This document shows, one piece after another, positions 1 through 64,000 of a stretch of DNA of 64,000 bases. Position numbers and translations under genes: made by a program. Below the pieces are notes generated by a model, which worked only from the letters and a program-made list of their open reading frames with translations, ran no database searches and was not told the DNA's origin. The stretch comes from a virus. Lineage: Duplodnaviria > Caudoviricetes. The stretch lies in the IMG/VR virus record IMGVR_UViG_3300047160_002455, positions 13,048 through 77,047 of that record. The stretch is one strand, 5' to 3'. Numbering within the stretch: position 1 is the stretch's first letter; each line of letters opens with the position of its first letter.

Positions 1-2
1 CT

Positions 3-275
3 GACCGCCTCCAGGGTCGCTTGGCAACAGACGCTTACGTGGCGAACACGCGCGGGTTTCTGTACTGCTGGTTGCCTGGTGACGAAGTCAACTTCCTAGC
101 TGGTGAAGGTGCCGGTACGTCCAACACCTTCAACATCGGTGACCGCTTCATTGTGGACGCCGAAAACGGCATTCTCGTGCCGGACACTGGCTCTCCACAG
201 GAGTGTGTCGCTATCGCTATGGAGAAGCTAACGCAGCAAGTAGGCTCCGTCCTTGTATGGTGCATGGCAACGTAA
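3..275 (+). CDS. 5'-truncated putative head decoration protein
   Basis: Frame is open from the window edge (DRLQGRLATDAYVANTRG...). Lies directly upstream of the major capsid gene. Confidence 0.5.
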   Translation, partial: DRLQGRLATDAYVANTRGFLYCWLPGDEVNFLAGEGAGTSNTFNIGDRFIVDAENGILVPDTGSPQECVAIAMEKLTQQVGSVLVWCMAT

Positions 276-335
276 ACCATCATCCTCTGGCGTTCCAAGA
301 GTTTCGAGAGAAGAGACAACGGAGGATGAACTGAG

Positions 336-1532
336 ATGTTCACTGACTTCATTCTGAACGGGCAAGCCCACGGTTCCGTGGGCGAGCACCTGGCAGGTTG
401 CCGCTTCGACCCCGGTTTGCTGCGCCCGTACATCGACCGCTCCAATCAGCGCTGCGTCACGATCAATTCGGGACGCACGGATTCCAGCGGGAAACCCATT
501 TACGAGAAGCGACTGGTCGCAGAGATGATTAACAACGGTGTGAGTTCACCGGTGTTCAATGCTACGTCGCTGCGCAAGGAAGAGTGGATCGAACTCGATA
601 AGGTCGTCATTCGTGAAGCTCGTTTCCGGCTCCGCGCTTGGGCAGACCTTGCTGCCGCCAATACGTTTGGTGGTTTCAACGGTATGTCCAAGACGATCCT
701 CGAATACGAGTCCATGAGTGACCCCGGTGAGGCAATCGTAGACATGGATGGTCTTTCGGAAGGTCGTACTGACCGCCCGAAGTTCCAGCTTGAAGGTTTG
801 CCTCTGCCGATCACCCACTCGGACTTCTATTTCAGCGCGCGCCAGCTGGCGGCATCGCGTAACAGTGGTACCCCGCTGGATACGACGATGGCAGAAGCGG
901 CTGGGCGTCGTGTGGCTGAATCCATCGAGAAGGTTCTCATCGGTGTTGACACCGGTGTTACCTACGGTGGGCAGAACACGGCAACCTCCTACGGACGCAC
1001 CGCGCAGGTCTACGGTTACCTGAACTTCCCGCAGCGCTTGACCAAGCACAACCTCAACACCCCGACAGGCAACAATGCCTCGTCTACGTTGTCGGACGTG
1101 CTGGCAATGCGCAACCAGTTGTACAACAACAAATTTTACGGTCCCTTCATGCTTTACCACTCGAATGATTGGGACACGTTCCTTGATAATGACTATATCC
1201 TCACGGGCGGTAACGTAGCGACCCAGACGCTGCGCGAACGTCTGAAGTCGATTGACGGGATCATCGACGTGCGCCGTCTCGACTTCTTGACCTCGACCAT
1301 CCCCGTCTCGACGGATGCAGCGCAGATCCTAACCGCTAACCCATTCACCCTCATCATGGTCCAGATGACCAGCGATGTGTGCCGCGCTATCAATGGTATG
1401 GACATCACGACGGTGCAGTGGGAATCGGTCGGTGGGATGCGTCTGAACTTCAAAGTCATGGCAATCCAGGTGCCACAGATTCGCGCTACGTTCGCTGGCA
1501 ACAGCGGACTCCTGGTCGGGACCACCACGTAA
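336..1532 (+). CDS. major capsid protein (HK97 fold, Linocin M18/encapsulin-like)
   Basis: 398 aa. LRKEEWIELDKVVIREAR...LPLPITHSDFYFSARQLAASR...AAGRRVAESIEK pattern. GGAGG SD at 321-325. Confidence 0.85.
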   Translation: MFTDFILNGQAHGSVGEHLAGCRFDPGLLRPYIDRSNQRCVTINSGRTDSSGKPIYEKRLVAEMINNGVSSPVFNATSLRKEEWIELDKVVIREARFRLRAWADLAAANTFGGFNGMSKTILEYESMSDPGEAIVDMDGLSEGRTDRPKFQLEGLPLPITHSDFYFSARQLAASRNSGTPLDTTMAEAAGRRVAESIEKVLIGVDTGVTYGGQNTATSYGRTAQVYGYLNFPQRLTKHNLNTPTGNNASSTLSDVLAMRNQLYNNKFYGPFMLYHSNDWDTFLDNDYILTGGNVATQTLRERLKSIDGIIDVRRLDFLTSTIPVSTDAAQILTANPFTLIMVQMTSDVCRAINGMDITTVQWESVGGMRLNFKVMAIQVPQIRATFAGNSGLLVGTTT

Positions 1533-1556
1533 TCCAACGGACTGGCTCGCGGACGT

Positions 1557-1612
1557 AGGGAACCGTGCTCAGTGCCGGACACTGGGCATGGTACGCCCTT
1601 TGACATCTTTTA
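1557..1612 (+). terminator. hairpin plus U-rich tract after capsid gene
   Basis: 13-bp stem ACCGTGCTCAGTG/CACTGGGCATGGT (1562-1592) followed by CTTTGACATCTTTT. Confidence 0.5.
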
Positions 1613-1629
1613 CTTCTCTGGAGCAACTT

Positions 1630-2118
1630 ATGGGAGAGACTCTCTACTACTGGAAGTGCCTGAGCGGGCAGACGGTCGATGATGACCCGGACCCGACGCA
1701 CACCATTCCGGACCCCACCGATCCCACAGGGCAGCGGCGCAAGCCAGCGGATAAGACTTATTACGCTGGTGACATCATCGGTCCGACCCCCAAGTATTAC
1801 GGGATGTGGAACCGGAATGGTCTTACTCCGCGCTACGAGTTGGTTAATAAGGTGGAAGCTGCCCCCACTGTCGATGCTGCTGTGGCACCTCCACCGGCAC
1901 CGCCGAAGACGACGCCCAAGGCAGCACCGCCACCAACACCGGTGAAACCCGCTTGGAGCAAACCCGCGCCCAAGCAGACAAGCAAACCCTCCTTTGACAA
2001 CGTGCCCCTAGAGCAGATGTCAATGGAGCAGCTGAAACGGTTAGCGGAGGATGAAGAGATCGACCTGAAGGACGCTAAAGACAAGGAGGAGATCATCAAA
2101 ATCTTTCGAGGCAAGTAA
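1630..2118 (+). CDS. Pro-rich hypothetical protein with C-terminal Rho-N/HeH-like helical domain
   Basis: Start moved to ATG after GGAG SD. C-terminus MSMEQLKRLAEDEEIDLKDAKDKEEIIKI. Confidence 0.65.
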   Translation: MGETLYYWKCLSGQTVDDDPDPTHTIPDPTDPTGQRRKPADKTYYAGDIIGPTPKYYGMWNRNGLTPRYELVNKVEAAPTVDAAVAPPPAPPKTTPKAAPPPTPVKPAWSKPAPKQTSKPSFDNVPLEQMSMEQLKRLAEDEEIDLKDAKDKEEIIKIFRGK

Positions 2119-2592
2119 ATGCTTCACCTTGTAGCTTTCCTCCTATTGTGGGCTGGTCTCCCTAATTCCGTGGTGTCCCTCCTCACAGCAGGGGACCAGC
2201 CCACCTTGCGCTGTTCTGTGTGTTCTTGTGTCAGCTGCGCTTGCGACCCGTGCTTGTGTGGTGTGTGCAATGTGGAGGATGAGGATGAAGTCGTTGCTGT
2301 TGGGGATACAGTCGAGCAAACCTGTTGGGTGCCCTACGGCAACAACAACTGCTGCCTCGTCTGCAACTGTGGCGGCAATCTACAGTTTCTGGAGGAACCC
2401 ATCGTTATTGAGGAGCGCGGCAGGGGCACACGCGACCACCGGGTCAGACTGCGCTTCCGTTTTCGCGCGCGCGAGATAGGTAGAGCGCACATCGACGTAC
2501 ACCATTTCAGGGACTTCAACAAACGACCGGAACGCATCATCCACAAGAACGTCCGCGTCCGGAGTAGGACTCCCTCCATGCGGCGCAGATAA
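2119..2592 (+). CDS. Cys-rich secreted hypothetical protein
   Basis: Hydrophobic N-terminus. CSVCSCVSCACDPCLCGVC and CCLVCNC clusters. Abuts the upstream stop. Confidence 0.55.
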   Translation: MLHLVAFLLLWAGLPNSVVSLLTAGDQPTLRCSVCSCVSCACDPCLCGVCNVEDEDEVVAVGDTVEQTCWVPYGNNNCCLVCNCGGNLQFLEEPIVIEERGRGTRDHRVRLRFRFRAREIGRAHIDVHHFRDFNKRPERIIHKNVRVRSRTPSMRRR

Positions 2593-2602
2593 GGGGGTCA
2601 AC

Positions 2603-3550
2603 ATGGCAAAGAGTCTCGCTATCGCTCCCGCAGTGGGCAGCGACTGGTTGCGCTTGTTCGACAGTCCCGACCAGTGGAAGAACTGCCGCTCGCAGCTGAG
2701 TATGCTGCAGGTCTCGTATCAATCGCTTTGGAACGAAGCATCAGTACCGTGGTTCAACGATAACATCTGGCCCAATGTTCAAGCGGCAGGTGTAGTGGAT
2801 AAGTGCCAAAAATGGAGTATCGACTTCGGATTTTATATGGGGGTGTGGAAGCCTCAGTATCTCACATCGGCGCAACTCGCTGTCGTCCATGCGCGGCAGT
2901 GTTGCGATAACCTGTTCAACGCGGGCGCATTCAGCACAATCATCGACCTGGACGAACCTTTCTACGATGCCAAGTTCTTAGGGGTCACCGATCTAGCGAC
3001 CGCCGCTGGGCGCGTCGCTGACTTCTATGGGGATCTCAAGACCATCTACGGTGACCGGGTTGGTGTCGCGCTGACGGAACCGTACCCACCGCCCGCGCTT
3101 ACTTGTGACGAAATCATCGACTCGATGGCACACCTCATGGGTTTGGGGGTGACCCTGGAATGGTTCGACATTGACGTGAACCATGTCTGGGTCAACCAGA
3201 ATCCCGTCAGGCTGGCGCAGATGGAAGTGGACCTGCCCCGCCTGGCGGACTGGTTGAAAGCAGCGGACATCCCGTTTGGGATTATATTCTGGCCCGGCTT
3301 GGAAAAGCGGACCACGAATCAGATGTATTGCGAAGGGGTGCTGCCGTGGGTCGATCAAGTTGCCGCTATGACAGGACTGGAGACACCGGGGCGGTTGGTC
3401 AGCGAAAGCTGGATATTCACGGATGAGAACAGGACACAGAAAGCGCTTCCGACGAATCTGCCGGAAAGCGAACGCTACACACATACGTGGCTTATCCGAG
3501 AGATCGCTGAACGGTTTGGTTGGGGTCAGTCTACTTTGAGGGGGGCATAA
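2603..3550 (+). CDS. hypothetical protein (possibly TIM-barrel glycoside hydrolase-like)
   Basis: 315-aa ORF with GGGGG SD. Aromatic/acidic alpha-beta pattern (IIDLDEP, WFDID, VSESW). Fold assignment is only a guess. Confidence 0.6.
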   Translation: MAKSLAIAPAVGSDWLRLFDSPDQWKNCRSQLSMLQVSYQSLWNEASVPWFNDNIWPNVQAAGVVDKCQKWSIDFGFYMGVWKPQYLTSAQLAVVHARQCCDNLFNAGAFSTIIDLDEPFYDAKFLGVTDLATAAGRVADFYGDLKTIYGDRVGVALTEPYPPPALTCDEIIDSMAHLMGLGVTLEWFDIDVNHVWVNQNPVRLAQMEVDLPRLADWLKAADIPFGIIFWPGLEKRTTNQMYCEGVLPWVDQVAAMTGLETPGRLVSESWIFTDENRTQKALPTNLPESERYTHTWLIREIAERFGWGQSTLRGA

Positions 3551-3552
3551 CC

Positions 3553-3696
3553 ATGAACGTAGAAGTAACCGTCGTATCGTTTCTCGGATGGATCGTTGCC
3601 GGTGCTGGGTTCCGCGTGGGATGGGGAATCATCGGCATCCTGATTGACCTACTCTCTAGCGCAGTAGGTCGCACGGGGAAGATTCCTCGTGAGTAG
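3553..3696 (+). CDS. small membrane protein (47 aa, not in ORF track)
   Basis: MNVEVTVVSFLGWIVAGAGFRVGWGIIGILIDLLSSAVGRTGKIPRE, translated by hand. Starts 2 nt after the upstream stop. Confidence 0.55.
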   Translation: MNVEVTVVSFLGWIVAGAGFRVGWGIIGILIDLLSSAVGRTGKIPRE

Positions 3697-3903
3697 CTGT
3701 AACAACAGACTGCAGTACCCGATTGTGGCGCACGGCAACCGCCGCCCTAGCGATGCGGAGCGTGCCCACAAAGGGTACAAGCAGCGCAGACATGAAATGA
3801 ACTGGCATAACCGCGAGCGGTCGAGTGACGATCAAATCGACGCTTACCTGAGACGCAAGCTGCTCAAGCAGCACGCAGCACAGAAGCCATCGGTGGTGGA
3901 GGG

Positions 3904-4665
3904 TTGATATGTATGACCTTCAGCCTAGAGACCGCGATCTATACGGCAGCGCTGTGCCGCGTCGCGGCGGACGGGGATCAAGACGGGTTTGCGGACCTGT
4001 TTGAGAAGTACACGATCAACAGCCGGTCGGCTGGACAGATGTGGGCTGTAACGGGAACGATTGCCAACACCGAAAGTCTATCCGGCGTGCAAGCCGTAAT
4101 CTTTCGCGGGACGGCAACGCTTGGTGATTGGTTGGATGATGAGGAGTCCGCGCTTGCCTACTTCCCGGAATTTGACGGCAAGGTGCATACCGGGTTCTAC
4201 CGCTGTTTCGACGAAGTGCGGGACTGGTTGCAAAGTAGGTTGCTGAAAACCAAGCTGGTGCTCATAACCGGGCACAGTTTGGGCGGCGCGATGGTGACCT
4301 TGGCAGCGCAGTGGTTATGGAGTCGCGACTATATGGTGCTGCCGACGTACACGTTCGGCAGTCCTAAAGTCGGCAATGAGACCTTCACCACTAACTACGC
4401 TCCAGCGCAGTACCGCGTGGTCAACGATGTGGATATTGTGACCTACCTACCGCGCATCAGTGGTTACTGCCATGTAGGTGAGGAATACCACCTGCCTTAT
4501 AGCACCGTGGGACTGGGGCGGCGGTTAGGGTTGATGGCATCGCATCTGTGGTATGGACCGGGCAAGCTGTTTGTGGACAGCGTCAAGTGCCATCCGATTA
4601 GCGCGTACATGGAAGCGCTCAAACGTGAATGGGAAGCGGATCATGCTGAAACTGGAACCGCTTGA
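3904..4665 (+). CDS. class 3 lipase (alpha/beta hydrolase)
   Basis: FRGT, GKVHTGF, TGHSLGG nucleophile elbow, YTFGSPKVG, RVVNDVDIVTYLP, HVG and C-terminal H...Y. Confidence 0.9.
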   Translation: MICMTFSLETAIYTAALCRVAADGDQDGFADLFEKYTINSRSAGQMWAVTGTIANTESLSGVQAVIFRGTATLGDWLDDEESALAYFPEFDGKVHTGFYRCFDEVRDWLQSRLLKTKLVLITGHSLGGAMVTLAAQWLWSRDYMVLPTYTFGSPKVGNETFTTNYAPAQYRVVNDVDIVTYLPRISGYCHVGEEYHLPYSTVGLGRRLGLMASHLWYGPGKLFVDSVKCHPISAYMEALKREWEADHAETGTA

Positions 4666-5269
4666 AGAGCGCAACCTTCTGAGCACCTACGTCCCGTCAG
4701 TGCAGACGGTCGGAGGGGCGGTGCTGCAGCCCAGTGGCGTGCTGCAGCTTATTCCGCAAGATGCTTTCCCGGTTTATTACATGATCGAACCGGGTGAGGT
4801 CTACTACCGCGATACGTACATCCTCACACACCCCGCGCTATTCCCCGATCATTGGGCGCATACGGACTTTAATCAGGCGCAGGTGCGGGGCATCGTCTAT
4901 ATCGGCAACGGAGTACAAACGAATTACAGCAACTGGACTACCATCCCTGACCTGGACATCGTCGTTTCCAGCGGCAGCTTTGTATTGGGCGGCATCGGCA
5001 GCTACAGCAACTTGGTGCTCACGGACGGTTACCCAACGGCGCGGGTACCATCGGGCGGTGGGGATTTGATCGGACGCGCCACCTACAACGATCTGACCGC
5101 TGGACCGGGGCAGAACATTGCCGTGGGCAGCTGGAATCCTCACTCCATCATGGTCTACAACATTTTCCACGGCACCACGATCTACGACGATAACGCACCG
5201 GAGACGATTAACTACTTGGATGCCGCCTTTGCCCAATTGGCGCAGGAGGGCAAACCGTGGATGGCATGA
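4643..5269 (+). CDS. LEPR-XLL / planctomycete-extracellular-leader protein
   Basis: Begins MLKLEPLEERNLLS and ends ...YLDAAFAQLA, both typical of planctomycete secreted proteins. Confidence 0.7.
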   Translation: MLKLEPLEERNLLSTYVPSVQTVGGAVLQPSGVLQLIPQDAFPVYYMIEPGEVYYRDTYILTHPALFPDHWAHTDFNQAQVRGIVYIGNGVQTNYSNWTTIPDLDIVVSSGSFVLGGIGSYSNLVLTDGYPTARVPSGGGDLIGRATYNDLTAGPGQNIAVGSWNPHSIMVYNIFHGTTIYDDNAPETINYLDAAFAQLAQEGKPWMA

Positions 5270-5352
5270 TGGTGTTCATCCTGCTTGGTATCCCGTTGCT
5301 AGTTCTGGCGGTGATATTCATTGCTGAATATTTCCTGACCAAACGTGATTGA
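5266..5352 (+). CDS. 28-aa single-pass membrane microprotein
   Basis: MMVFILLGIPLLVLAVIFIAEYFLTKRD. ATGA overlap with the upstream stop. Confidence 0.5.
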   Translation: MMVFILLGIPLLVLAVIFIAEYFLTKRD

Positions 5353-5896
5353 GACAACCTGGACCCGATGGCTGACCGCTTTATGGTTGCTGACTTTGCC
5401 GGTGGATTCGGAGAAGCTGCCCGCGCCGAACTTATTCACGGAGGTGCAGAATGCTGCGGTTCAGCTGCAGCTAATGGATTGGCACCAGCGCAGCATGATA
5501 CTGTACCGCTTCGGGGACGTTGTCGGTGACATGCGTTTGTTGCGCGTGTATTACCGAGACCTACGTGGCGCGCCATTGGTGCAGGACGCAGACGAGTTTC
5601 CCGACTGTAAACAGACCGATGAAGCGCTGAACTTCAATCGGAACTTTCGGACATGGTTGACACGTAGACGGGACATGGACCTGACGCGCTACGACTATTA
5701 CAAGGAGATCATCAAGGAGACTGACAGGCTGTACGACTTTTGGGACACGCTGCGGGATGCCAACCGCGAATACTACTATGTCGGCACCCGTCGTAGCGCG
5801 CTGAAAAGGTTGCGAGGTTTGCTTGGAGACGAATGCTACTACCGAAGAGAAATGCCGCCCCCTGCACCGTACTGGAGATTCCAACGGATCGACTGA
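5345..5896 (+). CDS. conserved hypothetical protein (Gemmataceae-like)
   Basis: Signal-like N-terminus. ETDRLYDFWDTLRDA...YYYVGTRRSALKRLR...PPPAPYWRF resembles a family I recall from Gemmata relatives. Confidence 0.7.
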   Translation: MIETTWTRWLTALWLLTLPVDSEKLPAPNLFTEVQNAAVQLQLMDWHQRSMILYRFGDVVGDMRLLRVYYRDLRGAPLVQDADEFPDCKQTDEALNFNRNFRTWLTRRRDMDLTRYDYYKEIIKETDRLYDFWDTLRDANREYYYVGTRRSALKRLRGLLGDECYYRREMPPPAPYWRFQRID

Positions 5897-5897
5897 A

Positions 5898-6074
5898 GTG
5901 GTCAGACCGCGCTTTTGGGTGTTCAAGGGTTTGGACGTTGCGATTGCTCTTGTAGTGTTCGGATTCATCCACGTATATTGTTCTGTGGATGCGTTTACAA
6001 GCGCGCTTCTGACCTTCGCTGTCTTGCTGCTCTGTTGGGCACTGGAACTTGTCTACGAGGGTCTAGGACCATGA
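5898..6074 (+). CDS. small two-TM membrane protein
   Basis: GTG start 1 nt after the upstream stop. Two hydrophobic stretches. Confidence 0.5.
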   Translation: MVRPRFWVFKGLDVAIALVVFGFIHVYCSVDAFTSALLTFAVLLLCWALELVYEGLGP

Positions 6075-6331
6075 CCATGCGAGTCAGGGAAGTGAAGGGA
6101 ATCTCCAGCACCGTGCAGATGCTGGACAGCGACCATGAACTCTACATCCTTGAGTTCCAGGTCGGCACGGAAAAGGTTGGCATTCCCCTATCGCTCCACT
6201 GTGAACAGAAGCCCAGCGAAGAATGGGTCCGCAAATCGGAAGGGTGGCTCGATTGCTTGGTGCATTTGGCAAACAAGGGTCTTGAGGTGGTAGCCCCATC
6301 CCAAAACCCGTTTTACAAGATTCGCTCATGA
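6071..6331 (+). CDS. hypothetical protein
   Basis: MTMRVREVKG... ATGA overlaps on both ends. Confidence 0.55.
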   Translation: MTMRVREVKGISSTVQMLDSDHELYILEFQVGTEKVGIPLSLHCEQKPSEEWVRKSEGWLDCLVHLANKGLEVVAPSQNPFYKIRS

Positions 6332-6723
6332 ACACGATTGTACTTTGCGCTGCCTTAACTCTGGGGATGCTTCATCCCGCGCAGTGACACGGCGGCGGTT
6401 GCGCCCCCAGTTTCGGGGGCGGCGGTGGGTTTGGCGGTGGGGGTGGGTTTGGCATCGGCATCGGCGCGGGTCCGCAGTTCGGGGGCGGCTACGCTGCTCC
6501 GCAGTTTGGTGGTGGTTACTACGATGGAGGGAGCATCCCGTATTTCCCCCCTCCGGTGCAACAGTGTTACCCGCGCTGGGTGCAGATCAACACGTACTGT
6601 TGGTACTGGATCAACGGCAATGATTTGATCGCTGCCTACTATCCGGGTCTCGACGCTTACTACCAATACGACCGATATTACCGGCGCTGGGGACCGAGAA
6701 TGGGGCATCCGTGGGGAAGATAA
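6328..6723 (+). pseudogene. secreted Gly/Tyr-rich protein with in-frame TGA at codon 20
   Basis: MNTIVLCAALTLGMLHPAQ*HGGGCAPSFGGGGGFGGG...YYRRWGPRMGHPWGR. TGA at 6385-6387. Frame stays open for 111 codons afterwards. Confidence 0.7.
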
Positions 6724-7373
6724 TCGCAGCACTAATCGCGGCACTTGTTGCCTTTGCGTTGGCAAGAGGTCAGGGACCAAAGGACGCGGTTGTCCGGATG
6801 CCCAGCCATGGCTGCAGCGCTACGGTGATTTACTCCGCGCCGGGAATGACTTACCTACTCGGATGTGGGCACGCTTACGACGCGGAGCATGGACAGAGCA
6901 TGAGGAGCAAGAGGATGACTTTCGACATTCCGACCACCGCGCAGCTAGGCGCGGGGCAGACGGCGCGTCCTCCCCAGTACCTGATTGCCAGAGACCCTCG
7001 ATGGGACTTGGCACTGGTGCGCGTCGATGCCGGTCCGTTTCCCTACGTCTGTCCAGTGGTCGGTGCCGGTTACAACCCCGTGGGGCGGAGAATCGTTTCC
7101 GTGGGGTATGACGAGATGCGTCTACCGGTGACCGTGCGCACGGCAACGGTCACGCGCCTATCCGGGGGGCAGGTGTTTACCAGGGAACCACCGTGGCACG
7201 GTCGCTCAGGGGGCAGTTTAATCGACGTGGACCTGGGATGCCTCGTGGGTGTGTGTAGCGGTTACGCGGGCAATCCAGGGATGGCAGCGCGGGAGAGTCC
7301 CTTGGGCGGACCGGGTATCTACGTCAGCCACACGGCAGTGCGCTCCTTTCTGTCCCATTATGGTTGGAGGTAG
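6711..7373 (+). CDS. secreted trypsin-like (S1) serine protease
   Basis: Signal peptide. GCSATVI, GCGHA (His), DLALVRV (Asp), HGRSGGSL (Ser). Confidence 0.85.
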   Translation: MGKIIAALIAALVAFALARGQGPKDAVVRMPSHGCSATVIYSAPGMTYLLGCGHAYDAEHGQSMRSKRMTFDIPTTAQLGAGQTARPPQYLIARDPRWDLALVRVDAGPFPYVCPVVGAGYNPVGRRIVSVGYDEMRLPVTVRTATVTRLSGGQVFTREPPWHGRSGGSLIDVDLGCLVGVCSGYAGNPGMAARESPLGGPGIYVSHTAVRSFLSHYGWR

Positions 7374-7375
7374 CA

Positions 7376-7633
7376 ATGACAGAGAACGAACTGAGCTATG
7401 CCGATCTGCAGCTGCTGCAGAGGTTGCGGCAGATGGTCGGAGAAAACAAGGATGCGGTCGAGGTGGGCGCGCCGCCACAAGAGGATATCCCGCTACACGC
7501 GCGCCACGCGCGCTACCTGCGCGAGAAGCAGAAAGAGCTAGAAGCTGAGTATGAGATGTTGGATAGGGGCGGCAACGATTCCAAGGGCACGGAATCGTGG
7601 ACCGCGCTAATGCGCGTCTTAGGTAGACGCTAA
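7376..7633 (+). CDS. hypothetical protein
   Basis: GGAGGT SD. Helical, charged 85 aa. Confidence 0.6.
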   Translation: MTENELSYADLQLLQRLRQMVGENKDAVEVGAPPQEDIPLHARHARYLREKQKELEAEYEMLDRGGNDSKGTESWTALMRVLGRR

Positions 7634-7649
7634 ACCAAAGGGGCACACC

Positions 7650-8315
7650 ATGAAGTTCTATCTGTACGCGGGTCTGCTGATTCTTGGTTTCGCTGGAGGC
7701 ATGGCAACGTGCCTATTGCAAGCGACTGCGCAGGGACAGCACAGGGACTACGACCGCTACTATCCTCCAGTGGCGGCAGTGTCTGAGAGTCGGCAACGCG
7801 ATTGTCCATGTGGGCAGAGTTGCTTGTGCGCAAACTGCCAGTGTCTTAGCAAGTCAACCAAAGCGAACTACGTGCCCGCGCCGGGTGTGACGGCACTGCG
7901 CACGGCAAGCGGCATCGTTGTTAGTGTTCCTCCTGATTCGTTTCCCTTAACCATTGTTATTGGACCACCATCAACCTTAGTTGGAGTACAACCAATGGCA
8001 CCACAGCCAGGACAACTACCAAGCGGTCCGCCACCGGGACAGCCAGGTCAACTACCTAGCACTCCCCCACCGGCGCAGCCTGGGCAGCTACCTAGTGGTC
8101 CTCCAGGGGAGCCGACGCAACCGATTGCGCCTCCTCCGGGTGGGACACCAGAGCATCCGATTGCACCTACTCCTCCGGGATCACCGTCGCAGCCGATTGC
8201 GCCGCCCCCACAACCAGGACAACTACCGAGTGGTCCTCCAACGCCCGCGCCGAAGCAGGGGATGGCACCGCCCGTGCGCTGGGCACCGGATATGGGTTAC
8301 CAACGCAAGTATTAA
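7650..8315 (+). CDS. secreted Pro-rich repeat protein
   Basis: Signal peptide, CPCGQSCLCANCQC cluster, four PGQLPS repeats and PIAP repeats. Confidence 0.7.
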   Translation: MKFYLYAGLLILGFAGGMATCLLQATAQGQHRDYDRYYPPVAAVSESRQRDCPCGQSCLCANCQCLSKSTKANYVPAPGVTALRTASGIVVSVPPDSFPLTIVIGPPSTLVGVQPMAPQPGQLPSGPPPGQPGQLPSTPPPAQPGQLPSGPPGEPTQPIAPPPGGTPEHPIAPTPPGSPSQPIAPPPQPGQLPSGPPTPAPKQGMAPPVRWAPDMGYQRKY

Positions 8316-8329
8316 GTGAGGTGAACCAA

Positions 8330-9088
8330 ATGAGAATGATTTTGTGTGCAAGTCTATTGCTAGCGCTGCCTATGCCCGCGTTAGCGGACACACCGACATG
8401 CGGTTTGTTCGGTGGCTGGCGCGATAGGATCGAGTTCCGACTGGATCGACAGGACCGCCGCATCGACCGCCTGGAGGACCGCTTCGGATGGGGCGGACCG
8501 GGTATCAACTTCGGTGGAGGCTATGGTGGTCCGGGTATCGGGTTCGGTGGAGGAGGACCACCGCTCATCAACCAGCCGATTATCGAGAACCCGATTACCA
8601 ATCCGGGACCGTCGCAGCCGATCTTTCAACCGCCTGCGTTTCCGTCGCAGCCGATTTATCAGCCACCGGTCGCACCAGTGCAGCCGATCTATCAGCCACC
8701 GGTACCGATCCAGCTACCAGCGCAGCCGATCTATGAGCAACCAGTCGCGCCGGTGCAGCCGATCTACACACCACCGGTCGGTGTGCAGCCTATATGGGCA
8801 CCACCTGCTATCCCCCAGTGGCAGGGATTCTCCCCGTTTGTTCCTCCGGGGATAGGTGCCCAACCCTTTAGCCTGGATTTGTCTCTCAGGAACAACCAAG
8901 GATGGGGCGGATGGGGCGGCAGGATGTGGGAGGATACGCGCCGGGCACCTCCAGCGCGCCCAGCCGGTGGGACAATGCCACCAGCGCCGGGTGCAAGACT
9001 GTCTCCACCTGTAGCGCTGCAAGCCGCTGGAGGTCGCTACGGCGCGCCGCCCAACGGGTACATGCGCCTAACCAACCAGTGGAGATGA
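8330..9088 (+). CDS. secreted Gly/Pro-rich repeat protein
   Basis: GAGGT SD, signal peptide, GGPGI repeats and about six QPI(F/Y)xPP-type repeats. Confidence 0.7.
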   Translation: MRMILCASLLLALPMPALADTPTCGLFGGWRDRIEFRLDRQDRRIDRLEDRFGWGGPGINFGGGYGGPGIGFGGGGPPLINQPIIENPITNPGPSQPIFQPPAFPSQPIYQPPVAPVQPIYQPPVPIQLPAQPIYEQPVAPVQPIYTPPVGVQPIWAPPAIPQWQGFSPFVPPGIGAQPFSLDLSLRNNQGWGGWGGRMWEDTRRAPPARPAGGTMPPAPGARLSPPVALQAAGGRYGAPPNGYMRLTNQWR

Positions 9089-9396
9089 TACGAGCGCTGC
9101 TGTGGCTCTTTATTGTTGCCGTAGCGGTCTTGGACACCGGGTTTTCATGGAGGCACGCAAAGGAATGTTACGAGATGCCGTATGAGATATCGCTGGAGGA
9201 CAACCCGGTGCCGCGCTGGGCATTTGCACTGGCAGGGATGCCGGGGGTGACCCTCTACCGCTGGGCATGGTTGGGGTTCGCTTGGGTCATGAGCACTGCC
9301 AAGGTTCGGCAAGCGAAATACGTTCTTCCCGTTTGGACCGTAGGACATGGTCTGTTACTGGTGTTGCTAGTTTGGACAGTCATGATGCTGCGATGA
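9085..9396 (+). CDS. multi-pass membrane protein (DUF5658-like)
   Basis: Three hydrophobic segments, D-T and EDNP motifs. Confidence 0.55.
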   Translation: MIRALLWLFIVAVAVLDTGFSWRHAKECYEMPYEISLEDNPVPRWAFALAGMPGVTLYRWAWLGFAWVMSTAKVRQAKYVLPVWTVGHGLLLVLLVWTVMMLR

Positions 9397-9617
9397 AACC
9401 GTTGCCAGCTGCGCTTGCATCCATTCGCAAAGCGTATGAGCTAGGTGCTCACGTAGAGCAGATTACCGTTTACGGACTGACGGAGGAATCGGCGCGGTAC
9501 CTCGTCGCATGGCTGGACCAGAACGGAATCGAGCACAAGGGAACCGCGAGTAGTCAGGGAAGGCGCTGCGTTCCCTTGTGCTTCCCTAAACCCAAGGATG
9601 TAGACAACGATATTTAA
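9393..9617 (+). CDS. hypothetical protein
   Basis: ATGA overlap with the upstream stop. Confidence 0.5.
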   Translation: MKPLPAALASIRKAYELGAHVEQITVYGLTEESARYLVAWLDQNGIEHKGTASSQGRRCVPLCFPKPKDVDNDI

Positions 9618-9699
9618 GGACGCTCAACTCGGTGTTGAGCCGCCAGAGAGGGGAGGGGGTTTTTGACTGCGCCCCCTCCCCAGTTGAACAGAGGTAGCG

Positions 9700-10146
9700 A
9701 TGGCGCAACGTACCACGCTTGCCCAAGTCCAGACGCGCTTGCAGCGGGATTACGACTACAACCGTAATCCGGATTTGCAGCAAGCGATTGATATGGCAAG
9801 TCCAATGGTGGACGAGATTGCCAGCTACGCTAGTACGTTGGTCGCGTATCAGGTAATCCCGATGCCGACCTCGCGCCTGGAGCTAATCGAGCGGAATCTA
9901 GCTTGTCACTTCTACGTCATGAGTGACCAGCCCTATTCCAGCAACTCGACTTCGGGCGCGAGCGCGAGCTACCAGGGTCAGACGAAGATGTATTTGGAGG
10001 CAAGTAAGTATGGACAGATGGCAATAACGATGGACAGTAGCGGATGGCTCCGCGCTATGTACGCAACGGACACCCCGAAAGTTGCGAACGCGCTCTGGCT
10101 GGGTAAGAACCCCAGCGACCAAATCGACTACATCTATCGGAGGTGA
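9700..10146 (+). CDS. head-tail connector/adaptor (DUF4054-like)
   Basis: RLELIERNLACHF...SGASASYQG...YLEASKYGQMA pattern. Position after the head module. Confidence 0.7.
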   Translation: MAQRTTLAQVQTRLQRDYDYNRNPDLQQAIDMASPMVDEIASYASTLVAYQVIPMPTSRLELIERNLACHFYVMSDQPYSSNSTSGASASYQGQTKMYLEASKYGQMAITMDSSGWLRAMYATDTPKVANALWLGKNPSDQIDYIYRR

Positions 10147-10149
10147 ACC

Positions 10150-10236
10150 ATGACTTGGCTTACGAGTGTCGGGCTGCTCATTGTTCTATTGGTGCTTCTG
10201 CTTGCGTGCCTCTGGTACTGGGACCGGAAGGAATGA
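10150..10236 (+). CDS. 28-aa membrane microprotein
   Basis: MTWLTSVGLLIVLLVLLACLWYWDRKE with GGAGGT SD. Fills the gap between neck genes. Confidence 0.5.
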   Translation: MTWLTSVGLLIVLLVLLLACLWYWDRKE

Positions 10237-10239
10237 TAA

Positions 10240-10665
10240 ATGCCGCCCCCAGAGGAAGCGGATCTGTTCCAAGACACGGTCGTGTTTCCGTCCATCATGG
10301 TTGGTCGGAAAATGCCGATGTCTGCGGGCTATCCGCAGACCAATATCGAGGGTGAGGTTGTAGTCGGACCGCCCTATCAAATTCAGTGCCGGTGGATATG
10401 GAAGCGCAGTCAAGCGATGGACAGTCAAGGAAACGTGCAGGCAATTGATGTGACGGTGATTACCGCCCAAGAGGTTTTCGTCGGCAGCAAGCTGTTGTTG
10501 GGTGTGCTGGAGGATTGGGTCGGAACCGGGACGGGGACGGATGAGGACGGCATGGAAATGATGGAGGTGGTCAGCTACGACGAAACCCCGGACGAAAAGC
10601 GGCAATGTGTACGTCGGCAGTTGGCATGTAAGAAGTTCCGTGGCAACTTACCCACGATGCCCTAA
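10240..10665 (+). CDS. putative head closure protein
   Basis: Position in the neck module. Beta-rich 141 aa. Confidence 0.55.
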   Translation: MPPPEEADLFQDTVVFPSIMVGRKMPMSAGYPQTNIEGEVVVGPPYQIQCRWIWKRSQAMDSQGNVQAIDVTVITAQEVFVGSKLLLGVLEDWVGTGTGTDEDGMEMMEVVSYDETPDEKRQCVRRQLACKKFRGNLPTMP

Positions 10666-11075
10666 TGGCGCAGATACTCGGATTGAACCAAGTCCGCGCT
10701 AAACTAGGTGCTCTTATACAAGAGGCACATGCCGCGAACGTCTGTGTCGTTGTGGGCTACACCGCTGCCTATGCTTTGTACGTTCACGAGAACATTGAGA
10801 TGAAGCTGCGCGGGCAACCGCGTCCGCGCCGTTTGGGAATGGAACATGGCAAGTATTGGGATCCACAGGGACAAGCGCAAGCAAAGTTCCTCGAACAACC
10901 GGCGCGGCAGTATGCCAGCCAGATCGGGCGAATTGTGATAACCGCATACGGACGCACTAGGAACATGGCGCAGTCGCTGATTATGGGCGGTTTGTTCCTG
11001 CAGCGGGAAAGCATGAAGTTAGTCCCGGTGGACACCGGCAACCTGCGCGCTTCGGCATTCACGAGGGTGGAGTAA
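10665..11075 (+). CDS. neck protein, HK97 gp10-like
   Basis: YALYVHE, QAKFLEQP, VPVDTGNLRAS motifs. Confidence 0.8.
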   Translation: MAQILGLNQVRAKLGALIQEAHAANVCVVVGYTAAYALYVHENIEMKLRGQPRPRRLGMEHGKYWDPQGQAQAKFLEQPARQYASQIGRIVITAYGRTRNMAQSLIMGGLFLQRESMKLVPVDTGNLRASAFTRVE

Positions 11076-11785
11076 TGGACATTAACTGGGCAGTCGTTGG
11101 TCTATGTTTCAACGCGCCCCACTTCCTACTGCTGGCGCGGGGAACTGGAGAAGTGGAACCGCTCCTCCAAGTTGCCAACACGGAGAAGGAACACTACGAA
11201 ACGGTGTCACTAAGGAAGGTCGCTGCAATCAAGGCATTTGCCGTCAACCAGAATCTTGAGGCAGAAGCAAAGGACTGGCTGCAGCGCAAAGGTTGCCCCG
11301 CTGCCGATGCTGGCAATGGGGCGGTCATGATCTTAGACATGCTCACGCGCGCGGGCATGATAGACACCCCAGCGAAAAGTGTCCTCGACATTACGGGTAA
11401 GGATGTGCTGCCGGACAGTCGCTTGGGTAGCGACCTGGGGTCGATGATGATGGACTGGACCAATCCCGTTACGGGTGAGGTCCACCGTATCGAGGTTGTG
11501 CCCACCTTCTGCGCCAACTGTGGCGTGCAAAATCCTTACTACGTTCCCAAAGAAAACTGTGTCTGGACATTCTGGTTATGTGAGAACTGCGCCGCGACTT
11601 ACGGTGCCATCGCGGGCACTTACACGGAATCCGATAAAGCGTTTTGGGCAAAGGTCCAGGCGGAGATGATCGAACACTATGGTCACATCTTGAATCAAGA
11701 GGAGCTAGCGCGCTTACAAGATCAAGACTGGGGACCACTGGCGAGTCTCATAAAGGAGTCACCGATCAAGAGCGGTGACAAATAG
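11075..11785 (+). CDS. hypothetical protein with CxxC...CxxC zinc finger
   Basis: FCANCG and LCENC pairs. Confidence 0.6.
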   Translation: MDINWAVVGLCFNAPHFLLLARGTGEVEPLLQVANTEKEHYETVSLRKVAAIKAFAVNQNLEAEAKDWLQRKGCPAADAGNGAVMILDMLTRAGMIDTPAKSVLDITGKDVLPDSRLGSDLGSMMMDWTNPVTGEVHRIEVVPTFCANCGVQNPYYVPKENCVWTFWLCENCAATYGAIAGTYTESDKAFWAKVQAEMIEHYGHILNQEELARLQDQDWGPLASLIKESPIKSGDK

Positions 11786-11787
11786 CT

Positions 11788-12600
11788 ATGCCAATACCAA
11801 GGAACAAGACTGGTGTGTACTGTTGGCTAAACGCTGCCAACGGGAAGCGCTATATCGGTTCTGGGGCGAAGTGCCTCCAAGGACGCAAGGAACATCATCT
11901 CAATGACCTAGCGTCCAATAGGCATTGGAATCGGCACTTACAAGCTGCCTGGAACAAATACGGCGCGGACCGGTTCCAGTTCTGTGTCTTGGAATACTGC
12001 GAGTCCGACCTGTGCCTTGTTAGGGAGCAATACTGGATCGACCACTACCAAGCTGCGGACCAGCGCTTCGGTTACAACCTTTCACCGACAGCAGGCAGTC
12101 CGCTGGGGGTGAGGAGATCGGAGAAAACAAAGAAGCTGATATCGAAGGTCAAGAAAAAGCAGGGGCTGTCTCCGGAACTGAGACAGAAGATCGTAGCCGC
12201 TAATAGAAGGCGACGTGGCACTAAGCGCGGACCTAATAAAGTCCAATCGTCCCACAAGGGCAGGAAGTTATCAGCATTGCACAAGGCAGCGCTGGCAGCG
12301 GCATGGGTGAGAAGGCGGCGAAAATTTGGCAACAGTGGTTGCGAGAACAGGGAAGCAGTTACTAGGAAGGCAATTCAGACTAGGTTAGCCAACCCAGCTG
12401 CTAGAGGTGAATCACATTGGAACAACCGCCTGAGTAACGAGCAAGTCTTAGAGATACACAGGCGCGCGACTTCTGGCGAACCGAATAAAAATCTTGCCGA
12501 AGAGTTTGGAATTGATCCGAGCGCAGTAAGCAGGATTAAGTCTGGTAGGCGTCGGAGTTGGCTTACTGAGACTAAGGTAGAAGCTCCTATTAGAGAGTAA
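11788..12600 (+). CDS. GIY-YIG homing endonuclease with NUMOD3-like repeats and C-terminal HTH
   Basis: GVYCWLNAANGKRYIGS, REQYWID, GYNLSPTAGSPLG, RGESHWNNRLS...LAEEFGIDPSAVSRIKSG. Confidence 0.9.
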   Translation: MPIPRNKTGVYCWLNAANGKRYIGSGAKCLQGRKEHHLNDLASNRHWNRHLQAAWNKYGADRFQFCVLEYCESDLCLVREQYWIDHYQAADQRFGYNLSPTAGSPLGVRRSEKTKKLISKVKKKQGLSPELRQKIVAANRRRRGTKRGPNKVQSSHKGRKLSALHKAALAAAWVRRRRKFGNSGCENREAVTRKAIQTRLANPAARGESHWNNRLSNEQVLEIHRRATSGEPNKNLAEEFGIDPSAVSRIKSGRRRSWLTETKVEAPIRE

Positions 12601-12613
12601 AGAGAGGTGACAT

Positions 12614-13120
12614 ATCCCTTACGTCTACAATTTTCAGTCAAAACAAGTCGCTGAGAACTACGCCACGTCCGGCAGCGGCAACACCGAGATCGACTTTCTG
12701 TTTGTCAAACCCGGTGCAACCCGCGCCGTGGGCTTGCTCGCACTGCGCACCCAAGGCAAGGGTGCTGGTTTGACCGCCCTATCGGGCATTGAAATCCGCA
12801 TCAAGCAATGGATCAGCACGGCAAGCAGCGGCGGTACCGTCACCACCCCTGCGCCAGTCGATAAGCGCGCCCCTGCTGCTGCCGCGTCGATGGGGCAAGG
12901 CGCAGCGGGCGGTACCGGTGCGGTGACTTCGGGCACAGGCGGTCCCAACTATGTCGGTGGTACTGGCATGGGCGCAGCGGGTCCGGGTGGCTGGGTCGCG
13001 CCGAATGTGGACGCGCCGCCCTTCCTTGATGGCGGTGCCACTATGAGTCACGATCTCTTTTCGAGTTCGCCCACAGCGTCGTTGAACTTTGCCTACAACG
13101 GAGAAATCACGGAGAGTTAA
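12614..13120 (+). CDS. putative virion protein with non-canonical ATC start
   Basis: The frame of the listed 12728 ORF is open back to 12611. GAGGT SD at 12604-12608 precedes ATC CCT TAC GTC TAC (xPYVYNF...). Confidence 0.6.
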   Translation: MPYVYNFQSKQVAENYATSGSGNTEIDFLFVKPGATRAVGLLALRTQGKGAGLTALSGIEIRIKQWISTASSGGTVTTPAPVDKRAPAAAASMGQGAAGGTGAVTSGTGGPNYVGGTGMGAAGPGGWVAPNVDAPPFLDGGATMSHDLFSSSPTASLNFAYNGEITES

Positions 13121-13122
13121 GC

Positions 13123-13389
13123 ATGGAACGAAACGGTAAATTCCGTCTGGAGGAAATCCCGGAAGGTTTCCGAGTTTTCCAGGGTGACCAGTTCGTCGCG
13201 AACGTGCAGACCAAGGAGCCCTACTACGAGGACATCCCTGTCAAGAATGACAGCGGCAAACTGGTAGTAAGTCACAACGTCACCCACTGGCGGCTGAAAG
13301 AAGGCGGCAGAGACGATTACCTAGTTCACTTGCACCATCCCGCCTTCACCATCGGGGAGATGACAGAGATATTCGCGCTGCTAGACTAG
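13123..13389 (+). CDS. hypothetical protein
   Basis: 88-aa ORF starting 2 nt after the upstream stop. Confidence 0.6.
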   Translation: MERNGKFRLEEIPEGFRVFQGDQFVANVQTKEPYYEDIPVKNDSGKLVVSHNVTHWRLKEGGRDDYLVHLHHPAFTIGEMTEIFALLD

Positions 13390-13595
13390 CATGGCAATTG
13401 CGATTGTACAGAACGGTAGCGGCACACAATGTTTGCCGATGGCTCCCCAGGCTGTACTTGCGCTGACGGCGTTAGCGCGACTATGACCTACGACCCTACA
13501 GAAAGCTTAGGGCTTTGCTCAAGGCTTGGCACCCTCGTAAAGCAGACGAGCGTTCAAGCTTGCTGCTTCACCTGCCCCGATTACAAGGCTAGATA

Positions 13596-14324
13596 ATGCC
13601 CACCCAAGCTTTTTCATCGTCTGGAACGTGGACCTGTCCGACCGGAGTAACCTCTGTCCAGGCCGAATGTTGGGGCGGAGGGGGCAATGGCCATGCCGGG
13701 ACTACCACCGTTAGAGGCGGAGGAGGGGGAGGAGGAGGGGCCTACGCCAAGAAGAATAGCATATCCGTAACCGCTGGAACCAATTACACGGTAACAGTCG
13801 GAGGCGCAGCCGGAGATACTTGGTTCGACACGAATACAACCGTATTGGCCAAGGGCGGGGGAAGCTCATCCGGAACTAACGGCGCGGCCGGAGGAAGCTC
13901 TGCATCTTGTATCGGTGATGTAGTCCAAACAGGAGGCGCTGGCGGGACGGGCTTAGGCACTAGTACGCCCTCCAGCGGTGGAGGTGGAGGTGGCGCGGCC
14001 GGCCCAACCGGGACAGGGAACGCTGGCGGCAGCGGCGCAAATAGCGGTACTGGTGGGTCAGGAGGTACCGGACCCTTTGGGAACAATCCGGATGGCTCAG
14101 GAGGAGATGGAGGCAGCGGTTCAGGCTCTGTTGGTAATGATGGATTCGGCTACGGCGGAGGTGGCGGAGGTGGCGGTGATACGAGCGTAGGGGGAAGCGC
14201 CGGAGGCTCTGGACACGCTGGCGGCGTATTTCTCACCTGGACTAGCCCCGGCTCTTTCTTTCGGCCTACCACGATGGACGGTCTAGGCTCTGGCGGACCA
14301 TTCTTTAATAACCCGTTGTCCTAA
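13596..14324 (+). CDS. glycine-rich tail-associated protein
   Basis: MPTQAFSSSGTWTCPTGVTSVQAECWGGGG...GGGGGAY...ISVTAGTNYTVTVG, a typical phage Gly-rich domain. Confidence 0.75.
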   Translation: MPTQAFSSSGTWTCPTGVTSVQAECWGGGGNGHAGTTTVRGGGGGGGGAYAKKNSISVTAGTNYTVTVGGAAGDTWFDTNTTVLAKGGGSSSGTNGAAGGSSASCIGDVVQTGGAGGTGLGTSTPSSGGGGGGAAGPTGTGNAGGSGANSGTGGSGGTGPFGNNPDGSGGDGGSGSGSVGNDGFGYGGGGGGGGDTSVGGSAGGSGHAGGVFLTWTSPGSFFRPTTMDGLGSGGPFFNNPLS

Positions 14325-14350
14325 ATAACGAAATACGAGAAGATTAGGCC

Positions 14351-16033
14351 ATGAAACTTGCAATCCTCAAAGGCACGACCAGCTTTGTATCCCATATCTT
14401 CGTGCAGGATTCCGCGAGCACGACCGGCGCAGGTAAGACCGGACTTACCAACTCCAGCGTGACTTGCTATTACATGCGTAACGACAAGACTAGTAGCACA
14501 TCCAGCACAGTAAGCGCCATTACCACGCTAGGAACCTACGCCGGGGACGCCACGCATAGCGCATTCAAGGAAGTAGACTCCACCAATATGCCTGGCGTAT
14601 ACGAATTCCAGCCCGCAAACAACATGCTTGCTTCCGGCGCGCCCGCCGTTGTAATCATCTTGACCGGAACAGGCATAGCGCCCGTATTGATAGAGTTTGA
14701 GCTTACCGGCGTAGACCTCACCGCCGCCCAGCTGCCCGCCAACGTGACGCAGTGGTCCGGTGGCGCAGTGCCCGCCCCTCTGGTAACCGGTGTGCCCAAG
14801 ACGGACACAACCTACTGGGGAGGTGCATCGCCCAACGCCCTGAACGCGGGGCGCGTGGATGCCGCTTGCTCTGTCCGCAGTGGTACGTGTCAGACGGGCA
14901 GCACTTCCACCACGATAGTTTTGGATGCTGGCGCGTCGGCAACCAACAACCTTTATTTCGACCAAATCGTATTCCTGACTGGTGGAACCGGCGCGGGGCA
15001 AACCGCTTCTATTCAGACCTACACCGGCAGCAGCAAGACCGCCACCGTGTTCCCCGCTTGGAGAACCACCCCGGACACAACGACCACTTACACACTGTTG
15101 CCGATGTCGGAGACGGATGTCGGGAATTGGTTGAATGGCACACTGCTAACCCCGGATACTGTCGGCGCGCCGAAGCTGTCCGGTTACGACTCGGATGTAC
15201 TCGCGTCGGGCACAGCGCAGGCAGGTTCTTCGCAGTATATCCAGCTGGCAGCGGGATCATCTGCGACTACCAACCTTTACCAACAGAACCGAGTCAAGAT
15301 CATCGGCGGCACCGGTGTAGGTCAGTCCCGCGCCATCATTTGGTATGACGGTGTTGGAAAAGTTGCTTATATCAACGGCAACTGGACAACCGCGCCGGAT
15401 GCAACCTCTGTCTACGTCATCATGAGCGATGTCGAGGGACAGACGAACATGATGGGCGGTTTCGCTCAGTCCAGCACCTCGACTACGATCACACTGGCAG
15501 CGGCAGCGTCGGCAACAGACCACTTCTTTGAAGGTACCAAGATAAGCATTATCCACGGTACCGGACTCGGACAGACGCGCGTGGTTACTAACTACGTTGG
15601 CGCAACCAAGGTAGCGACCGTTGACCGCGCTTGGACCACTAACCCCGATACCACGAGTGGTTACTATTTCGCGCAAGAAGATGCCAACGTCAACTACCTC
15701 GGTGGGCAGGCAGTGACTGCTGCCGGGGCGATCACAATTGGATCGTATGTTGGCAACACCAACAATCTGTTCAAAAACGCTGCCTTTAACAATTTCGAGT
15801 TCTACATGACCAGCAATGCCGACCATGCCAGCGGCGCAGTCGGGGCAGTGGTGACGGCAACGCGCTCCTTGGACGGCGGCACCTTTGGTGCCTGCGCCAA
15901 TGCCCCATTTGAAGTTGGGCAGGGAATCTACGCTATCAACTTGGCAGCTACTGACTTGAACGCAAACTGTGTGACGCTGAACTTCACCGCTAGTGGTTGC
16001 GATGCCCGCTTGATAACACTTATCACGACATGA
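14351..16033 (+). CDS. large virion structural protein with three internal repeats
   Basis: Three copies of TTIxLxAGASAT..xY....I..GTGxGQxR.I..Y.G..KVA......W.T.PD.T..Y. Confidence 0.7.
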   Translation: MKLAILKGTTSFVSHIFVQDSASTTGAGKTGLTNSSVTCYYMRNDKTSSTSSTVSAITTLGTYAGDATHSAFKEVDSTNMPGVYEFQPANNMLASGAPAVVIILTGTGIAPVLIEFELTGVDLTAAQLPANVTQWSGGAVPAPLVTGVPKTDTTYWGGASPNALNAGRVDAACSVRSGTCQTGSTSTTIVLDAGASATNNLYFDQIVFLTGGTGAGQTASIQTYTGSSKTATVFPAWRTTPDTTTTYTLLPMSETDVGNWLNGTLLTPDTVGAPKLSGYDSDVLASGTAQAGSSQYIQLAAGSSATTNLYQQNRVKIIGGTGVGQSRAIIWYDGVGKVAYINGNWTTAPDATSVYVIMSDVEGQTNMMGGFAQSSTSTTITLAAAASATDHFFEGTKISIIHGTGLGQTRVVTNYVGATKVATVDRAWTTNPDTTSGYYFAQEDANVNYLGGQAVTAAGAITIGSYVGNTNNLFKNAAFNNFEFYMTSNADHASGAVGAVVTATRSLDGGTFGACANAPFEVGQGIYAINLAATDLNANCVTLNFTASGCDARLITLITT

Positions 16034-16680
16034 TTCTCAATTGGCGAACGGTGAGTCCGAACTACATCCGCTATATGCAGGCGGGGGACTTTGTCTTCGT
16101 CAACACCCACGGTGCCTTCAATCCGTGGTTGGAGGAGCAGGGCGGTTACGTTCAGAACTTCGTGCAAATGGAGATACCGTGGACGTTCACCACGGTTCCG
16201 ATCCCGGATGATCCCGTACAAGTTTTCCTACCGTTTCTGGAGGATGAAGGCGGCAATATCGACACCTACCGGCAGCAGCAGAAGGTGCCGTGGTACGCGC
16301 TCGCTTACACGGATGATGAAATATGGGTCAACTACTTTCCGACTCTTGACGAGGATTTGCCTTATGTAACGCGGGTCCAAGCGGTGCCGCCGCCCAGCTA
16401 TCCACGGCAGCACATTGGTATCGAGGAGGACGGCACACAGCTAACGAATTTCTTCTTGGATGAGTTCTATCTGCCGCCCAGCTATGCCCAACAGAGGCAG
16501 GCACCGATGGTGTTCTATGCCGCGCTGCCGGTGGGCTTCACGCTTGACGATCAGATAGCGTCGATAACCTACGGTCCTCCGGGTCTATTCGGTGGTTGGG
16601 TGTACGGTCCCGGCATGTATGACGGCAACGCTTTCGCGCCGGGGTTGCAAGGAGTTGGTTATATCAGCACGAGGGGCTAA
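16030..16680 (+). CDS. hypothetical (probable virion) protein
   Basis: ATGA overlap. Aromatic-rich 216 aa. Confidence 0.6.
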   Translation: MILNWRTVSPNYIRYMQAGDFVFVNTHGAFNPWLEEQGGYVQNFVQMEIPWTFTTVPIPDDPVQVFLPFLEDEGGNIDTYRQQQKVPWYALAYTDDEIWVNYFPTLDEDLPYVTRVQAVPPPSYPRQHIGIEEDGTQLTNFFLDEFYLPPSYAQQRQAPMVFYAALPVGFTLDDQIASITYGPPGLFGGWVYGPGMYDGNAFAPGLQGVGYISTRG

Positions 16681-17102
16681 TGGCAGGCAGAACAGTCAGC
16701 GGAGCGTGTGACCAGGGGGGCGCTTGCACCGTCTATGGGCGGCTGGCAGCACTGGACGCTCACGGTAAGAACGTGAACCCCGGTGAGGGCAATTGCCTGT
16801 TGCAAGGGGATGTTGCCAGCCTCAGTTGGACGATCTCCAACACAACGGATATCCCCAAGACGATTGAGGCAACCGGCACGTTGAATCCGACTACAGTTAT
16901 CTTTAACACTTTGCAGACTAGCGCGAATGACCCCGGTTACAAGGGGGATCTGAAAGGTTTCAACTTCAAATTCACGTTGCCAACGGGGGTGCTGATTAAG
17001 GGAGCGCGGACCTATTTGTTCCAACTGAAGATTGTCACGATGGGTAACTCCACCGGATACGCGCGGTGGATGATTACCACCATTCCGTCAACGGTACCAT
17101 GA
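16680..17102 (+). CDS. hypothetical beta-rich virion protein
   Basis: TAATG overlap. Located in the structural operon. Confidence 0.6.
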   Translation: MAGRTVSGACDQGGACTVYGRLAALDAHGKNVNPGEGNCLLQGDVASLSWTISNTTDIPKTIEATGTLNPTTVIFNTLQTSANDPGYKGDLKGFNFKFTLPTGVLIKGARTYLFQLKIVTMGNSTGYARWMITTIPSTVP

Positions 17103-17404
17103 GCGCAAACGTCGAAGCGATTGTTTCTATCGCTGGGTTTGTGATGGGTGCTATGTGTGGCAGTCTCATTACCTGGATCTTCATGACCCTGCGCGTCAAC
17201 ACGCTGGAGGACACCATCCTGGGATTGCAACAGGAGTTATGGAAAGCGCGGCAGGGGGATATCGGCAGGGATATGTACCGTAATCAGACGGCACACGATC
17301 CGCCCCTTGATCCCGGTAGCGACATGAAAGAAGCGCGGCGTCGCTGGCAGGAGGAACAGGACAGGCAGCGCTGGGAAGATAACGGTGGCGGGCAAACTCA
17401 ATGA
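17099..17404 (+). CDS. single-TM protein with coiled coil (possible holin-like)
   Basis: N-terminal TM IAGFVMGAMCGSLITWIFM followed by a charged helix. Confidence 0.5.
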   Translation: MSANVEAIVSIAGFVMGAMCGSLITWIFMTLRVNTLEDTILGLQQELWKARQGDIGRDMYRNQTAHDPPLDPGSDMKEARRRWQEEQDRQRWEDNGGGQTQ

Positions 17405-17844
17405 GTAACCTACAACACTCACCGGCGCGCATCGTCGCCCAGCTGCTCACTAATATGGGTGTGGGGGTTGCGCCACCGGCGCGCCCCTGGACGATCCAAG
17501 TAGACCAGGAACCGCCCGGACCGGACAACTGTATCACACTGTACAACACGCAAGGACAAGAAGATGGACGATCTATGTTGGACGGTGAAATCTTCCACCA
17601 CTACGGATTCCAGGTGCGCTTGCGGACGGCAGACCCCAAGTCCGGTTGGGTGAAAGCGGAAGCGGTGCGGCAAACTTTCGCAAAGAACATTTACGGAAAC
17701 ACTGTTAAAATAGATGCAAGCATCTACACAGTTAGATGCGTAGTTAAGATCGGGCAGGTGCTATCTCTGGGCACCGAGACACCGAACAGCAAGCGACACA
17801 TTTACACCATCAACGCGCTCGTCTTGTTGGATTCGGTAACGTGA
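17401..17844 (+). CDS. tail terminator / completion protein
   Basis: PDNCITLYNTQG...FQVRLRT...R..Y.IN pattern. Directly before the tail tube gene. Confidence 0.7.
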   Translation: MSNLQHSPARIVAQLLTNMGVGVAPPARPWTIQVDQEPPGPDNCITLYNTQGQEDGRSMLDGEIFHHYGFQVRLRTADPKSGWVKAEAVRQTFAKNIYGNTVKIDASIYTVRCVVKIGQVLSLGTETPNSKRHIYTINALVLLDSVT

Positions 17845-17889
17845 CAGGTTCCCCTCAGGTTCTCGCAGTCAGAGAGAAGAGGTTCAACG

Positions 17890-18366
17890 ATGGCTAACCC
17901 TCCTGCCTCAAAGCGGTCGGTGCCTACGGGGTTCAAGTTAGGAGATGGTTACCAAACCGAAATCTCCTTCAGTCGCAACAACGCTGTGAAGTTCTGGGAA
18001 AAAACCATTAAAGCCCCCGGACTGGACGGTGGTGACGGGATTGACACGACCACGCAGCTGAACACCAAATGGCGCACCAAGGATACGCGCCACTTGCAAA
18101 CGCTGACTGAGTGTACCTTCACCGCTGGTTACGACCCGGACTTTTACACCGACATCCTTGCGCTCATCAACTCACCGGGCGGCGTCACAATCCAGTTCCC
18201 GGATGACTCCACACTCACCTTCTGGGGTTACCTCCAGAAAATCGAGTTCGCGGAGTTGAAGGAAGGTGAGTTCCCGGAATGCACCGGGACGATCACCCCG
18301 ACCAACTGGGATCCAGCCAACTACGTCGAATCTGCGCCGGTGTTTGTGGGAGCAACGCTCACCTAA
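17890..18366 (+). CDS. major tail tube protein
   Basis: PGLDGGDGIDTTT...CTFTAGYDP...ITFPD.STLTFWGYL pattern. Position before chaperone and tape measure genes. Confidence 0.8.
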   Translation: MANPPASKRSVPTGFKLGDGYQTEISFSRNNAVKFWEKTIKAPGLDGGDGIDTTTQLNTKWRTKDTRHLQTLTECTFTAGYDPDFYTDILALINSPGGVTIQFPDDSTLTFWGYLQKIEFAELKEGEFPECTGTITPTNWDPANYVESAPVFVGATLT

Positions 18367-18448
18367 AACCATCGAGGCGTCCACCGGGGAATGATCTGGG
18401 GTGTTCCCAGACCCCGGTGGCATTGAACCTTTTCTCTCTGAGGAAGCA

Positions 18449-18919
18449 ATGGCTGATCTTGCGCTGGGGCTTGATCTGGATGATCTTACGCCCGTCGAAA
18501 TTCCATTCTCGTATCAAAACAAACCCTACTTGCTCTGTGAGGCAACGGAGGCAGTTGCCGTTGCTTACAAGAACAAGCTGACCCGCGCCGTCAAACTGGG
18601 TCCGGATGGTAAACCCACATCGGTTGAGGACATTGCCAGTGTGGAACCGTTCCTGGTGGGCGGTTGCGTCTACACCGTCAAATCGGATGGTACTAAGGAC
18701 AAGCAGGTTGGTGAGTCGGCAGTCCAGCAATGGTCCTACCGTCTCACGTCGCGCTTGTACGCGAAGGCGCAGGAAATCTCCAATCTCGAAGTCGGCGCGG
18801 ATAGCAAGGATGCGCTGGTCAGACAGAGGGTAGAACTGGATCGCAGGATAGCCGCGCTGGAGTCCAACGGAGACGCGCTAAAAAACGTGTCCTCCGCTAC
18901 GACGGACACCTCCGCGTAG
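18449..18919 (+). CDS. tail assembly chaperone (G)
   Basis: GAGG SD. Between tail tube and tape measure genes. Ends just after a slippery heptamer. Confidence 0.75.
   Translation: MADLALGLDLDDLTPVEIPFSYQNKPYLLCEATEAVAVAYKNKLTRAVKLGPDGKPTSVEDIASVEPFLVGGCVYTVKSDGTKDKQVGESAVQQWSYRLTSRLYAKAQEISNLEVGADSKDALVRQRVELDRRIAALESNGDALKNVSSATTDTSA
18880..18886 (+). other. programmed -1 ribosomal frameshift site A AAA AAC
   Basis: X XXY YYZ heptamer in the correct phase. The -1 frame reads RVLRYDGHLRVAHSL without stops into the 18928 ORF. Confidence 0.8.
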
Positions 18920-18927
18920 CGCACAGC

Positions 18928-19437
18928 TTGGGTATGTCCCTGAGCGAGTACCTCGGTTGGGGTCCGGTAACGCACCGCCAGCACGAAGTCTCGCTGCAGT
19001 GGTTACAGGATGAATGGAACCGTCCGACCAAGAGCGACTACTACATGATGCAGATAGCTTGCGAAGCGCGGCGGGCAATCTGTAAGAACCCGCGCGATCC
19101 GAAGATTAGCGACTTCCGGATTCCGTTTGAACTGCAGGGACAGAGACCGAAGAAAAGGACGAACTTCAAAGCGCAGGGTCTCAAGGGTCCGTATGTGCCG
19201 ATCACTGGGGATGAACCTAAGGATGGCGGTGAAGTAGGACGTTGGGCGCAACAGGTTTGGAAAGGGCGCGTTATGCACGGAAGCATTCCGGTGGAAGAAA
19301 CAGAGGACGGGCAGTTCGAGGTTACCAAGGGTGCCAAGCGCGGCAAGGTGGAACCAACACCGCCGCGCCGAACTGCCATGAGTGAACTGAAAGAGTGGGA
19401 AGAAAAGCAGCAACGGCAACGTGACGGTGAAGAGTAA
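18928..19437 (+). CDS. tail assembly chaperone, frameshift extension (T part of GT)
   Basis: In the -1 frame relative to the upstream chaperone. Ends overlapping the tape measure start. Confidence 0.7.
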   Translation: MGMSLSEYLGWGPVTHRQHEVSLQWLQDEWNRPTKSDYYMMQIACEARRAICKNPRDPKISDFRIPFELQGQRPKKRTNFKAQGLKGPYVPITGDEPKDGGEVGRWAQQVWKGRVMHGSIPVEETEDGQFEVTKGAKRGKVEPTPPRRTAMSELKEWEEKQQRQRDGEE

Positions 19438-22400
19438 TGCCTGCAGGCGCAACTGAAGTTGGGAATCTGGTAGTCAGCCTGACCGGTGAAGGGAGCGCTT
19501 TCTACAAGATGCTCCAAGATGCGTCGCACGCTATCGACACAACAGCGGAGCATGTGCGTCATGTCGGAGATCAAATCGAGGGTTTCGGCAAACGTCTTAG
19601 GGAATTTGGCAAAGGCATCGTCGAAACGGTGGAAGGTTTCGCGACGGCAAAGGAGTTCCTTGCCAAAGCGTTCGAGGCATTCTCGGAGCGCGAGAGCACG
19701 ATGCTCCGCCTGAGCGCTACACTTGAAATAAATCAGCGCGCTGTCGCGGAGACTTCGGAGGAATACGAGAAGTTTGCCAATACCATGATGGAGGTCAATG
19801 CCATCGGGGAGGAAACAACGATAGCGCTGCTGACCCAAGCCGAAAATTTCAAAATGACCGGCGCGGCAGCGGAGTCTGCCACCCAAGCAGCTATCGGTTT
19901 AGCGGGTCTCAAGGGTGGCAGTCCGGAACGGTTCATGCGCTTGATCGGGATGCTCCAACAAGGAGGTGTGATGGGGATGAGAGCAACCCACATGATGCGA
20001 TTTCTGCTCCCTGAACTAATGGGTGTGACTAACCAGAGCCAGTTGATGGCGCGGTTTCAGACGCTCGTTAATGCTGGTCTCGATTATCAAGCGAAGTACG
20101 CTAACACGGCACGCGGCGCGCTCCAGAAGCTGCATCTTACCTATACGCAGTTCCTGGGTGATCTTGGCAAAAATGTTGCGGAGGTATTGCAACCGTTTGC
20201 GATAACTATGCGGGAACTGGTGAACTGGTTTCGGAGCCTGCCGCCAGAGATAAAGCGCGTCATAGTTGTGATAACTGGCGTGTTCGCGTCGCTGAATATG
20301 CTTATGGGGGTCTTCCACATTTTCAAGTCTCTCGGAATCAACATCTTCAACCCAATTGTCATTGCTGTGACTATCCTCGCGGGCGTCATTGCATCCCTTG
20401 TGGAGAAGATGGGCGGTATCACCGTCGTATGGAAGTACATCGAAGGTAAGGTGATTACAGCTATCGCTTACATCATCGTCTACACGGAGAAGTGGCGTCT
20501 CAAGCTGATTGTTTTCTGGAACTGGTTGAAGAACATAGCGGTGCTGACTTGGAACTTTATCAAGACTTCATCGCTCGTCCTTTGGGAGTACCTCAAGAAA
20601 GCGGCAACCACAGTCGGGTTCGTCTTCTACAGCGCGTGGCAGTTGATTGAAGAGAACTGGGGATCGGTCGTAAACGCGATACTCGGTGGTGTTTCCTATA
20701 TCAGCAACTCATGGACGCTATTTAAGACTGCTGTAGCAGAAGCAAAGGACGCGCTCTGGGGTCTAGCGAAGGCTGCGCTTAGTTGGGCGGGTGACTTTAT
20801 TTCCAACAACATGAAGACAATAGCCACGATCATGTTAGTTGCGGGCGCGGTTGCTGCAGCTTATGGAGCCTATGTGGGATTGTCGTTCGTTATCCAAGGA
20901 CTCATATCGGTATACAAGGCGCTTCAGATATCGGAGATCGCAAGCGCTGGCGCAACCGTTGCTTGGACCGTGGTAACTTGGATGGCGCAGGGGGCGGCGC
21001 TCGCCCTTCAAGGCGCAATTTGGTTGGTGAACGCCGCCTGGGCGTTCCTGTCTCCAATTCTCGCAGTAATCACCAATGAAAACGTCATTTGGCTCGCTCA
21101 GCAGGTAGCGTTCGGTATTGCGATGGGCATAGTCCATGCCCTTTTATGGGCATGTGGGGCGGCTACGCTCGCCTGGAAGATCGCGCTTCTTGCCTGGGAG
21201 GGTGTCTTACTTGTAGGTACTGGTATTCAAGCTGCCTACAACGGTGTAATTGCTGCATACACCTTCCTGACAGGAGGGGCAGTTCTCGCTACTACTGCTA
21301 AGGCTGCAGCAACCGCTGCTGACGCAGTTGCTACCGGAATTGCAGCGGCAGCCACGGCAGTGTGGACCGGTATCACTGGTGCTTTCGATCACGCAATGAC
21401 GGGGGCGTCAGCTGCGATTGCATGGGCGACAGCCAACATTACCTTGCACAACATTGCCCTAGTCATTTGCAAAATTGCGACATGGGCTTTAACTGTCGCA
21501 GTTATCGCGCTTAAGGTTGCCTTAGTCGCTACCTTTGCCGTGGCACTGATAGCACCTTTCGTCGCTGCGATTGTCTTGGGATTCCTAACCATCAAGGCGG
21601 CAATCAGCGCAGTTACCGCTTTCATTAGCGCGTTCGTCAGTACACTCATGCACTCCGTTGTCAGTATCGGCAGTTCCTTCGTGGGTCTGGGCACCATGCT
21701 AGGGACAGTAGTAACCGGACTCGCGCCGATGTTCGGGTCGCTCTTAGGTCAATTGGGCAAGGTGATTCAGGCAGCGCAGATCGACATGCCGACCGCATTC
21801 AAACTTCTCAAGGCTGTCGGCAAGCTGGCAGTGGAGGAACTGAAAGCAGTGTGGTCCCCTTTATGGACGTTCCTCCAAGAAGGATTTGCCGCCTTTTGGA
21901 AAGACCTGACATTCCGAAGTAAGCGCGCGATGGCGGAGATCAAGGTCTCAATGCTGTCGGCGTTCGCGGACCTCCCCTGGTTTGTCCCCGGAGCTAAATC
22001 AGCGAAGATTGCCTATGCCAATGCTGTTCGGGATCTGATGAAGCTGCCCGCTAACCCGTTCGACACGCTTGACGAGAACATGAAGAAAGCTGTCGCTAAG
22101 TTCATCATGGGGATCAACACCGAACTTGGCGGTAAAGCTGTTAAGGAAGCCCAAGACGCTGTTGACAAAATTGACAAAGAGCTAAACAAACTGGCGGCGC
22201 AGCAGTGGTCGCAAGCAATGTACGGTGGTAAGAAACCTGCCGGTGACTTGCAGACGCGCGCTAAGGAATTGGAAGCGCAGCTGAAGGAACAATGGGAAAA
22301 GTTGAAAAAGAAAATGGGCATCGGTGACTGGAACAAGAACCAGGCAGCGATGTACGACCAAGCTAACCAAAAGATGAATGCCCAGCTAGCAAAGAGTTCC

Positions 22401-23609
22401 GACATCGCGGGCATGATCGTAGAGATGAACCGGGACACGGCGCAACGCTTGAAAGCGATTAACGAGGACTCTGCGGAGAGTACGAAAGAGAGTGCTAAGG
22501 AGGGTGCCAAGGAGGGTGAGAAAGGAGGTTTCGTTGGACCATTCGGGGGTGTGTTTGCTAAAGGAGCGGCAGCGAAGGCAGCCGCAGATCAAAAGGCAGC
22601 GCTGGACATGGTGTCGCAGATGACGGGGTTGGACCTCGGCGGGAGAAAGCGCCCCCGATGGGGTGCCGTCGCAGAACGCGCTGAGGGGGGCGGTCTCGCA
22701 TTTCCAGGCGAGGAACCGACAGAGGGGGAGACTCCGTTTCAGAAGTGGAAGCGTGAACAGAAAGAAAAGAGAAAGGACGAAAGCGACTTTGCCAAGTTCC
22801 GTAGGGAGAAGGCGGAGGAGGCAATCATCAGTCCTGAGGGCGTCGGTCCCAGCGACTTTGCCCAGTGGCGCGACCAGGAAAGAGCGAAGCAGAAGGTGCA
22901 AAGCGACTACTCCAAATGGCAGGACATGCAACTGGAGAAGCGCGCCAGGGCGGCGGCAGCAGGTTTAGAGGCAGGGATGCCAGAGGAACCGGCAGCGCAG
23001 CAGAAGCAACAGAGCGACTTTTCAAAGTGGTTGGATCAAAGGGCTGAAGAGCGCGCTAGGAAGGCAGCGGCGCAGGCAGCGCTGCAGGCGGGAGCACAAA
23101 AGGATGCGGTGGCAGCTGGTACGGAGGCAGAAAGACAGACTCAAACCCTGATCGACCTCAACCGCAACCAACTCTATCCGGAACAGCAGAAAGCGGGTGC
23201 GGACGCGGCAAAACAGACCAAAGACCTAATTGACCTCAACAGCAAACAACTCTATCCGGAAATACAGCAGAAAGCAGCGGACGCAGCAGAAACAGCAGCA
23301 AAGGGTTTTGCTAGCTTTTCTGGTGACTTCTTTGTTCCGATGCAGAAAGCGGCAGAGACAGCTAGCAGCGCAGTCGAGGACTTGGGAGGCAGCGACTTCT
23401 TTGTCCCCAAGGGCGGCGCGATGGAAAAAGCACCGGAGATGCTGCCCGGTGACTTCTTTATCCCAAAGGGCAAAGACATATCGGACATGCAAGGAGGTCA
23501 GGACACGTTGGTTGCGCTGTTCAGCAAGGTTGCCGATGGCATCGACAAGTTAGTGGACCAGGGGGAGGAGGACAGCGGCACGAGTATCGAAAGCGCGGGG
23601 TTGTTCTAA
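19437..23609 (+). CDS. tail tape measure protein
   Basis: 1390 aa, Ala-rich helical with Trp/Phe periodicity. N-terminal EVGNLVVSLTG. Canonical position. Confidence 0.9.
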   Translation: MPAGATEVGNLVVSLTGEGSAFYKMLQDASHAIDTTAEHVRHVGDQIEGFGKRLREFGKGIVETVEGFATAKEFLAKAFEAFSERESTMLRLSATLEINQRAVAETSEEYEKFANTMMEVNAIGEETTIALLTQAENFKMTGAAAESATQAAIGLAGLKGGSPERFMRLIGMLQQGGVMGMRATHMMRFLLPELMGVTNQSQLMARFQTLVNAGLDYQAKYANTARGALQKLHLTYTQFLGDLGKNVAEVLQPFAITMRELVNWFRSLPPEIKRVIVVITGVFASLNMLMGVFHIFKSLGINIFNPIVIAVTILAGVIASLVEKMGGITVVWKYIEGKVITAIAYIIVYTEKWRLKLIVFWNWLKNIAVLTWNFIKTSSLVLWEYLKKAATTVGFVFYSAWQLIEENWGSVVNAILGGVSYISNSWTLFKTAVAEAKDALWGLAKAALSWAGDFISNNMKTIATIMLVAGAVAAAYGAYVGLSFVIQGLISVYKALQISEIASAGATVAWTVVTWMAQGAALALQGAIWLVNAAWAFLSPILAVITNENVIWLAQQVAFGIAMGIVHALLWACGAATLAWKIALLAWEGVLLVGTGIQAAYNGVIAAYTFLTGGAVLATTAKAAATAADAVATGIAAAATAVWTGITGAFDHAMTGASAAIAWATANITLHNIALVICKIATWALTVAVIALKVALVATFAVALIAPFVAAIVLGFLTIKAAISAVTAFISAFVSTLMHSVVSIGSSFVGLGTMLGTVVTGLAPMFGSLLGQLGKVIQAAQIDMPTAFKLLKAVGKLAVEELKAVWSPLWTFLQEGFAAFWKDLTFRSKRAMAEIKVSMLSAFADLPWFVPGAKSAKIAYANAVRDLMKLPANPFDTLDENMKKAVAKFIMGINTELGGKAVKEAQDAVDKIDKELNKLAAQQWSQAMYGGKKPAGDLQTRAKELEAQLKEQWEKLKKKMGIGDWNKNQAAMYDQANQKMNAQLAKSSDIAGMIVEMNRDTAQRLKAINEDSAESTKESAKEGAKEGEKGGFVGPFGGVFAKGAAAKAAADQKAALDMVSQMTGLDLGGRKRPRWGAVAERAEGGGLAFPGEEPTEGETPFQKWKREQKEKRKDESDFAKFRREKAEEAIISPEGVGPSDFAQWRDQERAKQKVQSDYSKWQDMQLEKRARAAAAGLEAGMPEEPAAQQKQQSDFSKWLDQRAEERARKAAAQAALQAGAQKDAVAAGTEAERQTQTLIDLNRNQLYPEQQKAGADAAKQTKDLIDLNSKQLYPEIQQKAADAAETAAKGFASFSGDFFVPMQKAAETASSAVEDLGGSDFFVPKGGAMEKAPEMLPGDFFIPKGKDISDMQGGQDTLVALFSKVADGIDKLVDQGEEDSGTSIESAGLF

Positions 23610-24616
23610 TGGCATCCGAGATGGCGGGATTGCTGGATTGGTCCGGGGAGCGGGACGAATACGGGTACCGTTCCTACACGATTACCTTCCGCGTAGTAAC
23701 CAACAATGTACTTGACGGTCCCGCTGTCGTTATGCAGACACCGGGGTTGCCGCGCCCCGGCAGTTGGTACTTCCTTGGTAACGATATCGACATCTATGTT
23801 TGGACGCGCTTAAATCTCAAGGTCACACCCACCCTCAAGTCGGAACCGAATACCTGGTGGGAAGTCGAGGTCCAGGTCAGCAACAAACCCCCCGACCGCA
23901 AAGAAGCGCACAATGCCTGCACCGGGCAAGAAATCCAAGACCCACTGTTGACACCGCAGAAAGTTAGCGGGTCGATGGTGAAAAGGACGGAGGAATCGGT
24001 TTACGACCGATTCGGTAATCGCATTTCCAACAGCGCGCAGGAGCAGCTGCACGGTCCCAACGTCCAGTTCGACCAGTCGCAACCGCAGATCCGCATTGAG
24101 CAGAACGTGCCGTTTCTGGACTTAGCGAATGTGCAAAGCATGGTGAACTCTGTCAATGCTTTCCCTATGTGGGGTCTCGACGCGCGGATGATTAAGCTGA
24201 GCGAGTTCACTTGGGAGCGCAAGTTCTGGGGGCAGTGTCTCGTCTACTACACGCGCAACTTCACCTTTGATATTCGCTACGACACCTGGGATCGCATCAT
24301 CGCGGACGAGGGCACGCAAGTCATCAAGGGTGAGTGGGACACAAAGAAAGGCAGTTCAACCAAAGGTCAGTACAAACCAGCTGGCGATGTAACCTATATC
24401 AACATCGGCGGTCAGAACATTCCGGACTATACGAATCTGGCGAACTTCCAACGGTACCAGGATGCGCAGGGACACCCGGCAAAAACGCTCCTGAACGGGG
24501 CGGGTATGCCCGCTAACTACCTCGGTGACCCGAACCAAAATCAGGTAGCGCAGCTGCTCCTCTCTGTGTACCAGGAAGCAGACTTCACGATCCTCGGCAT
24601 CCCATTGGTATTTTGA
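23609..24616 (+). CDS. distal tail / hub-like protein
   Basis: First gene after the tape measure gene. Beta-rich 335 aa. Confidence 0.6.
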   Translation: MASEMAGLLDWSGERDEYGYRSYTITFRVVTNNVLDGPAVVMQTPGLPRPGSWYFLGNDIDIYVWTRLNLKVTPTLKSEPNTWWEVEVQVSNKPPDRKEAHNACTGQEIQDPLLTPQKVSGSMVKRTEESVYDRFGNRISNSAQEQLHGPNVQFDQSQPQIRIEQNVPFLDLANVQSMVNSVNAFPMWGLDARMIKLSEFTWERKFWGQCLVYYTRNFTFDIRYDTWDRIIADEGTQVIKGEWDTKKGSSTKGQYKPAGDVTYINIGGQNIPDYTNLANFQRYQDAQGHPAKTLLNGAGMPANYLGDPNQNQVAQLLLSVYQEADFTILGIPLVF

Positions 24617-24618
24617 CC

Positions 24619-25083
24619 ATGTCTGCTGAAATCCAGATTCGTCTGAGCATAAGCATCAACAAGGGCAACCTCCAATTCCAAAGCTACCCGCAAGGATTCC
24701 AGGCAGATATGGCGGGGCAGAAAGGACCGGTGCCTGGGGTTATCACCGTTGCCGTCACACACACGGAGGTCTACTTCACACAAGCGGGATCTGGTTGCAA
24801 CGCGGGCATCGGCACTCTGGTGCAACCCGGTTACTGTTGGATACAGAACCTCGACCAAACCAACTTCGTTATCTTCGGAATCTACGACGCGGACACTATC
24901 ACATTCTTCCCGTTGGGTGAGCTACTGCCGGGGGAGCTAACGCTGTTCCGATTGTCGCGCTATTTGGGGCAAGAGTTAAAACCGGGCACGGGCACCGGCA
25001 TCGCGGACATGGGCACGTCGTTCCTATCGTTCAAGGCAGACATTGCACCGTGCAACGTGATGGTACTGGCGTTTGATACCTAA
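24619..25083 (+). CDS. putative tail protein
   Basis: Structural operon. GYCWIQNLDQTNFV...GELLPGE. Confidence 0.55.
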   Translation: MSAEIQIRLSISINKGNLQFQSYPQGFQADMAGQKGPVPGVITVAVTHTEVYFTQAGSGCNAGIGTLVQPGYCWIQNLDQTNFVIFGIYDADTITFFPLGELLPGELTLFRLSRYLGQELKPGTGTGIADMGTSFLSFKADIAPCNVMVLAFDT

Positions 25084-25092
25084 GGGGCAGTC

Positions 25093-25605
25093 ATGAAACC
25101 CAAACCAGATCCGAACCACCCCGAACGTGGGTTGAAGATTGTACACACTGACGAGGAACCGTGCATCCGCCCTGTCAACAAAGCGCGCTTAAGCATAGTC
25201 GAAACAGTCTACTACCAGCATCCGGAGGACCAACCCGTCACCCTGGATCATCGCTTTGGTAGATGGGTAGACAGTACCGATGAACCCTATCTGCGCAAGT
25301 TCAAAGTGGGTACGGAGTGGCAATCACTACCCAAGCTGGCAGGGGCGGTTTGGATCGGCGCGACGGATGTAGGTTTGCTGTGCATCAAGAATGAGGAGGG
25401 GCGGTTCCTGATTGAACCGACACCAGCGCAGAAGGAGGAAGCGGCGCAGCGCATTGTCTGTATCGAGTTTGGCACGCATGGGGTGGCGGACATCTTCATT
25501 CCACCGGGGGAGTCGGTTCACTTCCAACCGGTGGATCTAAACAACGTCTACGTCCGCTGTTGGAAAGGTGAAGCGAAGTTCACCCTGTCCCTATTCCCGA
25601 AGTAG
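25093..25605 (+). CDS. putative tail protein (distantly similar to upstream gene)
   Basis: GLLCIKNEEG...FIPPGES echoes GYCWIQNLD...LLPGE of the previous ORF. Confidence 0.55.
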   Translation: MKPKPDPNHPERGLKIVHTDEEPCIRPVNKARLSIVETVYYQHPEDQPVTLDHRFGRWVDSTDEPYLRKFKVGTEWQSLPKLAGAVWIGATDVGLLCIKNEEGRFLIEPTPAQKEEAAQRIVCIEFGTHGVADIFIPPGESVHFQPVDLNNVYVRCWKGEAKFTLSLFPK

Positions 25606-25606
25606 T

Positions 25607-26182
25607 ATGCCAAAGAGCCGCGGATACGTGCTGACTCAGGAAGATGTGGACTCGCTCCGTGACATGATAACGGAGTTTAAGAGTCGCTCTAAGCGCGGCG
25701 TCATGGAGACAGGTCGCGCGCTTGTAGAAAGCTACGACACGTTCACACCTCCGGACACGTATATTATCAAGGTGCCGGATGGCGGCATCCCGAAGGAGGA
25801 CTCAGACACACCGGGGAATGTAGACTGCGATATCTACACCGTAGACAATAGCGGGGACACCCCAACCCTAACCCAAATCGACATAAACCAGAAGACGGTC
25901 TACAACGTCGGGACTGCGGACATACCAGCCGGGTACAATATAGCGGTCAAAGATCGCTATGGTAGTTTCATAGCAGTATCACCGCCCCCGGCAACCGCCA
26001 CTCCATTCACTACAGGAACGTCGGACAATATCGTGCTGACTATGCTTACCAGTCAGATAGATCCCAATACATGCGTCGCAACAACAAAAACTTTTCACTT
26101 TGAGACAGTCACCATCGCGGGGCTGACGTTCATTGCGCTGTTCGCGATTACCGATGATGTACCAGGGACCGGGCACCCATGA
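25607..26182 (+). CDS. putative tail tip protein
   Basis: MPKSRGYVLTQEDVDSLRDMI... starts 1 nt after the upstream stop. Confidence 0.55.
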   Translation: MPKSRGYVLTQEDVDSLRDMITEFKSRSKRGVMETGRALVESYDTFTPPDTYIIKVPDGGIPKEDSDTPGNVDCDIYTVDNSGDTPTLTQIDINQKTVYNVGTADIPAGYNIAVKDRYGSFIAVSPPPATATPFTTGTSDNIVLTMLTSQIDPNTCVATTKTFHFETVTIAGLTFIALFAITDDVPGTGHP

Positions 26183-26382
26183 AGTTAGGAACGAACATCG
26201 AAGCTGCGCTGCGCATGATCGGGCTCACGAGTGAGCGTGTCGAGGCATGGTTGGGGCGTCCTTGCGGTTGCAAGGAAAGAGTCGAGAAGCTGGACCAACT
26301 GGGGATGTGGGCAAAGCGCGTACTCCGCGCTAAAACACAAAGTCCACATGACGAATTAGAAGGCATACTGAAGCAACCGTAA
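26179..26382 (+). CDS. small Cys-containing protein
   Basis: IGLTSERVEAWLGRPCGCKERVEKLDQLG, a small phage protein type with the PCGC..R..L motif. Confidence 0.65.
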   Translation: MKLGTNIEAALRMIGLTSERVEAWLGRPCGCKERVEKLDQLGMWAKRVLRAKTQSPHDELEGILKQP

Positions 26383-27881
26383 TGGGAACAACACCAACTC
26401 TAAACTGCGGTTGCTGCAGCGAAGTGAAGAAAGGTTGCTGCAAACTCGACCCTCAGATACCGCTGTGCTACGGCATTAGCAGCGATGATGGTTGCAAGGA
26501 TTGCTTTAACGGTAAGCAAGTTCAGATGACGTATGAGGGCGGCACTTGGTCCGGTGCCGTGTCTGCCAGCTGTGGCATCCTCACGCTGTCCATCAAGTGC
26601 AATACGAAGCGCGCCACCTGCTGTACTCCATCGGTGCTATTGCCGTCAGAGATAAGCGTGACCATGCGCGACGAGGGCGGCTGCGCTTGTTGCGATGGTG
26701 TCAACGCAACCATGTCATGGAACGAAGGGTCGCAGACTTGGTCCGGTACTCTCAACCTCACTGCCTGTAATACATCCCTGACGGTGACGATGGATACCGC
26801 GTGCAACGTCCACCTCTCAGGCTGCGCCAGTAGCTACAGTTCCAAGAATGTCGATAGCTGCTCACCGTTCCAGCTAAGCGTATTCGGTGGTAATGCGCCG
26901 TGCTGTAACGGTGTGGTGGGTAGTTGGAAGCTGGTTATCGAGGCACCGTCTCAAGACCCCGCTTCGGGCAGCTGTGAGAATTACCAGCTGACGGTTACTT
27001 GCGGCAAGGATACTGTCACGGTGCCGCCCTCTAACTGCCGTTGTGGGGACACGGGTACGGGCACCAGTTCTCAGTTTCTACTTGAGTTCGGACCGATCAC
27101 ACTAACGGATTGCTGCCAAGGAACCATAAGCGTAGACGTGCTGGAATGCCCACAGGTCTATGTGGACTGTCCTGATTGCCTCACAGTACCGAAAGTATGG
27201 AAACTGTCCGCCTCTGGGTTTGAGGATGCCGACTGTAGCTTCTGCTCATCCCTTAACGGTGACCACACCCTCATAAGACCTATTGATTATAAGTATTTCC
27301 CAGAAGACGTTCCGTGGGACAGTGAGAGCAATTCGCCCATTTGTACGACACCAATATATGGACCGGGGACTCCGATTCTCGGATTCCACCCTTGCCACTG
27401 TAACTTCACCCCAAACGATCCAAATGGACAAGCACCATTCGTAGCAACCAGCTGTACCTGGCTTTCGCTAAAGGTCTTCGACTTGTTCTGTCAATACCCG
27501 TATGCTTTCCCACCGCCAGATACATTCCCGTACAATTTCGGGCAAGCGTGGGCATGGTGGTTGACCGGTTATAGTGGCAGCCTTCTGAACCCTTACGACG
27601 TAGGGTTCACCCTCAAAGGTGGTGTCGCTACATGCTTGTATCAACCGTGGTTCGCTACCTGCTTGCAGATTCCACCTGTTCCACCACCTCCACAAGGGAC
27701 TGTCTCCTACTGTATTCCAGCGCGATACTTTGACTGTCTTGGCAAGAATGTGTTCGAGGTGGCTATGACCTACGGAGGAATCAGCATAGGTGGAGTCACT
27801 GTTCCTTTCTGCAACCCACCGGGCTATGCCAATCAGCAACCGGCACCGGTGACCGTGCAAGTAAGCGTTGAACCCGCATGA
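26382..27881 (+). CDS. Cys-rich tail fibre / receptor-binding candidate
   Basis: 499 aa with about 40 Cys. Two related N-terminal modules (C.DC.NG....MTY...TWSG / CACCDG.NATMSW....TWSG). Confidence 0.6.
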   Translation: MGTTPTLNCGCCSEVKKGCCKLDPQIPLCYGISSDDGCKDCFNGKQVQMTYEGGTWSGAVSASCGILTLSIKCNTKRATCCTPSVLLPSEISVTMRDEGGCACCDGVNATMSWNEGSQTWSGTLNLTACNTSLTVTMDTACNVHLSGCASSYSSKNVDSCSPFQLSVFGGNAPCCNGVVGSWKLVIEAPSQDPASGSCENYQLTVTCGKDTVTVPPSNCRCGDTGTGTSSQFLLEFGPITLTDCCQGTISVDVLECPQVYVDCPDCLTVPKVWKLSASGFEDADCSFCSSLNGDHTLIRPIDYKYFPEDVPWDSESNSPICTTPIYGPGTPILGFHPCHCNFTPNDPNGQAPFVATSCTWLSLKVFDLFCQYPYAFPPPDTFPYNFGQAWAWWLTGYSGSLLNPYDVGFTLKGGVATCLYQPWFATCLQIPPVPPPPQGTVSYCIPARYFDCLGKNVFEVAMTYGGISIGGVTVPFCNPPGYANQQPAPVTVQVSVEPA

Positions 27882-28429
27882 ACGTACCGCCGTGTAAAGA
27901 CCGTGGGCAAGAGGTCGCGCCGGATATTTACATCTGTAAGTCCAGCAAACTCGTTGGCACTCCGATGAACGTCACCGCGCAGACGTGCCTGCGCTGCCCG
28001 TACTCGGACGAAGGGTATAAGGTTCGCGAAAGCTGGAAGCAGATTGAGTTCCCGAAACCGCCGCCACAGTTAGCACCACAACCAGCGCCCCCGGAACTGG
28101 CAATACCACAGGACTTGACGAAGCTGACGGTGGAGCAGCGCAAAAGGTTCGGTTTCGATGATCCGGCTGGACCAGTGCTTCCGCAGCGCGGACCATCCAT
28201 CTTCAAGAAAGCAATCAATCTCAGCTGGGCGGTTGCCAGTCACATCCTCGCGGGGTTGCCCACCGTGGATGATAAGGACTATGAGGCGCGCTTGAATGTC
28301 TGCAACAGCTGTGAGATGCGCAAGGGCAACACCTGTATGCACCCGCGCTGCGGTTGCAATCTCTCACTCAAGGCATGGTGGAAGGATCAAAAGTGCCCCT
28401 TGGATAAGTGGGCAAAACCCGAATCCTGA
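27878..28429 (+). CDS. Cys-rich protein with C-terminal zinc-binding domain (DUF6171-like)
   Basis: RLNVCNSCE...CMHPRCGCNLSLKAWWKDQKCPLDKW. Confidence 0.65.
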   Translation: MNVPPCKDRGQEVAPDIYICKSSKLVGTPMNVTAQTCLRCPYSDEGYKVRESWKQIEFPKPPPQLAPQPAPPELAIPQDLTKLTVEQRKRFGFDDPAGPVLPQRGPSIFKKAINLSWAVASHILAGLPTVDDKDYEARLNVCNSCEMRKGNTCMHPRCGCNLSLKAWWKDQKCPLDKWAKPES

Positions 28430-28459
28430 CTGACCTGGCATGGGGAGAACGTAGCAGAC

Positions 28460-29194
28460 GTGAACAAGACTCGCTGGGTTTATGGTGTAACCACTGTACC
28501 GGCGCGCGCGGGCACGCTCTTGCCGCGCACGCTCAAGTCATTGGCAGCTGCCGGATTCGACCAGCCTTGGCTGTTCATCGACGGTGTAACGCACACGGAG
28601 GCAGACCGATTCGAGCGCGAGTTCAAGCTGCCGGTGACGGGGCGCTGCCCGCCACTGAAGGCATTTGGCAACTGGATACTAGCACTTGCAGAGTTGTATA
28701 TCCGGCAACCGGTGTGCAACCGTTACGCGATTTTCCAAGACGATCTAGTGACCTATCGGAACCTGCGCTCCTACTTGTGTCATTGCCCGTTCCCGGAAAA
28801 GGGTTACTGGAACCTGTTCACCTTTCCCAACAACCAGTTGATTGCGCCTAGGGATGGCAACGGTAAGCAGAAGATCGGATGGTATGAGTCGGACCAATGG
28901 GGCAAGGGCGCGGTTGGATTGATCTTCTCCCGCGAAGCAGTAATGACGGTGTTGCAAGCGGCACACATGATCGCTCGACCCGCAGATGCTTCGAGGCGCA
29001 GTACCATGAACATTGACGGCGGTGTCGTGACCGCCATGACGAAAGCAGGTTGGAAAGAGTTTGTCCACAATCCGTCTCTGATACAGCACACCGGGGACGT
29101 GAGCACGATGGACCACGGACCCCATCCCAAAGCGGCATTCCGTGGTGAGGACTTTGATGCTATGGAGCTACTCAATGAAGCTAAGCGAACTTGA
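28460..29194 (+). CDS. glycosyltransferase-like protein (GT-A fold)
   Basis: IFQDD (DxD-like), GAVGLIF, PSLIQHTGDVST. Confidence 0.65.
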   Translation: MNKTRWVYGVTTVPARAGTLLPRTLKSLAAAGFDQPWLFIDGVTHTEADRFEREFKLPVTGRCPPLKAFGNWILALAELYIRQPVCNRYAIFQDDLVTYRNLRSYLCHCPFPEKGYWNLFTFPNNQLIAPRDGNGKQKIGWYESDQWGKGAVGLIFSREAVMTVLQAAHMIARPADASRRSTMNIDGGVVTAMTKAGWKEFVHNPSLIQHTGDVSTMDHGPHPKAAFRGEDFDAMELLNEAKRT

Positions 29195-29513
29195 TCCGCG
29201 CTTTATCAAAAAGGCTGACGATTCGGAGAGTCAGGGCAAGTGTATGATTATCATTGCCGCTGACATGAAGGAAGCGCATGGGGTAATGCTCAAGTGTCCC
29301 AAATGTGCGAGCGAAAGGATGCACAAGGACATCCACCGTATCATCATCTGGTTTGAGGGTACGGTTCCCGACGATACCGCACCGGGACCGGGACGGTGGG
29401 CGGCAAGCGGCACCGGATTGGAGGATTTGACTTTGCATCCGAGTGTCGAATTGGGGGATTTGTGTCGCTGTAAATGCACCATCATGGCAGGTTTTGTAAC
29501 GGTAGATTTATGA
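29175..29513 (+). CDS. hypothetical protein (DUF6527-like)
   Basis: MKLSELDPRF...CPKC...W...G..L.DLTLHPSV...C. Confidence 0.6.
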   Translation: MKLSELDPRFIKKADDSESQGKCMIIIAADMKEAHGVMLKCPKCASERMHKDIHRIIIWFEGTVPDDTAPGPGRWAASGTGLEDLTLHPSVELGDLCRCKCTIMAGFVTVDL

Positions 29514-29582
29514 CTCCTCTCTGGCGCGGCAAGACGCCACCTCTTGAACGTCGCATCCCAGCCCGTACTAACGAGGTGACAG

Positions 29583-30605
29583 ATGCCCCCGCGCGAGGGA
29601 AACAAGACGCAGACGGTTCGCGATTTCATAAGGAGGTATCCGCACACACCAAGTAAAACCCTAGCACGAATGCTGGTTGCTGAGCACCCGACCCTGTGGC
29701 GGAATATCGAATCGTGTCGCTCCATGATTCGAGTCGTGCGCGGCAACTCAGGATCGGAGAAGCAGAAGGCGGGGCGGCGGGACAAAACCTTGTTCCGACC
29801 GCATGGTAAGCAGGGTGTGTTTGCCAGCTTACCGCCCTCGATTAAGTATTTGGACCCGTTCAACGCTTTTCTAGTTGACGGTCCTGGGGTGTGGTTGGTA
29901 ATCGCGGATTTGCACTGCCCGTTCCACGACGATGCCGCGCTGACTGTGGCACTGGAACATGGTAAGAATGAGGGATGCACCGGGGTCTTGATTAACGGTG
30001 ACTTGGTAGACTTCTACCAAATCTCGGACCACAAAAAAGACCCCACTCTGGTAGAGTTCAGAGAGGAGGTCGAAGCGTGCCAGCAGATGATTGTCGCGCT
30101 TCGACAGATATTTCCCAAGCAACGGATGATTTGGAAGTGGGGTAACCACGAGGACCGCTACCAGCGGTGGCTCTGGGTTAAGGCACCGGAGTTGTTGGGG
30201 ATACCGGAGTTCAGTTTCGATGCCGTCTTCCACCTGAAAGAGTTGAAGGTGGAGCAGGTCATTAACAAACAACCGATTCGGTTAGGGAAGCTATGGGTCG
30301 TACATGGTCACGAGTTCAGAAGTGGGTGGAGTGCGGACCCGGTCAATCCGGCGCGGAACCTGTTTCTGCGCTGCCACGAGAACGCGATGGAGGGGCATGT
30401 TCACCGCTCCAGCCACCACGGAGAACGGTTGCCACTGTCGAACCACATGATTTCGTGTTTCTCTACGGGCTGCCTTTGCCAGCTAGCAGCACCGTACAAT
30501 CCCTTGAACCGTTGGAATGCTGGGTTTGCCATAGTGAGGATTGAAAAAGATGGCGCGTTCACCGTCGAAAACTATCGAATCGTCAACGGCAAAGCATACA
30601 CCTGA
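29583..30605 (+). CDS. calcineurin-like metallophosphoesterase
   Basis: ADLH, NGDLVD, GNHE, HGHE, GHVH motifs. Confidence 0.85.
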   Translation: MPPREGNKTQTVRDFIRRYPHTPSKTLARMLVAEHPTLWRNIESCRSMIRVVRGNSGSEKQKAGRRDKTLFRPHGKQGVFASLPPSIKYLDPFNAFLVDGPGVWLVIADLHCPFHDDAALTVALEHGKNEGCTGVLINGDLVDFYQISDHKKDPTLVEFREEVEACQQMIVALRQIFPKQRMIWKWGNHEDRYQRWLWVKAPELLGIPEFSFDAVFHLKELKVEQVINKQPIRLGKLWVVHGHEFRSGWSADPVNPARNLFLRCHENAMEGHVHRSSHHGERLPLSNHMISCFSTGCLCQLAAPYNPLNRWNAGFAIVRIEKDGAFTVENYRIVNGKAYT

Positions 30606-30606
30606 G

Positions 30607-30789
30607 ATGGACCTGCCCGCGAGCATGTGGACCGTGGGCTGCCACAGTTGCCATCGGTTGCATGAGGAGGTGCGCGCTCTGAACAAGGAGATTGCGCGCC
30701 TCAAGGAACTGATGAAACGCGGACCGATTGCCACGGTGTTTGATGATGTAACAGGCAAAGCAACCCTGCTCTATGAGCTACCGAAGTGA
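30607..30789 (+). CDS. small hypothetical protein
   Basis: CHSC followed by a coiled coil. Confidence 0.45.
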   Translation: MDLPASMWTVGCHSCHRLHEEVRALNKEIARLKELMKRGPIATVFDDVTGKATLLYELPK

Positions 30790-31838
30790 GAACGACCGCC
30801 CAGATTATCGCTGGATTGCCTCATCCGAGGGTGAGAGATTTGCCGTCTCCCGTGTACACCCCGGTCGAAAAGGATCGACCTAACAATATCGCGCTGGCAG
30901 TCGAGAGCATGAAGCAGCACATGAGCGATGAAGGTTGGCAGATCATGGCGGGACTGGAAAGCGCGGGTTATCACCTATCCGGTTATGGTCTGGATGGGCA
31001 GGTGGACGTGGTGCAACTGATCCACAGCTACAACCCGCAGGTTGTTGTGGTTCAGGACAAGTGCGAATGGGACGTGGTGAAACCGGGTGACTTCCGTGAG
31101 CCACTGGCGCGGTTCCTGAACGTGGACAAGCTAGCGACCTGCCCCGATATATTCAAGGTGGCGGTAGCGAAAGATATTCACTACGATGTCGATTACCGCC
31201 GCGCTCACGCGGCTGAGATCGGTTGCCATGCCTGGATAATCTACTACCATCCTAAAGTGGTCATGCACCTGCTGCCGTTCATGCGTGAGCAGCATTTGAT
31301 CCGGACAACCCATAGTGTGGACCCCAAGGTAGTGCCTCAGTTCACACCCGCTAGCCAACGGCACGGCTGTCTGTTATCCGGCGCGATCTCTGGGGCTTAT
31401 CCCTTTCGCGCTGTCCTGCGCACCCATTTGGGCGACCTGCCCGATACAACCTACTTGCGGCATCCAGGTTACAACCGTAACGGCTGTTGCACGCCGAAAT
31501 ACCTGCAGGAATTAAGCAAGCACAAGGTCGCGATTTGCACGAGTTCCAAGTGGGGGCACCTATTCCGGAAGATAATCGAAGCGACCGCTTGCGGTTGTAT
31601 CGTGGTTACCGATCTGCCGGACGATGATATCGCGCCCTATATCGACGGCAACCTCGTGCGCGTCTCTCCCAACATCAAGCCCGCCGCGCTGGGAGACATG
31701 ATCCGCAAATTGTATGACGTATACGACGAACAAGTCCAGCGCGACTATGCTGCAGTTGCCTGTCTGCGCTACGATTACAAAGTTGTGGGAGCCCGCCTGG
31801 CGCAAGACATCGAAGATTTACGACGGAGGTATCAATGA
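30786..31838 (+). CDS. glycosyltransferase (GT-B, Glyco_trans_1_2-like C-terminus)
   Basis: Y.QELSKHKVAIC...RKIIEATACGCIVVTD. Confidence 0.7.
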   Translation: MRTTAQIIAGLPHPRVRDLPSPVYTPVEKDRPNNIALAVESMKQHMSDEGWQIMAGLESAGYHLSGYGLDGQVDVVQLIHSYNPQVVVVQDKCEWDVVKPGDFREPLARFLNVDKLATCPDIFKVAVAKDIHYDVDYRRAHAAEIGCHAWIIYYHPKVVMHLLPFMREQHLIRTTHSVDPKVVPQFTPASQRHGCLLSGAISGAYPFRAVLRTHLGDLPDTTYLRHPGYNRNGCCTPKYLQELSKHKVAICTSSKWGHLFRKIIEATACGCIVVTDLPDDDIAPYIDGNLVRVSPNIKPAALGDMIRKLYDVYDEQVQRDYAAVACLRYDYKVVGARLAQDIEDLRRRYQ

Positions 31839-32437
31839 TCCTCTTAACCGCAGCGATTGATAGCCGCTATCGGTTTGGGGAGTTGCTGAATCAGAAGCGA
31901 CTTCTGAGTAAAGCGGTCGAGATCGGCACCCACCGTGGTACTTTCGCGGAGAAGTTCCTGATGCAGTGGTCGGAGGGAACCTATTACGGCATCGACCCGT
32001 GGGACAACGTGCCCCCTGACTTCGTTGACCAGCTGCAGTATCTTGAGGGCGGCGGTAAGGATAGGGCGGGAGACTACACCAATGCCCGCATCGCGCTGCG
32101 CCCCTGGACTCTCCGCAGCCGCGCCGAACTAATCAAGGCAACCTCCGCCGAAGCAGTGACTAGATTCAAGGATGGTAGCCTCGACTTCGTTTACATCGAC
32201 GGTGACCATTCCTACAAGCACGTTTGCGAAGACCTCGCCCTATACTATCCGAAGTTGCACTCAGGCGGCATCATGGCGGGGCATGATTTTATGTGCCCTT
32301 GGGAAATCAAGGGCGGTTGGGCGCAGTTCATTCAACCGGCAGTATTCGAGTTCTGCAACAAACACGCTATCCAGTTTGTGCAGCTGGTGGTCGAGCGGGA
32401 CGGCAGCCCCTACTCCTTTTACTTCGAGAAACCATGA
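31835..32437 (+). CDS. class I SAM-dependent methyltransferase (Methyltransf_24-like)
   Basis: VEIGTHRG, YGIDPW, LDFVYIDGDHSY...D...Y..L..GGIMAGHD. Confidence 0.88.
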   Translation: MILLTAAIDSRYRFGELLNQKRLLSKAVEIGTHRGTFAEKFLMQWSEGTYYGIDPWDNVPPDFVDQLQYLEGGGKDRAGDYTNARIALRPWTLRSRAELIKATSAEAVTRFKDGSLDFVYIDGDHSYKHVCEDLALYYPKLHSGGIMAGHDFMCPWEIKGGWAQFIQPAVFEFCNKHAIQFVQLVVERDGSPYSFYFEKP

Positions 32438-33369
32438 ACAAGCAAGAAGCGCTAGCGAAGATGATTGCGCCGGGCACGCGCAGACCTGGGAAATATCTTG
32501 ATGGGGTGTTGCAAATATGGATAACCAGAGCGTGTGACAAAGCATGTTACAACTGCACTCAGGGGAGCAATCTGGGCGGCAAACCCCGGATGATGTCTCT
32601 GGAGCATTTCGAGCAAGCCTGCAAATCTCTGCGCAACTATTTCGGTGTCGTGGGTGTCTTTGGGGGCAATCCCGCAATCCATCCCCAATTCCCAGAAATA
32701 TGCGAGATCATGCGCCGCCACATCCCCTGGCAACGGCGCGGGCTGTGGTGCAACAACCCGCTGGGGCACGGCAAGGTAATGCGGCAGACGTTCAATCCGC
32801 GCTTTAGCAACTTAAACGTCCACATGGATCATGCTGCCTATAACGAGTTCAAAATGGACTGGCCCGAATGTATCGTTATCGGACTGGACAGCGACAGCAG
32901 GCACTCACCGCCTTTCGTGGCAATCAAGGATGTAATCCCGGATGAAGGCAAGCGCTGGGAACTGATTAGTGGTTGCGACATCAACATCCATTGGTCCGCC
33001 CTAATCGGTGTGTTCCGTGGGCAACTCCGCGCTTGGTTCTGTGAAATAGCGGGCGCGCAGTCGATGCTCCACCAGGACGAACCCGACTACCCCGATACCG
33101 GACATCCGGTGACCGACGATTGGTGGTGCTACCCGATGTCGCACTATGAGAAGCAGGTGGAATGGCACTGTCACCGTTGCGGCATTCCCCTGAGGGGATA
33201 CGGTGAGTTAGCGATGGCAAAGGACGGCAAGGAACAAGTAAGCGCGGAACACCAAAACATCTATCGCCCCAAAAAGCGCGACCGCAAGGTCGAACTGGTT
33301 ACGACGCAAGAGCAGCTTGGCAAACCTCTGGAACTGATGGTTACCTACTTACAGAACTCCAAAAAGTAA
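32434..33369 (+). CDS. radical SAM protein
   Basis: ITRACDKACYNC (CxxxCxxC), FGGNPAIHPQF. Confidence 0.85.
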   Translation: MNKQEALAKMIAPGTRRPGKYLDGVLQIWITRACDKACYNCTQGSNLGGKPRMMSLEHFEQACKSLRNYFGVVGVFGGNPAIHPQFPEICEIMRRHIPWQRRGLWCNNPLGHGKVMRQTFNPRFSNLNVHMDHAAYNEFKMDWPECIVIGLDSDSRHSPPFVAIKDVIPDEGKRWELISGCDINIHWSALIGVFRGQLRAWFCEIAGAQSMLHQDEPDYPDTGHPVTDDWWCYPMSHYEKQVEWHCHRCGIPLRGYGELAMAKDGKEQVSAEHQNIYRPKKRDRKVELVTTQEQLGKPLELMVTYLQNSKK

Positions 33370-34295
33370 TGGACGCAATGCTCATTACGGGCGCGACCGG
33401 TTCGCTCGGCAGCGAGCTAGTTGCCCGGTACTACGACGGGTACGAAGTCTACGCGCACGGGCGCGATGCGCAGCGTCTGCTCAGGCTGCAAATGCGCTAC
33501 CCGCGTATTCACTTGGTCCTCGGTGACCTCCGCTGCCACAGTCTACAGGACGCAATCCGCGCATGTAGAATCGTGGTGCATTGCGCCGCGCAGAAATATG
33601 TCGATCTGGCCGAGCAGCATTGCCATTACACCGTCGATACCAACGTCGTGTGTACCCATGAGCTGGCCGACTTGGCCGCACGCCAGGGAGTCGACCGGTT
33701 CGTGTTCATCAGCACCGACAAGAGCAGTGCCCCAACGAGTATCTACGGTATCAGCAAATACCTAGCGGAGCGCATCGTTTTGGAATTGAGCGATATTTAC
33801 ACGCAGACTTGCTTCGTCATTTGTCGCTTCGGAAACATCTTCGGGTCCAACGGCAGCGTCATACGACTGTGGCTGGATGCGGTACGTCGAAATGGCAAGA
33901 TCAAGGTAACCGACCCCGAAATGACGCGGTTCATGTTCAGCCTGGAGGAAGCAGCGGCAACGGTGGACTTTGCCTTGAAGCGCGCCAAGACAGGAGACAT
34001 CATCATCCGCAAGATGCAGAGCGTATGCCTGCGCGACATCATCGCGCTGTTCGACGGTGACAAGGTGCAGATCGTCGGCAAACGCCCCGGTGAAAAGACG
34101 CACGAAACGCTGTATGTCAGAGGAGAAGTCAACACCGGATACGAGACTGACGAATACTACGTGCTCAACCACCGCTCCACGAATCGCTTAAATATGGAAA
34201 ACCTCGAATCCTCGCAAGTAAGCCGCGTCAGCCCGCAGCGTCTTTTCAGTTGGTTCGAGAAAGTTGTCCAACAATCCTGGGACAGACTCTTATGA
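33369..34295 (+). CDS. NDP-sugar 4,6-dehydratase/epimerase (PseB/CapD/FnlA family)
   Basis: ITGATGSLG, HCAAQKYV, ISTDKS, YGISK, RFGNIFGSNGSV, DPEMTRF, RPGEKTHE. Confidence 0.9.
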   Translation: MDAMLITGATGSLGSELVARYYDGYEVYAHGRDAQRLLRLQMRYPRIHLVLGDLRCHSLQDAIRACRIVVHCAAQKYVDLAEQHCHYTVDTNVVCTHELADLAARQGVDRFVFISTDKSSAPTSIYGISKYLAERIVLELSDIYTQTCFVICRFGNIFGSNGSVIRLWLDAVRRNGKIKVTDPEMTRFMFSLEEAAATVDFALKRAKTGDIIIRKMQSVCLRDIIALFDGDKVQIVGKRPGEKTHETLYVRGEVNTGYETDEYYVLNHRSTNRLNMENLESSQVSRVSPQRLFSWFEKVVQQSWDRLL

Positions 34296-35065
34296 TTAAC
34301 CCCCCCGGACTGCACGCGATCATGGTATCCGTGGATTTCTCGGACATCCTCGCGCTGACCCTGCCCTACAACCGGCATCATTTCGAGAAGGTGACCCTGA
34401 TTACCAGCAGCGCGGATTATAGGAGCGTGCAAGACATTGCTGATGTCTGCGATGCCAGAGTGCTAGTCACCGATCTGTTCTACGCGAACGGCGCGATGTT
34501 CAACAAGTGGGCGGCACTGGAATGGGCGCTGGACCAAATCGGCAGGGAGGGGTGGCTAGTGTTCTTGGACGCGGATATACTCTGGCCCAAAGAAGTGCCC
34601 AGTATGCGGGAATACGTCTACATCCCCGGCAATCTCTACGTGCCCCATCGGAGGATTATGCTCACCGGCTGGAATGCATCGAATGTCTATGATGAATCCG
34701 CTTGGGAGCGCAACCATGTCGATCCCGTGAATGAGCACGCGGGGTATTCGCAAATCTTCCACTGCAGCGACCCACACCTGGGGGCACCGCCCTGGCATCG
34801 GATGGACTACATCCACGCTGGGGTGGCGGACTCGATATTCCAGTTGAAGTGGAACCCGATGAATAAGAAGCGACCGCCTTTTCTAGTGTTGCACATCGGT
34901 CCAAGCGGGGTGAACTGGTGCGGGCGGGCGATGCCCTATCTGAACGGTGACCCACCCATTGAGGCGGCAGAGCGCTTAGCGAAGCTGCGGGACATGCTTT
35001 CGAGGCGGTCCAGTCTAGCGGGCAGCATTGACGAACGCTGCGCCCATGAAAGGATCAAAAAGTGA
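34292..35065 (+). CDS. glycosyltransferase-like protein (GT-A)
   Basis: FNKWAALEWAL, VFLDADIL (DxD), GYSQIFH. Confidence 0.75.
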   Translation: MINPPGLHAIMVSVDFSDILALTLPYNRHHFEKVTLITSSADYRSVQDIADVCDARVLVTDLFYANGAMFNKWAALEWALDQIGREGWLVFLDADILWPKEVPSMREYVYIPGNLYVPHRRIMLTGWNASNVYDESAWERNHVDPVNEHAGYSQIFHCSDPHLGAPPWHRMDYIHAGVADSIFQLKWNPMNKKRPPFLVLHIGPSGVNWCGRAMPYLNGDPPIEAAERLAKLRDMLSRRSSLAGSIDERCAHERIKK

Positions 35066-36054
35066 AAGTCGGCACGCTGACTTACGCGACCGATCAAGGT
35101 TTGTCGTATCTCGTGAGGGACTTCTACACGCATGGCATCGTCACCGATGTCTTGATTGTCCGGCATGGGCGGCGCGAAACCCACGAGGATTGGTACCCGC
35201 GCTCAACCGTTATCGCTTCGCTCAAGGGTCAGGTTGGAGACATGAGGGACTTCTGCACTTCGATGGATGCCATGTTATTCTTCGAGACTCCCTTCCGGTG
35301 GCGGCTGGTTGAACACTGCCGCCGCGCTGGGGTGCGCACCGTCCTAATGGTTATGCACGAATGCTCAGCTGAGAAGCTGGATGAAACCCCCGATGTGATT
35401 CTGTGCCCGTCGATGCTAGACCATCGCTGTTTTCCCAACGGTGTGTACATGCCGGTGCCAGTCGAGGTGCCGTGGCGGTTGCGGACCCATGCCAAGGTGT
35501 TTGTCCACAACGCGGGGAACGGTGGTATATTGGGGCGTAACGGCACTAGAGAACTCTACGAAGCGCTGCAATACGTCAAGAACCCGATTAAATTGATCTT
35601 CCGCGCTCAAGAACAAATCGACGGATTACCCAAGACCCCCGACTGCTGTATTGAGAACGTCCTGATTGATTACCGTTTCGGCACGCAACCTAAAGAGACG
35701 CTCTGGGATGAAGGGGACGTGTTTGTGTTTCCGGAGAAGTTCAACGGTCTGTCGCTGCCATTGCAGGAAGCCCGCGCCGCTGGAATGCTGGTCATGACAA
35801 CGAACCGATTCCCGAATAACGAATGGTTGCCGAATGATCCGCTGATTCCAATGAACGGCACTCACCGCTACCGGATTGGCACTCGCTTCCGGGAATTTGA
35901 TGTTGCCCGCGTGGACCCGAAGTCGATAGCACAGAGGATGGATGATTGGTATGGTCAGGATATCAGCGCTTATTCGGCGCAAGGTAGGGTTTGGGCGGAG
36001 ACACGCTCGTGGGAAGTGCTGAAACCGAAGTATCTGGACGTACTCTGCGCCTAG
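35062..36054 (+). CDS. glycosyltransferase family 4-like (GT-B)
   Basis: DVFVFPEKFNGLSLPLQEARAAGMLVMTT. Confidence 0.85.
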   Translation: MKVGTLTYATDQGLSYLVRDFYTHGIVTDVLIVRHGRRETHEDWYPRSTVIASLKGQVGDMRDFCTSMDAMLFFETPFRWRLVEHCRRAGVRTVLMVMHECSAEKLDETPDVILCPSMLDHRCFPNGVYMPVPVEVPWRLRTHAKVFVHNAGNGGILGRNGTRELYEALQYVKNPIKLIFRAQEQIDGLPKTPDCCIENVLIDYRFGTQPKETLWDEGDVFVFPEKFNGLSLPLQEARAAGMLVMTTNRFPNNEWLPNDPLIPMNGTHRYRIGTRFREFDVARVDPKSIAQRMDDWYGQDISAYSAQGRVWAETRSWEVLKPKYLDVLCA

Positions 36055-36683
36055 ATGCTGCCTACTACATTAACCTGGACCGGCGCACGGATCGGCAGGC
36101 GGCAATGGAGAAGCGCTTGCAGGAATGGCACACTTACAAGGGACTGCCGCCTGTAGTGCGCGTCCCCGGTGTTGACGAATCCGCGCCGCCCGGTTGGATG
36201 AGCGATGGGGCATGGGGCTGTTTCGAGTCGCACCGTCGCTTATTCGGGCAGTTGGTGGACAAGGGATACCGCAAGGGGGTTCTGGTGTTGGAGGACGATG
36301 CCGATATACCCCCAGAATTTCCGGAAAAGGTAATCCGCCTTTTGGAAAACTTCTTTAAGCACAACCACCCTTGGTCGATGATTTATCTGGGCGGCATTCC
36401 CGAAAAGCGCGGGCGCATGGGTGGCACTCTGCTTGAATGGCTACCACGGCGGCATTGGGCGCAGGACCAATGTGGAGCAGTAGGGCGGGCATTTCGCGTA
36501 TCGCGGACCCATGCCTATATTATCCGTGAACCGATCCTGACCGAACTTTGGAAGCATCTAGCAAATTGTCATAACCTAGACGTGGATACGGCAATTGCGG
36601 ACTTCACCGAGAGCAACCGCAAGTATCACGCTTACTTCGTGGACATGGTACGGCAGGACGGCAGCAAGTCGGATTTGAGGTGA
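35991..36683 (+). CDS. glycosyltransferase family 25
   Basis: YYINLDRRTDR, GCFESH, LVLEDDA, IYLGG, THAYII. Exact start uncertain. Confidence 0.85.
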   Translation: MGGDTLVGSAETEVSGRTLRLDAAYYINLDRRTDRQAAMEKRLQEWHTYKGLPPVVRVPGVDESAPPGWMSDGAWGCFESHRRLFGQLVDKGYRKGVLVLEDDADIPPEFPEKVIRLLENFFKHNHPWSMIYLGGIPEKRGRMGGTLLEWLPRRHWAQDQCGAVGRAFRVSRTHAYIIREPILTELWKHLANCHNLDVDTAIADFTESNRKYHAYFVDMVRQDGSKSDLR

Positions 36684-36686
36684 CCA

Positions 36687-37280
36687 ATGTCGCTGTTACT
36701 AGATCGCGCTTACTGCATCAACCTGGACGGGCAGCGAGACCGCTGGTGGGAAATAGAGCCGAAGCTAGAGGAGTGGAATCGGAACGAGCGGCTGCCAGAG
36801 GTGCAGCGCTTCCCCGGAGTGGACGAGGAAGCACCGCCCGACTGGGAAAGGGGTGCTGCCTTGTGGGGATGCTTCGAGGCACACCGCCGCCTGCTTGGAA
36901 GTATGCGCGGTATTACCAGAGGTGTCTTAATCCTAGAAGACGATGCTGACATCAAACCGGGTTTTGCCGGTGAGGTCGTTGACATCCTGAGGGAGTTTAA
37001 GCGCGCAAGGAGGCAGGACTGGTCGCTAATCTACCTTGGGGGCAAACCACTCAAGGTATCCCTGGAGAACGTCGGTAAGGCGCAGCGGGCATTTGGTGTG
37101 ATGCGTCGGCACGCTTACATAATTCGCGAACCGATACTGAGTGCCTTGTATGAGGATATGAGTACGGCGCGGAACATACCCGGTGACAGCCTGATGGCAA
37201 CATTCACCGAGAGCCGCGAGAACTATAAGTGCTACTATGTAGACTTGGTCAAGCAATTAGGAAATGCGAGGGACCAATGA
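36687..37280 (+). CDS. glycosyltransferase family 25 (tandem paralog)
   Basis: YCINLD, VDEEAPPDW, GCFEAH, LILEDDA, IYLGG, HAYIIREPIL shared with the upstream gene. Confidence 0.85.
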   Translation: MSLLLDRAYCINLDGQRDRWWEIEPKLEEWNRNERLPEVQRFPGVDEEAPPDWERGAALWGCFEAHRRLLGSMRGITRGVLILEDDADIKPGFAGEVVDILREFKRARRQDWSLIYLGGKPLKVSLENVGKAQRAFGVMRRHAYIIREPILSALYEDMSTARNIPGDSLMATFTESRENYKCYYVDLVKQLGNARDQ

Positions 37281-38188
37281 GAGTGCTCTACATCGCGAAG
37301 CACAGTCAGAAGAACAGCAACGATGATGAGGGAGCTATCAGCGATGGATTCATCCAGCAGACGCACCGCGTCTTTTCGATACTGGAGAAGGACGTGCGCA
37401 AGCACGCGCGCTTTATCCATGCCTGCGGCGCGGACTTCGTGCTGTTCCACAAGTGGCTGGACATTGCCTTCCTGAAAGAGATCAAAGCGAAGAAAGTTTT
37501 CTGGTTCTTCGACTTGGTGGATCAAGAGGACGTACCCGACCGTACCGCGTGGCGGAAGAATTGGATGGAACAGACGATCCCTCATGTGGACCTGGGATTT
37601 TGCACCGATGGGGATTGGGTGGCGAAGGATACCTCAGGGAAGCTAATCAAGCTGGAGCAAGGGGCGGACGGTCGAATTGCCGGACCTGGAGAGCACGAGG
37701 GTAAGACGATCCCGATTCTGTTCACTGGTACGGAAAAGAATTGCGGCACCAAGCGCGAAAGTTTCGTAGCGGAGATGAAACGCACCTACGGTGACAAATT
37801 CGTCCACATCGACAATGGTTGCTACGGCAAGGCATTGGCAAACAAAATCGCATCGGCGCAGATTGTGGTCGCGCCGGATTCTCCGCTCAGCGAAGCGTAC
37901 TGGTCGAACAGGGTTTACATGGCACTAGGATTCGGCGCGTTCATGCTTCACCCCTACTCTATGCAACTGTCCGATCACTACGAGGATGGGCGCGAGATTG
38001 TCTACTACCACAACCGCCCCCATTTGCACGAGCTAATTGCACACTACCTCGATCTACCCAAGGAACGGGAGCGCATAGCGAAAGCGGGACTGCTACGAAC
38101 GTATATTCAGCATCTGTACCTTCACCGGTGCATGACAATGACAAGGATAATCCGGCAGCGTCTTTATCCAGGCGGGCAAGCGATATGA
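37277..38188 (+). CDS. glycosyltransferase (CgeB/Glyco_trans_1_2-like)
   Basis: YWSNRVYMALGFGAFML...DGREIVYY...ERERIAKAG...HLY.HR. Confidence 0.8.
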   Translation: MRVLYIAKHSQKNSNDDEGAISDGFIQQTHRVFSILEKDVRKHARFIHACGADFVLFHKWLDIAFLKEIKAKKVFWFFDLVDQEDVPDRTAWRKNWMEQTIPHVDLGFCTDGDWVAKDTSGKLIKLEQGADGRIAGPGEHEGKTIPILFTGTEKNCGTKRESFVAEMKRTYGDKFVHIDNGCYGKALANKIASAQIVVAPDSPLSEAYWSNRVYMALGFGAFMLHPYSMQLSDHYEDGREIVYYHNRPHLHELIAHYLDLPKERERIAKAGLLRTYIQHLYLHRCMTMTRIIRQRLYPGGQAI

Positions 38189-38676
38189 ACGAACCGAACA
38201 CTTATACCCGACCATGTAGCCCCGAAGCGATTGGGGTTGAACGTATCTACTCCAACTACGACGCGACGATGGAGCAAGTCCTACTCGCTATCGTGGTCCA
38301 TGCGTGGCACCGTGGACCGGGCACTACGTTCTTCACTGATCCGGAGGAGCAGCTGCAGCTGGGGCAGATCAACCGCCGCACCGGCGCGGGCATCGACGCC
38401 CATTTCCACTGCGCTAAAGAGCGCAAGGTGACACACACTCAGGAGGTGCTGTTTGTCCGCAGTGGGCAGGTCAAGGTAAATTTCTACGACTACGAAGCGC
38501 GCTTCATTGCCAGTCGAGTGCTGGGCGCGGGGGACGTGGTTATGCTCTTAGCGGGCGGTCACGGTTTCCATGCCCTCGATGAACTGGACATGATTGAGGT
38601 GAAACAAGGTCCATACCTCGCAGATCAAGACAAGGTCTATCTCAACGTCAAGCATGGTTGTACTGCAGGGGGCTAG
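38185..38676 (+). CDS. cupin-fold sugar-nucleotide modifying protein
   Basis: HF...TQEVLFVRSG...GDVVML.AGGHGF...MIEVKQGPY. Confidence 0.75.
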   Translation: MNEPNTYTRPCSPEAIGVERIYSNYDATMEQVLLAIVVHAWHRGPGTTFFTDPEEQLQLGQINRRTGAGIDAHFHCAKERKVTHTQEVLFVRSGQVKVNFYDYEARFIASRVLGAGDVVMLLAGGHGFHALDELDMIEVKQGPYLADQDKVYLNVKHGCTAGG

Positions 38677-38678
38677 AC

Positions 38679-38777
38679 ATGACTTTGTTTTTGCTAATCG
38701 CGCTTGCTACGATTATGCTGGCTGCCTTGGTCCTAGTAATCGTGCTTGCTCTGTTTGGCAACGAACGGGACGATTAA
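38679..38777 (+). CDS. 32-aa membrane microprotein
   Basis: MTLFLLIALATIMLAALVLVIVLALFGNERDD. Exactly fills the gap between two genes. Confidence 0.55.
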   Translation: MTLFLLIALATIMLAALVLVIVLALFGNERDD

Positions 38778-39767
38778 ATGGAAGCGTACCAATTGCTAGA
38801 GCGGGAGTTCGCGGAGTTTAACCAAGTCAGCCCCGATCACATGGTTGTCTGTTCATCGGGGACTGCCGCCTTGCACTTGGCACTGGAGACAACCCGCGCC
38901 GTAATGCCTGACGCGCAGGTGCTGGTGCCCAGTTTTTCGATGATTGCCTGCGCGCGGGCGGTCTCATTAGCGGGCGGTGACCCAGCTTTCATGGACTGTG
39001 ACGAACAGCTGCTAGTCACTCCAGATACGGCAATGCCCGCATACACGCAAGCGCTGCTGAGAAGCTACGTGTCGGCAATGATGCCCGTCCATGTCTACGG
39101 TCGGAAGTGCGACATGGAAGGCATCCATGAGTTTGCCAAGGCGCGGGCGCTGACGGTAGTCGAGGATTTAGCGGAGGCACATGGCATCCGCCCACACCCT
39201 GAAAGTCAGGCAGCGTGCTGGAGTTTTTACAAAAACAAGATTGTTCACGGTGAAGAGGGCGGCGCGTGTTGGTTTGTGTCGAGGGTCGATGCCGACCGGG
39301 CGCGCTCACTCCGCAATCTGGGGTTCACCCCCGCGCACGATTTCCGGCATCTACCGCGAGGTCACAACTACCGGCTGGCAAACCTGCTAGCCGAACCGAT
39401 CCGCGCCAATTTGGGCAACTATGCCTACCATTTGCAATGCCGCCGCGAATGGGAAGCGGATTACGATGCCGCCTGCCCTGCCGATTGGAAAATGCCCGCG
39501 CGACAAGCACCGTGGGTTTATGACATTCGCATTCAAGGTATGACGGGGTCGGAACAGGATAGTGTAGTAGCGGAGTTGAACAAGGCGGGCATCGCGGCGC
39601 GGCACAGCTTCAAACCGGGCACTTCCCAGTTAGAGTATCGAGGGTGCAAGGGGAACGGTGACGCGGCGCGTGCTGCCTCAAGGGAGGTGATTTACCTACC
39701 GTTGACGCTGGGACAAGTGGACCCGAAGAAAGCATTCGGGGTCATTCGCACGGTGCTAGGGAGATGA
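38778..39767 (+). CDS. DegT/DnrJ/EryC1/StrS aminotransferase (perosamine synthase-like)
   Basis: CSSGTAALHLAL, VEDLAEAHG, SFYKNKIVHGEEGG (PLP lysine), NYRL. Confidence 0.9.
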   Translation: MEAYQLLEREFAEFNQVSPDHMVVCSSGTAALHLALETTRAVMPDAQVLVPSFSMIACARAVSLAGGDPAFMDCDEQLLVTPDTAMPAYTQALLRSYVSAMMPVHVYGRKCDMEGIHEFAKARALTVVEDLAEAHGIRPHPESQAACWSFYKNKIVHGEEGGACWFVSRVDADRARSLRNLGFTPAHDFRHLPRGHNYRLANLLAEPIRANLGNYAYHLQCRREWEADYDAACPADWKMPARQAPWVYDIRIQGMTGSEQDSVVAELNKAGIAARHSFKPGTSQLEYRGCKGNGDAARAASREVIYLPLTLGQVDPKKAFGVIRTVLGR

Positions 39768-39800
39768 AAAGACCGCGCTCTCGGATTGCGTTTTATTCCA

Positions 39801-40175
39801 TTAAAGGTGACCACAATTCCGAGGCGCGGTTCCCAGCGTCCTTACTGTCTTCCTTCTCCTTTTCACCGGGGCATACACACCAACGCGCACGCGCCGTATG
39901 CGCCCCTCTTGAGCCAGACCCTTGAGCGACTCCTGAACGGTTATCAACCGCCCCCTGGCAACCAGCTGGGAAATCGGTGGATAGGGCTGTCCTCTATCGG
40001 GACCGTAGCGCTTGCGGTCACAGCGGATTGCCCGCCGCGCCTTGATGACGCAGCGTGACGCTTCCAAGTATTTGCTGACTTTCGCTAGCACCGCAAACGT
40101 GGTGGCGACGCCCAGTTCCTCCACCGCCGCGACAATGCGACTCGAAAGTGATTCGGGGTTTATTATTGGCGGCAT
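39801..40175 (-). CDS. basic winged-helix-like protein (paralog of 40325-40954 repeats)
   Basis: KYLEASR...PISQLVARG...L..L...GRIRRVRVGVYAP. Confidence 0.6.
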   Translation of the reverse strand: MPPIINPESLSSRIVAAVEELGVATTFAVLAKVSKYLEASRCVIKARRAIRCDRKRYGPDRGQPYPPISQLVARGRLITVQESLKGLAQEGRIRRVRVGVYAPVKRRRKTVRTLGTAPRNCGHL

Positions 40176-40324
40176 GGTTCCTGTTTCCCCATTAAAAAAC
40201 CCACCAGGGGACCGTTACCCGGATTGGGACGACGAACACTGCCTAAATAACGGTACACCCTGGTGGGCGGCAAGAGCGGGCGCACACACCATTGTGTGCG
40301 CCCCGGCATGGCACGGCACGGACC

Positions 40325-40954
40325 CTAACTCACTTTTAGTCTGAACAAGCGCGGCAGCGGCGGTCCGTATACTCCGCGCCGCACTCTGCGAATTTTGCCT
40401 CTCAGAGCGAGACTCTTGAGCGCCGCGATCACTTTCACCCGGCGTCCATTTTGTACGAACCAAGCGGCGGTATGGACACCCCCCGCCTTGATATTGTGTC
40501 GCTTCAGATCATGCTTGTACTGAGTCCGCGCGTAGGCAGCAGCTTCCGCTGCCGGGATGCTCGAACCGACGAAACCGATAAGCCGCGTCGTGCTGCACTC
40601 CCCGTGGTCGAGGAGTGCCTGCACGAGACGCTTACTAAGGTTCTTCGGTCGAATGGGAGCGTAGATTCCTCTACGGATACGCTTCACTCTGCCCCGCTGT
40701 TTCAGTGACATCAAAGTTAGTATCACCAGGAGGTACTTGCCCCTGGCAACCTGACGGTCCAGGGGAATAGGACGCGGACGTTTCACCGGGCGTCTAGCGG
40801 CATCGTTGCGGCGGCAGCGCTGTGCCGCCTGCACCGCTCTGGACGCGGGGATGTATTTGGAAACCATGCTCAGCACTTGTGCTGGAGTCGATCTGCCCCT
40901 ACATGCCACCGCGTCCAGAATCAACTGGTAGAGCGGTTTGGGTTTGGAGGTCAT
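40325..40954 (-). CDS. basic protein with two winged-helix-like repeats
   Basis: Repeats end RGRVKRIRRGIYAP and RGKIRRVRRGVYGP. Confidence 0.65.
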   Translation of the reverse strand: MTSKPKPLYQLILDAVACRGRSTPAQVLSMVSKYIPASRAVQAAQRCRRNDAARRPVKRPRPIPLDRQVARGKYLLVILTLMSLKQRGRVKRIRRGIYAPIRPKNLSKRLVQALLDHGECSTTRLIGFVGSSIPAAEAAAYARTQYKHDLKRHNIKAGGVHTAAWFVQNGRRVKVIAALKSLALRGKIRRVRRGVYGPPLPRLFRLKVS

Positions 40955-41934
40955 ACTGCCTCCTGCTGCTTCGGCGGCACCCCCAATCCGAACAGGGATA
41001 CTAAACGGGTTACAACGTCCTGAGCCATGTCCCGCGTCGAGGCATACTCTGCCTGCCCTTGCGGGCGAAGTGCCGACCGCTCCTTGTAATCCTCGAACAG
41101 ATGCTGGAGCGCGCTCAGGTGCCGCAACAGTTGCATACGCGGACCCGCTGCCTGACGCAAGCGACCGCCCTTTGTGACGGCGCGACGGATGCGTACTGCT
41201 TCGCTCTCTGCGAAGTCATCAATTGCCTTCAGTTTCTTGGTACTGTCCCGCGCTGCTTGGACACGGTCAACCAGCGTCTTCACCACTTCGCTTGTAATGC
41301 CACTGTTGCTGACCAGCTTGCCCGCCTTAACCAAGACATCCTCTCCGAGATTCTGGAGGGGCGACAGTGCGAACAAGCAATGATCTGCCATTGCCGGATT
41401 GATGCGGACGTTGTTCTTGTTCAAGATGTCGCGGATCTCAGCAGTCTTGACGTGCCGCTGGAGATTGTGGACGTTGACGCCCCACTCCTTTGCCGCTTCC
41501 GTGAGAGGCAGCCCGTATTTCCTGACGAAACTCAGGGCATGTTCCATTGCCTCTGCGGGCGTCAAGCGACGCCCATTGACTGAGTTGTTAAACGTCCATG
41601 TCAGTCGATCCGCAACCTGCTGGTCTTTTGTGTCCAACAGGTACGCATCGGTGCGCTTCCAGTTGTTCTTGCGCTTGGCAGCCAAATTGTGATTCCCATC
41701 AACGGGAATCCACCTCCCCTTGCCGGGACGCCATAAGACGACCGGTGGGAATTGGTCCCCATCTTTCATCCTCAGCGCATAAGCGTTCACCAGGTCATCA
41801 TCCAGGGGCATCTCCAAGCGCGCTTGGTTTTGAAGCCCCTTCTGATAGTCGATCTCTGCCATGTCGAACTTCTCGACATACTCCCACTTCACTCCCTGAT
41901 TCGCGAGCGCTTGCTCGTAAGTCGGGTTCCTCAT
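40951..41934 (-). CDS. ParB/Srx-like N-terminal domain protein
   Basis: VNAYALRMKDGDQFPPVVL...VDGNHNLAA. AGGAGG SD. Confidence 0.75.
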   Translation of the reverse strand: MRNPTYEQALANQGVKWEYVEKFDMAEIDYQKGLQNQARLEMPLDDDLVNAYALRMKDGDQFPPVVLWRPGKGRWIPVDGNHNLAAKRKNNWKRTDAYLLDTKDQQVADRLTWTFNNSVNGRRLTPAEAMEHALSFVRKYGLPLTEAAKEWGVNVHNLQRHVKTAEIRDILNKNNVRINPAMADHCLFALSPLQNLGEDVLVKAGKLVSNSGITSEVVKTLVDRVQAARDSTKKLKAIDDFAESEAVRIRRAVTKGGRLRQAAGPRMQLLRHLSALQHLFEDYKERSALRPQGQAEYASTRDMAQDVVTRLVSLFGLGVPPKQQEAV

Positions 41935-41994
41935 AACTCCTCCTAACTAGGTTAAACGTCGGAACACTATTGTAAGCCCACCAGCCCACAAAAG

Positions 41995-42471
41995 CTAGTG
42001 GCTGAGTCTCAGTTTTCCATCGTACCCGGCATCGCGGGCAGCACGGCACGCGGCACAGCGACACCGATGCGTCACTAGGTTTAATTCGTAGCCGCTGCCA
42101 AGCGTGTCGATGCCGGTTTCCCCGGCGCGGTGCCGCACAAAATACTCCGTGTGTCGGTCGGCAGTTTGCCGCCACCATGCCGCAACATGCGCTGGTTGCA
42201 CGGCAGCCATTGCCGCCACTGTCTCGTGGACTTTGGACCGATGGTCGATTACGCGCCGGTCCACTTGAGTAGGACCGCCCGCCACCCCGCGAAACCGTTG
42301 GGCACTTGCAAAAGTGAATTGCTCCCCAGTCTCGACATCGGTGACATCGTAGGCAATCGCGCCGCCACGCTCGCTATCCGTCGTGCGGATCGCATCCAAG
42401 CGGACAATAACGCGCCTGCCCAATGCCTTCGCTTGGTACCTGCCTCCGATTTCCAGGTCGCGCTTATTCAT
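41995..42471 (-). CDS. hypothetical protein
   Basis: N-terminal SH3-like segment (LEIGGRYQAK...V.VRLD), C-terminal CRCAAC. Confidence 0.55.
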   Translation of the reverse strand: MNKRDLEIGGRYQAKALGRRVIVRLDAIRTTDSERGGAIAYDVTDVETGEQFTFASAQRFRGVAGGPTQVDRRVIDHRSKVHETVAAMAAVQPAHVAAWWRQTADRHTEYFVRHRAGETGIDTLGSGYELNLVTHRCRCAACRAARDAGYDGKLRLSH

Positions 42472-42593
42472 CCAATTCTTCTCCTACCCCACGAGCATCG
42501 CAACAGTCGACGCGAACCGATGAACTCGGATCGGCGACGGCACGTGGCAGTGCAAGGGTTGGCTGAACAAAGTTCGAGCCACTACCGGAAAGA

Positions 42594-43028
42594 CTATCTT
42601 CGTTCGCTTCGGGTGCGGCGTGTGACGGCAGCCCTCGCACGCTCAAGATTGTCGCTGATAGCTTCCTGCACAACGCGCGGGATGTCGACTACCTTAACTT
42701 GCAGCGTTGCACCCGGCTGGGAAACCGTCGCACCAGAGCTCAGCTGGACGGGCTCAGATTCGCGAGTTTCAATGGCCATGGTCTCATGTTCATACCATGC
42801 GCGCCACCCCGACAGGATTTTCTCGACACCAGTGAGACCCAGCGGACCCGCTAGCTTGAGGCACGGGTTCGGTGAGTCCGGTTCCAAGATGGCGGCGGTT
42901 CCCTTGAACGATGCACCGCAGTTCATGACGGCATCGACAACCACAGCGGGTGCCGGTTCTGTCCATGATTCGGGTACATCCGCTGCTTCTTTCAGACAGC
43001 GAACGAATCGAAACGTGTACTTGCCCAT
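42594..43028 (-). CDS. hypothetical protein
   Basis: 144-aa ORF abutting the upstream stop. Confidence 0.55.
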   Translation of the reverse strand: MGKYTFRFVRCLKEAADVPESWTEPAPAVVVDAVMNCGASFKGTAAILEPDSPNPCLKLAGPLGLTGVEKILSGWRAWYEHETMAIETRESEPVQLSSGATVSQPGATLQVKVVDIPRVVQEAISDNLERARAAVTRRTRSERR

Positions 43029-44381
43029 TTAGGTTCTCCTTACCGAAGCGTCCATCTGACGACCCCGTGCTTCGCGTGCCGCCGTGCGCTTCGTTTCCAT
43101 TTCCTCTTCGGTCATAACAAGTATGCCGTCCCTCCTCTGCGCTTTTATTCTATCGCCCTGGTCAATGCCTCCGACTACAGGGCATTGCGTCAAAACCGGG
43201 TGCCCGTTCTCGTCCAGTGTCCGTATGTCGGACAAATCCAGCGCACGCTTGGTCAGAATCTTGCCTCTGACAAACTCATTCCAAGCGCGGACTAGCACCG
43301 CCATTTTCTCCCGCGCCGATGGCGGCGGGAATTTGACCGCCCCTTCCTCTTCCTCGGTTCGGATGGAAGCGAGTGCTTCACGCAACCGCCCCGCTTCATC
43401 ATCGGAGGAAGTGGTCACCATTTCCCAGAATTGCTCTGCACGCTCCCAACGCTCCCACTTCAAGTGCTGCTCCGCTCGCGGGGGGTTGCCCAGTCGGTAT
43501 TCGTTCACGTTGCTTGTGGAGCAACCCATCAAGTAGAACAGACCGGCGCAGCGTCCAGCGGACAGCTTGAGCCGCGCTAATGCCCGATTCTGGTTCAACT
43601 TGAAAATGGATTTGACACACTTGAGTAAACGTGGATGCCGTTCTCGAAAATTGCTGGACTCGGAATGCGTTTGATAGCGATGGTGTTCATCCTCTGCGGC
43701 ATTGGTGCGGAGCCATACTAAATCGAGTGCCCCAGCCAAGAGGCTAGAGCATTCTTTGCGGTCGATTGGCGCGAGGTCCGCGAAATCGGGCGACGTGTAG
43801 ATCATGTCTGCCTGAGTCCGCGTCTTGGTGTTATCAAGTGTCCGAATCACTCTGGGATCTTCAGATGCCCCAAAGCAAATCAAAGTGTCGATGGTAGGTT
43901 CTGACTTCCAGAATTTTCGGTAGTAGCCTGACGTGCCGTCAATCTGCCATCGCTGCCCTGACAGCACCAGCCCGACCAGCCGATGCACCCCGGACTCGAC
44001 CCGCCCGGTGCGGGAAATAATAATGTTCTCGCAATTCAAACTGAAGCATTTAGTGAGAATATCCTGCTGTAGACTGAGTGCCCACGCGGGATCGAACGGT
44101 CGGTTCCATTGGTCGTTTCTCCAGCAACGGATTTTGTTTCCGTAGTGGTCTTTGAGCAAGTATACGTCACCGTACAGGCATTCCTTTTCACTGAGGGACG
44201 AGTCCTCCTTTCTGCGCCTGGCGACGTATTCGCCCTCAGCTTCCCATCCGAGATATTTCTTCGCTTCGGTGCAGGTCAGTGGACCTTGCCCCCCCTCCTT
44301 TTCCGCGAAATGGTACTCGACCCGCACTTTCGGGTGCAGTACCTTGTCGGTTGGTGTGCTCGCCTTTGGCATCTTCCCCAC
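43029..44381 (-). CDS. ParB-superfamily (DGQHR-like) protein
   Basis: NRPF...W...L..DI...F.LNCENIII...G...SGVHRL...G.D......D..K.RT..D. Confidence 0.6.
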   Translation of the reverse strand: MGKMPKASTPTDKVLHPKVRVEYHFAEKEGGQGPLTCTEAKKYLGWEAEGEYVARRRKEDSSLSEKECLYGDVYLLKDHYGNKIRCWRNDQWNRPFDPAWALSLQQDILTKCFSLNCENIIISRTGRVESGVHRLVGLVLSGQRWQIDGTSGYYRKFWKSEPTIDTLICFGASEDPRVIRTLDNTKTRTQADMIYTSPDFADLAPIDRKECSSLLAGALDLVWLRTNAAEDEHHRYQTHSESSNFRERHPRLLKCVKSIFKLNQNRALARLKLSAGRCAGLFYLMGCSTSNVNEYRLGNPPRAEQHLKWERWERAEQFWEMVTTSSDDEAGRLREALASIRTEEEEGAVKFPPPSAREKMAVLVRAWNEFVRGKILTKRALDLSDIRTLDENGHPVLTQCPVVGGIDQGDRIKAQRRDGILVMTEEEMETKRTAAREARGRQMDASVRRT

Positions 44382-44386
44382 TCTCC

Positions 44387-44671
44387 TTATCGGCGGTTCT
44401 TGGCGCGGCGGTCCCGTGCCACGGTGGCGCGTACTACCTGCGCCGTAGGTTTGCTGGGTTTGGGCGGATGCTTGACCAGTTCCTCCAGGGTTTCCCCGGA
44501 CTCAAGCAACTTCAGACACGACGGGCAGCACGGTACTTCGCGGGCAATCTCTTGCCGCAGACCGTTGGGCACACCGTTGACTTTTCTGACAACGGTGCGC
44601 TGGATAGTCCACTTCTGTAGTGCTTGCTTCGGTGCCGTAGTGCCGGTGCAGACGCGACATTTGTAACACAT
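44387..44671 (-). CDS. small zinc-binding protein
   Basis: CRVC and CCPSC pairs. Confidence 0.55.
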   Translation of the reverse strand: MCYKCRVCTGTTAPKQALQKWTIQRTVVRKVNGVPNGLRQEIAREVPCCPSCLKLLESGETLEELVKHPPKPSKPTAQVVRATVARDRRAKNRR

Positions 44672-44946
44672 TAGCCTTGGTCTCCTTGATAGTCTATACC
44701 GTCGATGCGAACGCGGATTATTCCCTCAACCGGCACGCTACGGTAATCGCACTTCTCCATGTCAAAGACAGTCACCAGTCCCTTCTCAGCGGGGCGGTAC
44801 GACATATCCCCGCCCTTGAGATAAGCGCGGACTCCAACCCGGCACTTCATGTATCGGGTTGAACCGTCACCGCGCTTGATGAAGGTGACGCTGAACACGC
44901 GCCCCGACTTCACCAGCTTCCGAAACTGTCCAGGGGTAATGGGCAT
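44671..44946 (-). CDS. SH3/WYL-like small phage protein
   Basis: FSVTFIKRGDGSTRYMKC...LVTVFDMEKCDYRS. Confidence 0.7.
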   Translation of the reverse strand: MPITPGQFRKLVKSGRVFSVTFIKRGDGSTRYMKCRVGVRAYLKGGDMSYRPAEKGLVTVFDMEKCDYRSVPVEGIIRVRIDGIDYQGDQG

Positions 44947-44962
44947 CCGTGCTTCCTCCTGC

Positions 44963-45487
44963 TCAGCGTCGCAACAAAATCATTGCCGCTAAGAAAGCTA
45001 CCGGCAGTATCACGAGCACGGTAGCGATCATTAGGTCAATCACCTCCTGAATGGTCTCGTTTATCACCTCGTCCGCCAGCTGCCGTGTCCGCAGCGCAAT
45101 CGAGCGGTTGACTTCGGGCAGCAATGCCCGACGCATGACGCTCCGGCATTCACCGTCAAACCAATTCCAGAATGGGGCGGTCTCTTCCCAGTGATCCATG
45201 TCATGCGACTTCGGGCACGGATTGAGGATCAGTAAAGTGCGATTGAACACTTCCTGAGTTGATACGTGCAGCCCGCGCCAGACGGCATAACCGATGGCAC
45301 AGGCACCGACAATCCGCGCGCCATTGTATCGTTCCCGATTCGATGTCCGGAATGATCCCAGCACATCATGAGAGTGCTGAGTTAAGCGCGGATCATCATG
45401 CAAGAGACCGTCCGCCAGTGCCCGCAATCCGCTCAGGGGCAGCTTGGGACCAATCCACTCCCTCCAACATGCTCTCCACTTCTCCAT
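44963..45487 (-). CDS. conserved hypothetical protein (Gemmataceae-like)
   Basis: MEKWRACWREWIGP.L...GL.AL...L..DDPRL.Q...ACAIGY..W.G...FWNWFD...R..MR..LLPEV. GGAGG SD. Confidence 0.7.
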   Translation of the reverse strand: MEKWRACWREWIGPKLPLSGLRALADGLLHDDPRLTQHSHDVLGSFRTSNRERYNGARIVGACAIGYAVWRGLHVSTQEVFNRTLLILNPCPKSHDMDHWEETAPFWNWFDGECRSVMRRALLPEVNRSIALRTRQLADEVINETIQEVIDLMIATVLVILPVAFLAAMILLRR

Positions 45488-45498
45488 AGGTTCCTCCT

Positions 45499-46344
45499 TT
45501 AAGACGTTCGTTTTCCTGCGATGTTCTCTATTTCTCGACACCAGCGCCTCCAAGATTTCTCGCATTTCTTCTTTATCATCAGCGCACTTGAAGACTTCTT
45601 GCCACCACGCGCCATACGGTGTTGCAGCAAGTAAACCCTCAATCCAGCAACCGTGGCAGTTAGCGAACCGTCTCTGACCAGAGACCAGAACCTTGTTGCC
45701 TCATCTGGCGATTGGTTGAACGAAGTACACGCCGCTGCCGCTACAGGGGACCGTAGTAATAAGTCGCGCTGCACTGACCTCGTGTCTTTGCTGTCGGCAA
45801 TCATGGCTGAGTACCATGCACAGAACGGAATGTTGTCTTTCATTAGATTAGCGCGCTCCATTGCGGGGCGGTTCTGGTTGTGGGTTTCACCAAACTCGTG
45901 CAAGCCCAAACCCGGTACTATTACGTTAAGGTGCTCATCAGGGATATTCGCCAATCGAGTATCACACCCAGCGACTGAACGATAAATGTCACGGGCACTG
46001 CGGACGCGCCATTTAGAATCGACAGTGTTGTACAGGTCGGCTACGTCAGCCATCGTGTCCCCCTCGAAATCCTTGAAAGTTATCGGGATAGGACCGGGTA
46101 TGTCGTCCCAATTGTCCAGCATGTCCTTGGATGAGTGCTTGCCGTCTATACGGAGCCACTTACCGCCAATTCTAATCCGTATCCACTCAGCACCGTGGAA
46201 CCTGCCTGCCAGCATTTCAGCCTTGTAGTGCCTCAGTCGCGCGTCCGAAATTTTCCGGTCACGGGGGGCAGGGGTCATCTCCGCATACTCCTGCGCCTTT
46301 TCCTTTGTTGCCATTTCCACCACGCATCTTGTTTGCCTCCACAT
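45499..46344 (-). CDS. ParB-superfamily (DGQHR-like) protein
   Basis: R.ISDARLRHYKAEMLAGRF...RIDGKHSS...YNTVDS..RVRS..D. Confidence 0.6.
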   Translation of the reverse strand: MWRQTRCVVEMATKEKAQEYAEMTPAPRDRKISDARLRHYKAEMLAGRFHGAEWIRIRIGGKWLRIDGKHSSKDMLDNWDDIPGPIPITFKDFEGDTMADVADLYNTVDSKWRVRSARDIYRSVAGCDTRLANIPDEHLNVIVPGLGLHEFGETHNQNRPAMERANLMKDNIPFCAWYSAMIADSKDTRSVQRDLLLRSPVAAAACTSFNQSPDEATRFWSLVRDGSLTATVAGLRVYLLQHRMARGGKKSSSALMIKKKCEKSWRRWCREIENIAGKRTS

Positions 46345-46347
46345 TTC

Positions 46348-46518
46348 TCACTTCTCCTTTATTTTTCGTGTAGGAATCACCGGCAGCCCCGCCGTTTCAT
46401 CGGCAACCGCGCTGCACTGCTCACAGCTAGGCACGGGGCGGTTGACGCTCCAGTATACCGTTTCGACACTGACCACGCCGCCACACTGGGAACACTTGCC
46501 GATGATACGACGGTTCAT
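46348..46518 (-). CDS. small zinc-finger protein
   Basis: GKCSQCGG...PSCEQC. Confidence 0.55.
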   Translation of the reverse strand: MNRRIIGKCSQCGGVVSVETVYWSVNRPVPSCEQCSAVADETAGLPVIPTRKIKEK

Positions 46519-46549
46519 GTTCCCAGAGCAGTAGCAACCAGCGACCTTT

Positions 46550-46933
46550 TCACACACTTGACTTACTCACTTTCGGGCACTGCGGCGGATCGACAGCGCG
46601 GTTATCACGTCTAGCGTTAAGTTTCCACCCTAGCAAGTCCCTGTTGAAATAGTTACACGCCCTATCGGCATCGCGTTTTGTTTTGAATGTTGCGAAGTGG
46701 TGAAAAGCAGCACCGAACCCTTCCAGATAACCGCGCCGATATCCCTCCTCTTCCGTCTTGACGCCCAGTGCATCAGCAACCATGCGGATAACATCCCGCA
46801 ACTCCTTTTCAATATCCCGCAACTCCTCCTCACTATGGGGCGCGTACTGCAGCGAGCACTCCAGCGAGAGCGTCAACCGCGTCAGTTCCCCCAAAGTCAA
46901 TTCCATGAAGTGCTTCCAGTCAACGGTCGGCAT
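46550..46933 (-). CDS. hypothetical protein
   Basis: GAGGA SD. Helical 127 aa. Confidence 0.6.
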   Translation of the reverse strand: MPTVDWKHFMELTLGELTRLTLSLECSLQYAPHSEEELRDIEKELRDVIRMVADALGVKTEEEGYRRGYLEGFGAAFHHFATFKTKRDADRACNYFNRDLLGWKLNARRDNRAVDPPQCPKVSKSSV

Positions 46934-47294
46934 TGTTCCTCACTTGCTTCTCAAGAAACAAGAGATGCGTTACCGGGACATCGGCAAGAAGAACCTTGCC
47001 GTCGATAACGATACTTGCCTTTGCGGTACAGTTGGCAGCATCTTGAGTCGCCACCACATCCAATAGATCACCCACCGCCGCCCGCACATCGCGGACTAGG
47101 TCCGCCACCTTCATCTGTGGCATGTGCTGCTCAGACGGCAGCGCGTCACCGCCCTCCTCTTTCGGAGCGTACTTCCGCGCTATCCCCTCGAACATCGCGG
47201 GTTTTTGGTAGATGTGGTACGTCCGCTCCATGACTTCCTTGCCACGGTTTTTCTTGCCCGGAATTAGCGCGATGATTTGGTTCAGCTTTGCCAT
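46920..47294 (-). pseudogene. N-terminal half of a conserved bacterial/phage protein (truncated)
   Basis: MAKLNQIIA...EGIARKYAP.EE.G..LPSE...VATQDAANCTAKASIVIDG.VLL.DVPVTHLLFLEKQ. The family as I recall it is about twice this length. The ORF ends inside the next gene's SD/start. Confidence 0.55.
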
Positions 47295-47332
47295 GTTCCT
47301 CTCCTTGCGAGTTGCTTCATTTGTCCGCTGTT

Positions 47333-47352
47333 ATTATACCTACCCTTGTCAA
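47333..47352 (-). promoter_or_regulatory. TTGACA-N8-TATAAT element
   Basis: Perfect -35 and -10 hexamers on the - strand upstream of 47294, but only an 8-nt spacer. Confidence 0.35.
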
Positions 47353-47360
47353 CCCGTCCA

Positions 47361-47585
47361 TCAAAATTTTTCGCGATAGTGCCGCTTCCTGCCCACATAG
47401 CGAAAGCGCGCCTGCCAGTCGTAATAGCGTGACCCTCTGTGCTTGACTATCAAGCGCGGGTCCAGGGGGTGAAAGAGCGGATGCCGCCTCTGGTAGCGCT
47501 CAATCATGACTTCGACCTTTTCCGCGCTGCCGGGTTCGGCACTCGTGGGCACAAACGGGACATCGGCGGGAGGGGGTGGGAGCAT
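47361..47585 (-). CDS. small planctomycete-type hypothetical protein
   Basis: PTSAEPGSAEKVEVMIERY....PLFHPLD motif. Confidence 0.6.
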   Translation of the reverse strand: MLPPPPADVPFVPTSAEPGSAEKVEVMIERYQRRHPLFHPLDPRLIVKHRGSRYYDWQARFRYVGRKRHYREKF

Positions 47586-47606
47586 AAAAAACTTTTTCCT
47601 TTTTGT

Positions 47607-47635
47607 TTGACACAAACCGTTTTTGATTTTACAAT
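47607..47635 (+). promoter_or_regulatory. sigma70-type promoter TTGACA-N17-TACAAT
   Basis: Near-consensus hexamers with a 17-nt spacer in an AT-rich intergenic patch. Points into genes encoded on the opposite strand. Confidence 0.7.
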
Positions 47636-47699
47636 GACATCGGGATAGTGTGTTTGTGTGTGTGCTTGTATGTGTATTACTGTATAGTAAGGCGCGTTT

Positions 47700-48449
47700 T
47701 CAGTTCTTAACCCAGACCCTTTCGCAGTAGTTCATCTCTTTCCCCTTGTCCACGTTGGAAGCGCAGCGACTCACTTGTTTAAGATGTTGGAACGGCAGCC
47801 AGGTATCTTTGATCGTGCCGCAGACGATAACCTGTCCCTTCCGTGCCCGGCACCATGCCGCCAGTTGCTTGTAGTCGATCTCATGGTGGACGTAGTATAC
47901 CCCTTGCGATTGATACGGCGGGTCGATTAGCCACGTCGCCGCCTGATTCGGGCATTCCTCATAGCTCCCCTCACAGACGCGCCAATGCTTGATTTGGTTC
48001 ACTTGAGAGGCAATCCTAGCACGAATGACACTACCCCAGACGCAATCCACGCGCGTCTTGAGGTGCATCCACGGCGACGGTTTATTGCGTGGATGCTGCG
48101 ATCCCTTGGCGATCCACCAGCCGATTAGCCAGCGTGCCTCTTCGCATAAATGCGTTAGATCGTTGACGCGCCGAAACTTCAGAGGCAAAGCTAGGATCTC
48201 CGAAGGTTTGGCAGCGATTAGATACCGCCACAGCCCGACCACTTTCGGGTTCACGTCGTAAAGCAGCACCTTGCGGTTCGCATAGCGCAGAGCATAGGAC
48301 GCGCTGCCCGCAAACGGTTCCACAATGAGATTATGCTTCGGACGCGGATAGAACGGCACTAGCCGCCACTTGCTGCCGTAGTAGCTGAACATCGGCAGCA
48401 GGTCCGCGCCGCCGCGCCGCTTGATGCTGGCTGTAGATTTAGGGAGCAT
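47700..48449 (-). CDS. DNA adenine methyltransferase (Dam/D12 class, short)
   Basis: FSYYGSKW, EPFAGSA (motif I), IDPPY (motif IV). Start may be 48392. Confidence 0.85.
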   Translation of the reverse strand: MLPKSTASIKRRGGADLLPMFSYYGSKWRLVPFYPRPKHNLIVEPFAGSASYALRYANRKVLLYDVNPKVVGLWRYLIAAKPSEILALPLKFRRVNDLTHLCEEARWLIGWWIAKGSQHPRNKPSPWMHLKTRVDCVWGSVIRARIASQVNQIKHWRVCEGSYEECPNQAATWLIDPPYQSQGVYYVHHEIDYKQLAAWCRARKGQVIVCGTIKDTWLPFQHLKQVSRCASNVDKGKEMNYCERVWVKN

Positions 48450-49296
48450 AGACGAATCCGTTGACCAGCAAGACCTCCGGTGCAACTTCCCGCGCCGATC
48501 CGCGCTCCGTGGTGTGCAGATGCTTGTGGCGCGGACACTTGATTTTGCGCCACCCGCTATACAGATTGTTCAGTTGCGGCGCGTCGTAATAGCTGACCAC
48601 CACCCGCGCCTTGTGGAACCGCGATAGGGCGGTTGCCAGCCGCGAATGCTGCTCAGACGTAAAATCATACTCGAAACGACCGCCGCTTGACGTTGTTTCC
48701 GGCAAATAGGGCGGGTCGATGTACATAGAGACTTCTTTACGATCTTCGATTGAAGCTAGACACTCGAACAGATCCCGCCGCAAGATATGGACGTTTTTCA
48801 AGCGGTCCACCCAGGCAGGGATGGAATCCACGGCGCGGCGGAATCGCAAGGGACCACTGCCGCCGCCCGAAGTCCAGCGCGTCGCGATGCTATGCTTGAC
48901 CTTATCCGTTCCGATGATGCCGTTGCGCCCCATCCATGAAACAACGAAGTAGTGATATGCCCAGACCGCGCTGGGCGCATTTTTCTCCATGCACTGCAAT
49001 TCCTCGACAGAGCGCAAATAGAGATCGTCCTGATACATGGTCCGCTCCAGCATGTCGAATAGCTCCACCGACAGCTTGCCATCCTGCAGCACCCAGCACA
49101 GATTGGTGAGCGCGCCGTGCAGATCGCAAGCCATCTCATGGTGAGACGGCGGTTTCGCGAGCAAGACGGCAAGCGATCCACAGCACCCCTCGAAATAGAA
49201 TTGGTGCCGCCCCAGCTGCCGGATAATAAGAGGAGCCATCGTGCGCTTGGACCCGTACCAAGGCAGGATGGCTCCTAGCGGTCTTTTTCCAGGCAT
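48439..49296 (-). CDS. DNA adenine methyltransferase (Dam/D12 class)
   Basis: PWYGSK, EGCCGS (degenerate motif I), YIDPPY. Confidence 0.85.
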   Translation of the reverse strand: MPGKRPLGAILPWYGSKRTMAPLIIRQLGRHQFYFEGCCGSLAVLLAKPPSHHEMACDLHGALTNLCWVLQDGKLSVELFDMLERTMYQDDLYLRSVEELQCMEKNAPSAVWAYHYFVVSWMGRNGIIGTDKVKHSIATRWTSGGGSGPLRFRRAVDSIPAWVDRLKNVHILRRDLFECLASIEDRKEVSMYIDPPYLPETTSSGGRFEYDFTSEQHSRLATALSRFHKARVVVSYYDAPQLNNLYSGWRKIKCPRHKHLHTTERGSAREVAPEVLLVNGFVYAP

Positions 49297-49727
49297 TACG
49301 CCCCAGCTTTCAGTACCTTCCGCTTGTAACGGCGGTTGATCGAGATATCCTTTTCCCGCAGTTTCGGCAGACGCTTGTGTGCCTCCGCGTAGACTGCCAG
49401 CGCTTTGCGTCCACGATCCGTAATCTCGTAGACGGTCTCGTTGATGCCGTCCTCCGGTACTTTCAACTCCTCCTTAGACACCAAGCCACCAGGGACAAGT
49501 CCCGTTACCGATGCACCGTAGGAATCGCGACCGTTCAGCGCGGCAGTAATCGTGCCGCTGATTGCACTAATCCCGATGCGTTCACACAGCTTGGCGCGAG
49601 TCAGTGCCGGGGCAGGCGTGCCCACCGATAATACCCGCAAAATGCGGATTTGGGGCAGGCGCAACTTCGTTTGGACAGCACCGTTCTTCTTAGGGTGCTT
49701 CCGCCCAGGCTTCGTGACTTTCGGCAT
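49296..49727 (-). CDS. winged-helix DNA-binding protein
   Basis: QIRILRVL...TRAKLCERIG...GLV...YEITDRGRKAL. Confidence 0.65.
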   Translation of the reverse strand: MPKVTKPGRKHPKKNGAVQTKLRLPQIRILRVLSVGTPAPALTRAKLCERIGISAISGTITAALNGRDSYGASVTGLVPGGLVSKEELKVPEDGINETVYEITDRGRKALAVYAEAHKRLPKLREKDISINRRYKRKVLKAGA

Positions 49728-49835
49728 TGCAAAATGCTCCTTTCCTCGAAAAAGATAGTTGTCCTGAGGAACTTTCCTCACTGACAAATTATACGGCTGG
49801 GGTCGAGGCAAAGAAAGCAAAAAGTTAGTCCTCAC

Positions 49836-50339
49836 TTACGCGGAGAACGAAAAACCGCACTTGGGACACTCAAACTGCCGCGCTTTGCCGTTTGCCGGGG
49901 TTTCCGCTGGGACATACTCCCGCCGCAGCCTGAGAAGATCGTCCTGAGACCACCCCTGCTCAATCATCTGGGCATCCTCGACTAGCTCAGACACCCGTGC
50001 TACAGCGTCATAATCCCAACGCGCCAATTCGGCAGTCCGGTTGTCCGCGAGACTGTAGCCGATTGCCTTTCCCGCGTGAAAATTGACCCAGGTGACCGCG
50101 ATTTCGGTCCAACCCAGCTGACGTGCCGCCTCCAGCGTTCCATTGCCTGCAATCACTATCCTAGTGCGACGTTGCACCACTAGGGGCTTAGTCTGCCCAT
50201 AGGCAGCCAGCGAGCCCTTGATAGCGTCAATGTTCGCTTCGGGGTGCAAACGGGCGTTATTGGGGTTCAGCTGCAGGCGGTCGATAGCGACTACCTCGAC
50301 TTTAGACTTCCTGCCTACCAGGATGTTTGACTTTGGCAT
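49836..50339 (-). CDS. ParB/Srx-like protein with C-terminal zinc ribbon (methylase-associated type)
   Basis: LQLNPNNARLH...IDAIKGSL..YGQ.KPLVV...IAGNGTLEAA..LG, ADNRTAE, CPKCG. Confidence 0.85.
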   Translation of the reverse strand: MPKSNILVGRKSKVEVVAIDRLQLNPNNARLHPEANIDAIKGSLAAYGQTKPLVVQRRTRIVIAGNGTLEAARQLGWTEIAVTWVNFHAGKAIGYSLADNRTAELARWDYDAVARVSELVEDAQMIEQGWSQDDLLRLRREYVPAETPANGKARQFECPKCGFSFSA

Positions 50340-50364
50340 TCGATTGCCCCGATTCTTGCCTGCG

Positions 50365-51402
50365 CTATCTGAAAGTATGGCTAAACGAACAATGCGGGCT
50401 AAACCAGATTCGCTCCCGTCTACAATTCGCCTTGCCTTGGCTCTCGCTCTTGGACAGTGAAGCCATGCCCCCATTCGCCTTCCACGCCACGCATTTCCAA
50501 GATTGCGGCATAGTGTGCTCGCCTTCGTATCCGCATAGCGCTATGCGCAAGCGCGGGTCGTCCCCATGCTCAATCGCCCACTCGCGCACGTCGTGAGCGA
50601 CGGACAGCGAATCGACGCGGTAGCAGCCGTCTTCTCGATTCGCCGTATCCGCATATGGCGGGTCTAGGAAGATGCCGCAGGGCTTACCGCCAGCGAAAAA
50701 GTGCGATAGCGCATTGCCACTTCTGCCACCGCAAACCCGCCGCCAGTCACCGCAGCAGACGCGGACACGCCGCAGGCGTTCGCAGAGTGCCTGCATCCAG
50801 GCGTGTAAGCCTTGCTCGCCGCAGCCAGCGATACCATTTTCGCTCGGTGTATCGCGGCAGGATTTCTTGAGCACGCCCTCGCCCGCGTTGCTCAGGTGGA
50901 CGCACCGCCGCGATACTCCATTGGTGCTCGTTATCTGGACTAATTGGCGCACTCCATCCACTTCTTGAACTTGCCACGGTCCCTTGCCCGAACAGAACCC
51001 GCTGCCTATCCAGCACGCCACGCCCCAGCACCACCAGCCGGCAATTTTGGCGTCGTAGTATTCGGGGTCGCCTTCGAGCTTCGCTTGGAGTGAGTCCTTG
51101 CGCTCCACAAGCCATGCGTGCCGCGCGTGCAGATCGTTTTCATTCACTAACCAGTCGGCATATTGCGCGACTTCATCCGGCTTCGCTTGCACCGCGCGCC
51201 AGAAGTTGCAGACAAGACCGTCCACATCGTTGACCGTTTCGACCCCCTTAAACGGCTGCGGGCGATTGAGGAAGACCGCGCCCGAGCCGAAGAAGGGCTC
51301 AACGTAGCCGCGCACGTCGCCGAGGTGCTGCCAGACGGTTTCCGCGATGCGCGCCTTGCCGCCGAAATACGGAAAAGGTGCCAGGATGTTACTTTTTGGC
51401 AT
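50365..51402 (-). CDS. DNA adenine methyltransferase (Dam-like with insertion)
   Basis: FPYFGGK, YVEPFFGSG, ND.DGL..NFW, FLDPPY. Confidence 0.85.
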   Translation of the reverse strand: MPKSNILAPFPYFGGKARIAETVWQHLGDVRGYVEPFFGSGAVFLNRPQPFKGVETVNDVDGLVCNFWRAVQAKPDEVAQYADWLVNENDLHARHAWLVERKDSLQAKLEGDPEYYDAKIAGWWCWGVACWIGSGFCSGKGPWQVQEVDGVRQLVQITSTNGVSRRCVHLSNAGEGVLKKSCRDTPSENGIAGCGEQGLHAWMQALCERLRRVRVCCGDWRRVCGGRSGNALSHFFAGGKPCGIFLDPPYADTANREDGCYRVDSLSVAHDVREWAIEHGDDPRLRIALCGYEGEHTMPQSWKCVAWKANGGMASLSKSESQGKANCRRERIWFSPHCSFSHTFR

Positions 51403-52664
51403 TCTCCACCGCTCCGATCCGTAACTGCGCTATCTCGAAATACTCACCAGAGATTTCGATGCCGGTAAAGCAGAAACCTTCCCGCACAGCCGCCATGCCC
51501 GTAGAACCGGTGCCCATAAAGCAGTCCAGCACCACACCACCCGGTGGAGTCACCAGACGGCACAGATAAGGACATCAATGCCAGGTTCTTGACGGTTGGA
51601 TGCTTGTTTTCGACCTCTCCCATGTTGCGCTCACGGCGCGATGCCTTAGCGACATAGAAGAATCGAGACGCGCCCCCGGTGTCGCCATAGGTCGGTATCT
51701 CCTGTCCCGACCGCCTGCTGTCGGCGCGGTAACAGTTTTTCGATTTACCGGCACTCGCCCTCTTAATACACCCATGACCACTTGTTAGTTGCCCACTCTG
51801 CCTATCGAGCATGGCAACCGGGCAATCAGGGGTGCAGTCCCCATTGCAATCGTGCGACAGCACTACGTTTGCGGGGAAGCGCCCTAGCTGCTCTCCAGGT
51901 CTTGCTGTAGCGTACCGTTTTGGACTAGTCCTACTGATGAAACCGGGCTCACCGGGATGTCCTGAATATTTTCCCTGCCTTCGCCCTACTGACGGGGAAC
52001 CACCAGCGCAAGCGATCCGGCAACCGTCGATATTGAGCGCGCCCGTGCCCCACTTGAGCACGTTGGCAGCGACGCTTTTCTCAGACAACGGTTTCCGCGC
52101 CAAGATATAAAATTCGCAGGCTGGCTTCAGACCAGTTCCGAATCCCTGCCAGCGCTTGGCATCGTCCGATGTCGGCACATGCACAGGTTGCACCGTGCCC
52201 CAGTTTTCCAGCGTCCACGCATCCTGCCGATAGGTTGAAGCGCGCCGCCCCGACTTGACGGTCCCGGCAATCCGTGGCTCCCCAGCTGACTTGTCGATTG
52301 CCCTCGACACATCAAGCGACTTGGGGAATCCCTGCCCGAACAGGTGACTCACAATATCGCGGATGTCAAATCCGGCAGCTTCGATTGCCGTGGCGGTCCG
52401 ATGCGAGATGCGCGGCAATGCCCACACCAGACAATGCGCCCCAGGTTTCAGCACCCGATGGCACTCCCGCATTACGAGCGTCAACCATTCGATCCACTTT
52501 TCCGGTGACCCTTTATCCGAGTCCCAATGTAGACCCATAAAGTCAATCCCTGCCGGTGGATCGGTGACTAGGGAATCAAACACAGAGTCCGGAATCGTCT
52601 TGAGGATTTCCAGACAATCCCCTTGGTACAGGTCAATGCGCCGTCTTTGTCCTATCCGTGGCAT
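51389..52664 (-). pseudogene. beta-class N4/N6 DNA methyltransferase with +1 frameshift
   Basis: AGGAGGT SD. GDCL, VTDPP, HPTVK, then an extra T at 51568-51569. The shifted frame continues YLCRLVTPPGGVVLDCFMGTGSTG (motif I) to TAA at 51389. Confidence 0.8.
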
Positions 52665-54856
52665 TCGACCACCTCCTTGTAAAGACGCGCCAGGGGCAGC
52701 GTCAGCCGCCACTGGGGAACGCCGCCCACGTTCTTAACCGTGATTACCTTCAGACGCTTGAGATGCTTGAGTAGCTTAGACATCGTATGGTCCTCCTGAC
52801 CTAGTGCGACTGCTAGCGAGCTACTTGCCAATCCTACGTTGCCGGTGTCCCAAATCAAGCGCGCTATCTCTAATGCCAGCCCCCGCGCCGTGTCCAGAGC
52901 GACACAGCGAACGCGGCGCATAACTTCCTCATCCCAACCATCGCGGTTTAAGACCACCGCTAGACAGTTCGCTAACCGCGTCAATTGATACGACAAGCGC
53001 GAAGATAGCTCCTTATGCGCCTTCTCTTGCTGTTTGGGAGAGGGGCGGCTGCGCATATAGGACACAAACAGCGCTAGGTTGTAGAGTTCCTGCGCTTGCT
53101 CCTGCTCCGGATTGGGCAGCAAATCGAGCAATTGCTGGGCATTGCGGCGCAGGTAGCCGATGTAGCCGCCCGTCATTCCCCGTGCTGCCACGCGCTCAGG
53201 GGATGTGGCGGTTTCCGGTTTACCGTCCACTTGCAAGCGACTCTCGTAAGCAGCACGGTAGATGACGCGCAGACCGATTGCCTCTTCCAACTCCGCGCTG
53301 ATTTCATCGCAAATGACGGTATCTAGGAACCGTTCGCCCAGTTCGCTAGTGTCCAGTTCCCGCAGTGATTCCGTGCCGCTCAGCACTAGCGTAGTCCGCA
53401 ATCGCTCATAGCGGCGCGACATACCATGCCGGTAATGCGTCCGCGCCGTGCCATCGTACAAATCCCGCGCTTCTGCCAGGATTTGCTCACGGTTCGGTGC
53501 CTTTAGCAGCGTGTCCCCATCCTTGATTACCAGCGTCTTGTTCTGCACTTGAACTAACAGGCTGTAATCCTTTGATCCTTCCTTATCCTCCTTGTAACCC
53601 GAATGGAAACCCGTAAACGTGCTGATCGGATGGACATACTTCAGATTTGCCGCGAGCGCTTCGCACAGTTCCGATTTGCCGCTGCCGGGCGGACCGATTA
53701 CCTTGATCCACAGTTGGTCACCTACCAGCTGCGTAGAGACCACGGTTGCGAGCATTACCGATAGCGTTTGATCCAGTCGATCCGTCCAGGTCAAGACTTT
53801 GCGCCAGCTGTTGACTAACGATTTCCAATCCTTGCAATCACCGCAGCCTTCCTCCGATCCTTGCGGTTCTGACCGCCGCGAGGGAACTAACCAATCCTTG
53901 GGCACATCGTCAATCTTGCCTAGCAGCTGCTGCAGACGGTCCAAGCGCGGACCGAGTAAATCACCGCCCTCCGACAGCTGGTCGCGAACGTCGTAACCAC
54001 TGGGCAGCAAACGGTCGTAACCGTTCAATCCCCAGTTCAGATAGGAGATTTTTTGCGTGACGTTGCACAGAATCGAGGTTGCTTCTTGCATCGACTTGTA
54101 ACCTTGCCCAGCGATTACCCGCGATTCGTGTTTTCGTGGATGGTCATTGTCAAACAGCAAAATCGGATGCTTGCCTTCAAACAGCGACAGGAATTTATGC
54201 AGGCAGCTGACACCGCCGCAACTGGATACCGCGAGAACCGCCGCCCGCGTGCGCAGGTTGTCTCCGTTCGCGGTTGCCATCAGATCGGTGCCGGTGAACT
54301 TCGCGACGCCCAGCAATTCCCACAGAGCGAGCGCGTCCCAAATGCCTTCGCAGATGTAGACATCCTGCGCGCTGCGGTCCCAGAGCGGAATGCCGTGCAG
54401 TTTGTGGGTTAGCGTAGGTGTCGGCATACAAATCATGCGACCGTCTTTATTGGTGCGATAGCTGTAGAGTTGATTGATCTTGCCGTCAGCGTTGTAACCG
54501 GGAATCAGCCAGTCGCCCGTAAGCGCGGATATACAGACGCCCCAGTGCATCAAGGTTTCAGGGTAGAGTAGTTTGCGATTGACGGAGAGAAGGTTGTATT
54601 GTGCGTTGTTGGTTTCTTCGTCGCTTTTTGCGTGTAGTGATTGCAGAAAGGTGTAGATGTTGCCGCCGCCGTTTTCATTGCCTTCGTGACATTTCCAACA
54701 CTTCCACTTGCCGGTGCTTTTCTCGACTGAAAATTTGCCTTCCCTGCCGCAGAACGGGCAATCGCCCGCCGCTTGTTCCTTGTCCTCCTCCCAGGACAAC
54801 TCCAAACCGTGCCATAGGTACGGTACTAGCTTCTCCGGGGTTGAGGTTGTCGGCAT
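52652..54856 (-). CDS. primase-helicase (Zn finger + Toprim-like + AAA+/MCM-like)
   Basis: CPFC/CWKC, ICEGIWDA, LLFDND, GYDVRD, GPPGSGKS (Walker A), IKDGD, GERFL. Confidence 0.8.
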   Translation of the reverse strand: MPTTSTPEKLVPYLWHGLELSWEEDKEQAAGDCPFCGREGKFSVEKSTGKWKCWKCHEGNENGGGNIYTFLQSLHAKSDEETNNAQYNLLSVNRKLLYPETLMHWGVCISALTGDWLIPGYNADGKINQLYSYRTNKDGRMICMPTPTLTHKLHGIPLWDRSAQDVYICEGIWDALALWELLGVAKFTGTDLMATANGDNLRTRAAVLAVSSCGGVSCLHKFLSLFEGKHPILLFDNDHPRKHESRVIAGQGYKSMQEATSILCNVTQKISYLNWGLNGYDRLLPSGYDVRDQLSEGGDLLGPRLDRLQQLLGKIDDVPKDWLVPSRRSEPQGSEEGCGDCKDWKSLVNSWRKVLTWTDRLDQTLSVMLATVVSTQLVGDQLWIKVIGPPGSGKSELCEALAANLKYVHPISTFTGFHSGYKEDKEGSKDYSLLVQVQNKTLVIKDGDTLLKAPNREQILAEARDLYDGTARTHYRHGMSRRYERLRTTLVLSGTESLRELDTSELGERFLDTVICDEISAELEEAIGLRVIYRAAYESRLQVDGKPETATSPERVAARGMTGGYIGYLRRNAQQLLDLLPNPEQEQAQELYNLALFVSYMRSRPSPKQQEKAHKELSSRLSYQLTRLANCLAVVLNRDGWDEEVMRRVRCVALDTARGLALEIARLIWDTGNVGLASSSLAVALGQEDHTMSKLLKHLKRLKVITVKNVGGVPQWRLTLPLARLYKEVVECHG

Positions 54857-56897
54857 CTACTTGCACTCCCTTCGCCCACGTCTCAGCGTGATAAGAAACA
54901 GAAACCCGCAGCGGAACGCCAATATCCTGTCCTGACTGCGCCATCAGTTCCGCGATCCGCTGAATATACCGTAGATTTGACCGCCAGGGCTCCGCGCCGC
55001 CCCCGCACGGAAAATCGAACACCAGTTCATCGTGGACTTGGAGCGGCATGTAAGCGTCGATGGGCAAAGAGCGCAGGTAGGCATCGCACCTTGTCATTGC
55101 CTTGCAAGTACACCACATTGCCGTTCCCGAAACGTGATAGGCAAACGGGACGGTAGGTTTTACCGCCCCGCGCTCCGTGCGCACACACATCAGCGGATAA
55201 CCGCGCCGCGCATCCACTGTCTTATCCGGCAGCGTCTCGACATATCCGTGCCGGTTGGCAAAAGAGATGTACTTGCGATTGAGTTCTGCGGTTTTGAGGA
55301 AGCGCGCCGCGATCCTGCTCTGCGCGCCCGGTACACCATAGGCGCGGTCCGCCGTGCCGTTGCCATCTTCCCGATCTTGCGCTCCGTATTGGACAGCGAA
55401 GTTGCCATTTTTCACTCTCTGATACCACGTTGCTTTGTAGCGTTCTTTGAACAGCGGACCCATTTTGTCGAAACCCACTTCGCGCTCCAGGTCCGCCCAC
55501 AGCTTCGGATGGAGTACATGCGCCACCAGCAGGTGTTCGGACCCGTAGTAGGGCGGTTGCTCTGGATGCTCAAATAGTTCGATAATCGCTTCCTCCCCAG
55601 CTTCATACGCGGGAATGCGCCGTTCGATGTTCTCGTAGTCCAAACACCACCATTCCCGCCCCGGTGCCGGTCCGAAGCAATAGCGCAGGTTCGCGAGTTC
55701 CTGCTTAGACGCATTCTGCCCATTCGGGTTGTTGCTGCTGAAGCGCAGCGTGTTAGTGGTAGTCGGATTGAACGACGGGAATAGACGCAGCCAGTCGTCC
55801 GCGAGCGGCACACCGTAACGCTCATACGACTTGATAAAGGTAAGCGCAGTGTCGAATTTCCGCTTGCGAGCGAGCGAACGGATGAACATGCCCGGTTTGG
55901 TAGCGGCGGGCAGCGTCACCAGGTACACAGCCACCGCCTGAGCGTTCAGCGCGGGTTTGGACAGCAGCTTGGTCCGCGCCACCGCCTCTAGCTGCAGATT
56001 GTCGAACACAAACGTATGCAGCGAACCGTTGACGGTGGAGCCTTGCGGCAGCTGCAGATCGTGCCCACGGTCCGCCGCAATCGTCACACACACCGATTTG
56101 CAGCGGTCGCTCTCTTCCTGAAACTCCGCGTGCATGGCATCGAGGCGCGATTTGCTGACCGTGACACCCCGCTTCTCCATGCCGTAGATAATCCCCGGCA
56201 GCTTGGCACGCTCCACATACAGCTTCCACAGACCACGGGATTTGAGTAACCGCCGCAGTACGCTCCATAGAGGCAGCGTGACAGCAGAGTCCGCGTTGGC
56301 ATACTCCCGCGTCACCGTGTACCAATAGCCCCAGCTATCTTCGGGATCGACCGCCAGTGCCTCAGCTAACTGCCTTGGCAGCCAGGTGTCGTATTTCCAG
56401 CACTTGCCCTTTGCGGAAGGCATCCCTGCTAATCCCTGTTTGGCAATCTGCCATTCGGGAAAAGCACGCCGCGCCCGAGTCCGCGCTTGATTGCAGGCTG
56501 TTTCCAGGGCATCCTCAAAGTGCTGGATGTCCACCCCAAGGTATTGAATTGCCAGCGAGGTAAGATCCTTAGGTTGCGAGCTAGCGAGAAGGTGTGCCGC
56601 CAGCAGCGTATCGTGCGTTTTTTCCCAAGGGAAGGCATCGCGAAACCTCCGATCTAAGGAACCCAGTGCCGCCACGTCGAATTTCGCGTTCTGCAGAACA
56701 AGTTCGTCGGCATCGCAAACCAGCTGCCAGATGGCATCCAAATCACCGTCCGGAATTTCGGGCATCCTAGTTATCGGGTCAACATCCCATTCCCACCAGC
56801 GCTGCTCTGCCGATTCATCGCACGTTGTCACGAAAAAGGGGCGGGCAGCGTGCCGGGTGTCCGTTCCCGTCGTTTCAGTGTCGAGGGAGATTATCAC
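54675..56897 (-). CDS. polA: DNA polymerase, family A (3'-5' exonuclease + polymerase)
   Basis: LDTETTG, QNAKFD, HDTL, RFSSNNPNGQN, LDYENIERR, KNGNFAVQYG, QVHDELVF. Confidence 0.92.
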   Translation of the reverse strand: MIISLDTETTGTDTRHAARPFFVTTCDESAEQRWWEWDVDPITRMPEIPDGDLDAIWQLVCDADELVLQNAKFDVAALGSLDRRFRDAFPWEKTHDTLLAAHLLASSQPKDLTSLAIQYLGVDIQHFEDALETACNQARTRARRAFPEWQIAKQGLAGMPSAKGKCWKYDTWLPRQLAEALAVDPEDSWGYWYTVTREYANADSAVTLPLWSVLRRLLKSRGLWKLYVERAKLPGIIYGMEKRGVTVSKSRLDAMHAEFQEESDRCKSVCVTIAADRGHDLQLPQGSTVNGSLHTFVFDNLQLEAVARTKLLSKPALNAQAVAVYLVTLPAATKPGMFIRSLARKRKFDTALTFIKSYERYGVPLADDWLRLFPSFNPTTTNTLRFSSNNPNGQNASKQELANLRYCFGPAPGREWWCLDYENIERRIPAYEAGEEAIIELFEHPEQPPYYGSEHLLVAHVLHPKLWADLEREVGFDKMGPLFKERYKATWYQRVKNGNFAVQYGAQDREDGNGTADRAYGVPGAQSRIAARFLKTAELNRKYISFANRHGYVETLPDKTVDARRGYPLMCVRTERGAVKPTVPFAYHVSGTAMWCTCKAMTRCDAYLRSLPIDAYMPLQVHDELVFDFPCGGGAEPWRSNLRYIQRIAELMAQSGQDIGVPLRVSVSYHAETWAKGVQVDADNLNPGEASTVPMARFGVVLGGGQGTSGGRLPVLRQGRQIFSREKHRQVEVLEMSRRQ

Positions 56898-57088
56898 TTG
56901 GCGCGCCTCATACGGAACTTGCCCCAACCTTTGCGCCGCGCTTTGACCAGACCTAGCTGTTCAGCGCGCCCCCAGGTCAACTCTCTGCTCTTGATGCGCT
57001 GCTCTAGGTGTTTCATGTGCGTACAACATAGACCGCGCCGGATTGCGACATTTACGCACCCCGGAACGATACAAGACAGCGTCCCCAT
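56894..57088 (-). CDS. small Cys-containing phage protein
   Basis: CIVPGC...RRGLCCTH...TW..AEQLGL. Confidence 0.6.
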   Translation of the reverse strand: MGTLSCIVPGCVNVAIRRGLCCTHMKHLEQRIKSRELTWGRAEQLGLVKARRKGWGKFRMRRAK

Positions 57089-57104
57089 TGCTTAACCAGA
57101 AATG

Positions 57105-57150
57105 AAAAAAGGAAAGATGCCGGGTTTTCCACCATCGGGGAGCCCGGCGT
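57105..57150 (-). terminator. intrinsic terminator
   Basis: GATGCCGGG/CCCGGCGTC stem (57116-57150) followed on the - strand by TTTCCTTTTTT. Confidence 0.55.
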
Positions 57151-57202
57151 CCGATCTTGTAGGTAAGGAGGTACCCGGTGGATTACTCAGATACGCCAGA
57201 AG

Positions 57203-57379
57203 TTAGTCGCCCAGTCGGAAAGCTGGGATCGTGCTTTCTCCTTGGCACAACGGACAATCAATCCATTGACTGTACGCTTCGCGCGTCACGCCGCCAGCGG
57301 CGGCAAGAAACAACCATCTGCCCCGCGCTTGGCATTGGGGGCAGGGCTGCTTCGGTCTCTGCTCCTTAGGCATTTCCAT
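57203..57379 (-). CDS. small zinc-finger protein
   Basis: CPQCQARG...CPLCQG (DnaJ-like CxxCxGxG style). Confidence 0.6.
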   Translation of the reverse strand: MEMPKEQRPKQPCPQCQARGRWLFLAAAGGVTREAYSQWIDCPLCQGESTIPAFRLGD

Positions 57380-57399
57380 GCGCCTCTCCTTTCCCGACC

Positions 57400-58458
57400 T
57401 CAAGAGATTTCTGACAAGGCATCCCAACGAATACCTTTGATCGTAGCGCGCGTGTCCAGTCTACGGATGGTCGCTGTCTTTGACCGTCCATCGGTCGCTA
57501 GGATTTCCGCTTCCACTTTGATTTTCCGATTCGTTTTCGGGTTGAGCACATGGTAGTTAGCGACGGCACCCTTTTCCGGTTTCCACGGTACCTCCTGCTC
57601 CAGCTGTTCCTCCGTGCCGCCCTCATTGGTGCCTTGTAGCATTGTAGCAATCTCTGACCAATCCTTCGCGTCGCTAATGTCATCCTCCGTGTATCCAGCG
57701 CTCAATGCCATCGACTTGAGTTCATCCTGCGCGGCGCGGTCCTGATTGTCGGCACGGGTTCCCAGTGCTTCCAGGTTCACCAGGATGTCGCTGTGCTGCT
57801 CCGCGTCGGCAATTGCAGCACCAGACACCATTTCGCGACCGTTCCCGGTGTAGTCCATCGGTCCCGTGGGGTTATCGGGGTTGTAGTCCGCTGCCGCCCC
57901 ATACCAACTTTCAAATACGCGGGGCGTCGGATACTGCTCCGATGGGTCGCCCGCCCGCGTGCCAAATCGGATAAAGGGACCGGCGCGTTCCAATGCTTCG
58001 AGGCGCGTCTGCAGATCCGCTTCGCTCTTGATGCCATGCGTGATTTCGTCACCACCGATGGTCCGCAGATCGTTCAACATCCGCTGGATGTTTTTATCGG
58101 CAGGGGTTATTTCACCAGTCCGCGCCGATTTGGTGGCGCACATCGGGTACATGACCGATGTTTGCAGACCCTTGATAGCGACTTCGCGGCTGCTGACCAC
58201 GCGCACGTCACCATCTTCCCAAACCCGTTGCGTATCGACGGCGCGGGCAGGTTCAAACACGGTTGCTGCCATGCGGACGTAACGCTCGCCCTTGTTCGCG
58301 CCGTCCTTGTAAGTGCCCAGCTTGGCACTCACTAGCTGCGCCACACCACCCGTAATGCCCCCAGGCAGGCGCGTGTAGTCTTGACGCTGTTCTGTGGGAT
58401 CGTCGGCATGAGCCGCCAGAGATGCGTTCAGATTCGACTGACCCTTTTGCATCGGCAT
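57400..58458 (-). CDS. acidic replication/recombination protein (SSB-like by position)
   Basis: 352 aa, acidic C-terminal half, GGAG SD. Co-located with AAA ATPase and nuclease. Function inferred only. Confidence 0.5.
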   Translation of the reverse strand: MPMQKGQSNLNASLAAHADDPTEQRQDYTRLPGGITGGVAQLVSAKLGTYKDGANKGERYVRMAATVFEPARAVDTQRVWEDGDVRVVSSREVAIKGLQTSVMYPMCATKSARTGEITPADKNIQRMLNDLRTIGGDEITHGIKSEADLQTRLEALERAGPFIRFGTRAGDPSEQYPTPRVFESWYGAAADYNPDNPTGPMDYTGNGREMVSGAAIADAEQHSDILVNLEALGTRADNQDRAAQDELKSMALSAGYTEDDISDAKDWSEIATMLQGTNEGGTEEQLEQEVPWKPEKGAVANYHVLNPKTNRKIKVEAEILATDGRSKTATIRRLDTRATIKGIRWDALSEIS

Positions 58459-58482
58459 AAAGGAACTCCCATTGTACAGGAA

Positions 58483-58770
58483 CTATTGAATCACGACACC
58501 AAGGATTTCGTCCTCAATCATGCAAAGGAACTCCCCTTCATCGGCGCGGATTTTCCGCCCGCTGACATCGGCAACGACCTCGACTAAATCCCCTTCTTTC
58601 ACCTGTTTACACTCTGGACCGATGCCGACTACCCGCGCTTTGGTCGGATGCGACATATCCAGTCCAGACTGCGCCGGTAAGACCAGACCCGCTTTCGTCT
58701 TGGTCTCCGTCAACAGTTCCATCAGCACTTTTTTGCCGACAGGTTTGATCCATGCTTTAGCGCGCTCCAT
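58483..58770 (-). CDS. groES: co-chaperonin GroES (Cpn10)
   Basis: IKPVGKKVL...KTKAGLVLP...ARVVGIGP...VKEGD.V...EDEILGVV. Confidence 0.85.
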   Translation of the reverse strand: MERAKAWIKPVGKKVLMELLTETKTKAGLVLPAQSGLDMSHPTKARVVGIGPECKQVKEGDLVEVVADVSGRKIRADEGEFLCMIEDEILGVVIQ

Positions 58771-58786
58771 CGAGGTTTCCTTTCTG

Positions 58787-58825
58787 AAAAAAATGCCTCT
58801 CCCCTGTCTCGATTATCGGGGTGGC
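58787..58825 (-). terminator. intrinsic terminator after solitary repeat unit
   Basis: GCC-CCCC...GGGG-GGC stem followed by T7 on the - strand. Confidence 0.55.
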
Positions 58826-58885
58826 TGCCATACCTTGCCACATGATGCCTTTCCCCGACCCACCACAGCGTGCCATACCTCAGAC
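58821..58885 (-). ncRNA. solitary GGY-NN guide-like unit
   Basis: Same anchor (GGCA-GCC) and 11 in-phase pentamers as the large array. Starts at the AAA gene stop codon. Confidence 0.7.
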
Positions 58886-59761
58886 GCTTTCCCCAGCTAT
58901 CAGCTTTATTAGCTTGTGGTAGCTAGGATTGTTGATGCTGTCCGGTAGGACCACGCCATCTGGTAGTCTAAACCCGGTTGCAAAAACCGGATGCGGTCCA
59001 ATTCGCAAGCGGTATTCGATTTTACCAGACTTCTGCGCCATTTTCGTAACCTTGCCAGCGATGGTCATTTCTTGCGTAACGACTTCTTCCGCCACGTATG
59101 CTTGACACAGGTAATCGCAAGCGGTGCTTAACCAGCCGCTGACCGATGGCATCAGCGCCGCGCCAACGCTAGGCACCATTACATCGCTTGCTTGTTCGTC
59201 CATTCCGAAGTTGCGCTCGTGGGAGATGATTATCAGATTCGTGCCGGTGTCCGCCAGGTCGAGAAAATCGCGCAAATGCTTTTTCATCTGCGCCCCGATT
59301 GCCTGCCATTGGCTTTGTTGTGCCATTCCCCAACTGCCTTGCAAGGGAATCTCCTCAAGACCTAGCACCTCCTTTAAGACGATATCCTGCAAACCGCCCG
59401 CATGGTCAAGGCACAGAGAAGCATAGCCGCGCTTAGCGCGGTCGATCAAGGGAGCAATCCAAGCGCTCCGGTTGACCAGAGCAAAGTCTATGCCAATCTC
59501 ACGACCCTGGACCAACAGCGAATAGATGACCGGTCCATCCGGCAGCTGCGCTTTCAGCTTGCGCCCGGTGGCAATGGACTTTGTGCCGTCTTCAGTACCG
59601 ATAATGATTAGTGGTTTGGGGAAGGTAGATGCCAAGCGCGTCTTGCCAACCTTGGCGCGACCGTAGCAGCTTAGCTTGATTCCTAGATCATTCGTGGCAT
59701 GGGTCTGCGGCAGTGGGGGGGGTTTCACCGCCCTTGGGGACTGTTTGGTCACTAGAGGCAT
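58880..59761 (-). CDS. AAA_24 / Sak4-like ATPase
   Basis: YGRAKVGKTRLA (Walker A), LIIIGTEDG, LDHAG, IIISHE. Confidence 0.85.
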   Translation of the reverse strand: MPLVTKQSPRAVKPPPLPQTHATNDLGIKLSCYGRAKVGKTRLASTFPKPLIIIGTEDGTKSIATGRKLKAQLPDGPVIYSLLVQGREIGIDFALVNRSAWIAPLIDRAKRGYASLCLDHAGGLQDIVLKEVLGLEEIPLQGSWGMAQQSQWQAIGAQMKKHLRDFLDLADTGTNLIIISHERNFGMDEQASDVMVPSVGAALMPSVSGWLSTACDYLCQAYVAEEVVTQEMTIAGKVTKMAQKSGKIEYRLRIGPHPVFATGFRLPDGVVLPDSINNPSYHKLIKLIAGESV

Positions 59762-60041
59762 GGGGTCTCTCCATCATTGCCTTTGAAAGCGCCCCCAGTG
59801 CCGCCAGTATCTTCAAGGTTGCCTCGTCCCGGTCGGCAATCTGTTTTACTTCCGCTAGCTGTTTCTCCGTCAGGGGTGGACCAACCGCCCCCTCGCTAGC
59901 AAGCCATTCTTGGCACTGCAGGCATTCCCGCCAGTGTGCGTAGACGATAGCGCGTAACAGCGTCGGCACGTCACCGAAGTTATTGCCGGTGCATACGTCA
60001 CGGAACTCTTGGCACGTCACCTTTTCCCGGTGCATCTCCAT
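59688..60041 (-). CDS. small protein with anti-sigma-type zinc finger (zf-HC2-like)
   Basis: TCQEFRD...AHWRECLQCQEWL (C...HxxxCxxC). Confidence 0.55.
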   Translation of the reverse strand: MEMHREKVTCQEFRDVCTGNNFGDVPTLLRAIVYAHWRECLQCQEWLASEGAVGPPLTEKQLAEVKQIADRDEATLKILAALGALSKAMMERPHASSDQTVPKGGETPPTAADPCHE

Positions 60042-60213
60042 GTCCTCCTGCTGCTCTTAGTTTCGCTTCGTGGACCTCCAGACGATCAATTGTAATCTCT
60101 TTCGGCGCGGTTATGCCCAGCCTCGACATTCCCTGCCGCGCTTCCAGCACCTCAACTCGGATGTTTCCAGCAATTACGATAACCTCACCCACCTGCCGGG
60201 TTAAGACAAGCAT
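59998..60213 (-). CDS. csrA: carbon storage regulator CsrA/RsmA homolog
   Basis: MLVLTRQVGEVIVIAGNIRVEVL...RLGITAPKEITIDRLEV. Confidence 0.9.
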   Translation of the reverse strand: MLVLTRQVGEVIVIAGNIRVEVLEARQGMSRLGITAPKEITIDRLEVHEAKLRAAGGHGDAPGKGDVPRVP

Positions 60214-60246
60214 GGACAGCCTCCGGTGGCGACTGCTGTTGTTCCG

Positions 60247-61335
60247 TCACGATTGTAACTCGCTAAATAGGGTGTCGGTTCTGCTCAGACCAACCATGCT
60301 CCCGCTTTCTAGGTAGGAATCAAGATCACTGGAACCGTATTCGTCCAGTGTATTGACGCAGCCGAACGGATGCCGCCAGTGGCGGCACTCGACCCGATAG
60401 CTGTCAAATGGTTTGTGCCCACGATCCCGCAATGATCGCTGCGCGTCGTACCAACGGCATAGTTCTTCTAGGATGGGATCGAGGCATTCATCCCGAAACC
60501 TCTTGATGTCCCCTGCCGTAACTGTCACTGCCCAGCGCATGAAGAAATCATCAGGCGCATTCTCAATTATACCAGCTAACCGCGCATAGAACTCCGCCCT
60601 CGACTCTTCCGGTTTATTCTTCGTGCCCTTATGGCGCGTGATAGTTCCCTTGCCCCCAGACAAGGGACGGCGCACCACGTTGTAACGCACACCTGCCAGT
60701 GGCGCGTCTTGATGCCGTTCCAAGGCAACCATGTAGAGCATAGTTTGCAGATCAAAACTCAGCTGCCGTTGTAACTCCAGCGGTCGGATGTCTGCTTTCG
60801 TTTTGTTTTCCTGCAGCCACACCTTGTTGCCCACCAAATCGACCGAATCCCACTTGCCGCGCAAACGGATTACACGGTCGGATGGCAGACGATAGGAAAT
60901 GTCAAAGACGTGCTCTTGCAACAGCGGTTGCTGTTCACGCAAATCGGGGTGCTCTTGCCAATGCCGCACATAGATAGGAAATTGAGCGCGGCAGACACAA
61001 TGCCAATGGTCGATCTGCTCTTGTTGGGTCGGATAGCGGCGGCACAACTCTTTAGCAAATGCCGTTAGCGGTTTCTCCCACGGTTGCCGCGCTGCCAGGG
61101 ATTGCTCCGCAGTATGCCATAATTCACCGTAACCCAAACGGTGATTCCAAACGTCCGCTGGGCGCAATCCCTCAATTGCGTACAACCGGAACCGTTCGCG
61201 GCAAGTCAGGAAGCGGGAAAGAAGTGAAAAAGTGACGCCACCATTGGAACCGCGCCCGCCCGGACCCGACCACAACGGGGCGTCACTCTTGGGCACATCG
61301 GCATGTCGAGTAAGCAGACTGTCGATTTTCGGCAT
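60247..61335 (-). CDS. PD-(D/E)xK nuclease (RecB/Cas4-like exonuclease)
   Basis: SLLSRFLTCRERF, GELWH, RGKWDSV...LQENKT, QTMLY. Confidence 0.8.
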   Translation of the reverse strand: MPKIDSLLTRHADVPKSDAPLWSGPGGRGSNGGVTFSLLSRFLTCRERFRLYAIEGLRPADVWNHRLGYGELWHTAEQSLAARQPWEKPLTAFAKELCRRYPTQQEQIDHWHCVCRAQFPIYVRHWQEHPDLREQQPLLQEHVFDISYRLPSDRVIRLRGKWDSVDLVGNKVWLQENKTKADIRPLELQRQLSFDLQTMLYMVALERHQDAPLAGVRYNVVRRPLSGGKGTITRHKGTKNKPEESRAEFYARLAGIIENAPDDFFMRWAVTVTAGDIKRFRDECLDPILEELCRWYDAQRSLRDRGHKPFDSYRVECRHWRHPFGCVNTLDEYGSSDLDSYLESGSMVGLSRTDTLFSELQS

Positions 61336-61377
61336 CCGTTCCTCACGGTGAAAACGACCGCCTCTCGATTGTAACAG

Positions 61378-61409
61378 AAAAAAGCAGGGATGCCGGGCAG
61401 CATCGCCCT
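61378..61409 (-). terminator. intrinsic terminator closing the repeat array
   Basis: AGGG-ATGC/GCAT-CCCT stem followed by T6 on the - strand, right after the last array unit. Confidence 0.6.
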
Positions 61410-61422
61410 AACCTTTCTGTGC

Positions 61423-64000
61423 TTAACCCGGCACCCTGCGCTCTCCCGTGACCGCCCAGACGCGCCTAAACCCATCCTAACTAAGCACGACAGAGCACGG
61501 CATGGCTGCCATGTCTGGGCTCGTCTGACCAAAGCAGACCCAGACGCGCCTTACACCTCGACTGCCACACCATACCACGAAACGTCTCACCAAGTCTCAA
61601 CAGACCCCGCCTTGGATGCCGCGCCAGACCAAAACCCGGCTTGCCCCGCCCAGACCTGCCTCGACTGCCACGCCTCACCGGAGCCAAACTCACCCCGGCA
61701 GAACTTGACAAACCCGGACATGGCAGCCTCGACTGACCGCGCCTCTCCTTTCCAGGGCTTACCCGGACTAGACCGCCAGACCAATCCTAACCTGACCGCG
61801 CCTCGACTCTCCATGTCATGACAGGGCAGGACTCGACTGCCTCACCAGACAGGCAACTGTCCATGTCTCGACTCCTCAAGACACACCACAGCAAGCGTCA
61901 TCATGACCGCCTTGCCTCAGCTAAGCTAAACAGGACACAGCTTGACTAAACTGACCATGACCGCCTTACCATAGGTAACCCGGACACACCTGGACAGCCT
62001 AGCCGAACCCAGACATGAAACCATGACTGCCACACCAAGCGCAGACACACCGGACCACTCCTAAACGTGTCTCAGCTTGCCATGACCGCCACGACATACC
62101 CCACCTTAATAAGACTCACCTCGACTCGACAAACCATGTCTGCCGCGCCCCACCCAGCCTGACCGCGTCTCGACTCTCCAGACCATGCCATAACGCGCCA
62201 AGACTGCCGAAACTCACCGTGACATACGCCACCTGTCCTCGTGGCAACATGCCACTCCGTAGCCGGGCAGACCAAACCTCGACTGCCAAGACTTACCTTG
62301 CGACAGCTTGCCAATCCATAGCATACCGCGCCTTAGCGTGACTGCCACAACGGACCATGCCTTGACTCAGCGCAGCTTTCCCTGCCACAGCGCAGATGCC
62401 ACAACACACGAGACCAGTCCCAGACATATCGCGACTCGCGACACCAAGACCGCCGAGCCAAACCCAGACACAGGACTCCGTTCCTTGCCTTAGCCTACCA
62501 TAGCCCTCCATGACTTACCTAACCACACCAGAGCAGCCCAAACTCACCGTGACTTGCCCCGCCGATCCCCGACGTGCGCCGCCGCGCCAGCGAGACCATG
62601 CCTTGCGAAGCCCGACGTAGCCTTACCCGGACACACCTAGACTGCCAAGCCGAAGCTAACGCCGCCTCTCCCGAACCGGACAGACCTCGACACGGCATGA
62701 CTGCCAAGCGTCACCGGACCTCAGCACGGCACACCAAGACAGACCCGGCATTGCCTCGACTGCGCTACCACAACACACCGTGCCTAGCCCAGTCCAGAGC
62801 AACCGAAGCGCGACTGCCAAACCAAGCCAGAACTGACCACCCCGCGCTACACCGTGCATTGCGGTGCCTGAGCAGCGCAGCCAGACCCTGACTCAACCAG
62901 CCTCTTCTTGGCTAGTCACACCAAGTCAGCCTCACCCCGACTTAACTCGACTTGTGAAAGCCGAACCAGGGCAGCCTGACCCGACCTAGCCTTGACCGAT
63001 CCAGACACACCTGAGCGCGACTGGGATACCATGCCTCAACATTCCATGCCGCAACAGGGCTGTCCGAGACTGACCTTGGCATGTCACGACCGCCTAGAGA
63101 AGACACGACCTTCCCAGACGAAACATGCTGCACCACGGCAGCGTTACCGCGCCAGGTCTCAACAGACCATTCCGCGCCAGGGCTCGTGTTGCCCTACCTC
63201 GACTGCCGCGCCAGGTCTGACCGTGACAAAACCCGTCTCTCCAGAACGCGCCACGGCAGCGGTGCCTTACCAAGACTAGACGCTCCTCAACTGCCTAAGC
63301 GCGCCTCTCCTCAACTCACCGAGACAGAACACGGCAGCCTAACCCTGCCAGGGCGGACGTAGCCAGGGATGCCATAACGCGCCTTTCCATGTCATTCCTT
63401 ACCAAGCCGTGCGCCACCGGACCCAGACGCACCATAGCACGCCCAGACCGGACACGACAGCCAGACCATGCGCCAACGGAAGCCAACTCAACTCTCCAGA
63501 CCACAGCGCGACATGGCTGCCACGCCCCGCCGCTGCCCGACGTACCTAGACCAGACTTGACAGCCACAGCTTACCAAGCCGGGACGGAACTCAGCGCAAC
63601 AGAACATAACAAACCTCGACTGCCGTACCCCGCCAAGCCGGAACGGAACTTAACGTAACACGGCATGACAGGACTCACCATGACCGCCATGCGCTGCCAC
63701 GCCTTTCCTTATCGGGATCGTGACATAGCAGACCAGGGCTGCCATAGCTTGCCTTCACACGACTGAGCACAGCTAGCCATGTCTGCCACACCTAACCGGG
63801 GCGGACCTCTCCCAGACTAACCAAGACAGCCTAGCCATGCCTAGACTCTAGGACAGGACTTGCCATAACACACCGTGTCTGCCGCAACCCACCGTACCAG
63901 ACCGCGCCCGGACTCGACTGCCGAACCTGACCCCGCCCGACCCTGCCGGGACGAAACAGAACGCACCGGACCCAGACTGCCGGAACGCACCGGGACAATC
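61423..64000 (-). repeat. array of about 45 GGY-NN pentamer units (putative non-contiguous guide RNA array, VIPR-like); runs off window edge
   Basis: Strict 5-nt periodicity (- strand GGY+NN, with variants GTC/GTT/GCT/GAC/GGA). A 4-nt anchor GGCR/GGCT plus GTC/GCC resets the phase every 6-17 pentamers. No credible ORF. NN positions decode to conserved protein motifs. Confidence 0.92.

Follow-up and report, generated by a model that had tools for sequence, protein, structure and literature searches.

We identify a solitary tract of 11 pentameric repeats, abutting a phage ATPase gene of the AAA_24 family, as the probable gene for a solo vrRNA belonging to a VIPR system, with a guide that would be aimed at the AAA_24 allele of rival phages while sparing the phage's own; we assign this reading a probability of about 0.6. 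The tract (58827-58881, minus strand, read directly from the sequence) lies in a window of 64,000 nucleotides, comprising positions 13,048 to 77,047 of the IMG/VR record IMGVR_UViG_3300047160_002455 (Caudoviricetes), and unprefixed coordinates are those of the window.

VIPR consists of a minimal Cas7-like protein, Vipr, and vrRNAs made of 9 to 16 GGY/NN repeats (bioRxiv 10.64898/2026.04.26.720920). Pairing with double-stranded DNA is through the NN bases and follows a "1-nt skip" rule that passes over every third target base, usually the codon wobble position in natural targets, and the system acts on either strand, needs no PAM, and silences transcription (10.64898/2026.04.26.720920). One Vipr protomer is bound per repeat, and the filament assembles on the guide from 3' to 5' (10.64898/2026.04.26.720927). 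Rival phages and satellites are the targets stressed in the VIPR preprints. The gapped two-letter code that an initial sequence-only reading of this DNA had deduced from the letters turns out to be this published "1-nt skip" code (10.64898/2026.04.26.720920). The code, solo vrRNAs, and self-sparing are all already published, and the system described here is not a new kind.

Anatomy of the solo tract and its neighborhood

The gene abutted by the tract encodes a Sak4-like AAA_24 (RecA-fold) ssDNA-annealing ATPase of 293 aa (58880-59761, minus strand; Pfam PF13479, E = 5e-12; PHROG 124, E = 6e-21). Like the staggered array of this genome, the tract is read on the minus strand, where its pentamers run GA-ggt AT-ggc AC-gct GT-ggt GG-gtc GG-gga AA-ggc AT-cat GT-ggc AA-ggt AT-ggc. 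The resulting guide dinucleotides are GA AT AC GT GG GG AA AT GT AA AT, the first being the GA of the TGA stop codon of the AAA_24 gene (58880-58882, minus strand). The sequence-only reading had described an isolated unit that starts at this stop codon and holds 11 in-phase pentamers, and this description is borne out, with the pentamers extending from 58881 to 58827. The 77-kb genome was scanned on both strands in stretches of 11 pentamers, each pentamer being scored for a G in its third place and a pyrimidine in its fifth; the tract scored 20 of 22, the only score of at least 19 outside the array; unit 8 (CAT) is the one whose scaffold is broken. With its 11 units, the tract falls within the 9 to 16 tandem GGY/NN 5-nt repeats by which vrRNAs are recognized.

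The boundaries of the unit are of uneven quality. The anchor that it was said to share with the array is canonical on the 3' side, where the junction GGC-A-GCC (58823-58829, minus strand, with A-gcc at 58826-58823) fits the array pattern GGC-N-GNY and has the same 4-nt step as the junctions between staggered-array units, whereas the 5' side, AGC-GTC-T, is a degenerate or damaged copy of the junction lying within the final three codons of the AAA_24 gene. The AAA_24 proteins of relatives stop 2 to 4 residues earlier, which indicates that the gene in this phage extends by three codons (ESV) into the degenerate junction AGC-GTC. A terminator belonging to the unit, also part of the original description, is present in outline, as a hairpin (GCC-CCCC / GGGG-GGC) with a 13-nt loop followed by U7 (58787-58825, minus strand, from folding), but it is weak (-11.3 kcal/mol; z = -0.76, which is not significant) and was not called by the terminator scan. 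The tail shows no likeness to the tails of SUSP1 vrRNAs. It may act as a leaky terminator before the next gene, which is Cpn10/GroES-like (58483-58770, minus strand; Pfam PF00166).

The spacer between the AAA_24 and Cpn10 genes measures 110 nt, a length that is equal in all sister contigs, and both the solo unit and its putative target site are identical in two of these contigs (L007 and L008), which are therefore uninformative on variation. Soils in which the phage occurs are represented by the JGI datasets 3300016404, 3300016341, and 3300033289 and by ENA entries ERZ272552xx-272572xx. The AAA-Cpn10 pair is flanked by a conserved gene of 352 aa (57400-58458, minus strand) that belongs to no Pfam or PHROG family. 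A second conserved gene without a Pfam or PHROG family, of ~115 aa (59688-60041, minus strand), overlaps both the start of the AAA gene and a CsrA-family gene of 71 aa (59998-60213, minus strand; PF02599, E = 9e-17).

The staggered array and the search for Vipr

A staggered VIPR array of ~45 vrRNA units, built of NN-GNY pentamers, occupies 61423-64000 (minus strand) and is cut off by the end of the contig. All 17 of its strictly called junctions read GGC-N-GNY (16 of them GNC) and advance by a 4-nt step, and its units comprise 8 to 13 or more pentamers, with degenerate internal units throughout the array. One unit (63621-63684, minus strand) decodes to IDLIVTNPPFGT, which matches an N6_Mtase (PF02384) gene of a Solirubrobacterales MAG (L079:827-861) in frame and at 24 of 24 read bases, the matched segment being motif IV. 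It is the one exact match in 596 Gb of genomes, for which ~0.004 would be expected by chance according to our own estimate. Judged by this match, the VIPR code works in this genome, and at least some of the guides spell consensus motifs of bacterial restriction-modification or defense-type genes. Compared with the phage's own genome, the array guides gave no signal: none of the 36 parsed guides beat its shuffles, and guides of 11 units reached at most 16 of 22. Compared with the loci of relatives, they again gave no signal, save for one long parsed tract that scored marginally above 20 shuffles.

Although rated 100% complete, the 77,047-bp record ends within the array, and it is probably a fragment. 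Neither phmmer nor HMM searches detected a homologue of the SUSP1 Vipr or of the L018-family Vipr (see below) in the 77-kb contig as far as its end within the array. According to its gene list, a near-identical sister contig of 124,996 bp (ENA ERZ27257208) has an array of ~2.98 kb that extends ~320 nt beyond the end of this record. Just upstream of that array, and on the same strand, are unannotated genes of 277 aa and 161 aa, such that the genes met beyond the array encode 161 aa, 277 aa, and then a 513-aa intein-bearing uracil-DNA glycosylase. The order of the 277-aa and 161-aa genes matches the vipr-vap-array order of SUSP1. From this order and from the relative described next, we regard the phage as probably VIPR positive, with vipr and vap just beyond the contig end.

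A relative whose AAA protein is 48% identical to that of this phage (L018; IMG/VR 3300037067_012721) encodes a 224-aa Cas7-fold protein of no Pfam family, with a staggered array of three units immediately after it (L018:155-1040). The array is made of GTT-NN pentamers with GGCAGTT junctions, a T-rich variant of the scaffold that follows the same junction logic. The predicted structure of the 224-aa protein (pLDDT of 85) has Foldseek matches only to Cas7-type RAMPs, namely, Csm3, Cmr4, and type VII Cas7 (E = 2e-5), and a protein search returned more than 500 homologues; comparison of its sequence with those of solved structures yielded noise only. The guides of this relative gave no signal when compared with the present genome.

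The guide and the AAA_24 family

The likeness first noticed between the guide and the adjacent gene is reproduced exactly upon recounting. In codon register and on the coding strand, the guide agrees with the segment EMTIAGKVTKM of the phage's own AAA_24 protein (residues 231-241; 59039-59071, minus strand) at 7 of 11 dinucleotides and 17 of 22 informative bases (77%). Of the five mismatches, which occur in units 4, 5, 8, and 9, four are transitions and three fall in units 8 and 9, near the 3' end of the guide. This near-cognate site is the best match to the guide on either strand of the whole 77-kb genome (the runner-up scores 15). At 77%, it lies below the 80% cut-off used in the VIPR preprints, and when the scaffold-broken unit 8 is disregarded, it stands at 16 of 20, or 80%. 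The sequence-only reading would have been undermined if random units commonly matched the AAA_24 gene at 7 of 11 dinucleotides; among 20,000 permuted units, however, only 0.42% did so, and 0.24% reached at least 17 bases.

A link to the AAA_24 family comes from a profile of 119 AAA_24 homologues, all at most 57% identical to the phage's own protein, which was itself left out. The decoded guide was scored against every 11-column window of the family alignment and attained 16.1 bits exactly at residues 231-241, compared with -2.4 bits at the second-best window. Shuffled guides reach 16.1 bits in 0.12% of trials (P = 0.0012), and none of 5,000 random guides of array composition did so; the real guides of the array score at most 5.5 bits against this profile, and the phage's own segment scores 16.7. 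Since the 16.1-bit fit could be inherited from likeness to self, the four differing units were also scored separately. They encode V, G, I/M, and V, three of the four being the commonest residue of the family at their column, and they contribute +5.1 bits against the profile (P = 0.0007 to 0.0015). The sequence-only reading had called the differences between guide and self conservative; all five are protein compatible, and the differing units are typical of the family.

Decay from a self copy does not produce this pattern readily. Simulated self copies carrying five random substitutions score ~6 ± 4 bits against the profile and retain 16.1 bits in only 0.3 to 0.7% of trials, and this result disfavors the decayed autoregulatory guide that the sequence-only reading had offered as its alternative. 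Together, the profile fit and the family-typical residues of the differing units argue against a chance match as well as against a decayed self guide. A non-coding RNA has no other reason to keep protein-compatible dinucleotides, which suggests that the guide tracks a real coding sequence; we conclude from these comparisons that it most plausibly mirrors a functional AAA_24 allele other than the one that the phage presently carries. In the homologue alignment, the targeted window falls in a variable part of the AAA_24 protein, which would suit a guide that tells close relatives apart rather than one directed at the whole family.

The allele itself did not turn up among sampled sequences. An ortholog carrying the decoded string had been predicted, and none was found: the exact 22-base gapped pattern had 0 matches in viral, metagenome, and genome contigs, and the protein pattern E-[IM]-T-V-G-G-[KN]-[IM]-V-[KN]-[IM] was absent among the best 120 homologues, for which the top class-level match, 7 of 11, equals that of the phage's own protein. 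Likewise, no natural target matching at least 80% of the NN bases under the 1-nt skip rule was found, the best being the own gene at 77%. The 27 relatives that could be aligned at the homologous site agree with the guide at 10 to 16 of 22 bases, and no score above 16 of 22 was obtained anywhere in the loci of 54 relatives. The phage's own gene (17, compared with at most 16) is therefore the closest sampled sequence, which points to a close, unsampled allele. This failed search is weak evidence against such an allele for two reasons. First, the nearest protein outside the phage's own 90% cluster, among 5.8 billion, is 55% identical, and no relative between 57% and 90% identity has been sampled. 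Second, two clearly meaningful guides of the array, which decode to a DEAH box and methylase motif IV, likewise lack an exact match in viral contigs. The claim that the guide is aimed at the ortholog of a related phage while sparing self is accordingly supported in part, and better than the alternative offered with it: the guide fits the family (16.1 bits, P ~ 0.001), and a matching ortholog was not found.

Other candidate targets were rejected. A looser pattern, in which each of the five positions that differ may take the base of either the phage's gene or the guide, had 13 metagenome matches and 1 viral match, 0 of them in AAA_24; we judge these to be chance matches, being unrelated and mostly non-genic, with those at 21 of 22 lying in frames of 24 to 31 codons. 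The segment ETTTGGNALKF, which we take to be the RecA L2 loop, matches the guide at only 15 of 22 bases.

It is unlikely that the tract, as a functional solo vrRNA, is really directed at a host, a satellite, or a decoy site and that its likeness to the neighboring gene is coincidental. A genome-wide maximum of 17 of 22 is reached by 4 to 9% of shuffled guides, a gene with the decoded string is missing from the contigs searched, and the targets of published solo vrRNAs include vipr, other vrRNAs, satellites, and decoys such as REP elements (10.64898/2026.10.15.759431), all of which would agree with a target elsewhere. Coincidence must, however, explain jointly the match to the adjacent gene (p = 0.002), the profile fit at the very same window (P ~ 0.001), and the family-typical differing units (P ~ 0.001), and the looser own-or-guide pattern led to nothing but unrelated, mostly non-genic sites.

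Autoregulation has a similarly slim chance of being correct. Under this explanation, the vrRNA would use its 77% match to bind the AAA_24 gene of the phage itself and throttle transcription into the downstream Cpn10-polymerase operon, for example, late in infection. It gains from the fact that the best match in the genome lies in the adjacent gene, in codon register and 154 nt upstream of the guide, and that this match amounts to 80% if the broken unit 8 goes unread. A self-regulator would nonetheless be expected to match perfectly, and the five differences observed instead are protein compatible and typical of the family, unlike the outcome of selection on a non-coding self-regulator. Moreover, published VIPR surveys, which apply the 80% cut-off, contain no self matches at or above it, and three of the five mismatches occupy units 8 and 9, near the 3' end, at which filament assembly starts in SUSP1.

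We consider it improbable that the tract is a drifting relic, neither produced nor loaded any more, that originated as an array unit since displaced or as a guide once derived from self. Several features have the look of decay (the degenerate 5' junction, the broken scaffold of unit 8, and the weak terminator), and among the loci of 54 relatives, the 27 closest have no solo unit behind the AAA gene, even at lowered thresholds. Against this, the scaffold retains 20 of 22 positions, the 3' junction conforms to that of the array, the simulations reject drift from a self copy (0.3 to 0.7%), and degenerate internal units are normal in vrRNAs according to the VIPR preprints, in addition to being found throughout the array of this phage.

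Finally, it is very improbable that the tract is no guide at all but an RNA element of the AAA-Cpn10 intergenic region (an attenuator or leaky terminator, for instance) or a site bound by CsrA, whose sites are GGA motifs in hairpin loops: the 110-nt spacer does place a hairpin and U7 before the Cpn10 ribosome-binding site, and a CsrA-family gene is close by, but the tract has a single GGA motif, no significant fold (z = -1.24), and no match in Rfam or tRNA scans of the window, and its strict 5-nt phase, array junction, and coding-like NN string would be left unexplained. A CsrA sponge RNA of the CsrB/RsmZ type was rejected on the same features (one GGA, the z score of -1.24, and no Rfam family). 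A TRAP-type site (11 GAG/UAG triplets with 2-nt spacers, fitted to a ring of fixed 11-mer size) was rejected since the triplets here are GGY/GNY and the array units, at 8 to 13 or more pentamers, are not of fixed number. Both ideas were superseded by the published VIPR code.

Proposed mechanism and comparison with published systems

For a solo vrRNA aimed at the AAA_24 allele of rivals, we infer expression, processing, Vipr loading, self-sparing, and the existence of the target allele, which would fit together as follows. The solo vrRNA would be transcribed with the AAA_24 message, or as its 3' end, and released at the GGC-N-GNC junction in the manner of the array units. Vipr protomers, one per pentamer, would then coat it, hiding the GGY and presenting the 11 NN dinucleotides. 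These would pair with double-stranded DNA, at the template strand of a matching AAA_24 gene, skip the codon wobble positions, and block transcription. The predicted target is the orthologous AAA_24 gene of competing relatives or resident prophages, whose AAA-Cpn10-polymerase operon would be blocked. The phage's own allele differs at 5 of the 22 read positions and, being just below the 80% cut-off, is assumed to be spared, an outcome that would be favored by the placement of three of the five mismatches at units 8 and 9, where SUSP1 assembly starts. The position of the guide beside the resistant allele would keep the two linked.

A more speculative extension, to which we give less than even odds, is that the guide and the adjacent gene together make up a cassette, "weapon plus resistant allele", directed against the Sak4-like replication operon of those close relatives that carry a sensitive allele, with adjacency holding the pair together through recombination. 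The phage's own allele would, in that case, have moved away at the bases that the guide reads by means of changes that the protein tolerates. Such a linked arrangement of guide and resistant allele is not described in the VIPR preprints (10.64898/2026.04.26.720920, 10.64898/2026.04.26.720927, and 10.64898/2026.10.15.759431). If true, it would mean that VIPR drives allele-specific warfare and fast evolution of the target segment among sister phages. The cassette would resemble poison-antidote pairs (toxin-antitoxin or gene-drive-like) in linking a harmful guide to a resistant allele; the likeness is one of logic only, there being no toxin protein, and rival killing and self-protection are hypothetical here.

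Solo vrRNAs are known from both satellites and phages and include guides whose match to self is below their match to a rival (10.64898/2026.10.15.759431). In being a stand-alone GGY-NN tract away from the main locus, the present unit is like the solo vrRNAs of SUSP1-family phages and F5 satellites (10.64898/2026.10.15.759431). The published solos, however, sit at vipr-vap1 deletions or on satellites and carry the ~40-nt SUSP1 pseudoknot tail, whereas the present one is located in the replication operon of a soil phage and has the 4-nt-step junction of the array, a hairpin, and U7. It is further unlike them in that its guide spells an allele of the abutting gene and in that the phage also possesses a staggered array of ~45 units.

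That array can be compared with published staggered arrays as they are presented in the legend of fig. S18 (10.64898/2026.04.26.720920), in which the end of each vrRNA doubles as the start of its successor and separate tails are lacking. Both have tail-less successive units with a shared junction, which is a 1-nt overlap in the legend and, at every junction of the present array, a 4-nt step GGC-N-GNC. The GNY scaffold of this array is also looser than GGY. The type II VIPR of SUSP1, an Escherichia phage, comprises a vipr of 195 aa, a vap1 of 146 aa, and four vrRNAs, one of which is set apart. The GGY/NN code is common to both phages, and the order of the 277-aa gene, the 161-aa gene, and the array in the sister contig corresponds to vipr-vap-array. 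Unlike in SUSP1, the units here have no pseudoknot tails, guides are ~10 times more numerous, and many of them spell conserved helicase and methyltransferase motifs rather than satellite genes.

VIPR was described in 2026, mostly from phages of Escherichia and Pseudomonas, and this solo guide from a soil phage adds a clean, testable case, tied statistically to one gene family and to one 11-codon window within it. With a self copy just under the cut-off, it makes the mismatch tolerance of VIPR, in both number and position, directly testable, along with whether guides are kept beside resistant alleles as linked pairs. As a matter of method, the "protein-likeness" of a guide can reveal its target family even when the target is unsampled.

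Two further observations concern the neighborhood of the tract. A sigma-70-like match facing the Cpn10 gene (GTGGCA, an 18-nt spacer, and GATAAT; 58812-58841, minus strand) falls within the solo unit and its tail and is the sole minus-strand match of its kind between 58.4 and 61.5 kb, where 1.9 would be expected by chance. The CsrA-family gene, CsrA being unmentioned in the first VIPR preprint (10.64898/2026.04.26.720920), lies two genes downstream of the VIPR array and 1.1 kb upstream of the tract, and it is conserved in all sister contigs.

Follow-up and report, generated by a model that had tools for sequence, protein, structure and literature searches.

The non-coding tract of pentamers that closes a 77,047-bp IMG/VR record of viral DNA is very probably the downstream part of a staggered VIPR array of vrRNAs belonging to a tailed phage. 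The window, i.e. the whole stretch of 64,000 nucleotides analysed here, comprises the last 64 kb of that record, and the record ends inside the array. VIPR has already been published, so the array represents a known kind of system and novelty is not supported; the tolerance of synonymous changes proposed in the preliminary description of this DNA is likewise the VIPR authors' own explanation. Among natural examples of the VIPR architecture that has been studied least, the array is a very large one. Its guide content stands out: one guide agrees with hsdM-type genes in 95% of the read bases, and additional motifs of methylases and helicases are spelled by other guides.

VIPR is a phage RNA-guided DNA-silencing system described in three 2026 preprints (bioRxiv 10.64898/2026.04.26.720920,.720927; 10.64898/2026.10.15.759431). 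Vipr is a lone RAMP protein of ~20 kDa, and the vrRNAs consist of 9-16 GGY/NN pentamers, each occupied by one protomer. The NN dinucleotides pair with double-stranded DNA, every third target base, usually the wobble base, is skipped, and transcription is silenced (bioRxiv 10.64898/2026.04.26.720920,.720927). The preliminary description had mentioned a phage family with GGY/NN RNAs and a RAMP protein under the name VIPR; the family is real and matches these two preprints. In staggered arrays the vrRNAs overlap by 1 nt, according to the legend of Fig. S18 of one of them (bioRxiv 10.64898/2026.04.26.720920), and by that preprint's own account RNA sequencing did not confirm this architecture among the others. 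Native arrays are free of self-targeting according to the VIPR authors. Intergenic DNA in general has yielded 99 VIPR-like clusters, according to a fourth preprint. The targets named in the main texts of the preprints are satellites, prophage regulators, vipr genes and REP elements; methylase, restriction and helicase genes are not mentioned as targets in these main texts. One published guide is aimed at the active-site codons of a satellite recombinase (bioRxiv 10.64898/2026.10.15.759431).

Structure of the array

The tract extends over at least 2.55 kb to the last base of the contig (Table 1). Its autocorrelation reaches an identity of 0.41 at a lag of 5 nt and 0.39 at a lag of 10 nt, compared with ~0.25 for the remaining lags and for a control region. 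This 5-nt period is seen in the final 3 kb, where both the window and the 77-kb contig end, and nowhere else on that contig. When the phase is followed along the minus strand, the tract resolves into pentamers with G in the first position (92%), G or T in the second (52% and 29%, 81% together) and C or T in the third (93%), followed by two variable bases. The outer constant positions (G and Y) are thus 92-93% conserved, whereas the two variable positions are near-random. As the middle base is G or T, the constant triplet is G-K-Y; of the GGY-NN grammar given in the preliminary description, the period of five and the variable dinucleotide stand, while the triplet is not strictly GGY.

The phase slips 43 times, and all slips are alike: at the motif GGC-D-G(T/C)C a step of four bases takes the place of a step of five, so that the last pentamer of a unit overlaps the first pentamer of the next by one base. 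Junctions are mostly spaced 5k+4 nt apart (44, 54, 59 and 64 nt) and divide the tract into at least 44 units, all in a single orientation. In-phase blocks of at least four dinucleotides number 48, most of them 8-13 pentamers long, with 471 variable dinucleotides in total. These counts bear out the ~45 units reported earlier, and the unit that had been given as an example (61838-61774) parses and reads exactly as it was written.

A hairpin followed by a T-run resembles an intrinsic terminator and is the predicted end of the array transcript, where the preliminary description had seen the array close with a terminator. The tract had also been called non-coding, which is confirmed; its longest ORF does not exceed 143 aa. 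The two ORFs called inside the array have no exact protein on record, and neither an Rfam match in the tract nor a ribozyme between its units was found.

Table 1. Positions of the array, of selected guides and of neighbouring features. Positions refer to the window, except for the two sister arrays, which are numbered in their own loci.
Feature	Position	Strand	Basis or remark
Staggered vrRNA array, 3' part; at least 44 units of 8-13 G-K-Y+NN pentamers	61433..64000	-	Phase tracking; runs off the contig end
Intrinsic-terminator-like hairpin and T-run, predicted end of the array transcript	61380..61404	-	Sequence
Guide, conserved C-terminal motif of UvrD/Rep-type SF1 helicases	61564..61615	-	E. 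coli UvrD, p=0.006
Guide, DEAH-type helicase motif II (example unit of the preliminary description)	61774..61838	-	E. coli test
Guide, DEAH-type helicase motif II	62142..62205	-	Best E. coli HsdR site is the DEAH box, p=0.056
Guide, helicase Walker A motif	62536..62589	-	E. coli UvrD, p=0.004
Guide, 11 dinucleotides, motif IV of type I restriction methylase (hsdM)	63563..63621	-	21/22 read bases in 10/59 orthologues
Guide, 12 dinucleotides, NPPF-type N6-adenine methylase motif IV	63622..63684	-	E. coli HsdM, p=0.002
Guide, 8 dinucleotides, Dam-type DPPY motif IV	63785..63828	-	E. coli dam, 14/16 read bases
Solitary vrRNA-like unit, 11 in-phase pentamers, outside the array	58830..58885	-	Between AAA_24 gene and GroES-like gene
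Three DNA methylases, Cpn10 and CsrA homologue (coordinates given jointly)	48439-52712, 58483-58770, 59998-60213	-	
Sister arrays	L095:2-3845; L100:5213-8715		79 and 73 junctions, respectively

Look-alike arrays and the place of the vipr gene

A scan of IMG/VR for the junction-type pattern returned 115 stretches, of which 114 contain a period-5 tract. The query was the Vipr of Escherichia phage SUSP1, recognised in that phage's genome from its G-loop and the vrRNAs that flank it; a homologue lies within 3 kb of the array in 77 of these 115 loci, and in 73 of 78 cases it is located upstream of the array on the same strand. An hhalign comparison of the Vipr family of the look-alike loci with SUSP1 Vipr covers the thumb and the G-loop and gives a probability of 98.4% (E = 5e-15). 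Of the 115 loci, 76 contain a partner family of ~171 aa that lacks a Pfam or PHROG assignment and bears no similarity to SUSP1 Vap1; in 34 loci it lies directly downstream of vipr, often with a 4-base overlap. The staggered junction type is common in viral metagenomes and linked to this Vipr family and to the conserved partner protein. A profile search of a 5.8-billion-protein collection with the Vipr alignment A1 yielded at least 2,834 homologues, none of them tied to the present phage.

On the 77-kb contig, which stops inside the array, no Vipr is detected by phmmer with SUSP1 Vipr, by phrog_4652 or by the family HMM. The preliminary description had reported that the window contains no Vipr-like gene, and the same is true of the contig's remaining 13 kb. 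A longer assembly of this phage, a 124,996-bp ENA contig (analysis ERZ27257208) with an identical exonuclease, carries, on one strand and in this order, a gene of 277 aa, a gene of 161 aa, a gene-free gap of 2,985 nt and the exonuclease; in its gene map the first two genes are unannotated. A vipr gene and a partner gene of ~170 aa probably lie immediately upstream of the array, beyond the contig end, and the assembly break is most likely the reason why the effector genes are missing. The preliminary description had predicted vipr just beyond position 64000 on the minus strand. Support for this prediction is indirect: the corresponding place is where most Vipr homologues of the look-alike loci are found, and in the 125-kb assembly it is filled by two unannotated same-strand genes.

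It is improbable that the array is a solo (orphan) vrRNA array. Hundreds of solo arrays are published (bioRxiv 10.64898/2026.10.15.759431), a separate solitary unit exists outside the array (58830-58885), and 77 kb without a Vipr homologue, even by the family HMM, would suit such an array. However, the usual place of vipr falls outside the record, whose contig stops within the array; in 73 of 78 look-alike cases the gene immediately precedes the array and shares its strand, and two family-less genes of fitting size and order occupy that place in the 125-kb assembly. In addition, the arrays collected for comparison have a median length of 468 nt, compared with 3 kb here.

The array is one of the longest, with 43 junctions or more; the median of 142 arrays is 7, and the sister arrays L095 and L100 have 79 and 73. 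The gap that holds the array measures 2,985 nt in one and 3,413 nt in another assembly with identical exonuclease, and ORF positions are shifted by 54 nt, so that units appear to be gained and lost between strains.

Codon reading of the variable dinucleotides

Measured against the genome background, the dinucleotides score +61 bits as sense codon positions 1-2, −41 bits as antisense, and between +35 and −114 bits in the other four registers. They behave like sense codon positions 1-2, and several units read in this way spell textbook motifs of methylases and helicases (Table 1).

For the motif test, guides were compared with E. coli K-12 genes, with permuted guides as the null. A fixed calling rule places 5 of the 34 guides on canonical motifs of HsdM, Dam, UvrD and HsdR, where 0.125 are expected and the maximum in 200 shuffles is 2. 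In each tested E. coli protein, the canonical motif is where the relevant guide fits best, and the two DEAH-box guides reach p=0.036 and p=0.056 on HsdR. The motif readings from codon positions 1-2 in the preliminary description hold up against these reference proteins. As a control, 1,043 guides from the 142 sister arrays gave three calls, i.e. the level of shuffles; the motif reading is therefore a feature of the present array and not of the array family.

The codon-sense bias varies among the 142 sister arrays: it is strongly antisense in L095, L100, L062 and L118, and sense in others as well as in the present array. Each array seems to favour one target strand.

Matches of the guides in bacterial and viral sequences

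The search for natural matches employed bacterial loci selected by protein family from the phylum of a weak host lead. This lead is a Polysacc_synt_2 dehydratase of the phage (33369-34295, plus strand), whose counterpart in the hot-spring MAG 'bacterium HR36' is 66% identical, against no more than 37% identity in 79 other genomes, a similarity that may hint at the host. A search for Vipr in the 'bacterium HR36' genome found none.

The best natural match is that of the hsdM guide (63563-63621) to motif IV, in frame and in sense. Among 30 hsdM orthologues of the lead phylum, at least 18 of the 22 read bases agree in 28 and 21 agree in four, and in a control phylum 21 of 22 agree in five of nine orthologues. 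As the match is equally good in an unrelated phylum, it reflects family-wide conservation of the motif and names neither a host nor a target element; with no better fit in the phylum of HR36 than in the control phylum, no host can be named. The guide mismatches the catalytic Asn codon in all 59 orthologues, with G in the guide and A on the coding strand at the first base, and in the ten matches of 21/22 this position is the sole mismatch. It could be covered by an rG-dT wobble, or the true target could possess Asp instead.

The guide for the C-terminal UvrD/Rep motif (61564-61615) agrees with one UvrD-type gene in 19 of 20 read bases, in frame and in sense, the NPPF guide (63622-63684) agrees with three methylase genes in 20 of 24, and the Dam-type guide (63785-63828) reaches 14 of 16 in the family-selected loci. 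The DEAH and GHKL-like guides yielded nothing above shuffles in the ResIII, SNF2 and HATPase_c_3 samples. When the 732 kb of family-selected bacterial loci are pooled, 5 of 35 guides exceed all 40 shuffles (0.85 expected). In other viral loci that carry VIPR, 1.1 Mb in total, the guides do not rise above shuffles at either the DNA or the protein level.

An exact full-length gapped match was found neither for two guides in IMG/VR nor for one of these two in the JGI metagenomes. Sharing of guides with 1,230 guides of other arrays is marginal at best. Within the phage's own genome and proteome no self-target rises above shuffles, and only the Dam-type guide resembles a motif of the phage's own methylase.

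A role as sponge or decoy is quite unlikely; the repeat transcript would then chiefly sequester the Vipr of rival VIPR phages, with one protomer bound to each pentamer, and the dinucleotides would hardly matter. A transcript of ~500 pentamers would bind many protomers, and redirection of Vipr by satellite RNAs is published (bioRxiv 10.64898/2026.10.15.759431); yet such a role leaves the sense codon bias, the motif enrichment and the in-frame matches at 95% of read bases unexplained, and the regular unit lengths and conserved junctions look like those of a processed guide array. It is barely credible that the tract, instead of being a guide array, is a decayed repeat or a pentanucleotide repeat that serves structure or replication, given constant positions conserved at 92-93% beside near-random variable ones, the tight linkage of such arrays to Vipr genes (77 of 115 loci), the terminator and the single orientation.

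Comparison with known systems

The guide array shares its pentamer grammar, and its tail-less units that abut with a one-base overlap, with staggered VIPR arrays (bioRxiv 10.64898/2026.04.26.720920); also in common is the Vipr homologue that adjoins look-alike arrays in other phages. It differs by the absence of vipr from the 77-kb contig, by G or T as the middle base of the triplet and by a length that is among the greatest.

The type II VIPR of Escherichia phage SUSP1 comprises vipr, vap1 and four vrRNAs. It is likewise phage-borne and has the pentamer code and the reading of targets at codon positions 1-2 in common with the present array, and its Vipr is homologous to the family of the look-alike arrays. 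In contrast, SUSP1 vrRNAs are separate genes, each with a conserved 3' tail of ~40 nt and a pseudoknot, while the present units are tail-less and number dozens; SUSP1 Vap1 furthermore differs from the partner family of the look-alike loci.

Solo vrRNAs of VIPR-null phages and F5 satellites (bioRxiv 10.64898/2026.10.15.759431) have in common with the present record an array without vipr on the same record. Here, however, the absence is probably due to an assembly break, and the 61 kb without Vipr cover the one side of the array that is present. Published solo guides, as far as the main texts name their targets, aim at vipr genes, vrRNAs and REP elements and not at methylase or helicase motifs.

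Class 1 CRISPR crRNAs with a Cas7 backbone resemble VIPR in their RNA-guided RAMP filament and periodically unpaired guide bases. The present array differs from them in the lack of a repeat-spacer structure, in its period of 5 nt with two read bases, and in a target gapped at every third base; no repeat unit longer than 5 nt was found in it, nor any cas genes among the proteins scanned.

Proposed working of the array

The array would be transcribed from the minus strand, with transcription stopping at the terminator (61404-61380). Following the published mechanism, each pentamer would take up one Vipr protomer, which covers the G-K-Y bases and leaves the two variable ones exposed; every block of 8-13 pentamers would then read double-stranded DNA as two read bases and one skipped base, and binding would silence transcription. 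We suggest that the protein filament is interrupted wherever the phase shifts at a junction, which would set the guides apart, and that the guides may silence genes of the host or of co-resident mobile elements. A notable share of them would be aimed at codons for catalytic motifs of DNA methylases of three classes and of helicases, where escape mutations would be costly. To judge from the letters of the guides, the array may silence methylase and helicase genes, which could lie in restriction systems of the host, on incoming elements or in rival phages.

A more far-reaching and rather doubtful reading takes the array as an anti-defence or anti-rival panel. Dozens of guides would be kept in agreement with those codons that are least free to mutate in restriction-modification methylases (type I hsdM, Dam-type and other N6) and in helicases, so that one phage could silence whole enzyme families in its hosts or in incoming elements; the guide G opposite the A of the Asn codon would form a G-T wobble and read both Asn and Asp. 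Silencing of transcription cannot remove a restriction enzyme that is already present at infection, which weakens a simple anti-restriction reading. By this reasoning, action against incoming or rival elements would be favoured over simple anti-restriction. 

If the methylase and helicase targets are real, phages could use VIPR to counter restriction, or the self-protection of their rivals, in addition to its published uses, and motif-directed guides would explain the skipping of the wobble base.

The phage and its neighbouring genes

The record bears tailed-phage genes for an HK97-type capsid protein, a family A polymerase, a Sak4-like ATPase and a PD-(D/E)XK exonuclease. Its IMG/VR completeness estimate is 100; the 125-kb assembly with the identical exonuclease nevertheless makes the 77-kb record a fragment. 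The phage also occurs in metagenomes of the ERZ27255xxx-ERZ27257xxx series and in JGI 3300033289. A related phage, L003, whose exonuclease is 47% identical, is without an array.

The solitary vrRNA-like unit at 58830-58885 is located directly after the stop codon of the AAA_24 (Sak4-like) gene and ends in the junction motif of the array. Its best match within the phage, 15 of 22 read bases and not above shuffles, is inside the adjoining AAA_24 gene. An operon downstream of the array contains three DNA methylases (two D12-class, one N6_N4), a GroES-like Cpn10 and a CsrA homologue.

Follow-up and report, generated by a model that had tools for sequence, protein, structure and literature searches.

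The window analysed here, a 64,000-nucleotide stretch of DNA from a soil phage, within a 77-kb contig, ends in a long non-coding array that is very probably, in identity and in mechanism, a staggered VIPR vrRNA array. The system itself is not new: VIPR was described in 2026 as a phage RNA-guided DNA-silencing system in which dinucleotides (NN) pair with DNA and one base in three, at the codon wobble position, is passed over (bioRxiv 10.64898/2026.04.26.720920). The array is among the largest vrRNA arrays in the present analysis. Action against competitors is the published role of VIPR; RNA-guided anti-defence is a role not reported for it. We raise the reading, which we consider unlikely but worth weighing, that VIPR guides also silence host anti-phage functions (an AddAB-type helicase-nuclease across a whole genus, and DruE) beside rival mobile elements.

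A period-5 array of overlapping units

The array follows a 5-nt period, a variable NN and then the triplet G-B-Y, on the minus strand (Table 1). Each unit is composed of a handle C-N-G-Y-C, 8 to 13 pentamers NN-G-B-Y (mostly 10 to 13), and a terminal NN-GG; unit length is 5n+4 nt, with lengths of 44, 49, 54, 59, and 64 nt. Neighbouring units overlap by 1 nt, the C that follows GG, with a phase shift of -1 at each boundary between GG and C-N-G-Y-C, and neither a tail nor a ribozyme lies between them. Base identity at a lag of 5 is 0.41 in the array versus about 0.25 elsewhere. Of 470 pentamers, 91% have G at position 3, 95% have G, T, or C at position 4, and 90% have C or T at position 5; the triplets, relaxed to G-B-Y, include GGC, GGT, GTC, GTT, and GCT. 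The array comprises about 45 to 50 units, with at least 2.6 kb within the contig, and its 5' side is truncated by the contig end. Tandem Repeats Finder reports nothing in the array, Rfam (E up to 1) gives no match and no ribozyme, and no ORF in it exceeds 143 aa. At its 3' end, about 45 nt before the start of an exonuclease gene, stands a terminator-like site, consistent with transcription of the minus strand. We infer both the transcription and the processing of the array from the DNA. The public runs that hold the array stretch have no RNA run listed among them.

Table 1. Positions in the window of the array, of two nearby features, and of the five guides read as peptides (NN, dinucleotides in minus-strand order)
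Feature	Position	Strand	Description
Staggered VIPR vrRNA array (very probable)	61405..64000	-	Period 5; unit parse; grammar common to at least 119 IMG/VR loci
Terminator-like hairpin and T-run	61380..61404	-	Stem 61404-61389, tail CCTGCTTTTT; consensus match only
Solitary vrRNA-like unit	58821..58885	-	11 pentamers; follows immediately on an AAA_24 gene, from its stop codon onward
Guide A	61565..61618	-	AA GG CT GA TT GA GT GT AT GT = (K/N)GL(D/E)(F/L)(D/E)VV(I/M)V; handle CATCC
Guide B	61776..61839	-	12 NN = (D/E)LL(I/M)(I/M)(D/E)(D/E)A(H/Q)(Y/*)(F/L)L; read DLLIIDEAHY(L/F)L, SF2 motif II
Guide C	61840..61909	-	11 NN = (I/M)(D/E)(F/L)VV(F/L)(D/E)(D/E)(I/M)(H/Q)A; read IDLVVLDEIHA; irregular 3' end
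Guide D	62143..62206	-	12 NN = FAIILDEAHWGA; (F/L)A(I/M)(I/M)L(D/E)(D/E)A(H/Q)(C/W)GA
Guide E	62536..62595	-	11 NN = LAGTGSG(K/N)T(D/E)(C/W); read LAGTGSGKTE(C/W), SF2 motif I / Walker A; handle TCTCG

Both the grammar and the pentamers match those of published vrRNAs, which carry YNNGG repeats (related consensus forms being allowed), 9 to 16 per guide, with a 1-nt skip, wobble alignment, and staggered arrays with a 1-nt overlap (bioRxiv 10.64898/2026.04.26.720920). The gapped two-letter code that the preliminary description had proposed, omitting the wobble base, corresponds to the "1 nt skip rule" published for VIPR. A pattern scan of IMG/VR for the same grammar returned at least 119 loci, likewise non-coding, G-skewed, and of period 5; 85 ORFs flanking these loci form one family, whose profile matches PDB 36pp, "SUSP1 Vipr protein" (E = 4e-8).

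Related loci carry vipr immediately upstream of the array. An HMM search (E up to 10) found no vipr gene on the 77-kb contig; since the contig stops within the array, the gene presumably lies beyond that end. Gene-free stretches on two other contigs measure 2,985 and 3,413 nt. On a 125-kb public contig from ENA assembly ERZ27257208, which has an identical neighbouring gene, ORFs of 277 and 161 aa lie directly upstream of the 2,985-nt stretch; the 277-aa ORF, known by its length only, falls within the Vipr size range. On the full genome the main array most likely adjoins vipr. JGI metagenomes contain no match to an exact 43-mer taken from the end of the array, and among the matches listed in the Vipr family search (the best 120 of at least 2,918 proteins) the phage's own protein is not distinguishable.

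The array recurs in soil metagenomes of more than 20 studies, where variants switch at unit boundaries, by whole units. The neighbouring PD-(D/E)XK exonuclease was considered as a vap and rejected: a 47%-identical homologue occurs in L001 without an array, and the gene is not a recurrent array neighbour. The best on-contig match of the solitary unit falls in frame within the neighbouring AAA_24 gene at 7/11 NN, a score that 18% of shuffles also reach somewhere on the contig. Self-targeting at 80% NN or above is absent; the best self match is 0.75, from an 8-NN guide, and the distribution equals that of shuffled guides. Published VIPR guides also show no self-targeting at an 80% NN match (bioRxiv 10.64898/2026.04.26.720920).

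Peptide-like guides and their candidate targets

The preliminary description had read helicase core motifs in five units. Re-derived from the minus strand, the five dinucleotide strings are as first stated, and the coordinates agree within 2 nt. Because 8 of the 16 dinucleotides are ambiguous, the reader chose among readings; even so, the peptide-like motifs occur far beyond chance. The NN were permuted 20,000 times across all guide positions: the DExH pattern, GA-GA-NN-CA after a hydrophobic strand, was observed 3 times in the array, the shuffles averaged 0.014, and none of them reached 3. The motif GxGK(S/T) was observed once versus 0.004 in shuffles, and KGLEF once versus 0.001; shuffled controls, then, fail to give helicase motifs at a similar rate. 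Matches in databases place the skipped base at the codon wobble: 117/120 are in frame for guide A, 22/22 for B, 3/3 for C, and 5/6 for E. The peptide of guide A, KGLEFDVVIV, is a conserved C-terminal motif of UvrD-family SF1 helicases.

Guide A has at least 120 exact matches in genome_contigs versus about 1 expected, and the 117 in-frame matches lie in UvrD-family helicase genes. Within the acidobacterial genus Terracidiphilus, 54 of 61 genomes (89%) carry it at up to 1 mismatch (38 exactly), at one site per genome; the skipped bases vary freely across the 54 sites, and a reversed-pattern control matches none, versus 54. In a family-wide genome sample the exact string occurs in only 3/81, versus 89% of Terracidiphilus. 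The gene hit there is AddA-like, with UvrD-helicase, UvrD_C, and PDDEXK domains, and adjoins an AddB-like TIGR03623 gene. The string is also present in 12 of 61 genomes of a Burkholderiales family and in UvrD/HelD-like genes of actinomycetes, and because it is so widely conserved, the true target could be another gene with this motif. With slightly less than even confidence, we propose that guide A is directed at the AddA/RecB-like helicase-nuclease gene (host addA) of Terracidiphilus (Acidobacteriaceae).

Matches to guides B, C, and E were found by requiring an exact 9-NN core, so that their 82% to 83% match is partly built in, and the match counts for C (3) and E (6) are near the number expected by chance, which for 18 fixed bases we roughly put at about 2. 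The helicase matches of guide E in IMG/VR are DruE in 3 of 4 cases, from three different Druantia types: the guide lies at 9/11 NN, above 80%, on motif I of DruE2-, DruE3-, and DruE4-type genes (PADLOC 467, 507, and 2602 bits). Terracidiphilus genome G229 carries a DruE (1763 bits) on which the guide reaches the same 9/11; no other full-length DruE was found among 151 genomes of the genus, and this druE has one internal TAA stop. We tentatively name motif I of Druantia DruE as the target of guide E. On the Walker A of addA, guide E matches only 7/11.

The core of guide B has 22 IMG/VR matches, 21 of them at 10/12 NN, in SNF2-rel_dom/phrog_62 DNA helicases; the full 12-NN exact pattern has none in IMG/VR. 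These matches suggest SNF2-type DNA helicases of other phages as its target. For guide C, the 3 IMG/VR matches at 9/11 comprise two TerL_ATPase Walker B sites (VVFDEIHA) and one baseplate gp6, and 61 Terracidiphilus genomes hold no match; its target would be terminase large subunits of other phages. Guide D is without a credible target in IMG/VR, Acidobacteriaceae genomes, or JGI metagenomes: IMG/VR has no match, to the full-length exact pattern included, 201 Acidobacteriaceae genomes contain none at up to 3 mismatches, and a single JGI metagenome sequence matches out of frame.

No single gene or element is shared by the five guides as a target. Several guides do not coincide at SNF2 loci, and motif II of DruE is matched by none of guides B, C, and D. 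In Terracidiphilus genomes these three, like an HsdM-like guide, are essentially without a match.

These results bear unevenly on what had been expected from the letters. Genomic matches in codon phase within helicase genes are borne out for A (UvrD-family/AddA-like), B (SNF2), and E (DruE in 3 of 6), and fail for C (TerL) and D. The supposed convergence of three sequences on helicase motif II is not upheld, since only guide B is tied to a helicase, C falls on a TerL Walker B, and D has no credible target. The guess of Druantia was right; HsdR, Type III Res, and DISARM, also named as possible targets, yield no best match in any such gene, and the ResIII, DrmD, and DrmA models give weak partial matches only, inside SNF2 or DruE proteins. 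That the window encodes no SF1/SF2 helicase holds across the whole 77-kb contig, where Pfam DEAD, ResIII, and UvrD-helicase find nothing; the sole P-loop replication protein on the contig is a 734-aa primase/helicase (phrog_239).

The host genus is probably Terracidiphilus, an assignment drawn from guides A and E. We found nothing that ties the phage to this genus through CRISPR spacers, prophages, or arrays: a 28-nt match in a single Terracidiphilus genome does not represent a spacer, and 151 genomes of the genus contain no staggered array. The 64-kb window contains no tRNA, and a Cpn10 search for host evidence returned the phage's own cluster only. The closest DNA polymerase of cultured phages, from Thermus phages, is only about 23% identical.

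Mechanism, significance, and rival explanations

The mechanism has been shown for type II VIPR, and we infer it for the present array (bioRxiv 10.64898/2026.04.26.720920). The minus strand of the array would be transcribed, and protomers of Vipr, a small Cas7-like RAMP protein, would polymerise along each unit, burying each G-B-Y triplet and presenting the NN pairs. These pairs would bind one strand of double-stranded DNA, with every third target base skipped, and the bound complex would block transcription. Because the skipped base is the codon wobble, a guide reads like a peptide and should still match after synonymous change; guides on catalytic motifs may also tolerate most non-synonymous drift.

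Motif-level targeting of this sort, on unvarying catalytic motifs shared across broad enzyme families, extends a published idea, that wobble skipping defeats synonymous escape: a motif-level guide would also defeat most non-synonymous escape and cover whole gene families. Given the candidate targets of A, E, B, and C, the array appears to mix anti-competitor guides with guides against host anti-phage functions. If the anti-defence reading is true, the guides are directed at catalytic motifs in which their target genes have no freedom to vary. If it is confirmed, VIPR would serve as a programmable anti-defence tool as well, and guide content could help to predict the hosts of uncultured phages, here Terracidiphilus.

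A credible, if doubtful, alternative is that all five guides of a VIPR array are directed against competing phages, satellites, and plasmids, and that the addA and DruE matches are by-products of aiming at motifs common to many P-loop enzymes. Published natural VIPR targets are almost all mobile elements (bioRxiv 10.64898/2026.04.26.720920), guides B and C best match phage genes, and the guide A string extends to unrelated clades. Yet such by-products sit poorly with the concentration of guide A in Terracidiphilus relative to its family, and with guide E, whose helicase matches are mostly DruE of three Druantia types and include the only DruE in the candidate host genus.

We regard as improbable an orphan (VIPR-null) array, whose vrRNAs would lack a Vipr gene alongside them and would either borrow or misdirect that of co-infecting phages, in the manner of satellites and solo-vrRNA phages. 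The contig end cuts the array, related loci have vipr just upstream, and the longer contig has its two ORFs exactly upstream, one of a length that fits Vipr; these points weigh against the lack of vipr on the 77-kb contig, the solitary vrRNA-like unit elsewhere in the genome, and the precedent of documented orphan vrRNAs (bioRxiv 10.64898/2026.10.15.759431).

It is very improbable that the peptide-like readings reflect coincidence or reader bias, with NN that are arbitrary and unrelated to coding sequence. Half of the dinucleotides are ambiguous and the motifs were picked after the fact, but none of the 20,000 shuffles reaches the observed DExH count, the matches of guides A and B are in frame and in the predicted families, and the reversed pattern of guide A finds nothing in the genus where the true pattern finds 54 sites.

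Least probable of all, and negligibly so, are models in which the units are not guides and the array is a binding platform or sponge for a TRAP-type ring RNA-binding protein, a sponge for CsrA, or a repeat that forms G-quadruplexes or offers priming sites: the 3+2 periodicity, at 10 to 13 repeats per unit, is similar to that of TRAP sites (a triplet and a 2-nt spacer, 11 to 12 per unit), a CsrA gene lies 1.2 kb away, and GTC, GTT, and GCT are known primase recognition triplets, but these models leave the in-frame coding matches unexplained, the CsrA motif GGA is a minority triplet (29/470), homologous arrays adjoin Vipr homologues, and published biochemistry ascribes the grammar to Vipr. Given natural relatives of the array and the VIPR papers, we set aside a TRAP-like ring, a CsrA sponge, a Rho sponge, a G-quadruplex, clusters of primase sites, decoding in quintuplets, and a synthetic insert.

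Comparison with known systems

The closest likeness is to the published staggered vrRNA arrays (bioRxiv 10.64898/2026.04.26.720920, fig. S18). These are also phage-borne, with pentamers of a conserved triplet and a variable NN, in abutting units that overlap by 1 nt with no ribozyme or long tail between. The present array differs in its very large size and in the relaxation of its triplet to G-B-Y, and, relative to the typed VIPR systems (I to VII), in that vipr and vap lie off the contig.

With the type II VIPR of Escherichia phage SUSP1 and of the Pseudomonas fulva prophage clade, the array shares a 1-nt skip aligned with the wobble, a protein family in related loci that matches the SUSP1 structure (10.64898/2026.04.26.720927, PDB 36pp), and a default model of silencing, not cutting. 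SUSP1 vrRNAs, unlike the present units, are about 100 nt long, with an invariant 3' pseudoknot tail and 4 per locus, and they target a satellite and prophage regulators, not catalytic motifs of enzymes or host genes. The solo or orphan vrRNAs (bioRxiv 10.64898/2026.10.15.759431) resemble the lone unit that lies away from the array, on a contig with no vipr; they differ from the main array, which most likely lies beside vipr and for which no decoy-type (REP) or vipr-directed target was seen.

Beyond VIPR, class 1 CRISPR/Cas7 backbones also consist of RAMP protomers that form polymers along a guide RNA and keep bases out of pairing at regular intervals, and their guides are also arrayed. The period is 5 with 2 paired bases in VIPR versus 6 with 5 paired in class 1 CRISPR. 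Unlike CRISPR, the array lacks repeats, spacers, and cas1/cas2, is not known to have machinery for acquisition, and its guides match motifs, not unique protospacers.

Lambda Gam, T7 gp5.9, and P22 Abc are protein inhibitors of RecBCD/AddAB. If guide A acts on addA, the outcome would be the same, the loss of the main linear-DNA exonuclease of the host; the route would differ, being putative RNA-guided transcriptional silencing, and slower, rather than inhibition by a protein.

Structure and identity of the array

The viral contig is 77,047 nt long; the window takes in its bases 13048-77047 and extends to its end. Over its last stretch (about 61405-64000), an ORF scan finds no frame longer than 143 aa, GC skew is -0.2 to -0.3, and base identity at lag 5 is 0.41 versus about 0.25 in control regions, a strong 5-nt periodicity not found elsewhere on the contig. 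The repeat on the minus strand is NN-G-B-Y: among 470 pentamers, 91% have G at position 3, 95% have G, T, or C at position 4, and 90% have C or T at position 5, with GGC, GGT, GTC, GTT, and GCT the commonest triplets. A one-base phase slip recurs every 44-64 nt at GG/C-N-G-Y-C (mostly GGCAGTC), and hence the units measure 5n+4 nt; in each, a handle of 5 nt precedes 8-13 variable dinucleotides (NN). The array parses into about 50 rows, 35 of them with at least 8 NN.

This grammar is that of the Viral Interference Programmable Repeat (VIPR), whose guide RNAs (vrRNAs) carry 9-16 YNNGG repeats; Vipr protomers polymerise along the vrRNA, burying each GGY and presenting NN for pairing with double-stranded DNA; the pairing skips each third base, usually the codon wobble position (bioRxiv 10.64898/2026.04.26.720920). 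Bound targets, for the most part competing mobile elements, are silenced at the level of transcription, and in "staggered arrays" neighbouring vrRNAs share 1 nt (bioRxiv 10.64898/2026.04.26.720920). The 5n+4 units of this array have exactly that structure. The bare grammar (five pentamers, boundary, four pentamers) matches at least 119 IMG/VR loci. Almost all are non-coding tracts of 300-2,600 nt with the same G skew and 5-nt period, and many sit at contig ends. The dominant ORF family beside these tracts (85 ORFs, mostly 250-290 aa) usually lies directly upstream on the G-rich strand. This Vipr-like family, to which at least 2,918 proteins in public data match (E of 1e-10 or better), lacks a Pfam domain; its profile matches PDB 36pp, "SUSP1 Vipr protein" (E = 4e-8), over the glycine-loop region. 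Identification of the tract as a VIPR array is well supported.

Features in and around the array and elsewhere on the contig
Feature	Position	Strand	Reading or remark
vrRNA array	61405-64000	-	
Terminator-like hairpin and T-run closing the array	61404-61380	-	consensus-like site
Guide A	61565-61618	-	KGLEFDVVIV
Guide B	61776-61839	-	DLLIIDEAHYLL
Guide C	61840-61909	-	IDLVVLDEIHA
Guide D	62143-62206	-	FAIILDEAHWGA
Guide E	62536-62595	-	LAGTGSGKTE[C/W]
Further array units	63829-63786, 63686-63623, 63622-63564, 63519-63461	-	DNA methyltransferase motif IV and GHKL G1 box
DNA methyltransferase motif IV	units within 63829-63461	-	FYCDPPYV, IDLIVTNPPFGT, DFILADPPFNV
GHKL G1 box	units within 63829-63461	-	IAVLDDGPGIL
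Solitary vrRNA-like unit, 11 pentamers	58821-58885	-	EITVGGKIVKI; starts at AAA_24 stop codon
CsrA homologue, 71 aa	59998-60213	-	<3 kb downstream of array
GroES/Cpn10 homologue, 95 aa	58483-58770	-	<3 kb downstream of array
DegT/DnrJ/EryC1-family aminotransferase	38778-39767	+	Pfam E = 9e-44

Several methyltransferase genes also lie in the window, and the aminotransferase may relate to sugar or DNA modification.

Decoded motifs and their candidate targets

The preliminary description had read five units as helicase motifs, and this observation is confirmed: the dinucleotide strings recur as written, with coordinates within 2 nt, when re-read from the sequence. Eight dinucleotides out of 16 can be read in more than one way (D/E, F/L, I/M, K/N, H/Q, S/R, Y/stop, C/W/stop), so a peptide reading requires choosing among them. 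When NN are shuffled across all the guide positions, the motif counts are reached rarely or never.

Motif counts against 20,000 shuffles
Motif	Observed	Shuffle mean	Shuffles reaching observed
Hydrophobic strand + D/E-D/E-x-H/Q	3	0.014	0
GxGK[ST]	1	0.004	84
KGLEF	1	0.001	25
[D/N/S]PP[F/Y], from neighbouring units	3	0.008	0

A search of the 77-kb contig likewise bears out that no SF1/SF2 helicase is encoded there, whether of DEAD, ResIII, or UvrD type. The further proposal, that the guides address helicase genes in frame, is partly supported: it holds for guides A and B and for half of the matches of E, and fails for C and D.

The full 20-base pattern of guide A has at least 120 exact matches in 185,579 species genomes, where about 1 is expected by chance; 117 lie in the reading frame of the longest ORF, where they spell KGLEF[D/E]VVIV. 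Of 80 record titles listed for the matches, 35 name Acidobacteriota, chiefly Terracidiphilus or Acidobacteriaceae. Of 61 genomes that share the genus of a Terracidiphilus record, 54 carry the pattern with no more than one mismatch (38 exactly), at one site per genome and with freely varying skipped bases; the reversed pattern gives no match in the same 61. Guide A is exact in 3 of 81 genomes of a family-wide Acidobacteriaceae sample and within one mismatch in 12 of 61 genomes of a Burkholderiales family; the string is a widely conserved motif, which qualifies its target assignment. The Terracidiphilus gene encodes a 1,225-1,300-aa product with UvrD-helicase, UvrD_C, and PD-(D/E)XK domains, sits immediately downstream of an AddB-like gene (TIGR03623), and has AddA as its best NCBIfam model, at a score below the curated cutoff.

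Matches to guides B, C, and E come from searches with exact cores; counts for C and E are near a rough chance estimate of about 2, and that for B is above it. Guide B has no exact full-pattern match in IMG/VR, but its 9-NN core has 22, all in frame and 21 at 10/12 NN, in SNF2-type proteins (310-639 aa, phrog_62, annotated "DNA helicase"); none occurs in 61 Terracidiphilus genomes. Guide E (9-NN core) has six IMG/VR matches: three in Druantia DruE genes of three types (PADLOC 467, 507, and 2602 bits), two in unrelated SPRY proteins, and one out of frame. Among 151 Terracidiphilus genomes, a single full-length DruE was found (1763 bits; locus L284, G229:C72:2178-7733), and its motif I, which reads TTGTGSGKTEC, agrees with guide E at 9/11 NN. 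This DruE contains one internal TAA stop, which may reflect a pseudogene or an assembly error.

Guide C has three core matches at 9/11, two on Walker B of terminase large subunits and one in a baseplate protein, and none in Terracidiphilus genomes. Guide D has no match in IMG/VR or in 201 Acidobacteriaceae genomes; its only JGI metagenome match carries an in-frame stop codon. Of 61 Terracidiphilus genomes, only one matches an HsdM-like guide, with 3 mismatches. There is no one gene on which the guides converge, and no guide reaches an 80% match on the phage's own contig. The solitary unit resembles EMTIAGKVTKM of the adjacent AAA_24 gene, in frame at 7/11 NN, a level that 18% of its shuffles also reach somewhere on the contig; it may target AAA_24 orthologues in related phages.

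Locus completeness and guide turnover

No Vipr homologue was found on the 77-kb contig. The contig end cuts the array, and in relatives vipr sits on that side. The exonuclease gene next to the array recurs, identical, on a 125-kb public contig. The gene table of that contig lists, in this order, a 513-aa intein-UDG gene, ORFs of 277 and 161 aa, 2,985 nt without real genes, and the same exonuclease-CsrA-AAA_24-Cpn10-DNA polymerase block as the window; a second ENA contig has a 3,413-nt gap in place of the 2,985 nt. The 277-aa and 161-aa ORFs, known from the gene table, are candidates for vipr and vap. Since the longer contig adds genes to an identical block, the 77-kb record is probably a fragment of a larger genome, though CheckV rates it 100% complete.

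The array stretch recurs in soil metagenomes from more than 20 studies, with pieces at least 99% identical in four soil runs. In these runs, contigs diverge into different sequence near 61655, 61791, 62016, and 63914, at or close to unit boundaries, and one lacks the 198 nt between 61817 and 62016; the gene-free array stretches of the two ENA contigs differ in length (2,985 and 3,413 nt). Gain, loss, or replacement of guides thus proceeds by cassette, which probably explains the assembly breaks here. More than 12 arrays of the similar IMG/VR loci are no further than about 25 nt from a contig end, suggesting that vrRNA arrays commonly break metagenome assemblies.

Possible host and comparison with published VIPR

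Guides A and E point to Terracidiphilus as a possible host; this reading, like the individual target assignments, is much less certain than the VIPR identity. The soil source of the phage and its GC content of 56% both fit this genus. No spacer, prophage, or array linking the phage to Terracidiphilus was found. Silencing of a host AddA-like gene and DruE would constitute an anti-defence role. Three VIPR reports make no mention of RecBCD/AddAB, Druantia, or helicase-motif targets (bioRxiv 10.64898/2026.04.26.720920, 10.64898/2026.04.26.720927, 10.64898/2026.10.15.759431), so such a role would be new for VIPR. Because the array follows the published code, the two-letter code of the preliminary description is a rediscovery, and interest is moderate since the mechanism is already published; array size, motif-level guides, and two candidate host-directed guides make this VIPR locus worth an experiment.

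Follow-up and report, generated by a model that had tools for sequence, protein, structure and literature searches.

A very long staggered VIPR guide array in a soil phage, with guides that read as DNA methyltransferase motif IV

Five repeat units near the right end of a 64,000-nucleotide stretch of phage DNA (the window, meaning the whole stretch that we analysed) had been singled out in an earlier note. We consider it reasonably probable that these five units are separate guides of a very long staggered VIPR vrRNA array, which a soil phage carries on its minus strand, and that they serve to silence foreign methyltransferase or restriction-modification (R-M) genes. The array itself is a VIPR vrRNA array, a kind that is already known (bioRxiv 10.64898/2026.04.26.720920).

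VIPR is an RNA-guided DNA-silencing system of phages that was first described in 2026 (10.64898/2026.04.26.720920), with examples in Escherichia phage SUSP1 and in a P. fulva prophage (type II) (10.64898/2026.04.26.720920; 10.64898/2026.04.26.720927). A VIPR guide is built of about 9-16 pentamers in which a GGY-like triplet alternates with a hypervariable NN pair (10.64898/2026.04.26.720920; 10.64898/2026.04.26.720927), and the NN pairs of the vrRNA bind double-stranded DNA with every third (wobble) base skipped (10.64898/2026.04.26.720920).

Results and discussion

Architecture of the array

The features of the region are collected in Table 1. Identity at a lag of five nucleotides is 0.41 across positions 61400-64000, whereas two control regions of coding DNA give 0.24. 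On the minus strand, each of the 49 units consists of a 4-nt junction followed by 3-18 pentamers of the form NN-G-N-Y (mode 10); in the five flagged units the junction is GGC followed by N-G-N-C, and the pentamers are NN-G-(G/T/C)-(T/C). There are 476 linkers in the array, 84% of which read G-N-Y and 45% GGY. By its lag-5 identity, its linkers and the length of its units, the array is thus composed of the tandem pentamers of GGY-like triplet and NN pair that characterize VIPR. At the right edge, the end of the contig at position 64000 cuts the array internally. An Rfam search returned no family, and no tRNA was found.

Table 1. Array, flanking elements and individual guide units in the window
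Feature	Position	Strand	Description
VIPR vrRNA array, 'staggered' architecture	61381..64000	minus	49 units in window; period-5 signal and HMM parse
Intrinsic terminator	61380..61404	minus	Hairpin and T-run; closes the array ahead of the PD-(D/E)XK gene
Solitary vrRNA-like unit outside the array	58821..58885	minus	11 pentamers, ggc-AGCC junction, then T-run
Guide unit 63518	63460..63518	minus	11 NN; IAVLDDGPGIL; G1 box of HATPase_c as in sensor histidine kinases
Guide unit 63562	63519..63562	minus	AA TG TA AC GG GC GG GT; HMM parse; no family assigned
Guide unit 63621	63563..63621	minus	11 NN; DFILADPPFNV; one base off the type I HsdM motif IV consensus DFILANPPFNV
Guide unit 63685	63622..63685	minus	12 NN; reads IDLIVTNPPFGT; motif IV, PF02384 N6_Mtase family (type IIG-like/HsdM family)
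Guide unit with 1-nt phase slip	63686..63740	minus	LL[IM]T~P[KN][KN]V[SR][IM]; HMM parse; no family assigned
Guide unit 63784	63741..63784	minus	8 NN; AT TA GT CA GT AA AA AT; string confirmed; no family assigned
Guide unit 63828	63785..63828	minus	TT TA TG GA CC CC TA GT = [FL]YCDPPYV; motif IV, D12/Dam-class N6-adenine DNA methyltransferases

As in VIPR, each pentamer joins a constant G-rich triplet to an NN pair that varies, and a one-base skip falls on the wobble position. The array is also phage-borne, it lacks self-targets, and the Vipr proteins of its sister arrays are homologous to that of SUSP1. Unlike in VIPR, only the 4-nt junction lies between neighbouring guides here, where a structured 3' tail of ~40 nt or a pseudoknot would be expected; the invariant tail of VIPR type II (SUSP1-like) was not found. 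The triplet is also looser than in VIPR (the GGY fraction given above), and the guides number at least 49, against 4 in SUSP1. Guides that abut are a feature of the 'staggered vrRNA arrays' named in the legend to fig. S18 of 10.64898/2026.04.26.720920, and as far as that legend describes them the array here is alike: the final C of a unit's last pentamer (C-AG-TC) also belongs to the first pentamer of the guide that follows, and this corresponds to the 1-nt overlap described. The number of guides exceeds that of each of the 93 related arrays that we parsed (median 9, maximum 28).

Quintuplet translation, an early idea, a TRAP-like RNA sponge and telomere-like repeats had also been considered as readings of the array, and all were dropped once the VIPR papers turned up. 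The phage is found in soil metagenomes, from at least 19 soil studies, and units are seen to be gained and lost between soil samples; the 24 sequencing runs listed with it are all of DNA. Expression of the vrRNAs and loading of the units onto Vipr are predicted.

Kinship with Vipr-linked arrays

The same junction and pentamers occur in at least 119 IMG/VR contigs, of which 93 arrays were parsed. In the neighbourhoods of these arrays, we observed a gene of ~224 aa in 66 of the 93 loci, upstream on the array strand in 60, and a gene of ~169 aa in 60 of the 93, mostly directly upstream on the array strand. The profile of the ~224-aa family matches the SUSP1 Vipr structure (PDB 36pp_D) with an E-value of 5.6e-18, in an alignment that includes the G-loop; 66 of the 93 parsed loci therefore combine an array of this type with a neighbouring Vipr homologue.

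HMMs for Vipr and Vap had no match in the 77-kb contig of our phage (E above 1), which stops within the array, and profile searches with the two families returned no protein of this phage; P0140, considered as one, was rejected since it belongs to another phage. To extend the contig, we searched the viral and metagenome collections with one exact unit and with the contig's last 36 nt, and neither gave a match; a Logan contig of 1,164 nt continues 1,066 nt beyond the window. A search of the GenBank phage collection gave no match. L001, a relative that shares the PD-(D/E)XK gene, lacks an array. The gene map of a 125-kb assembly of the same phage (a 124,996-bp contig, ENA ERZ27257208) shows genes of 277 aa and 161 aa, a gene-free gap of ~3 kb and the PD-(D/E)XK gene; according to this map, the two genes have no Pfam matches and lie directly upstream of the array on the same strand.

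One might suppose an orphan array, in which the phage itself lacks a Vipr and its vrRNAs commandeer or mislead the Vipr that other phages make. Satellites and VIPR-null phages provide a precedent (10.64898/2026.10.15.759431), the contig has no vipr or vap gene, and one more unit stands alone outside the array. We nevertheless regard such an arrangement as very improbable: the contig simply stops within the array, in longer assemblies the array is preceded, on its own strand, by two genes whose sizes are those expected, and at least 49 guides are far above what is reported for solo loci.

Reading the guides as codons

All five dinucleotide strings listed in the earlier note are found exactly on the minus strand. 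Its description of the units as guide-like RNAs written in a gapped two-of-five code, with the wobble base skipped, is also correct, and it is the published VIPR rule and hence not new. The motif readings exceed chance, with [DN]PP[FYW] present in three units; shuffling within units predicts 0.04, and none of 1000 shuffles gave three. In public DNA, the codon register that had been assumed holds for 119 of 119 matches of the Dam-type unit (63828), for 34 of 34 core matches of the hsdM-type unit (63621) and for the lone exact match of the NPPF unit (63685), in L121. These in-register matches, with no match in the reversed-pattern controls of units 63685 and 63621, indicate a skip of one nucleotide with the skipped base on the wobble position. 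Other skip lengths were compared on the phage's own genome and VIPR loci only, and there no rule gave matches.

Split codon boxes leave some ambiguity in the decoding of each unit (D/E, N/K, F/L, I/M, H/Q). This freedom, and the two of five units to which no family can be assigned, are what one could cite for a non-functional pentanucleotide satellite whose peptide readings are pareidolia. We give that view virtually no weight, as it is already contradicted by the 119/119 and 34/34 in-frame sense matches, and the shuffle tests of motif enrichment, the empty reversed-pattern controls and the homologous arrays beside Vipr genes all speak against it.

Methyltransferase guides

Judged by their sequences, three of the five flagged guides specify motif IV of DNA methyltransferases, in line with the methyltransferase reading that had been proposed. 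For unit 63828, the Dam-type guide, viral contigs contain at least 119 sites that match its NNx pattern exactly; every one encodes F/LYCDPPYV, always in frame, and 115 of the 119 lie inside frames of at least 150 codons, and all six target ORFs tested belong to PF02086. In 151 sampled genomes this unit gave one match, versus three control matches.

The NPPF guide, unit 63685, has one exact in-frame sense match among the 185,579 species genomes searched. The target ORF, in L121, has an N6_Mtase domain (2.8e-36) and is chromosomal, in a soil MAG. Exact NNx scans with this unit found 0 matches in viral_contigs and 0 in metagenome_contigs, while at three or fewer base mismatches it matched 4 of 401 genomes (reversed-pattern control, 0).

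The third guide, unit 63621, agrees with type I hsdM genes at 9-10 of 11 NN pairs (10 of 11 being the best agreement), and 5 of 5 target ORFs tested have the HsdM_N+N6_Mtase architecture. At three or fewer mismatches it matched 14 of 151 genomes (control 0), or ~9% of the bacterial genomes sampled, the sampling, like that of genomes for every other unit, being restricted to the phylum of one soil MAG; one match lies within a complete hsdM-hsdS-SIR2-hsdR operon. The core of this guide is exact in 34 viral or proviral contigs, each with N, not D, and its targets are spread over cellular and (pro)viral DNA. The exact NNx scan found nothing in viral_contigs or in the MAG bearing the NPPF match. 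We also observed that this guide is one base off every hsdM seen, which counts against our preferred explanation.

Natural targets reported so far for VIPR comprise satellites, regulators of prophages and further VIPR loci. Methyltransferases are not mentioned as targets in the VIPR papers searched. Unlike published VIPR guides, which are aimed at one satellite or prophage, those here match universal enzyme motifs, and this is the first case we have found in which VIPR guides spell such motifs, that of DNA methyltransferase motif IV included.

Other guides

Unit 63518 had been taken for a guide against a GHKL-type defence ATPase. Near matches reading I.V.D.GPGI occur in 40 of 201 genomes, a count that takes in the unpublished genome G175, on which none of our conclusions depends, and 7 of 7 tested ORFs contain HATPase_c, six of them also HisKA. 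These are sensor histidine kinases, an ordinary regulatory family, and the defence assignment is not supported. A histidine-kinase guide fits no methyltransferase or defence theme, an observation that counts against our preferred explanation.

For unit 63784, the reading IYVQVK(K/N)I, in which the earlier note saw the QxK of Mrr-like nucleases, is one among many decodings of its eight pairs and leaves that assignment unsupported. Neither this unit nor unit 63562 had a match at 7 or more of 8 NN above shuffles in the 2.7 Mb of loci scanned. The exact NNx scan of viral_contigs with the KGLEF unit found nothing, and the DEAH unit (61838) matched 0 of 121 genomes at three or fewer mismatches.

What the guides may silence

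On the published model, each protomer of Vipr, a RAMP protein, would hold one G-N-Y triplet and leave the NN pair exposed; the filament would then pair with double-stranded DNA bearing the same NN pairs with one skipped base between them, and the resulting gapped R-loop would block transcription (10.64898/2026.04.26.720920; 10.64898/2026.04.26.720927). Since the skipped base is the wobble position of a codon, each guide in effect specifies a peptide. Like Cas7 of class 1 CRISPR, Vipr would form a RAMP filament along its guide RNA and flip out bases at regular intervals, but pairing in Cas7 is contiguous (5+1), whereas VIPR uses two of five bases on the guide and two of three on the target. Phage-encoded CRISPR arrays directed at rival elements are similar too, being arrays of guides with which mobile elements fight one another; unlike CRISPR, the array here has no repeat-spacer structure, cas genes or known acquisition machinery.

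In our preferred explanation, the panel would comprise guides against motif IV of the D12/Dam class, of type I HsdM and of N6_Mtase, and one against a histidine-kinase G1 box, and the silenced DNA would belong to mobile elements, among them phages that co-infect or are resident, and possibly also to the host. What we observed is the grammar of the array, its relation to arrays that are linked to Vipr, and matches that lie in frame; the genomes that are really targeted, and the benefit to the phage, would follow from the model. The phage has four methylase genes, and its own three D12 methylases match the Dam-type unit at only 4-5 of 8 NN; these three would be spared because their flanking codons differ. 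No self-target was found in the phage's own genome at 80% or more NN identity, the best self matches being equal to those of shuffled controls, and no cross-targeting was found among 1.15 Mb of VIPR loci or in the phage's own genome. Exact targets for three units are absent from the collections searched, which counts against this explanation.

Published VIPR arrays converge on one element, and the guides here show no such convergence: no hsdM, N6_Mtase or Dam locus was hit by further guides above shuffle level. The target may still be one unsampled competitor, such as a sister phage, a satellite or a plasmid, with guides placed on codons that cannot mutate, so that the database matches are homologues of the true target. 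We view this as a possible, though tentative, alternative. Published arrays, which converge on one satellite or prophage, do favour active-site codons, units with [DN]PP[FYW] are absent from the 93 related arrays, and the full-length exact matches of the 12-NN unit amount to none in viral contigs, none in metagenomes and one in genomes. On the other hand, unrelated viral contigs, at least 119 in number, match the 8-NN Dam-type unit exactly, and coverage of three methylase classes resembles a panel rather than one genome.

Two purposes had been suggested for the array, an anti-defence repertoire and interference with competitor phages that carry methyltransferases, and each stands in part. Anti-defence proper, in which the guides would silence the host's own R-M or defence operons and thereby let phage DNA, or progeny in neighbouring cells, escape restriction, draws on the hsdM-type unit, with its near matches in about a tenth of the sampled genomes and the one in a complete R-M operon, and on the chromosomal location, in a soil MAG, of the sole exact match of the NPPF unit. 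Against it, the exact Dam-type targets are phage-borne orphan methylases, no guide hits the hsdR or hsdS genes beside the hsdM matches, and unit 63518, proposed as a guide against a defence ATPase, leads to histidine kinases instead. Moreover, transcriptional silencing leaves in place the restriction enzymes made before the phage arrives. We judge anti-defence proper to be rather unlikely. The suggestion of competitor phages is favoured by the exact Dam-type targets on phage contigs; the hsdM-type targets are cellular as well as (pro)viral. Action against rival phages or mobile elements is, in our view, no less likely than anti-defence.

Implications

We tentatively put forward a broader hypothesis, to which we assign a limited probability: the phage may use VIPR to silence DNA methylation genes at the level of whole families, a panel of ~50-60 guides stripping competitors or R-M modules of protection. 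One guide would cover hundreds of unrelated rivals because it is written on invariant catalytic codons with the wobble ignored. The panel would span methylases of three classes, SF1/SF2 helicase motifs and Walker A, with the phage's own methylases recoded out of reach. The array would serve the same conflict over methylation and restriction as Ocr, ArdA and phage-borne orphan methylases; these act on enzymes or DNA, immediately, whereas the array would repress genes.

The analysis yields concrete guide-target pairs that can be tested, namely FYCDPPYV with D12 methylases and DFILA(D/N)PPFNV with hsdM. If the targets are real, the wobble-skipping code does more than block escape by synonymous mutation, and a single guide could reach a whole protein family across unrelated genomes. 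Family-level silencing, if true, would amount to RNA-guided 'epigenetic warfare', and the phage would be the first to have a VIPR repertoire of broad spectrum instead of one directed against a lone element.

Architecture and identity of the array

The window comprises the final 64 kb of a 77,047-bp virus contig, the two ending together, and its last part is set apart by a shift in base composition and a strong 5-nt period (lag-5 identity 0.41, vs 0.24 in two coding control regions). Its minus strand parses cleanly into 49 units, in each of which a junction of 4 nt ([A/T/G]-G-[T/C/A]-C, mostly AGTC), always preceded by a GGC linker, leads into 3-18 pentamers of the form NN-G-(G/T/C)-(T/C), 10 being the commonest number. 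The array contains no Rfam family and no tRNA. When we re-read the minus strand, every letter of the five dinucleotide strings in the earlier note proved correct.

Features of the window discussed in the text
Feature	Position	Strand	Remarks
vrRNA array, 49 units	61381-64000	minus	5-nt period and unit parse
Hairpin and T-run	61404-61380	minus	closes array ahead of PD-(D/E)XK nuclease gene
96-nt skip (deletion)	61428-61525		soil-sample contigs
16-NN unit, LVY[KN]IGIS[KN][KN]TVV..	62452-62535	minus	resembles regulator helix-turn-helix segment
Unit IVDLRREGYS..	62644-62702		resembles sigma-factor region 4
CsrA-like gene	59998-60213	minus	replication module; from gene maps of identical contigs
Solitary vrRNA-like unit	58821-58885	minus	between AAA_24 and Cpn10 genes
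Cpn10 (GroES)-like gene	58483-58770	minus	replication module; from gene maps of identical contigs
Own methylases, in a row	47700-52712	minus	three D12-class, one N6_N4

The units are VIPR RNAs in a staggered array, a kind already described (10.64898/2026.04.26.720920). VIPR ("Viral Interference Programmable Repeat") combines a small RAMP protein, Vipr, with guide RNAs (vrRNAs) built from 9-16 YNNGG repeats; Vipr buries the GGY triplets, duplex DNA is bound through the NN pairs with a single skipped base between one pair and the next, mostly that at the codon wobble position, and transcription is repressed as a result (10.64898/2026.04.26.720920). By cryo-EM, the thumb of each protomer flips three guide bases and one target base, giving a 5-versus-3 geometry (10.64898/2026.04.26.720927). 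In staggered arrays, each vrRNA begins where the one before finishes, the two overlapping by 1 nt (10.64898/2026.04.26.720920), and the C-AG-TC junction seen here fits this arrangement, its last C being the Y of the following pentamer. The gapped code proposed in the earlier note is real and matches the VIPR rule, though it is not new, because the VIPR papers already give it.

The solitary unit carries 11 in-phase pentamers (GA AT AC GT GG GG AA AT GT AA AT) with a ggc-AGCC junction and then a T-run, and resembles what a VIPR paper of October 2026 calls 'solo vrRNAs' (10.64898/2026.10.15.759431).

Related loci and the vipr gene

The GGCAGTC junction with seven G-N-Y pentamers after it is found in at least 119 IMG/VR contigs; nearly all of the matches listed are true arrays. 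Our statistics on these sister arrays refer to the 93 that were parsed (871 units; L002-L120), none of which holds as many guides as the 49 in the window (median 9, maximum 28). Clustering of neighbouring ORFs at the 93 loci revealed two conserved genes, mostly directly upstream of the array and on the same strand, for proteins of ~224 aa (66 loci) and ~169 aa (60 loci). For the 224-aa family there is a match in PDB, 36pp chain D ("SUSP1 Vipr protein"; one member at E 9e-12, the profile at E 5.6e-18), and the family's G-loop, GVGEWRP..FGRF, aligns with GVGDWRP..FGRF of SUSP1. The 169-aa protein (FEWDD...YRxxQARxLI), a family without a Pfam match, sits between vipr and the array in the 60 loci and probably serves as accessory Vap in this VIPR clade. 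Assemblies often end precisely at such arrays, as at L313.

The 77-kb contig, which breaks off within the array at the upstream end, holds no homologue of either family. One soil run yielded a Logan contig that extends 1,066 nt past the window end, and a 125-kb ENA assembly encodes a PD-(D/E)XK protein identical to that of the window. From upstream to downstream, the latter carries a UDG-intein gene, genes for 277 and 161 aa (both without Pfam matches), a ~3-kb gene-free gap and the nuclease; this order, read from the gene map, is the vipr-vap-array order of sister loci and suggests that the locus continues past the contig end with vipr-vap-type genes.

Soil-sample contigs show alternative unit junctions at 61655, 62016, 63897 and 63914 (four soil runs) as well as the 96-nt skip, and two longer assemblies have gaps of ~3.0 and ~3.4 kb at the array position. 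Since junctions, skip and gap lengths differ by sample, guide content is polymorphic among populations.

Enzyme motifs among the guides

While the array structure is known, the target repertoire is new: universal enzyme motifs, with DNA methyltransferases prominent, of which we found no mention in the VIPR papers searched. Within-unit shuffles bear out the peptide readings as exceeding chance: [DN]PP[FYW] is read in 3 units against 0.04 expected (0/1000 shuffles), DExH/D in 3 against 0.5 (9/1000) and KGLEF in 1 against 0.00. As [DN]PP[FYW] is read in none of the 871 units parsed from the 93 sister arrays, methyltransferase guides are peculiar to this phage. The sister arrays show enrichment of Walker A-like units (GxGK[ST]; 7/871 guides, 0.46 expected), and therefore ATPase P-loop targeting may be general in this VIPR clade.

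We name units by their minus-strand start. Unit 63828 (FYCDPPYV) has at least 119 exact NNx matches (two target bases plus one skipped) in viral contigs; those listed are all sense and all F/LYCDPPYV, 115 of them in frames of at least 150 codons, and 6/6 tested ORFs are D12-class N6-adenine methylases (PF02086). It gave no signal in 151 sampled bacterial genomes of one phylum.

Unit 63621 (DFILADPPFNV) matches 14 of 151 genomes at ≤3 base mismatches, vs 0 for the reversed pattern. These sites read D[FY][IV]LANPPFN[VM], with 9-10/11 NN identity; all five tested are HsdM_N+N6_Mtase, one inside an hsdM-hsdS-SIR2-hsdR operon. With the D/N position relaxed, 34 viral or proviral sites match exactly, every one of them with N; an HsdS-like neighbour accompanies 24 and an HsdR-like one 12. 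Because the matches carry N and the guide D, the unit is one base off the commonest hsdM motif IV; its putative pairing with hsdM clears the threshold of 80% NN identity used for VIPR targets (10.64898/2026.04.26.720920).

Among 185,579 species genomes, unit 63685 (IDLIVTNPPFGT) has one exact match, sense and in frame, which falls in the gene for an N6_Mtase of 595 aa in a soil MAG of the Solirubrobacterales; viral and metagenome collections gave no exact match, and near matches in 4/401 genomes lie in N6_Mtase or N6_N4_Mtase genes.

Near matches of unit 63518 (IAVLDDGPGIL) occur in 40/201 genomes and read I.V.D.GPGI; HATPase_c was found in 7/7 tested ORFs and HisKA also in 6. Judged by these matches, the unit reads as the G1 box of sensor histidine kinases, an ordinary signalling family, and offers no support for a defence-ATPase target. 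Unit 63784, with 8 NN and an ambiguous decoding, had no informative match.

At locus L159:3264-16819, a type I R-M operon has a SIR2_2 gene between hsdS and hsdR. It adjoins a fusion of a UvrD-like helicase with an IrrE/M78 peptidase domain; the KGLEF guide agrees with this helicase at 8/10 NN.

Possible targets

Against the phage's own genome, the guides match no better than shuffled controls do. The motif IV flanks of its own D12 methylases (IFLDPPYA, MYIDPPYL, WLIDPPYQ) differ from the widespread phage FYCDPPYV matched by the array, agreeing with guide 63828 at 4-5/8 NN. Whereas the guides of a published VIPR array are all directed at one satellite or prophage (10.64898/2026.04.26.720920), none of the loci fetched here carries sites for two or more guides above the level of shuffles.

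The earlier note had seen in the array a programmable anti-defence or anti-competitor repertoire. That reading is supported in part: methyltransferase targeting stands for three units (63828, 63621 and 63685), the GHKL defence-ATPase reading falls away, and the Mrr-like nuclease reading of unit 63784 finds no support. Chromosomes as well as (pro)viral contigs carry the hsdM-type sites of unit 63621. The case for guides that act purely against host restriction is weakened, because repression would leave enzyme already made in place. Soil metagenomes from at least 19 studies contain the phage. The exact targets of its Dam-type guide, 63828, are carried by phages, and this favours conflict between phages, in which a rival's protective methylase would be silenced.
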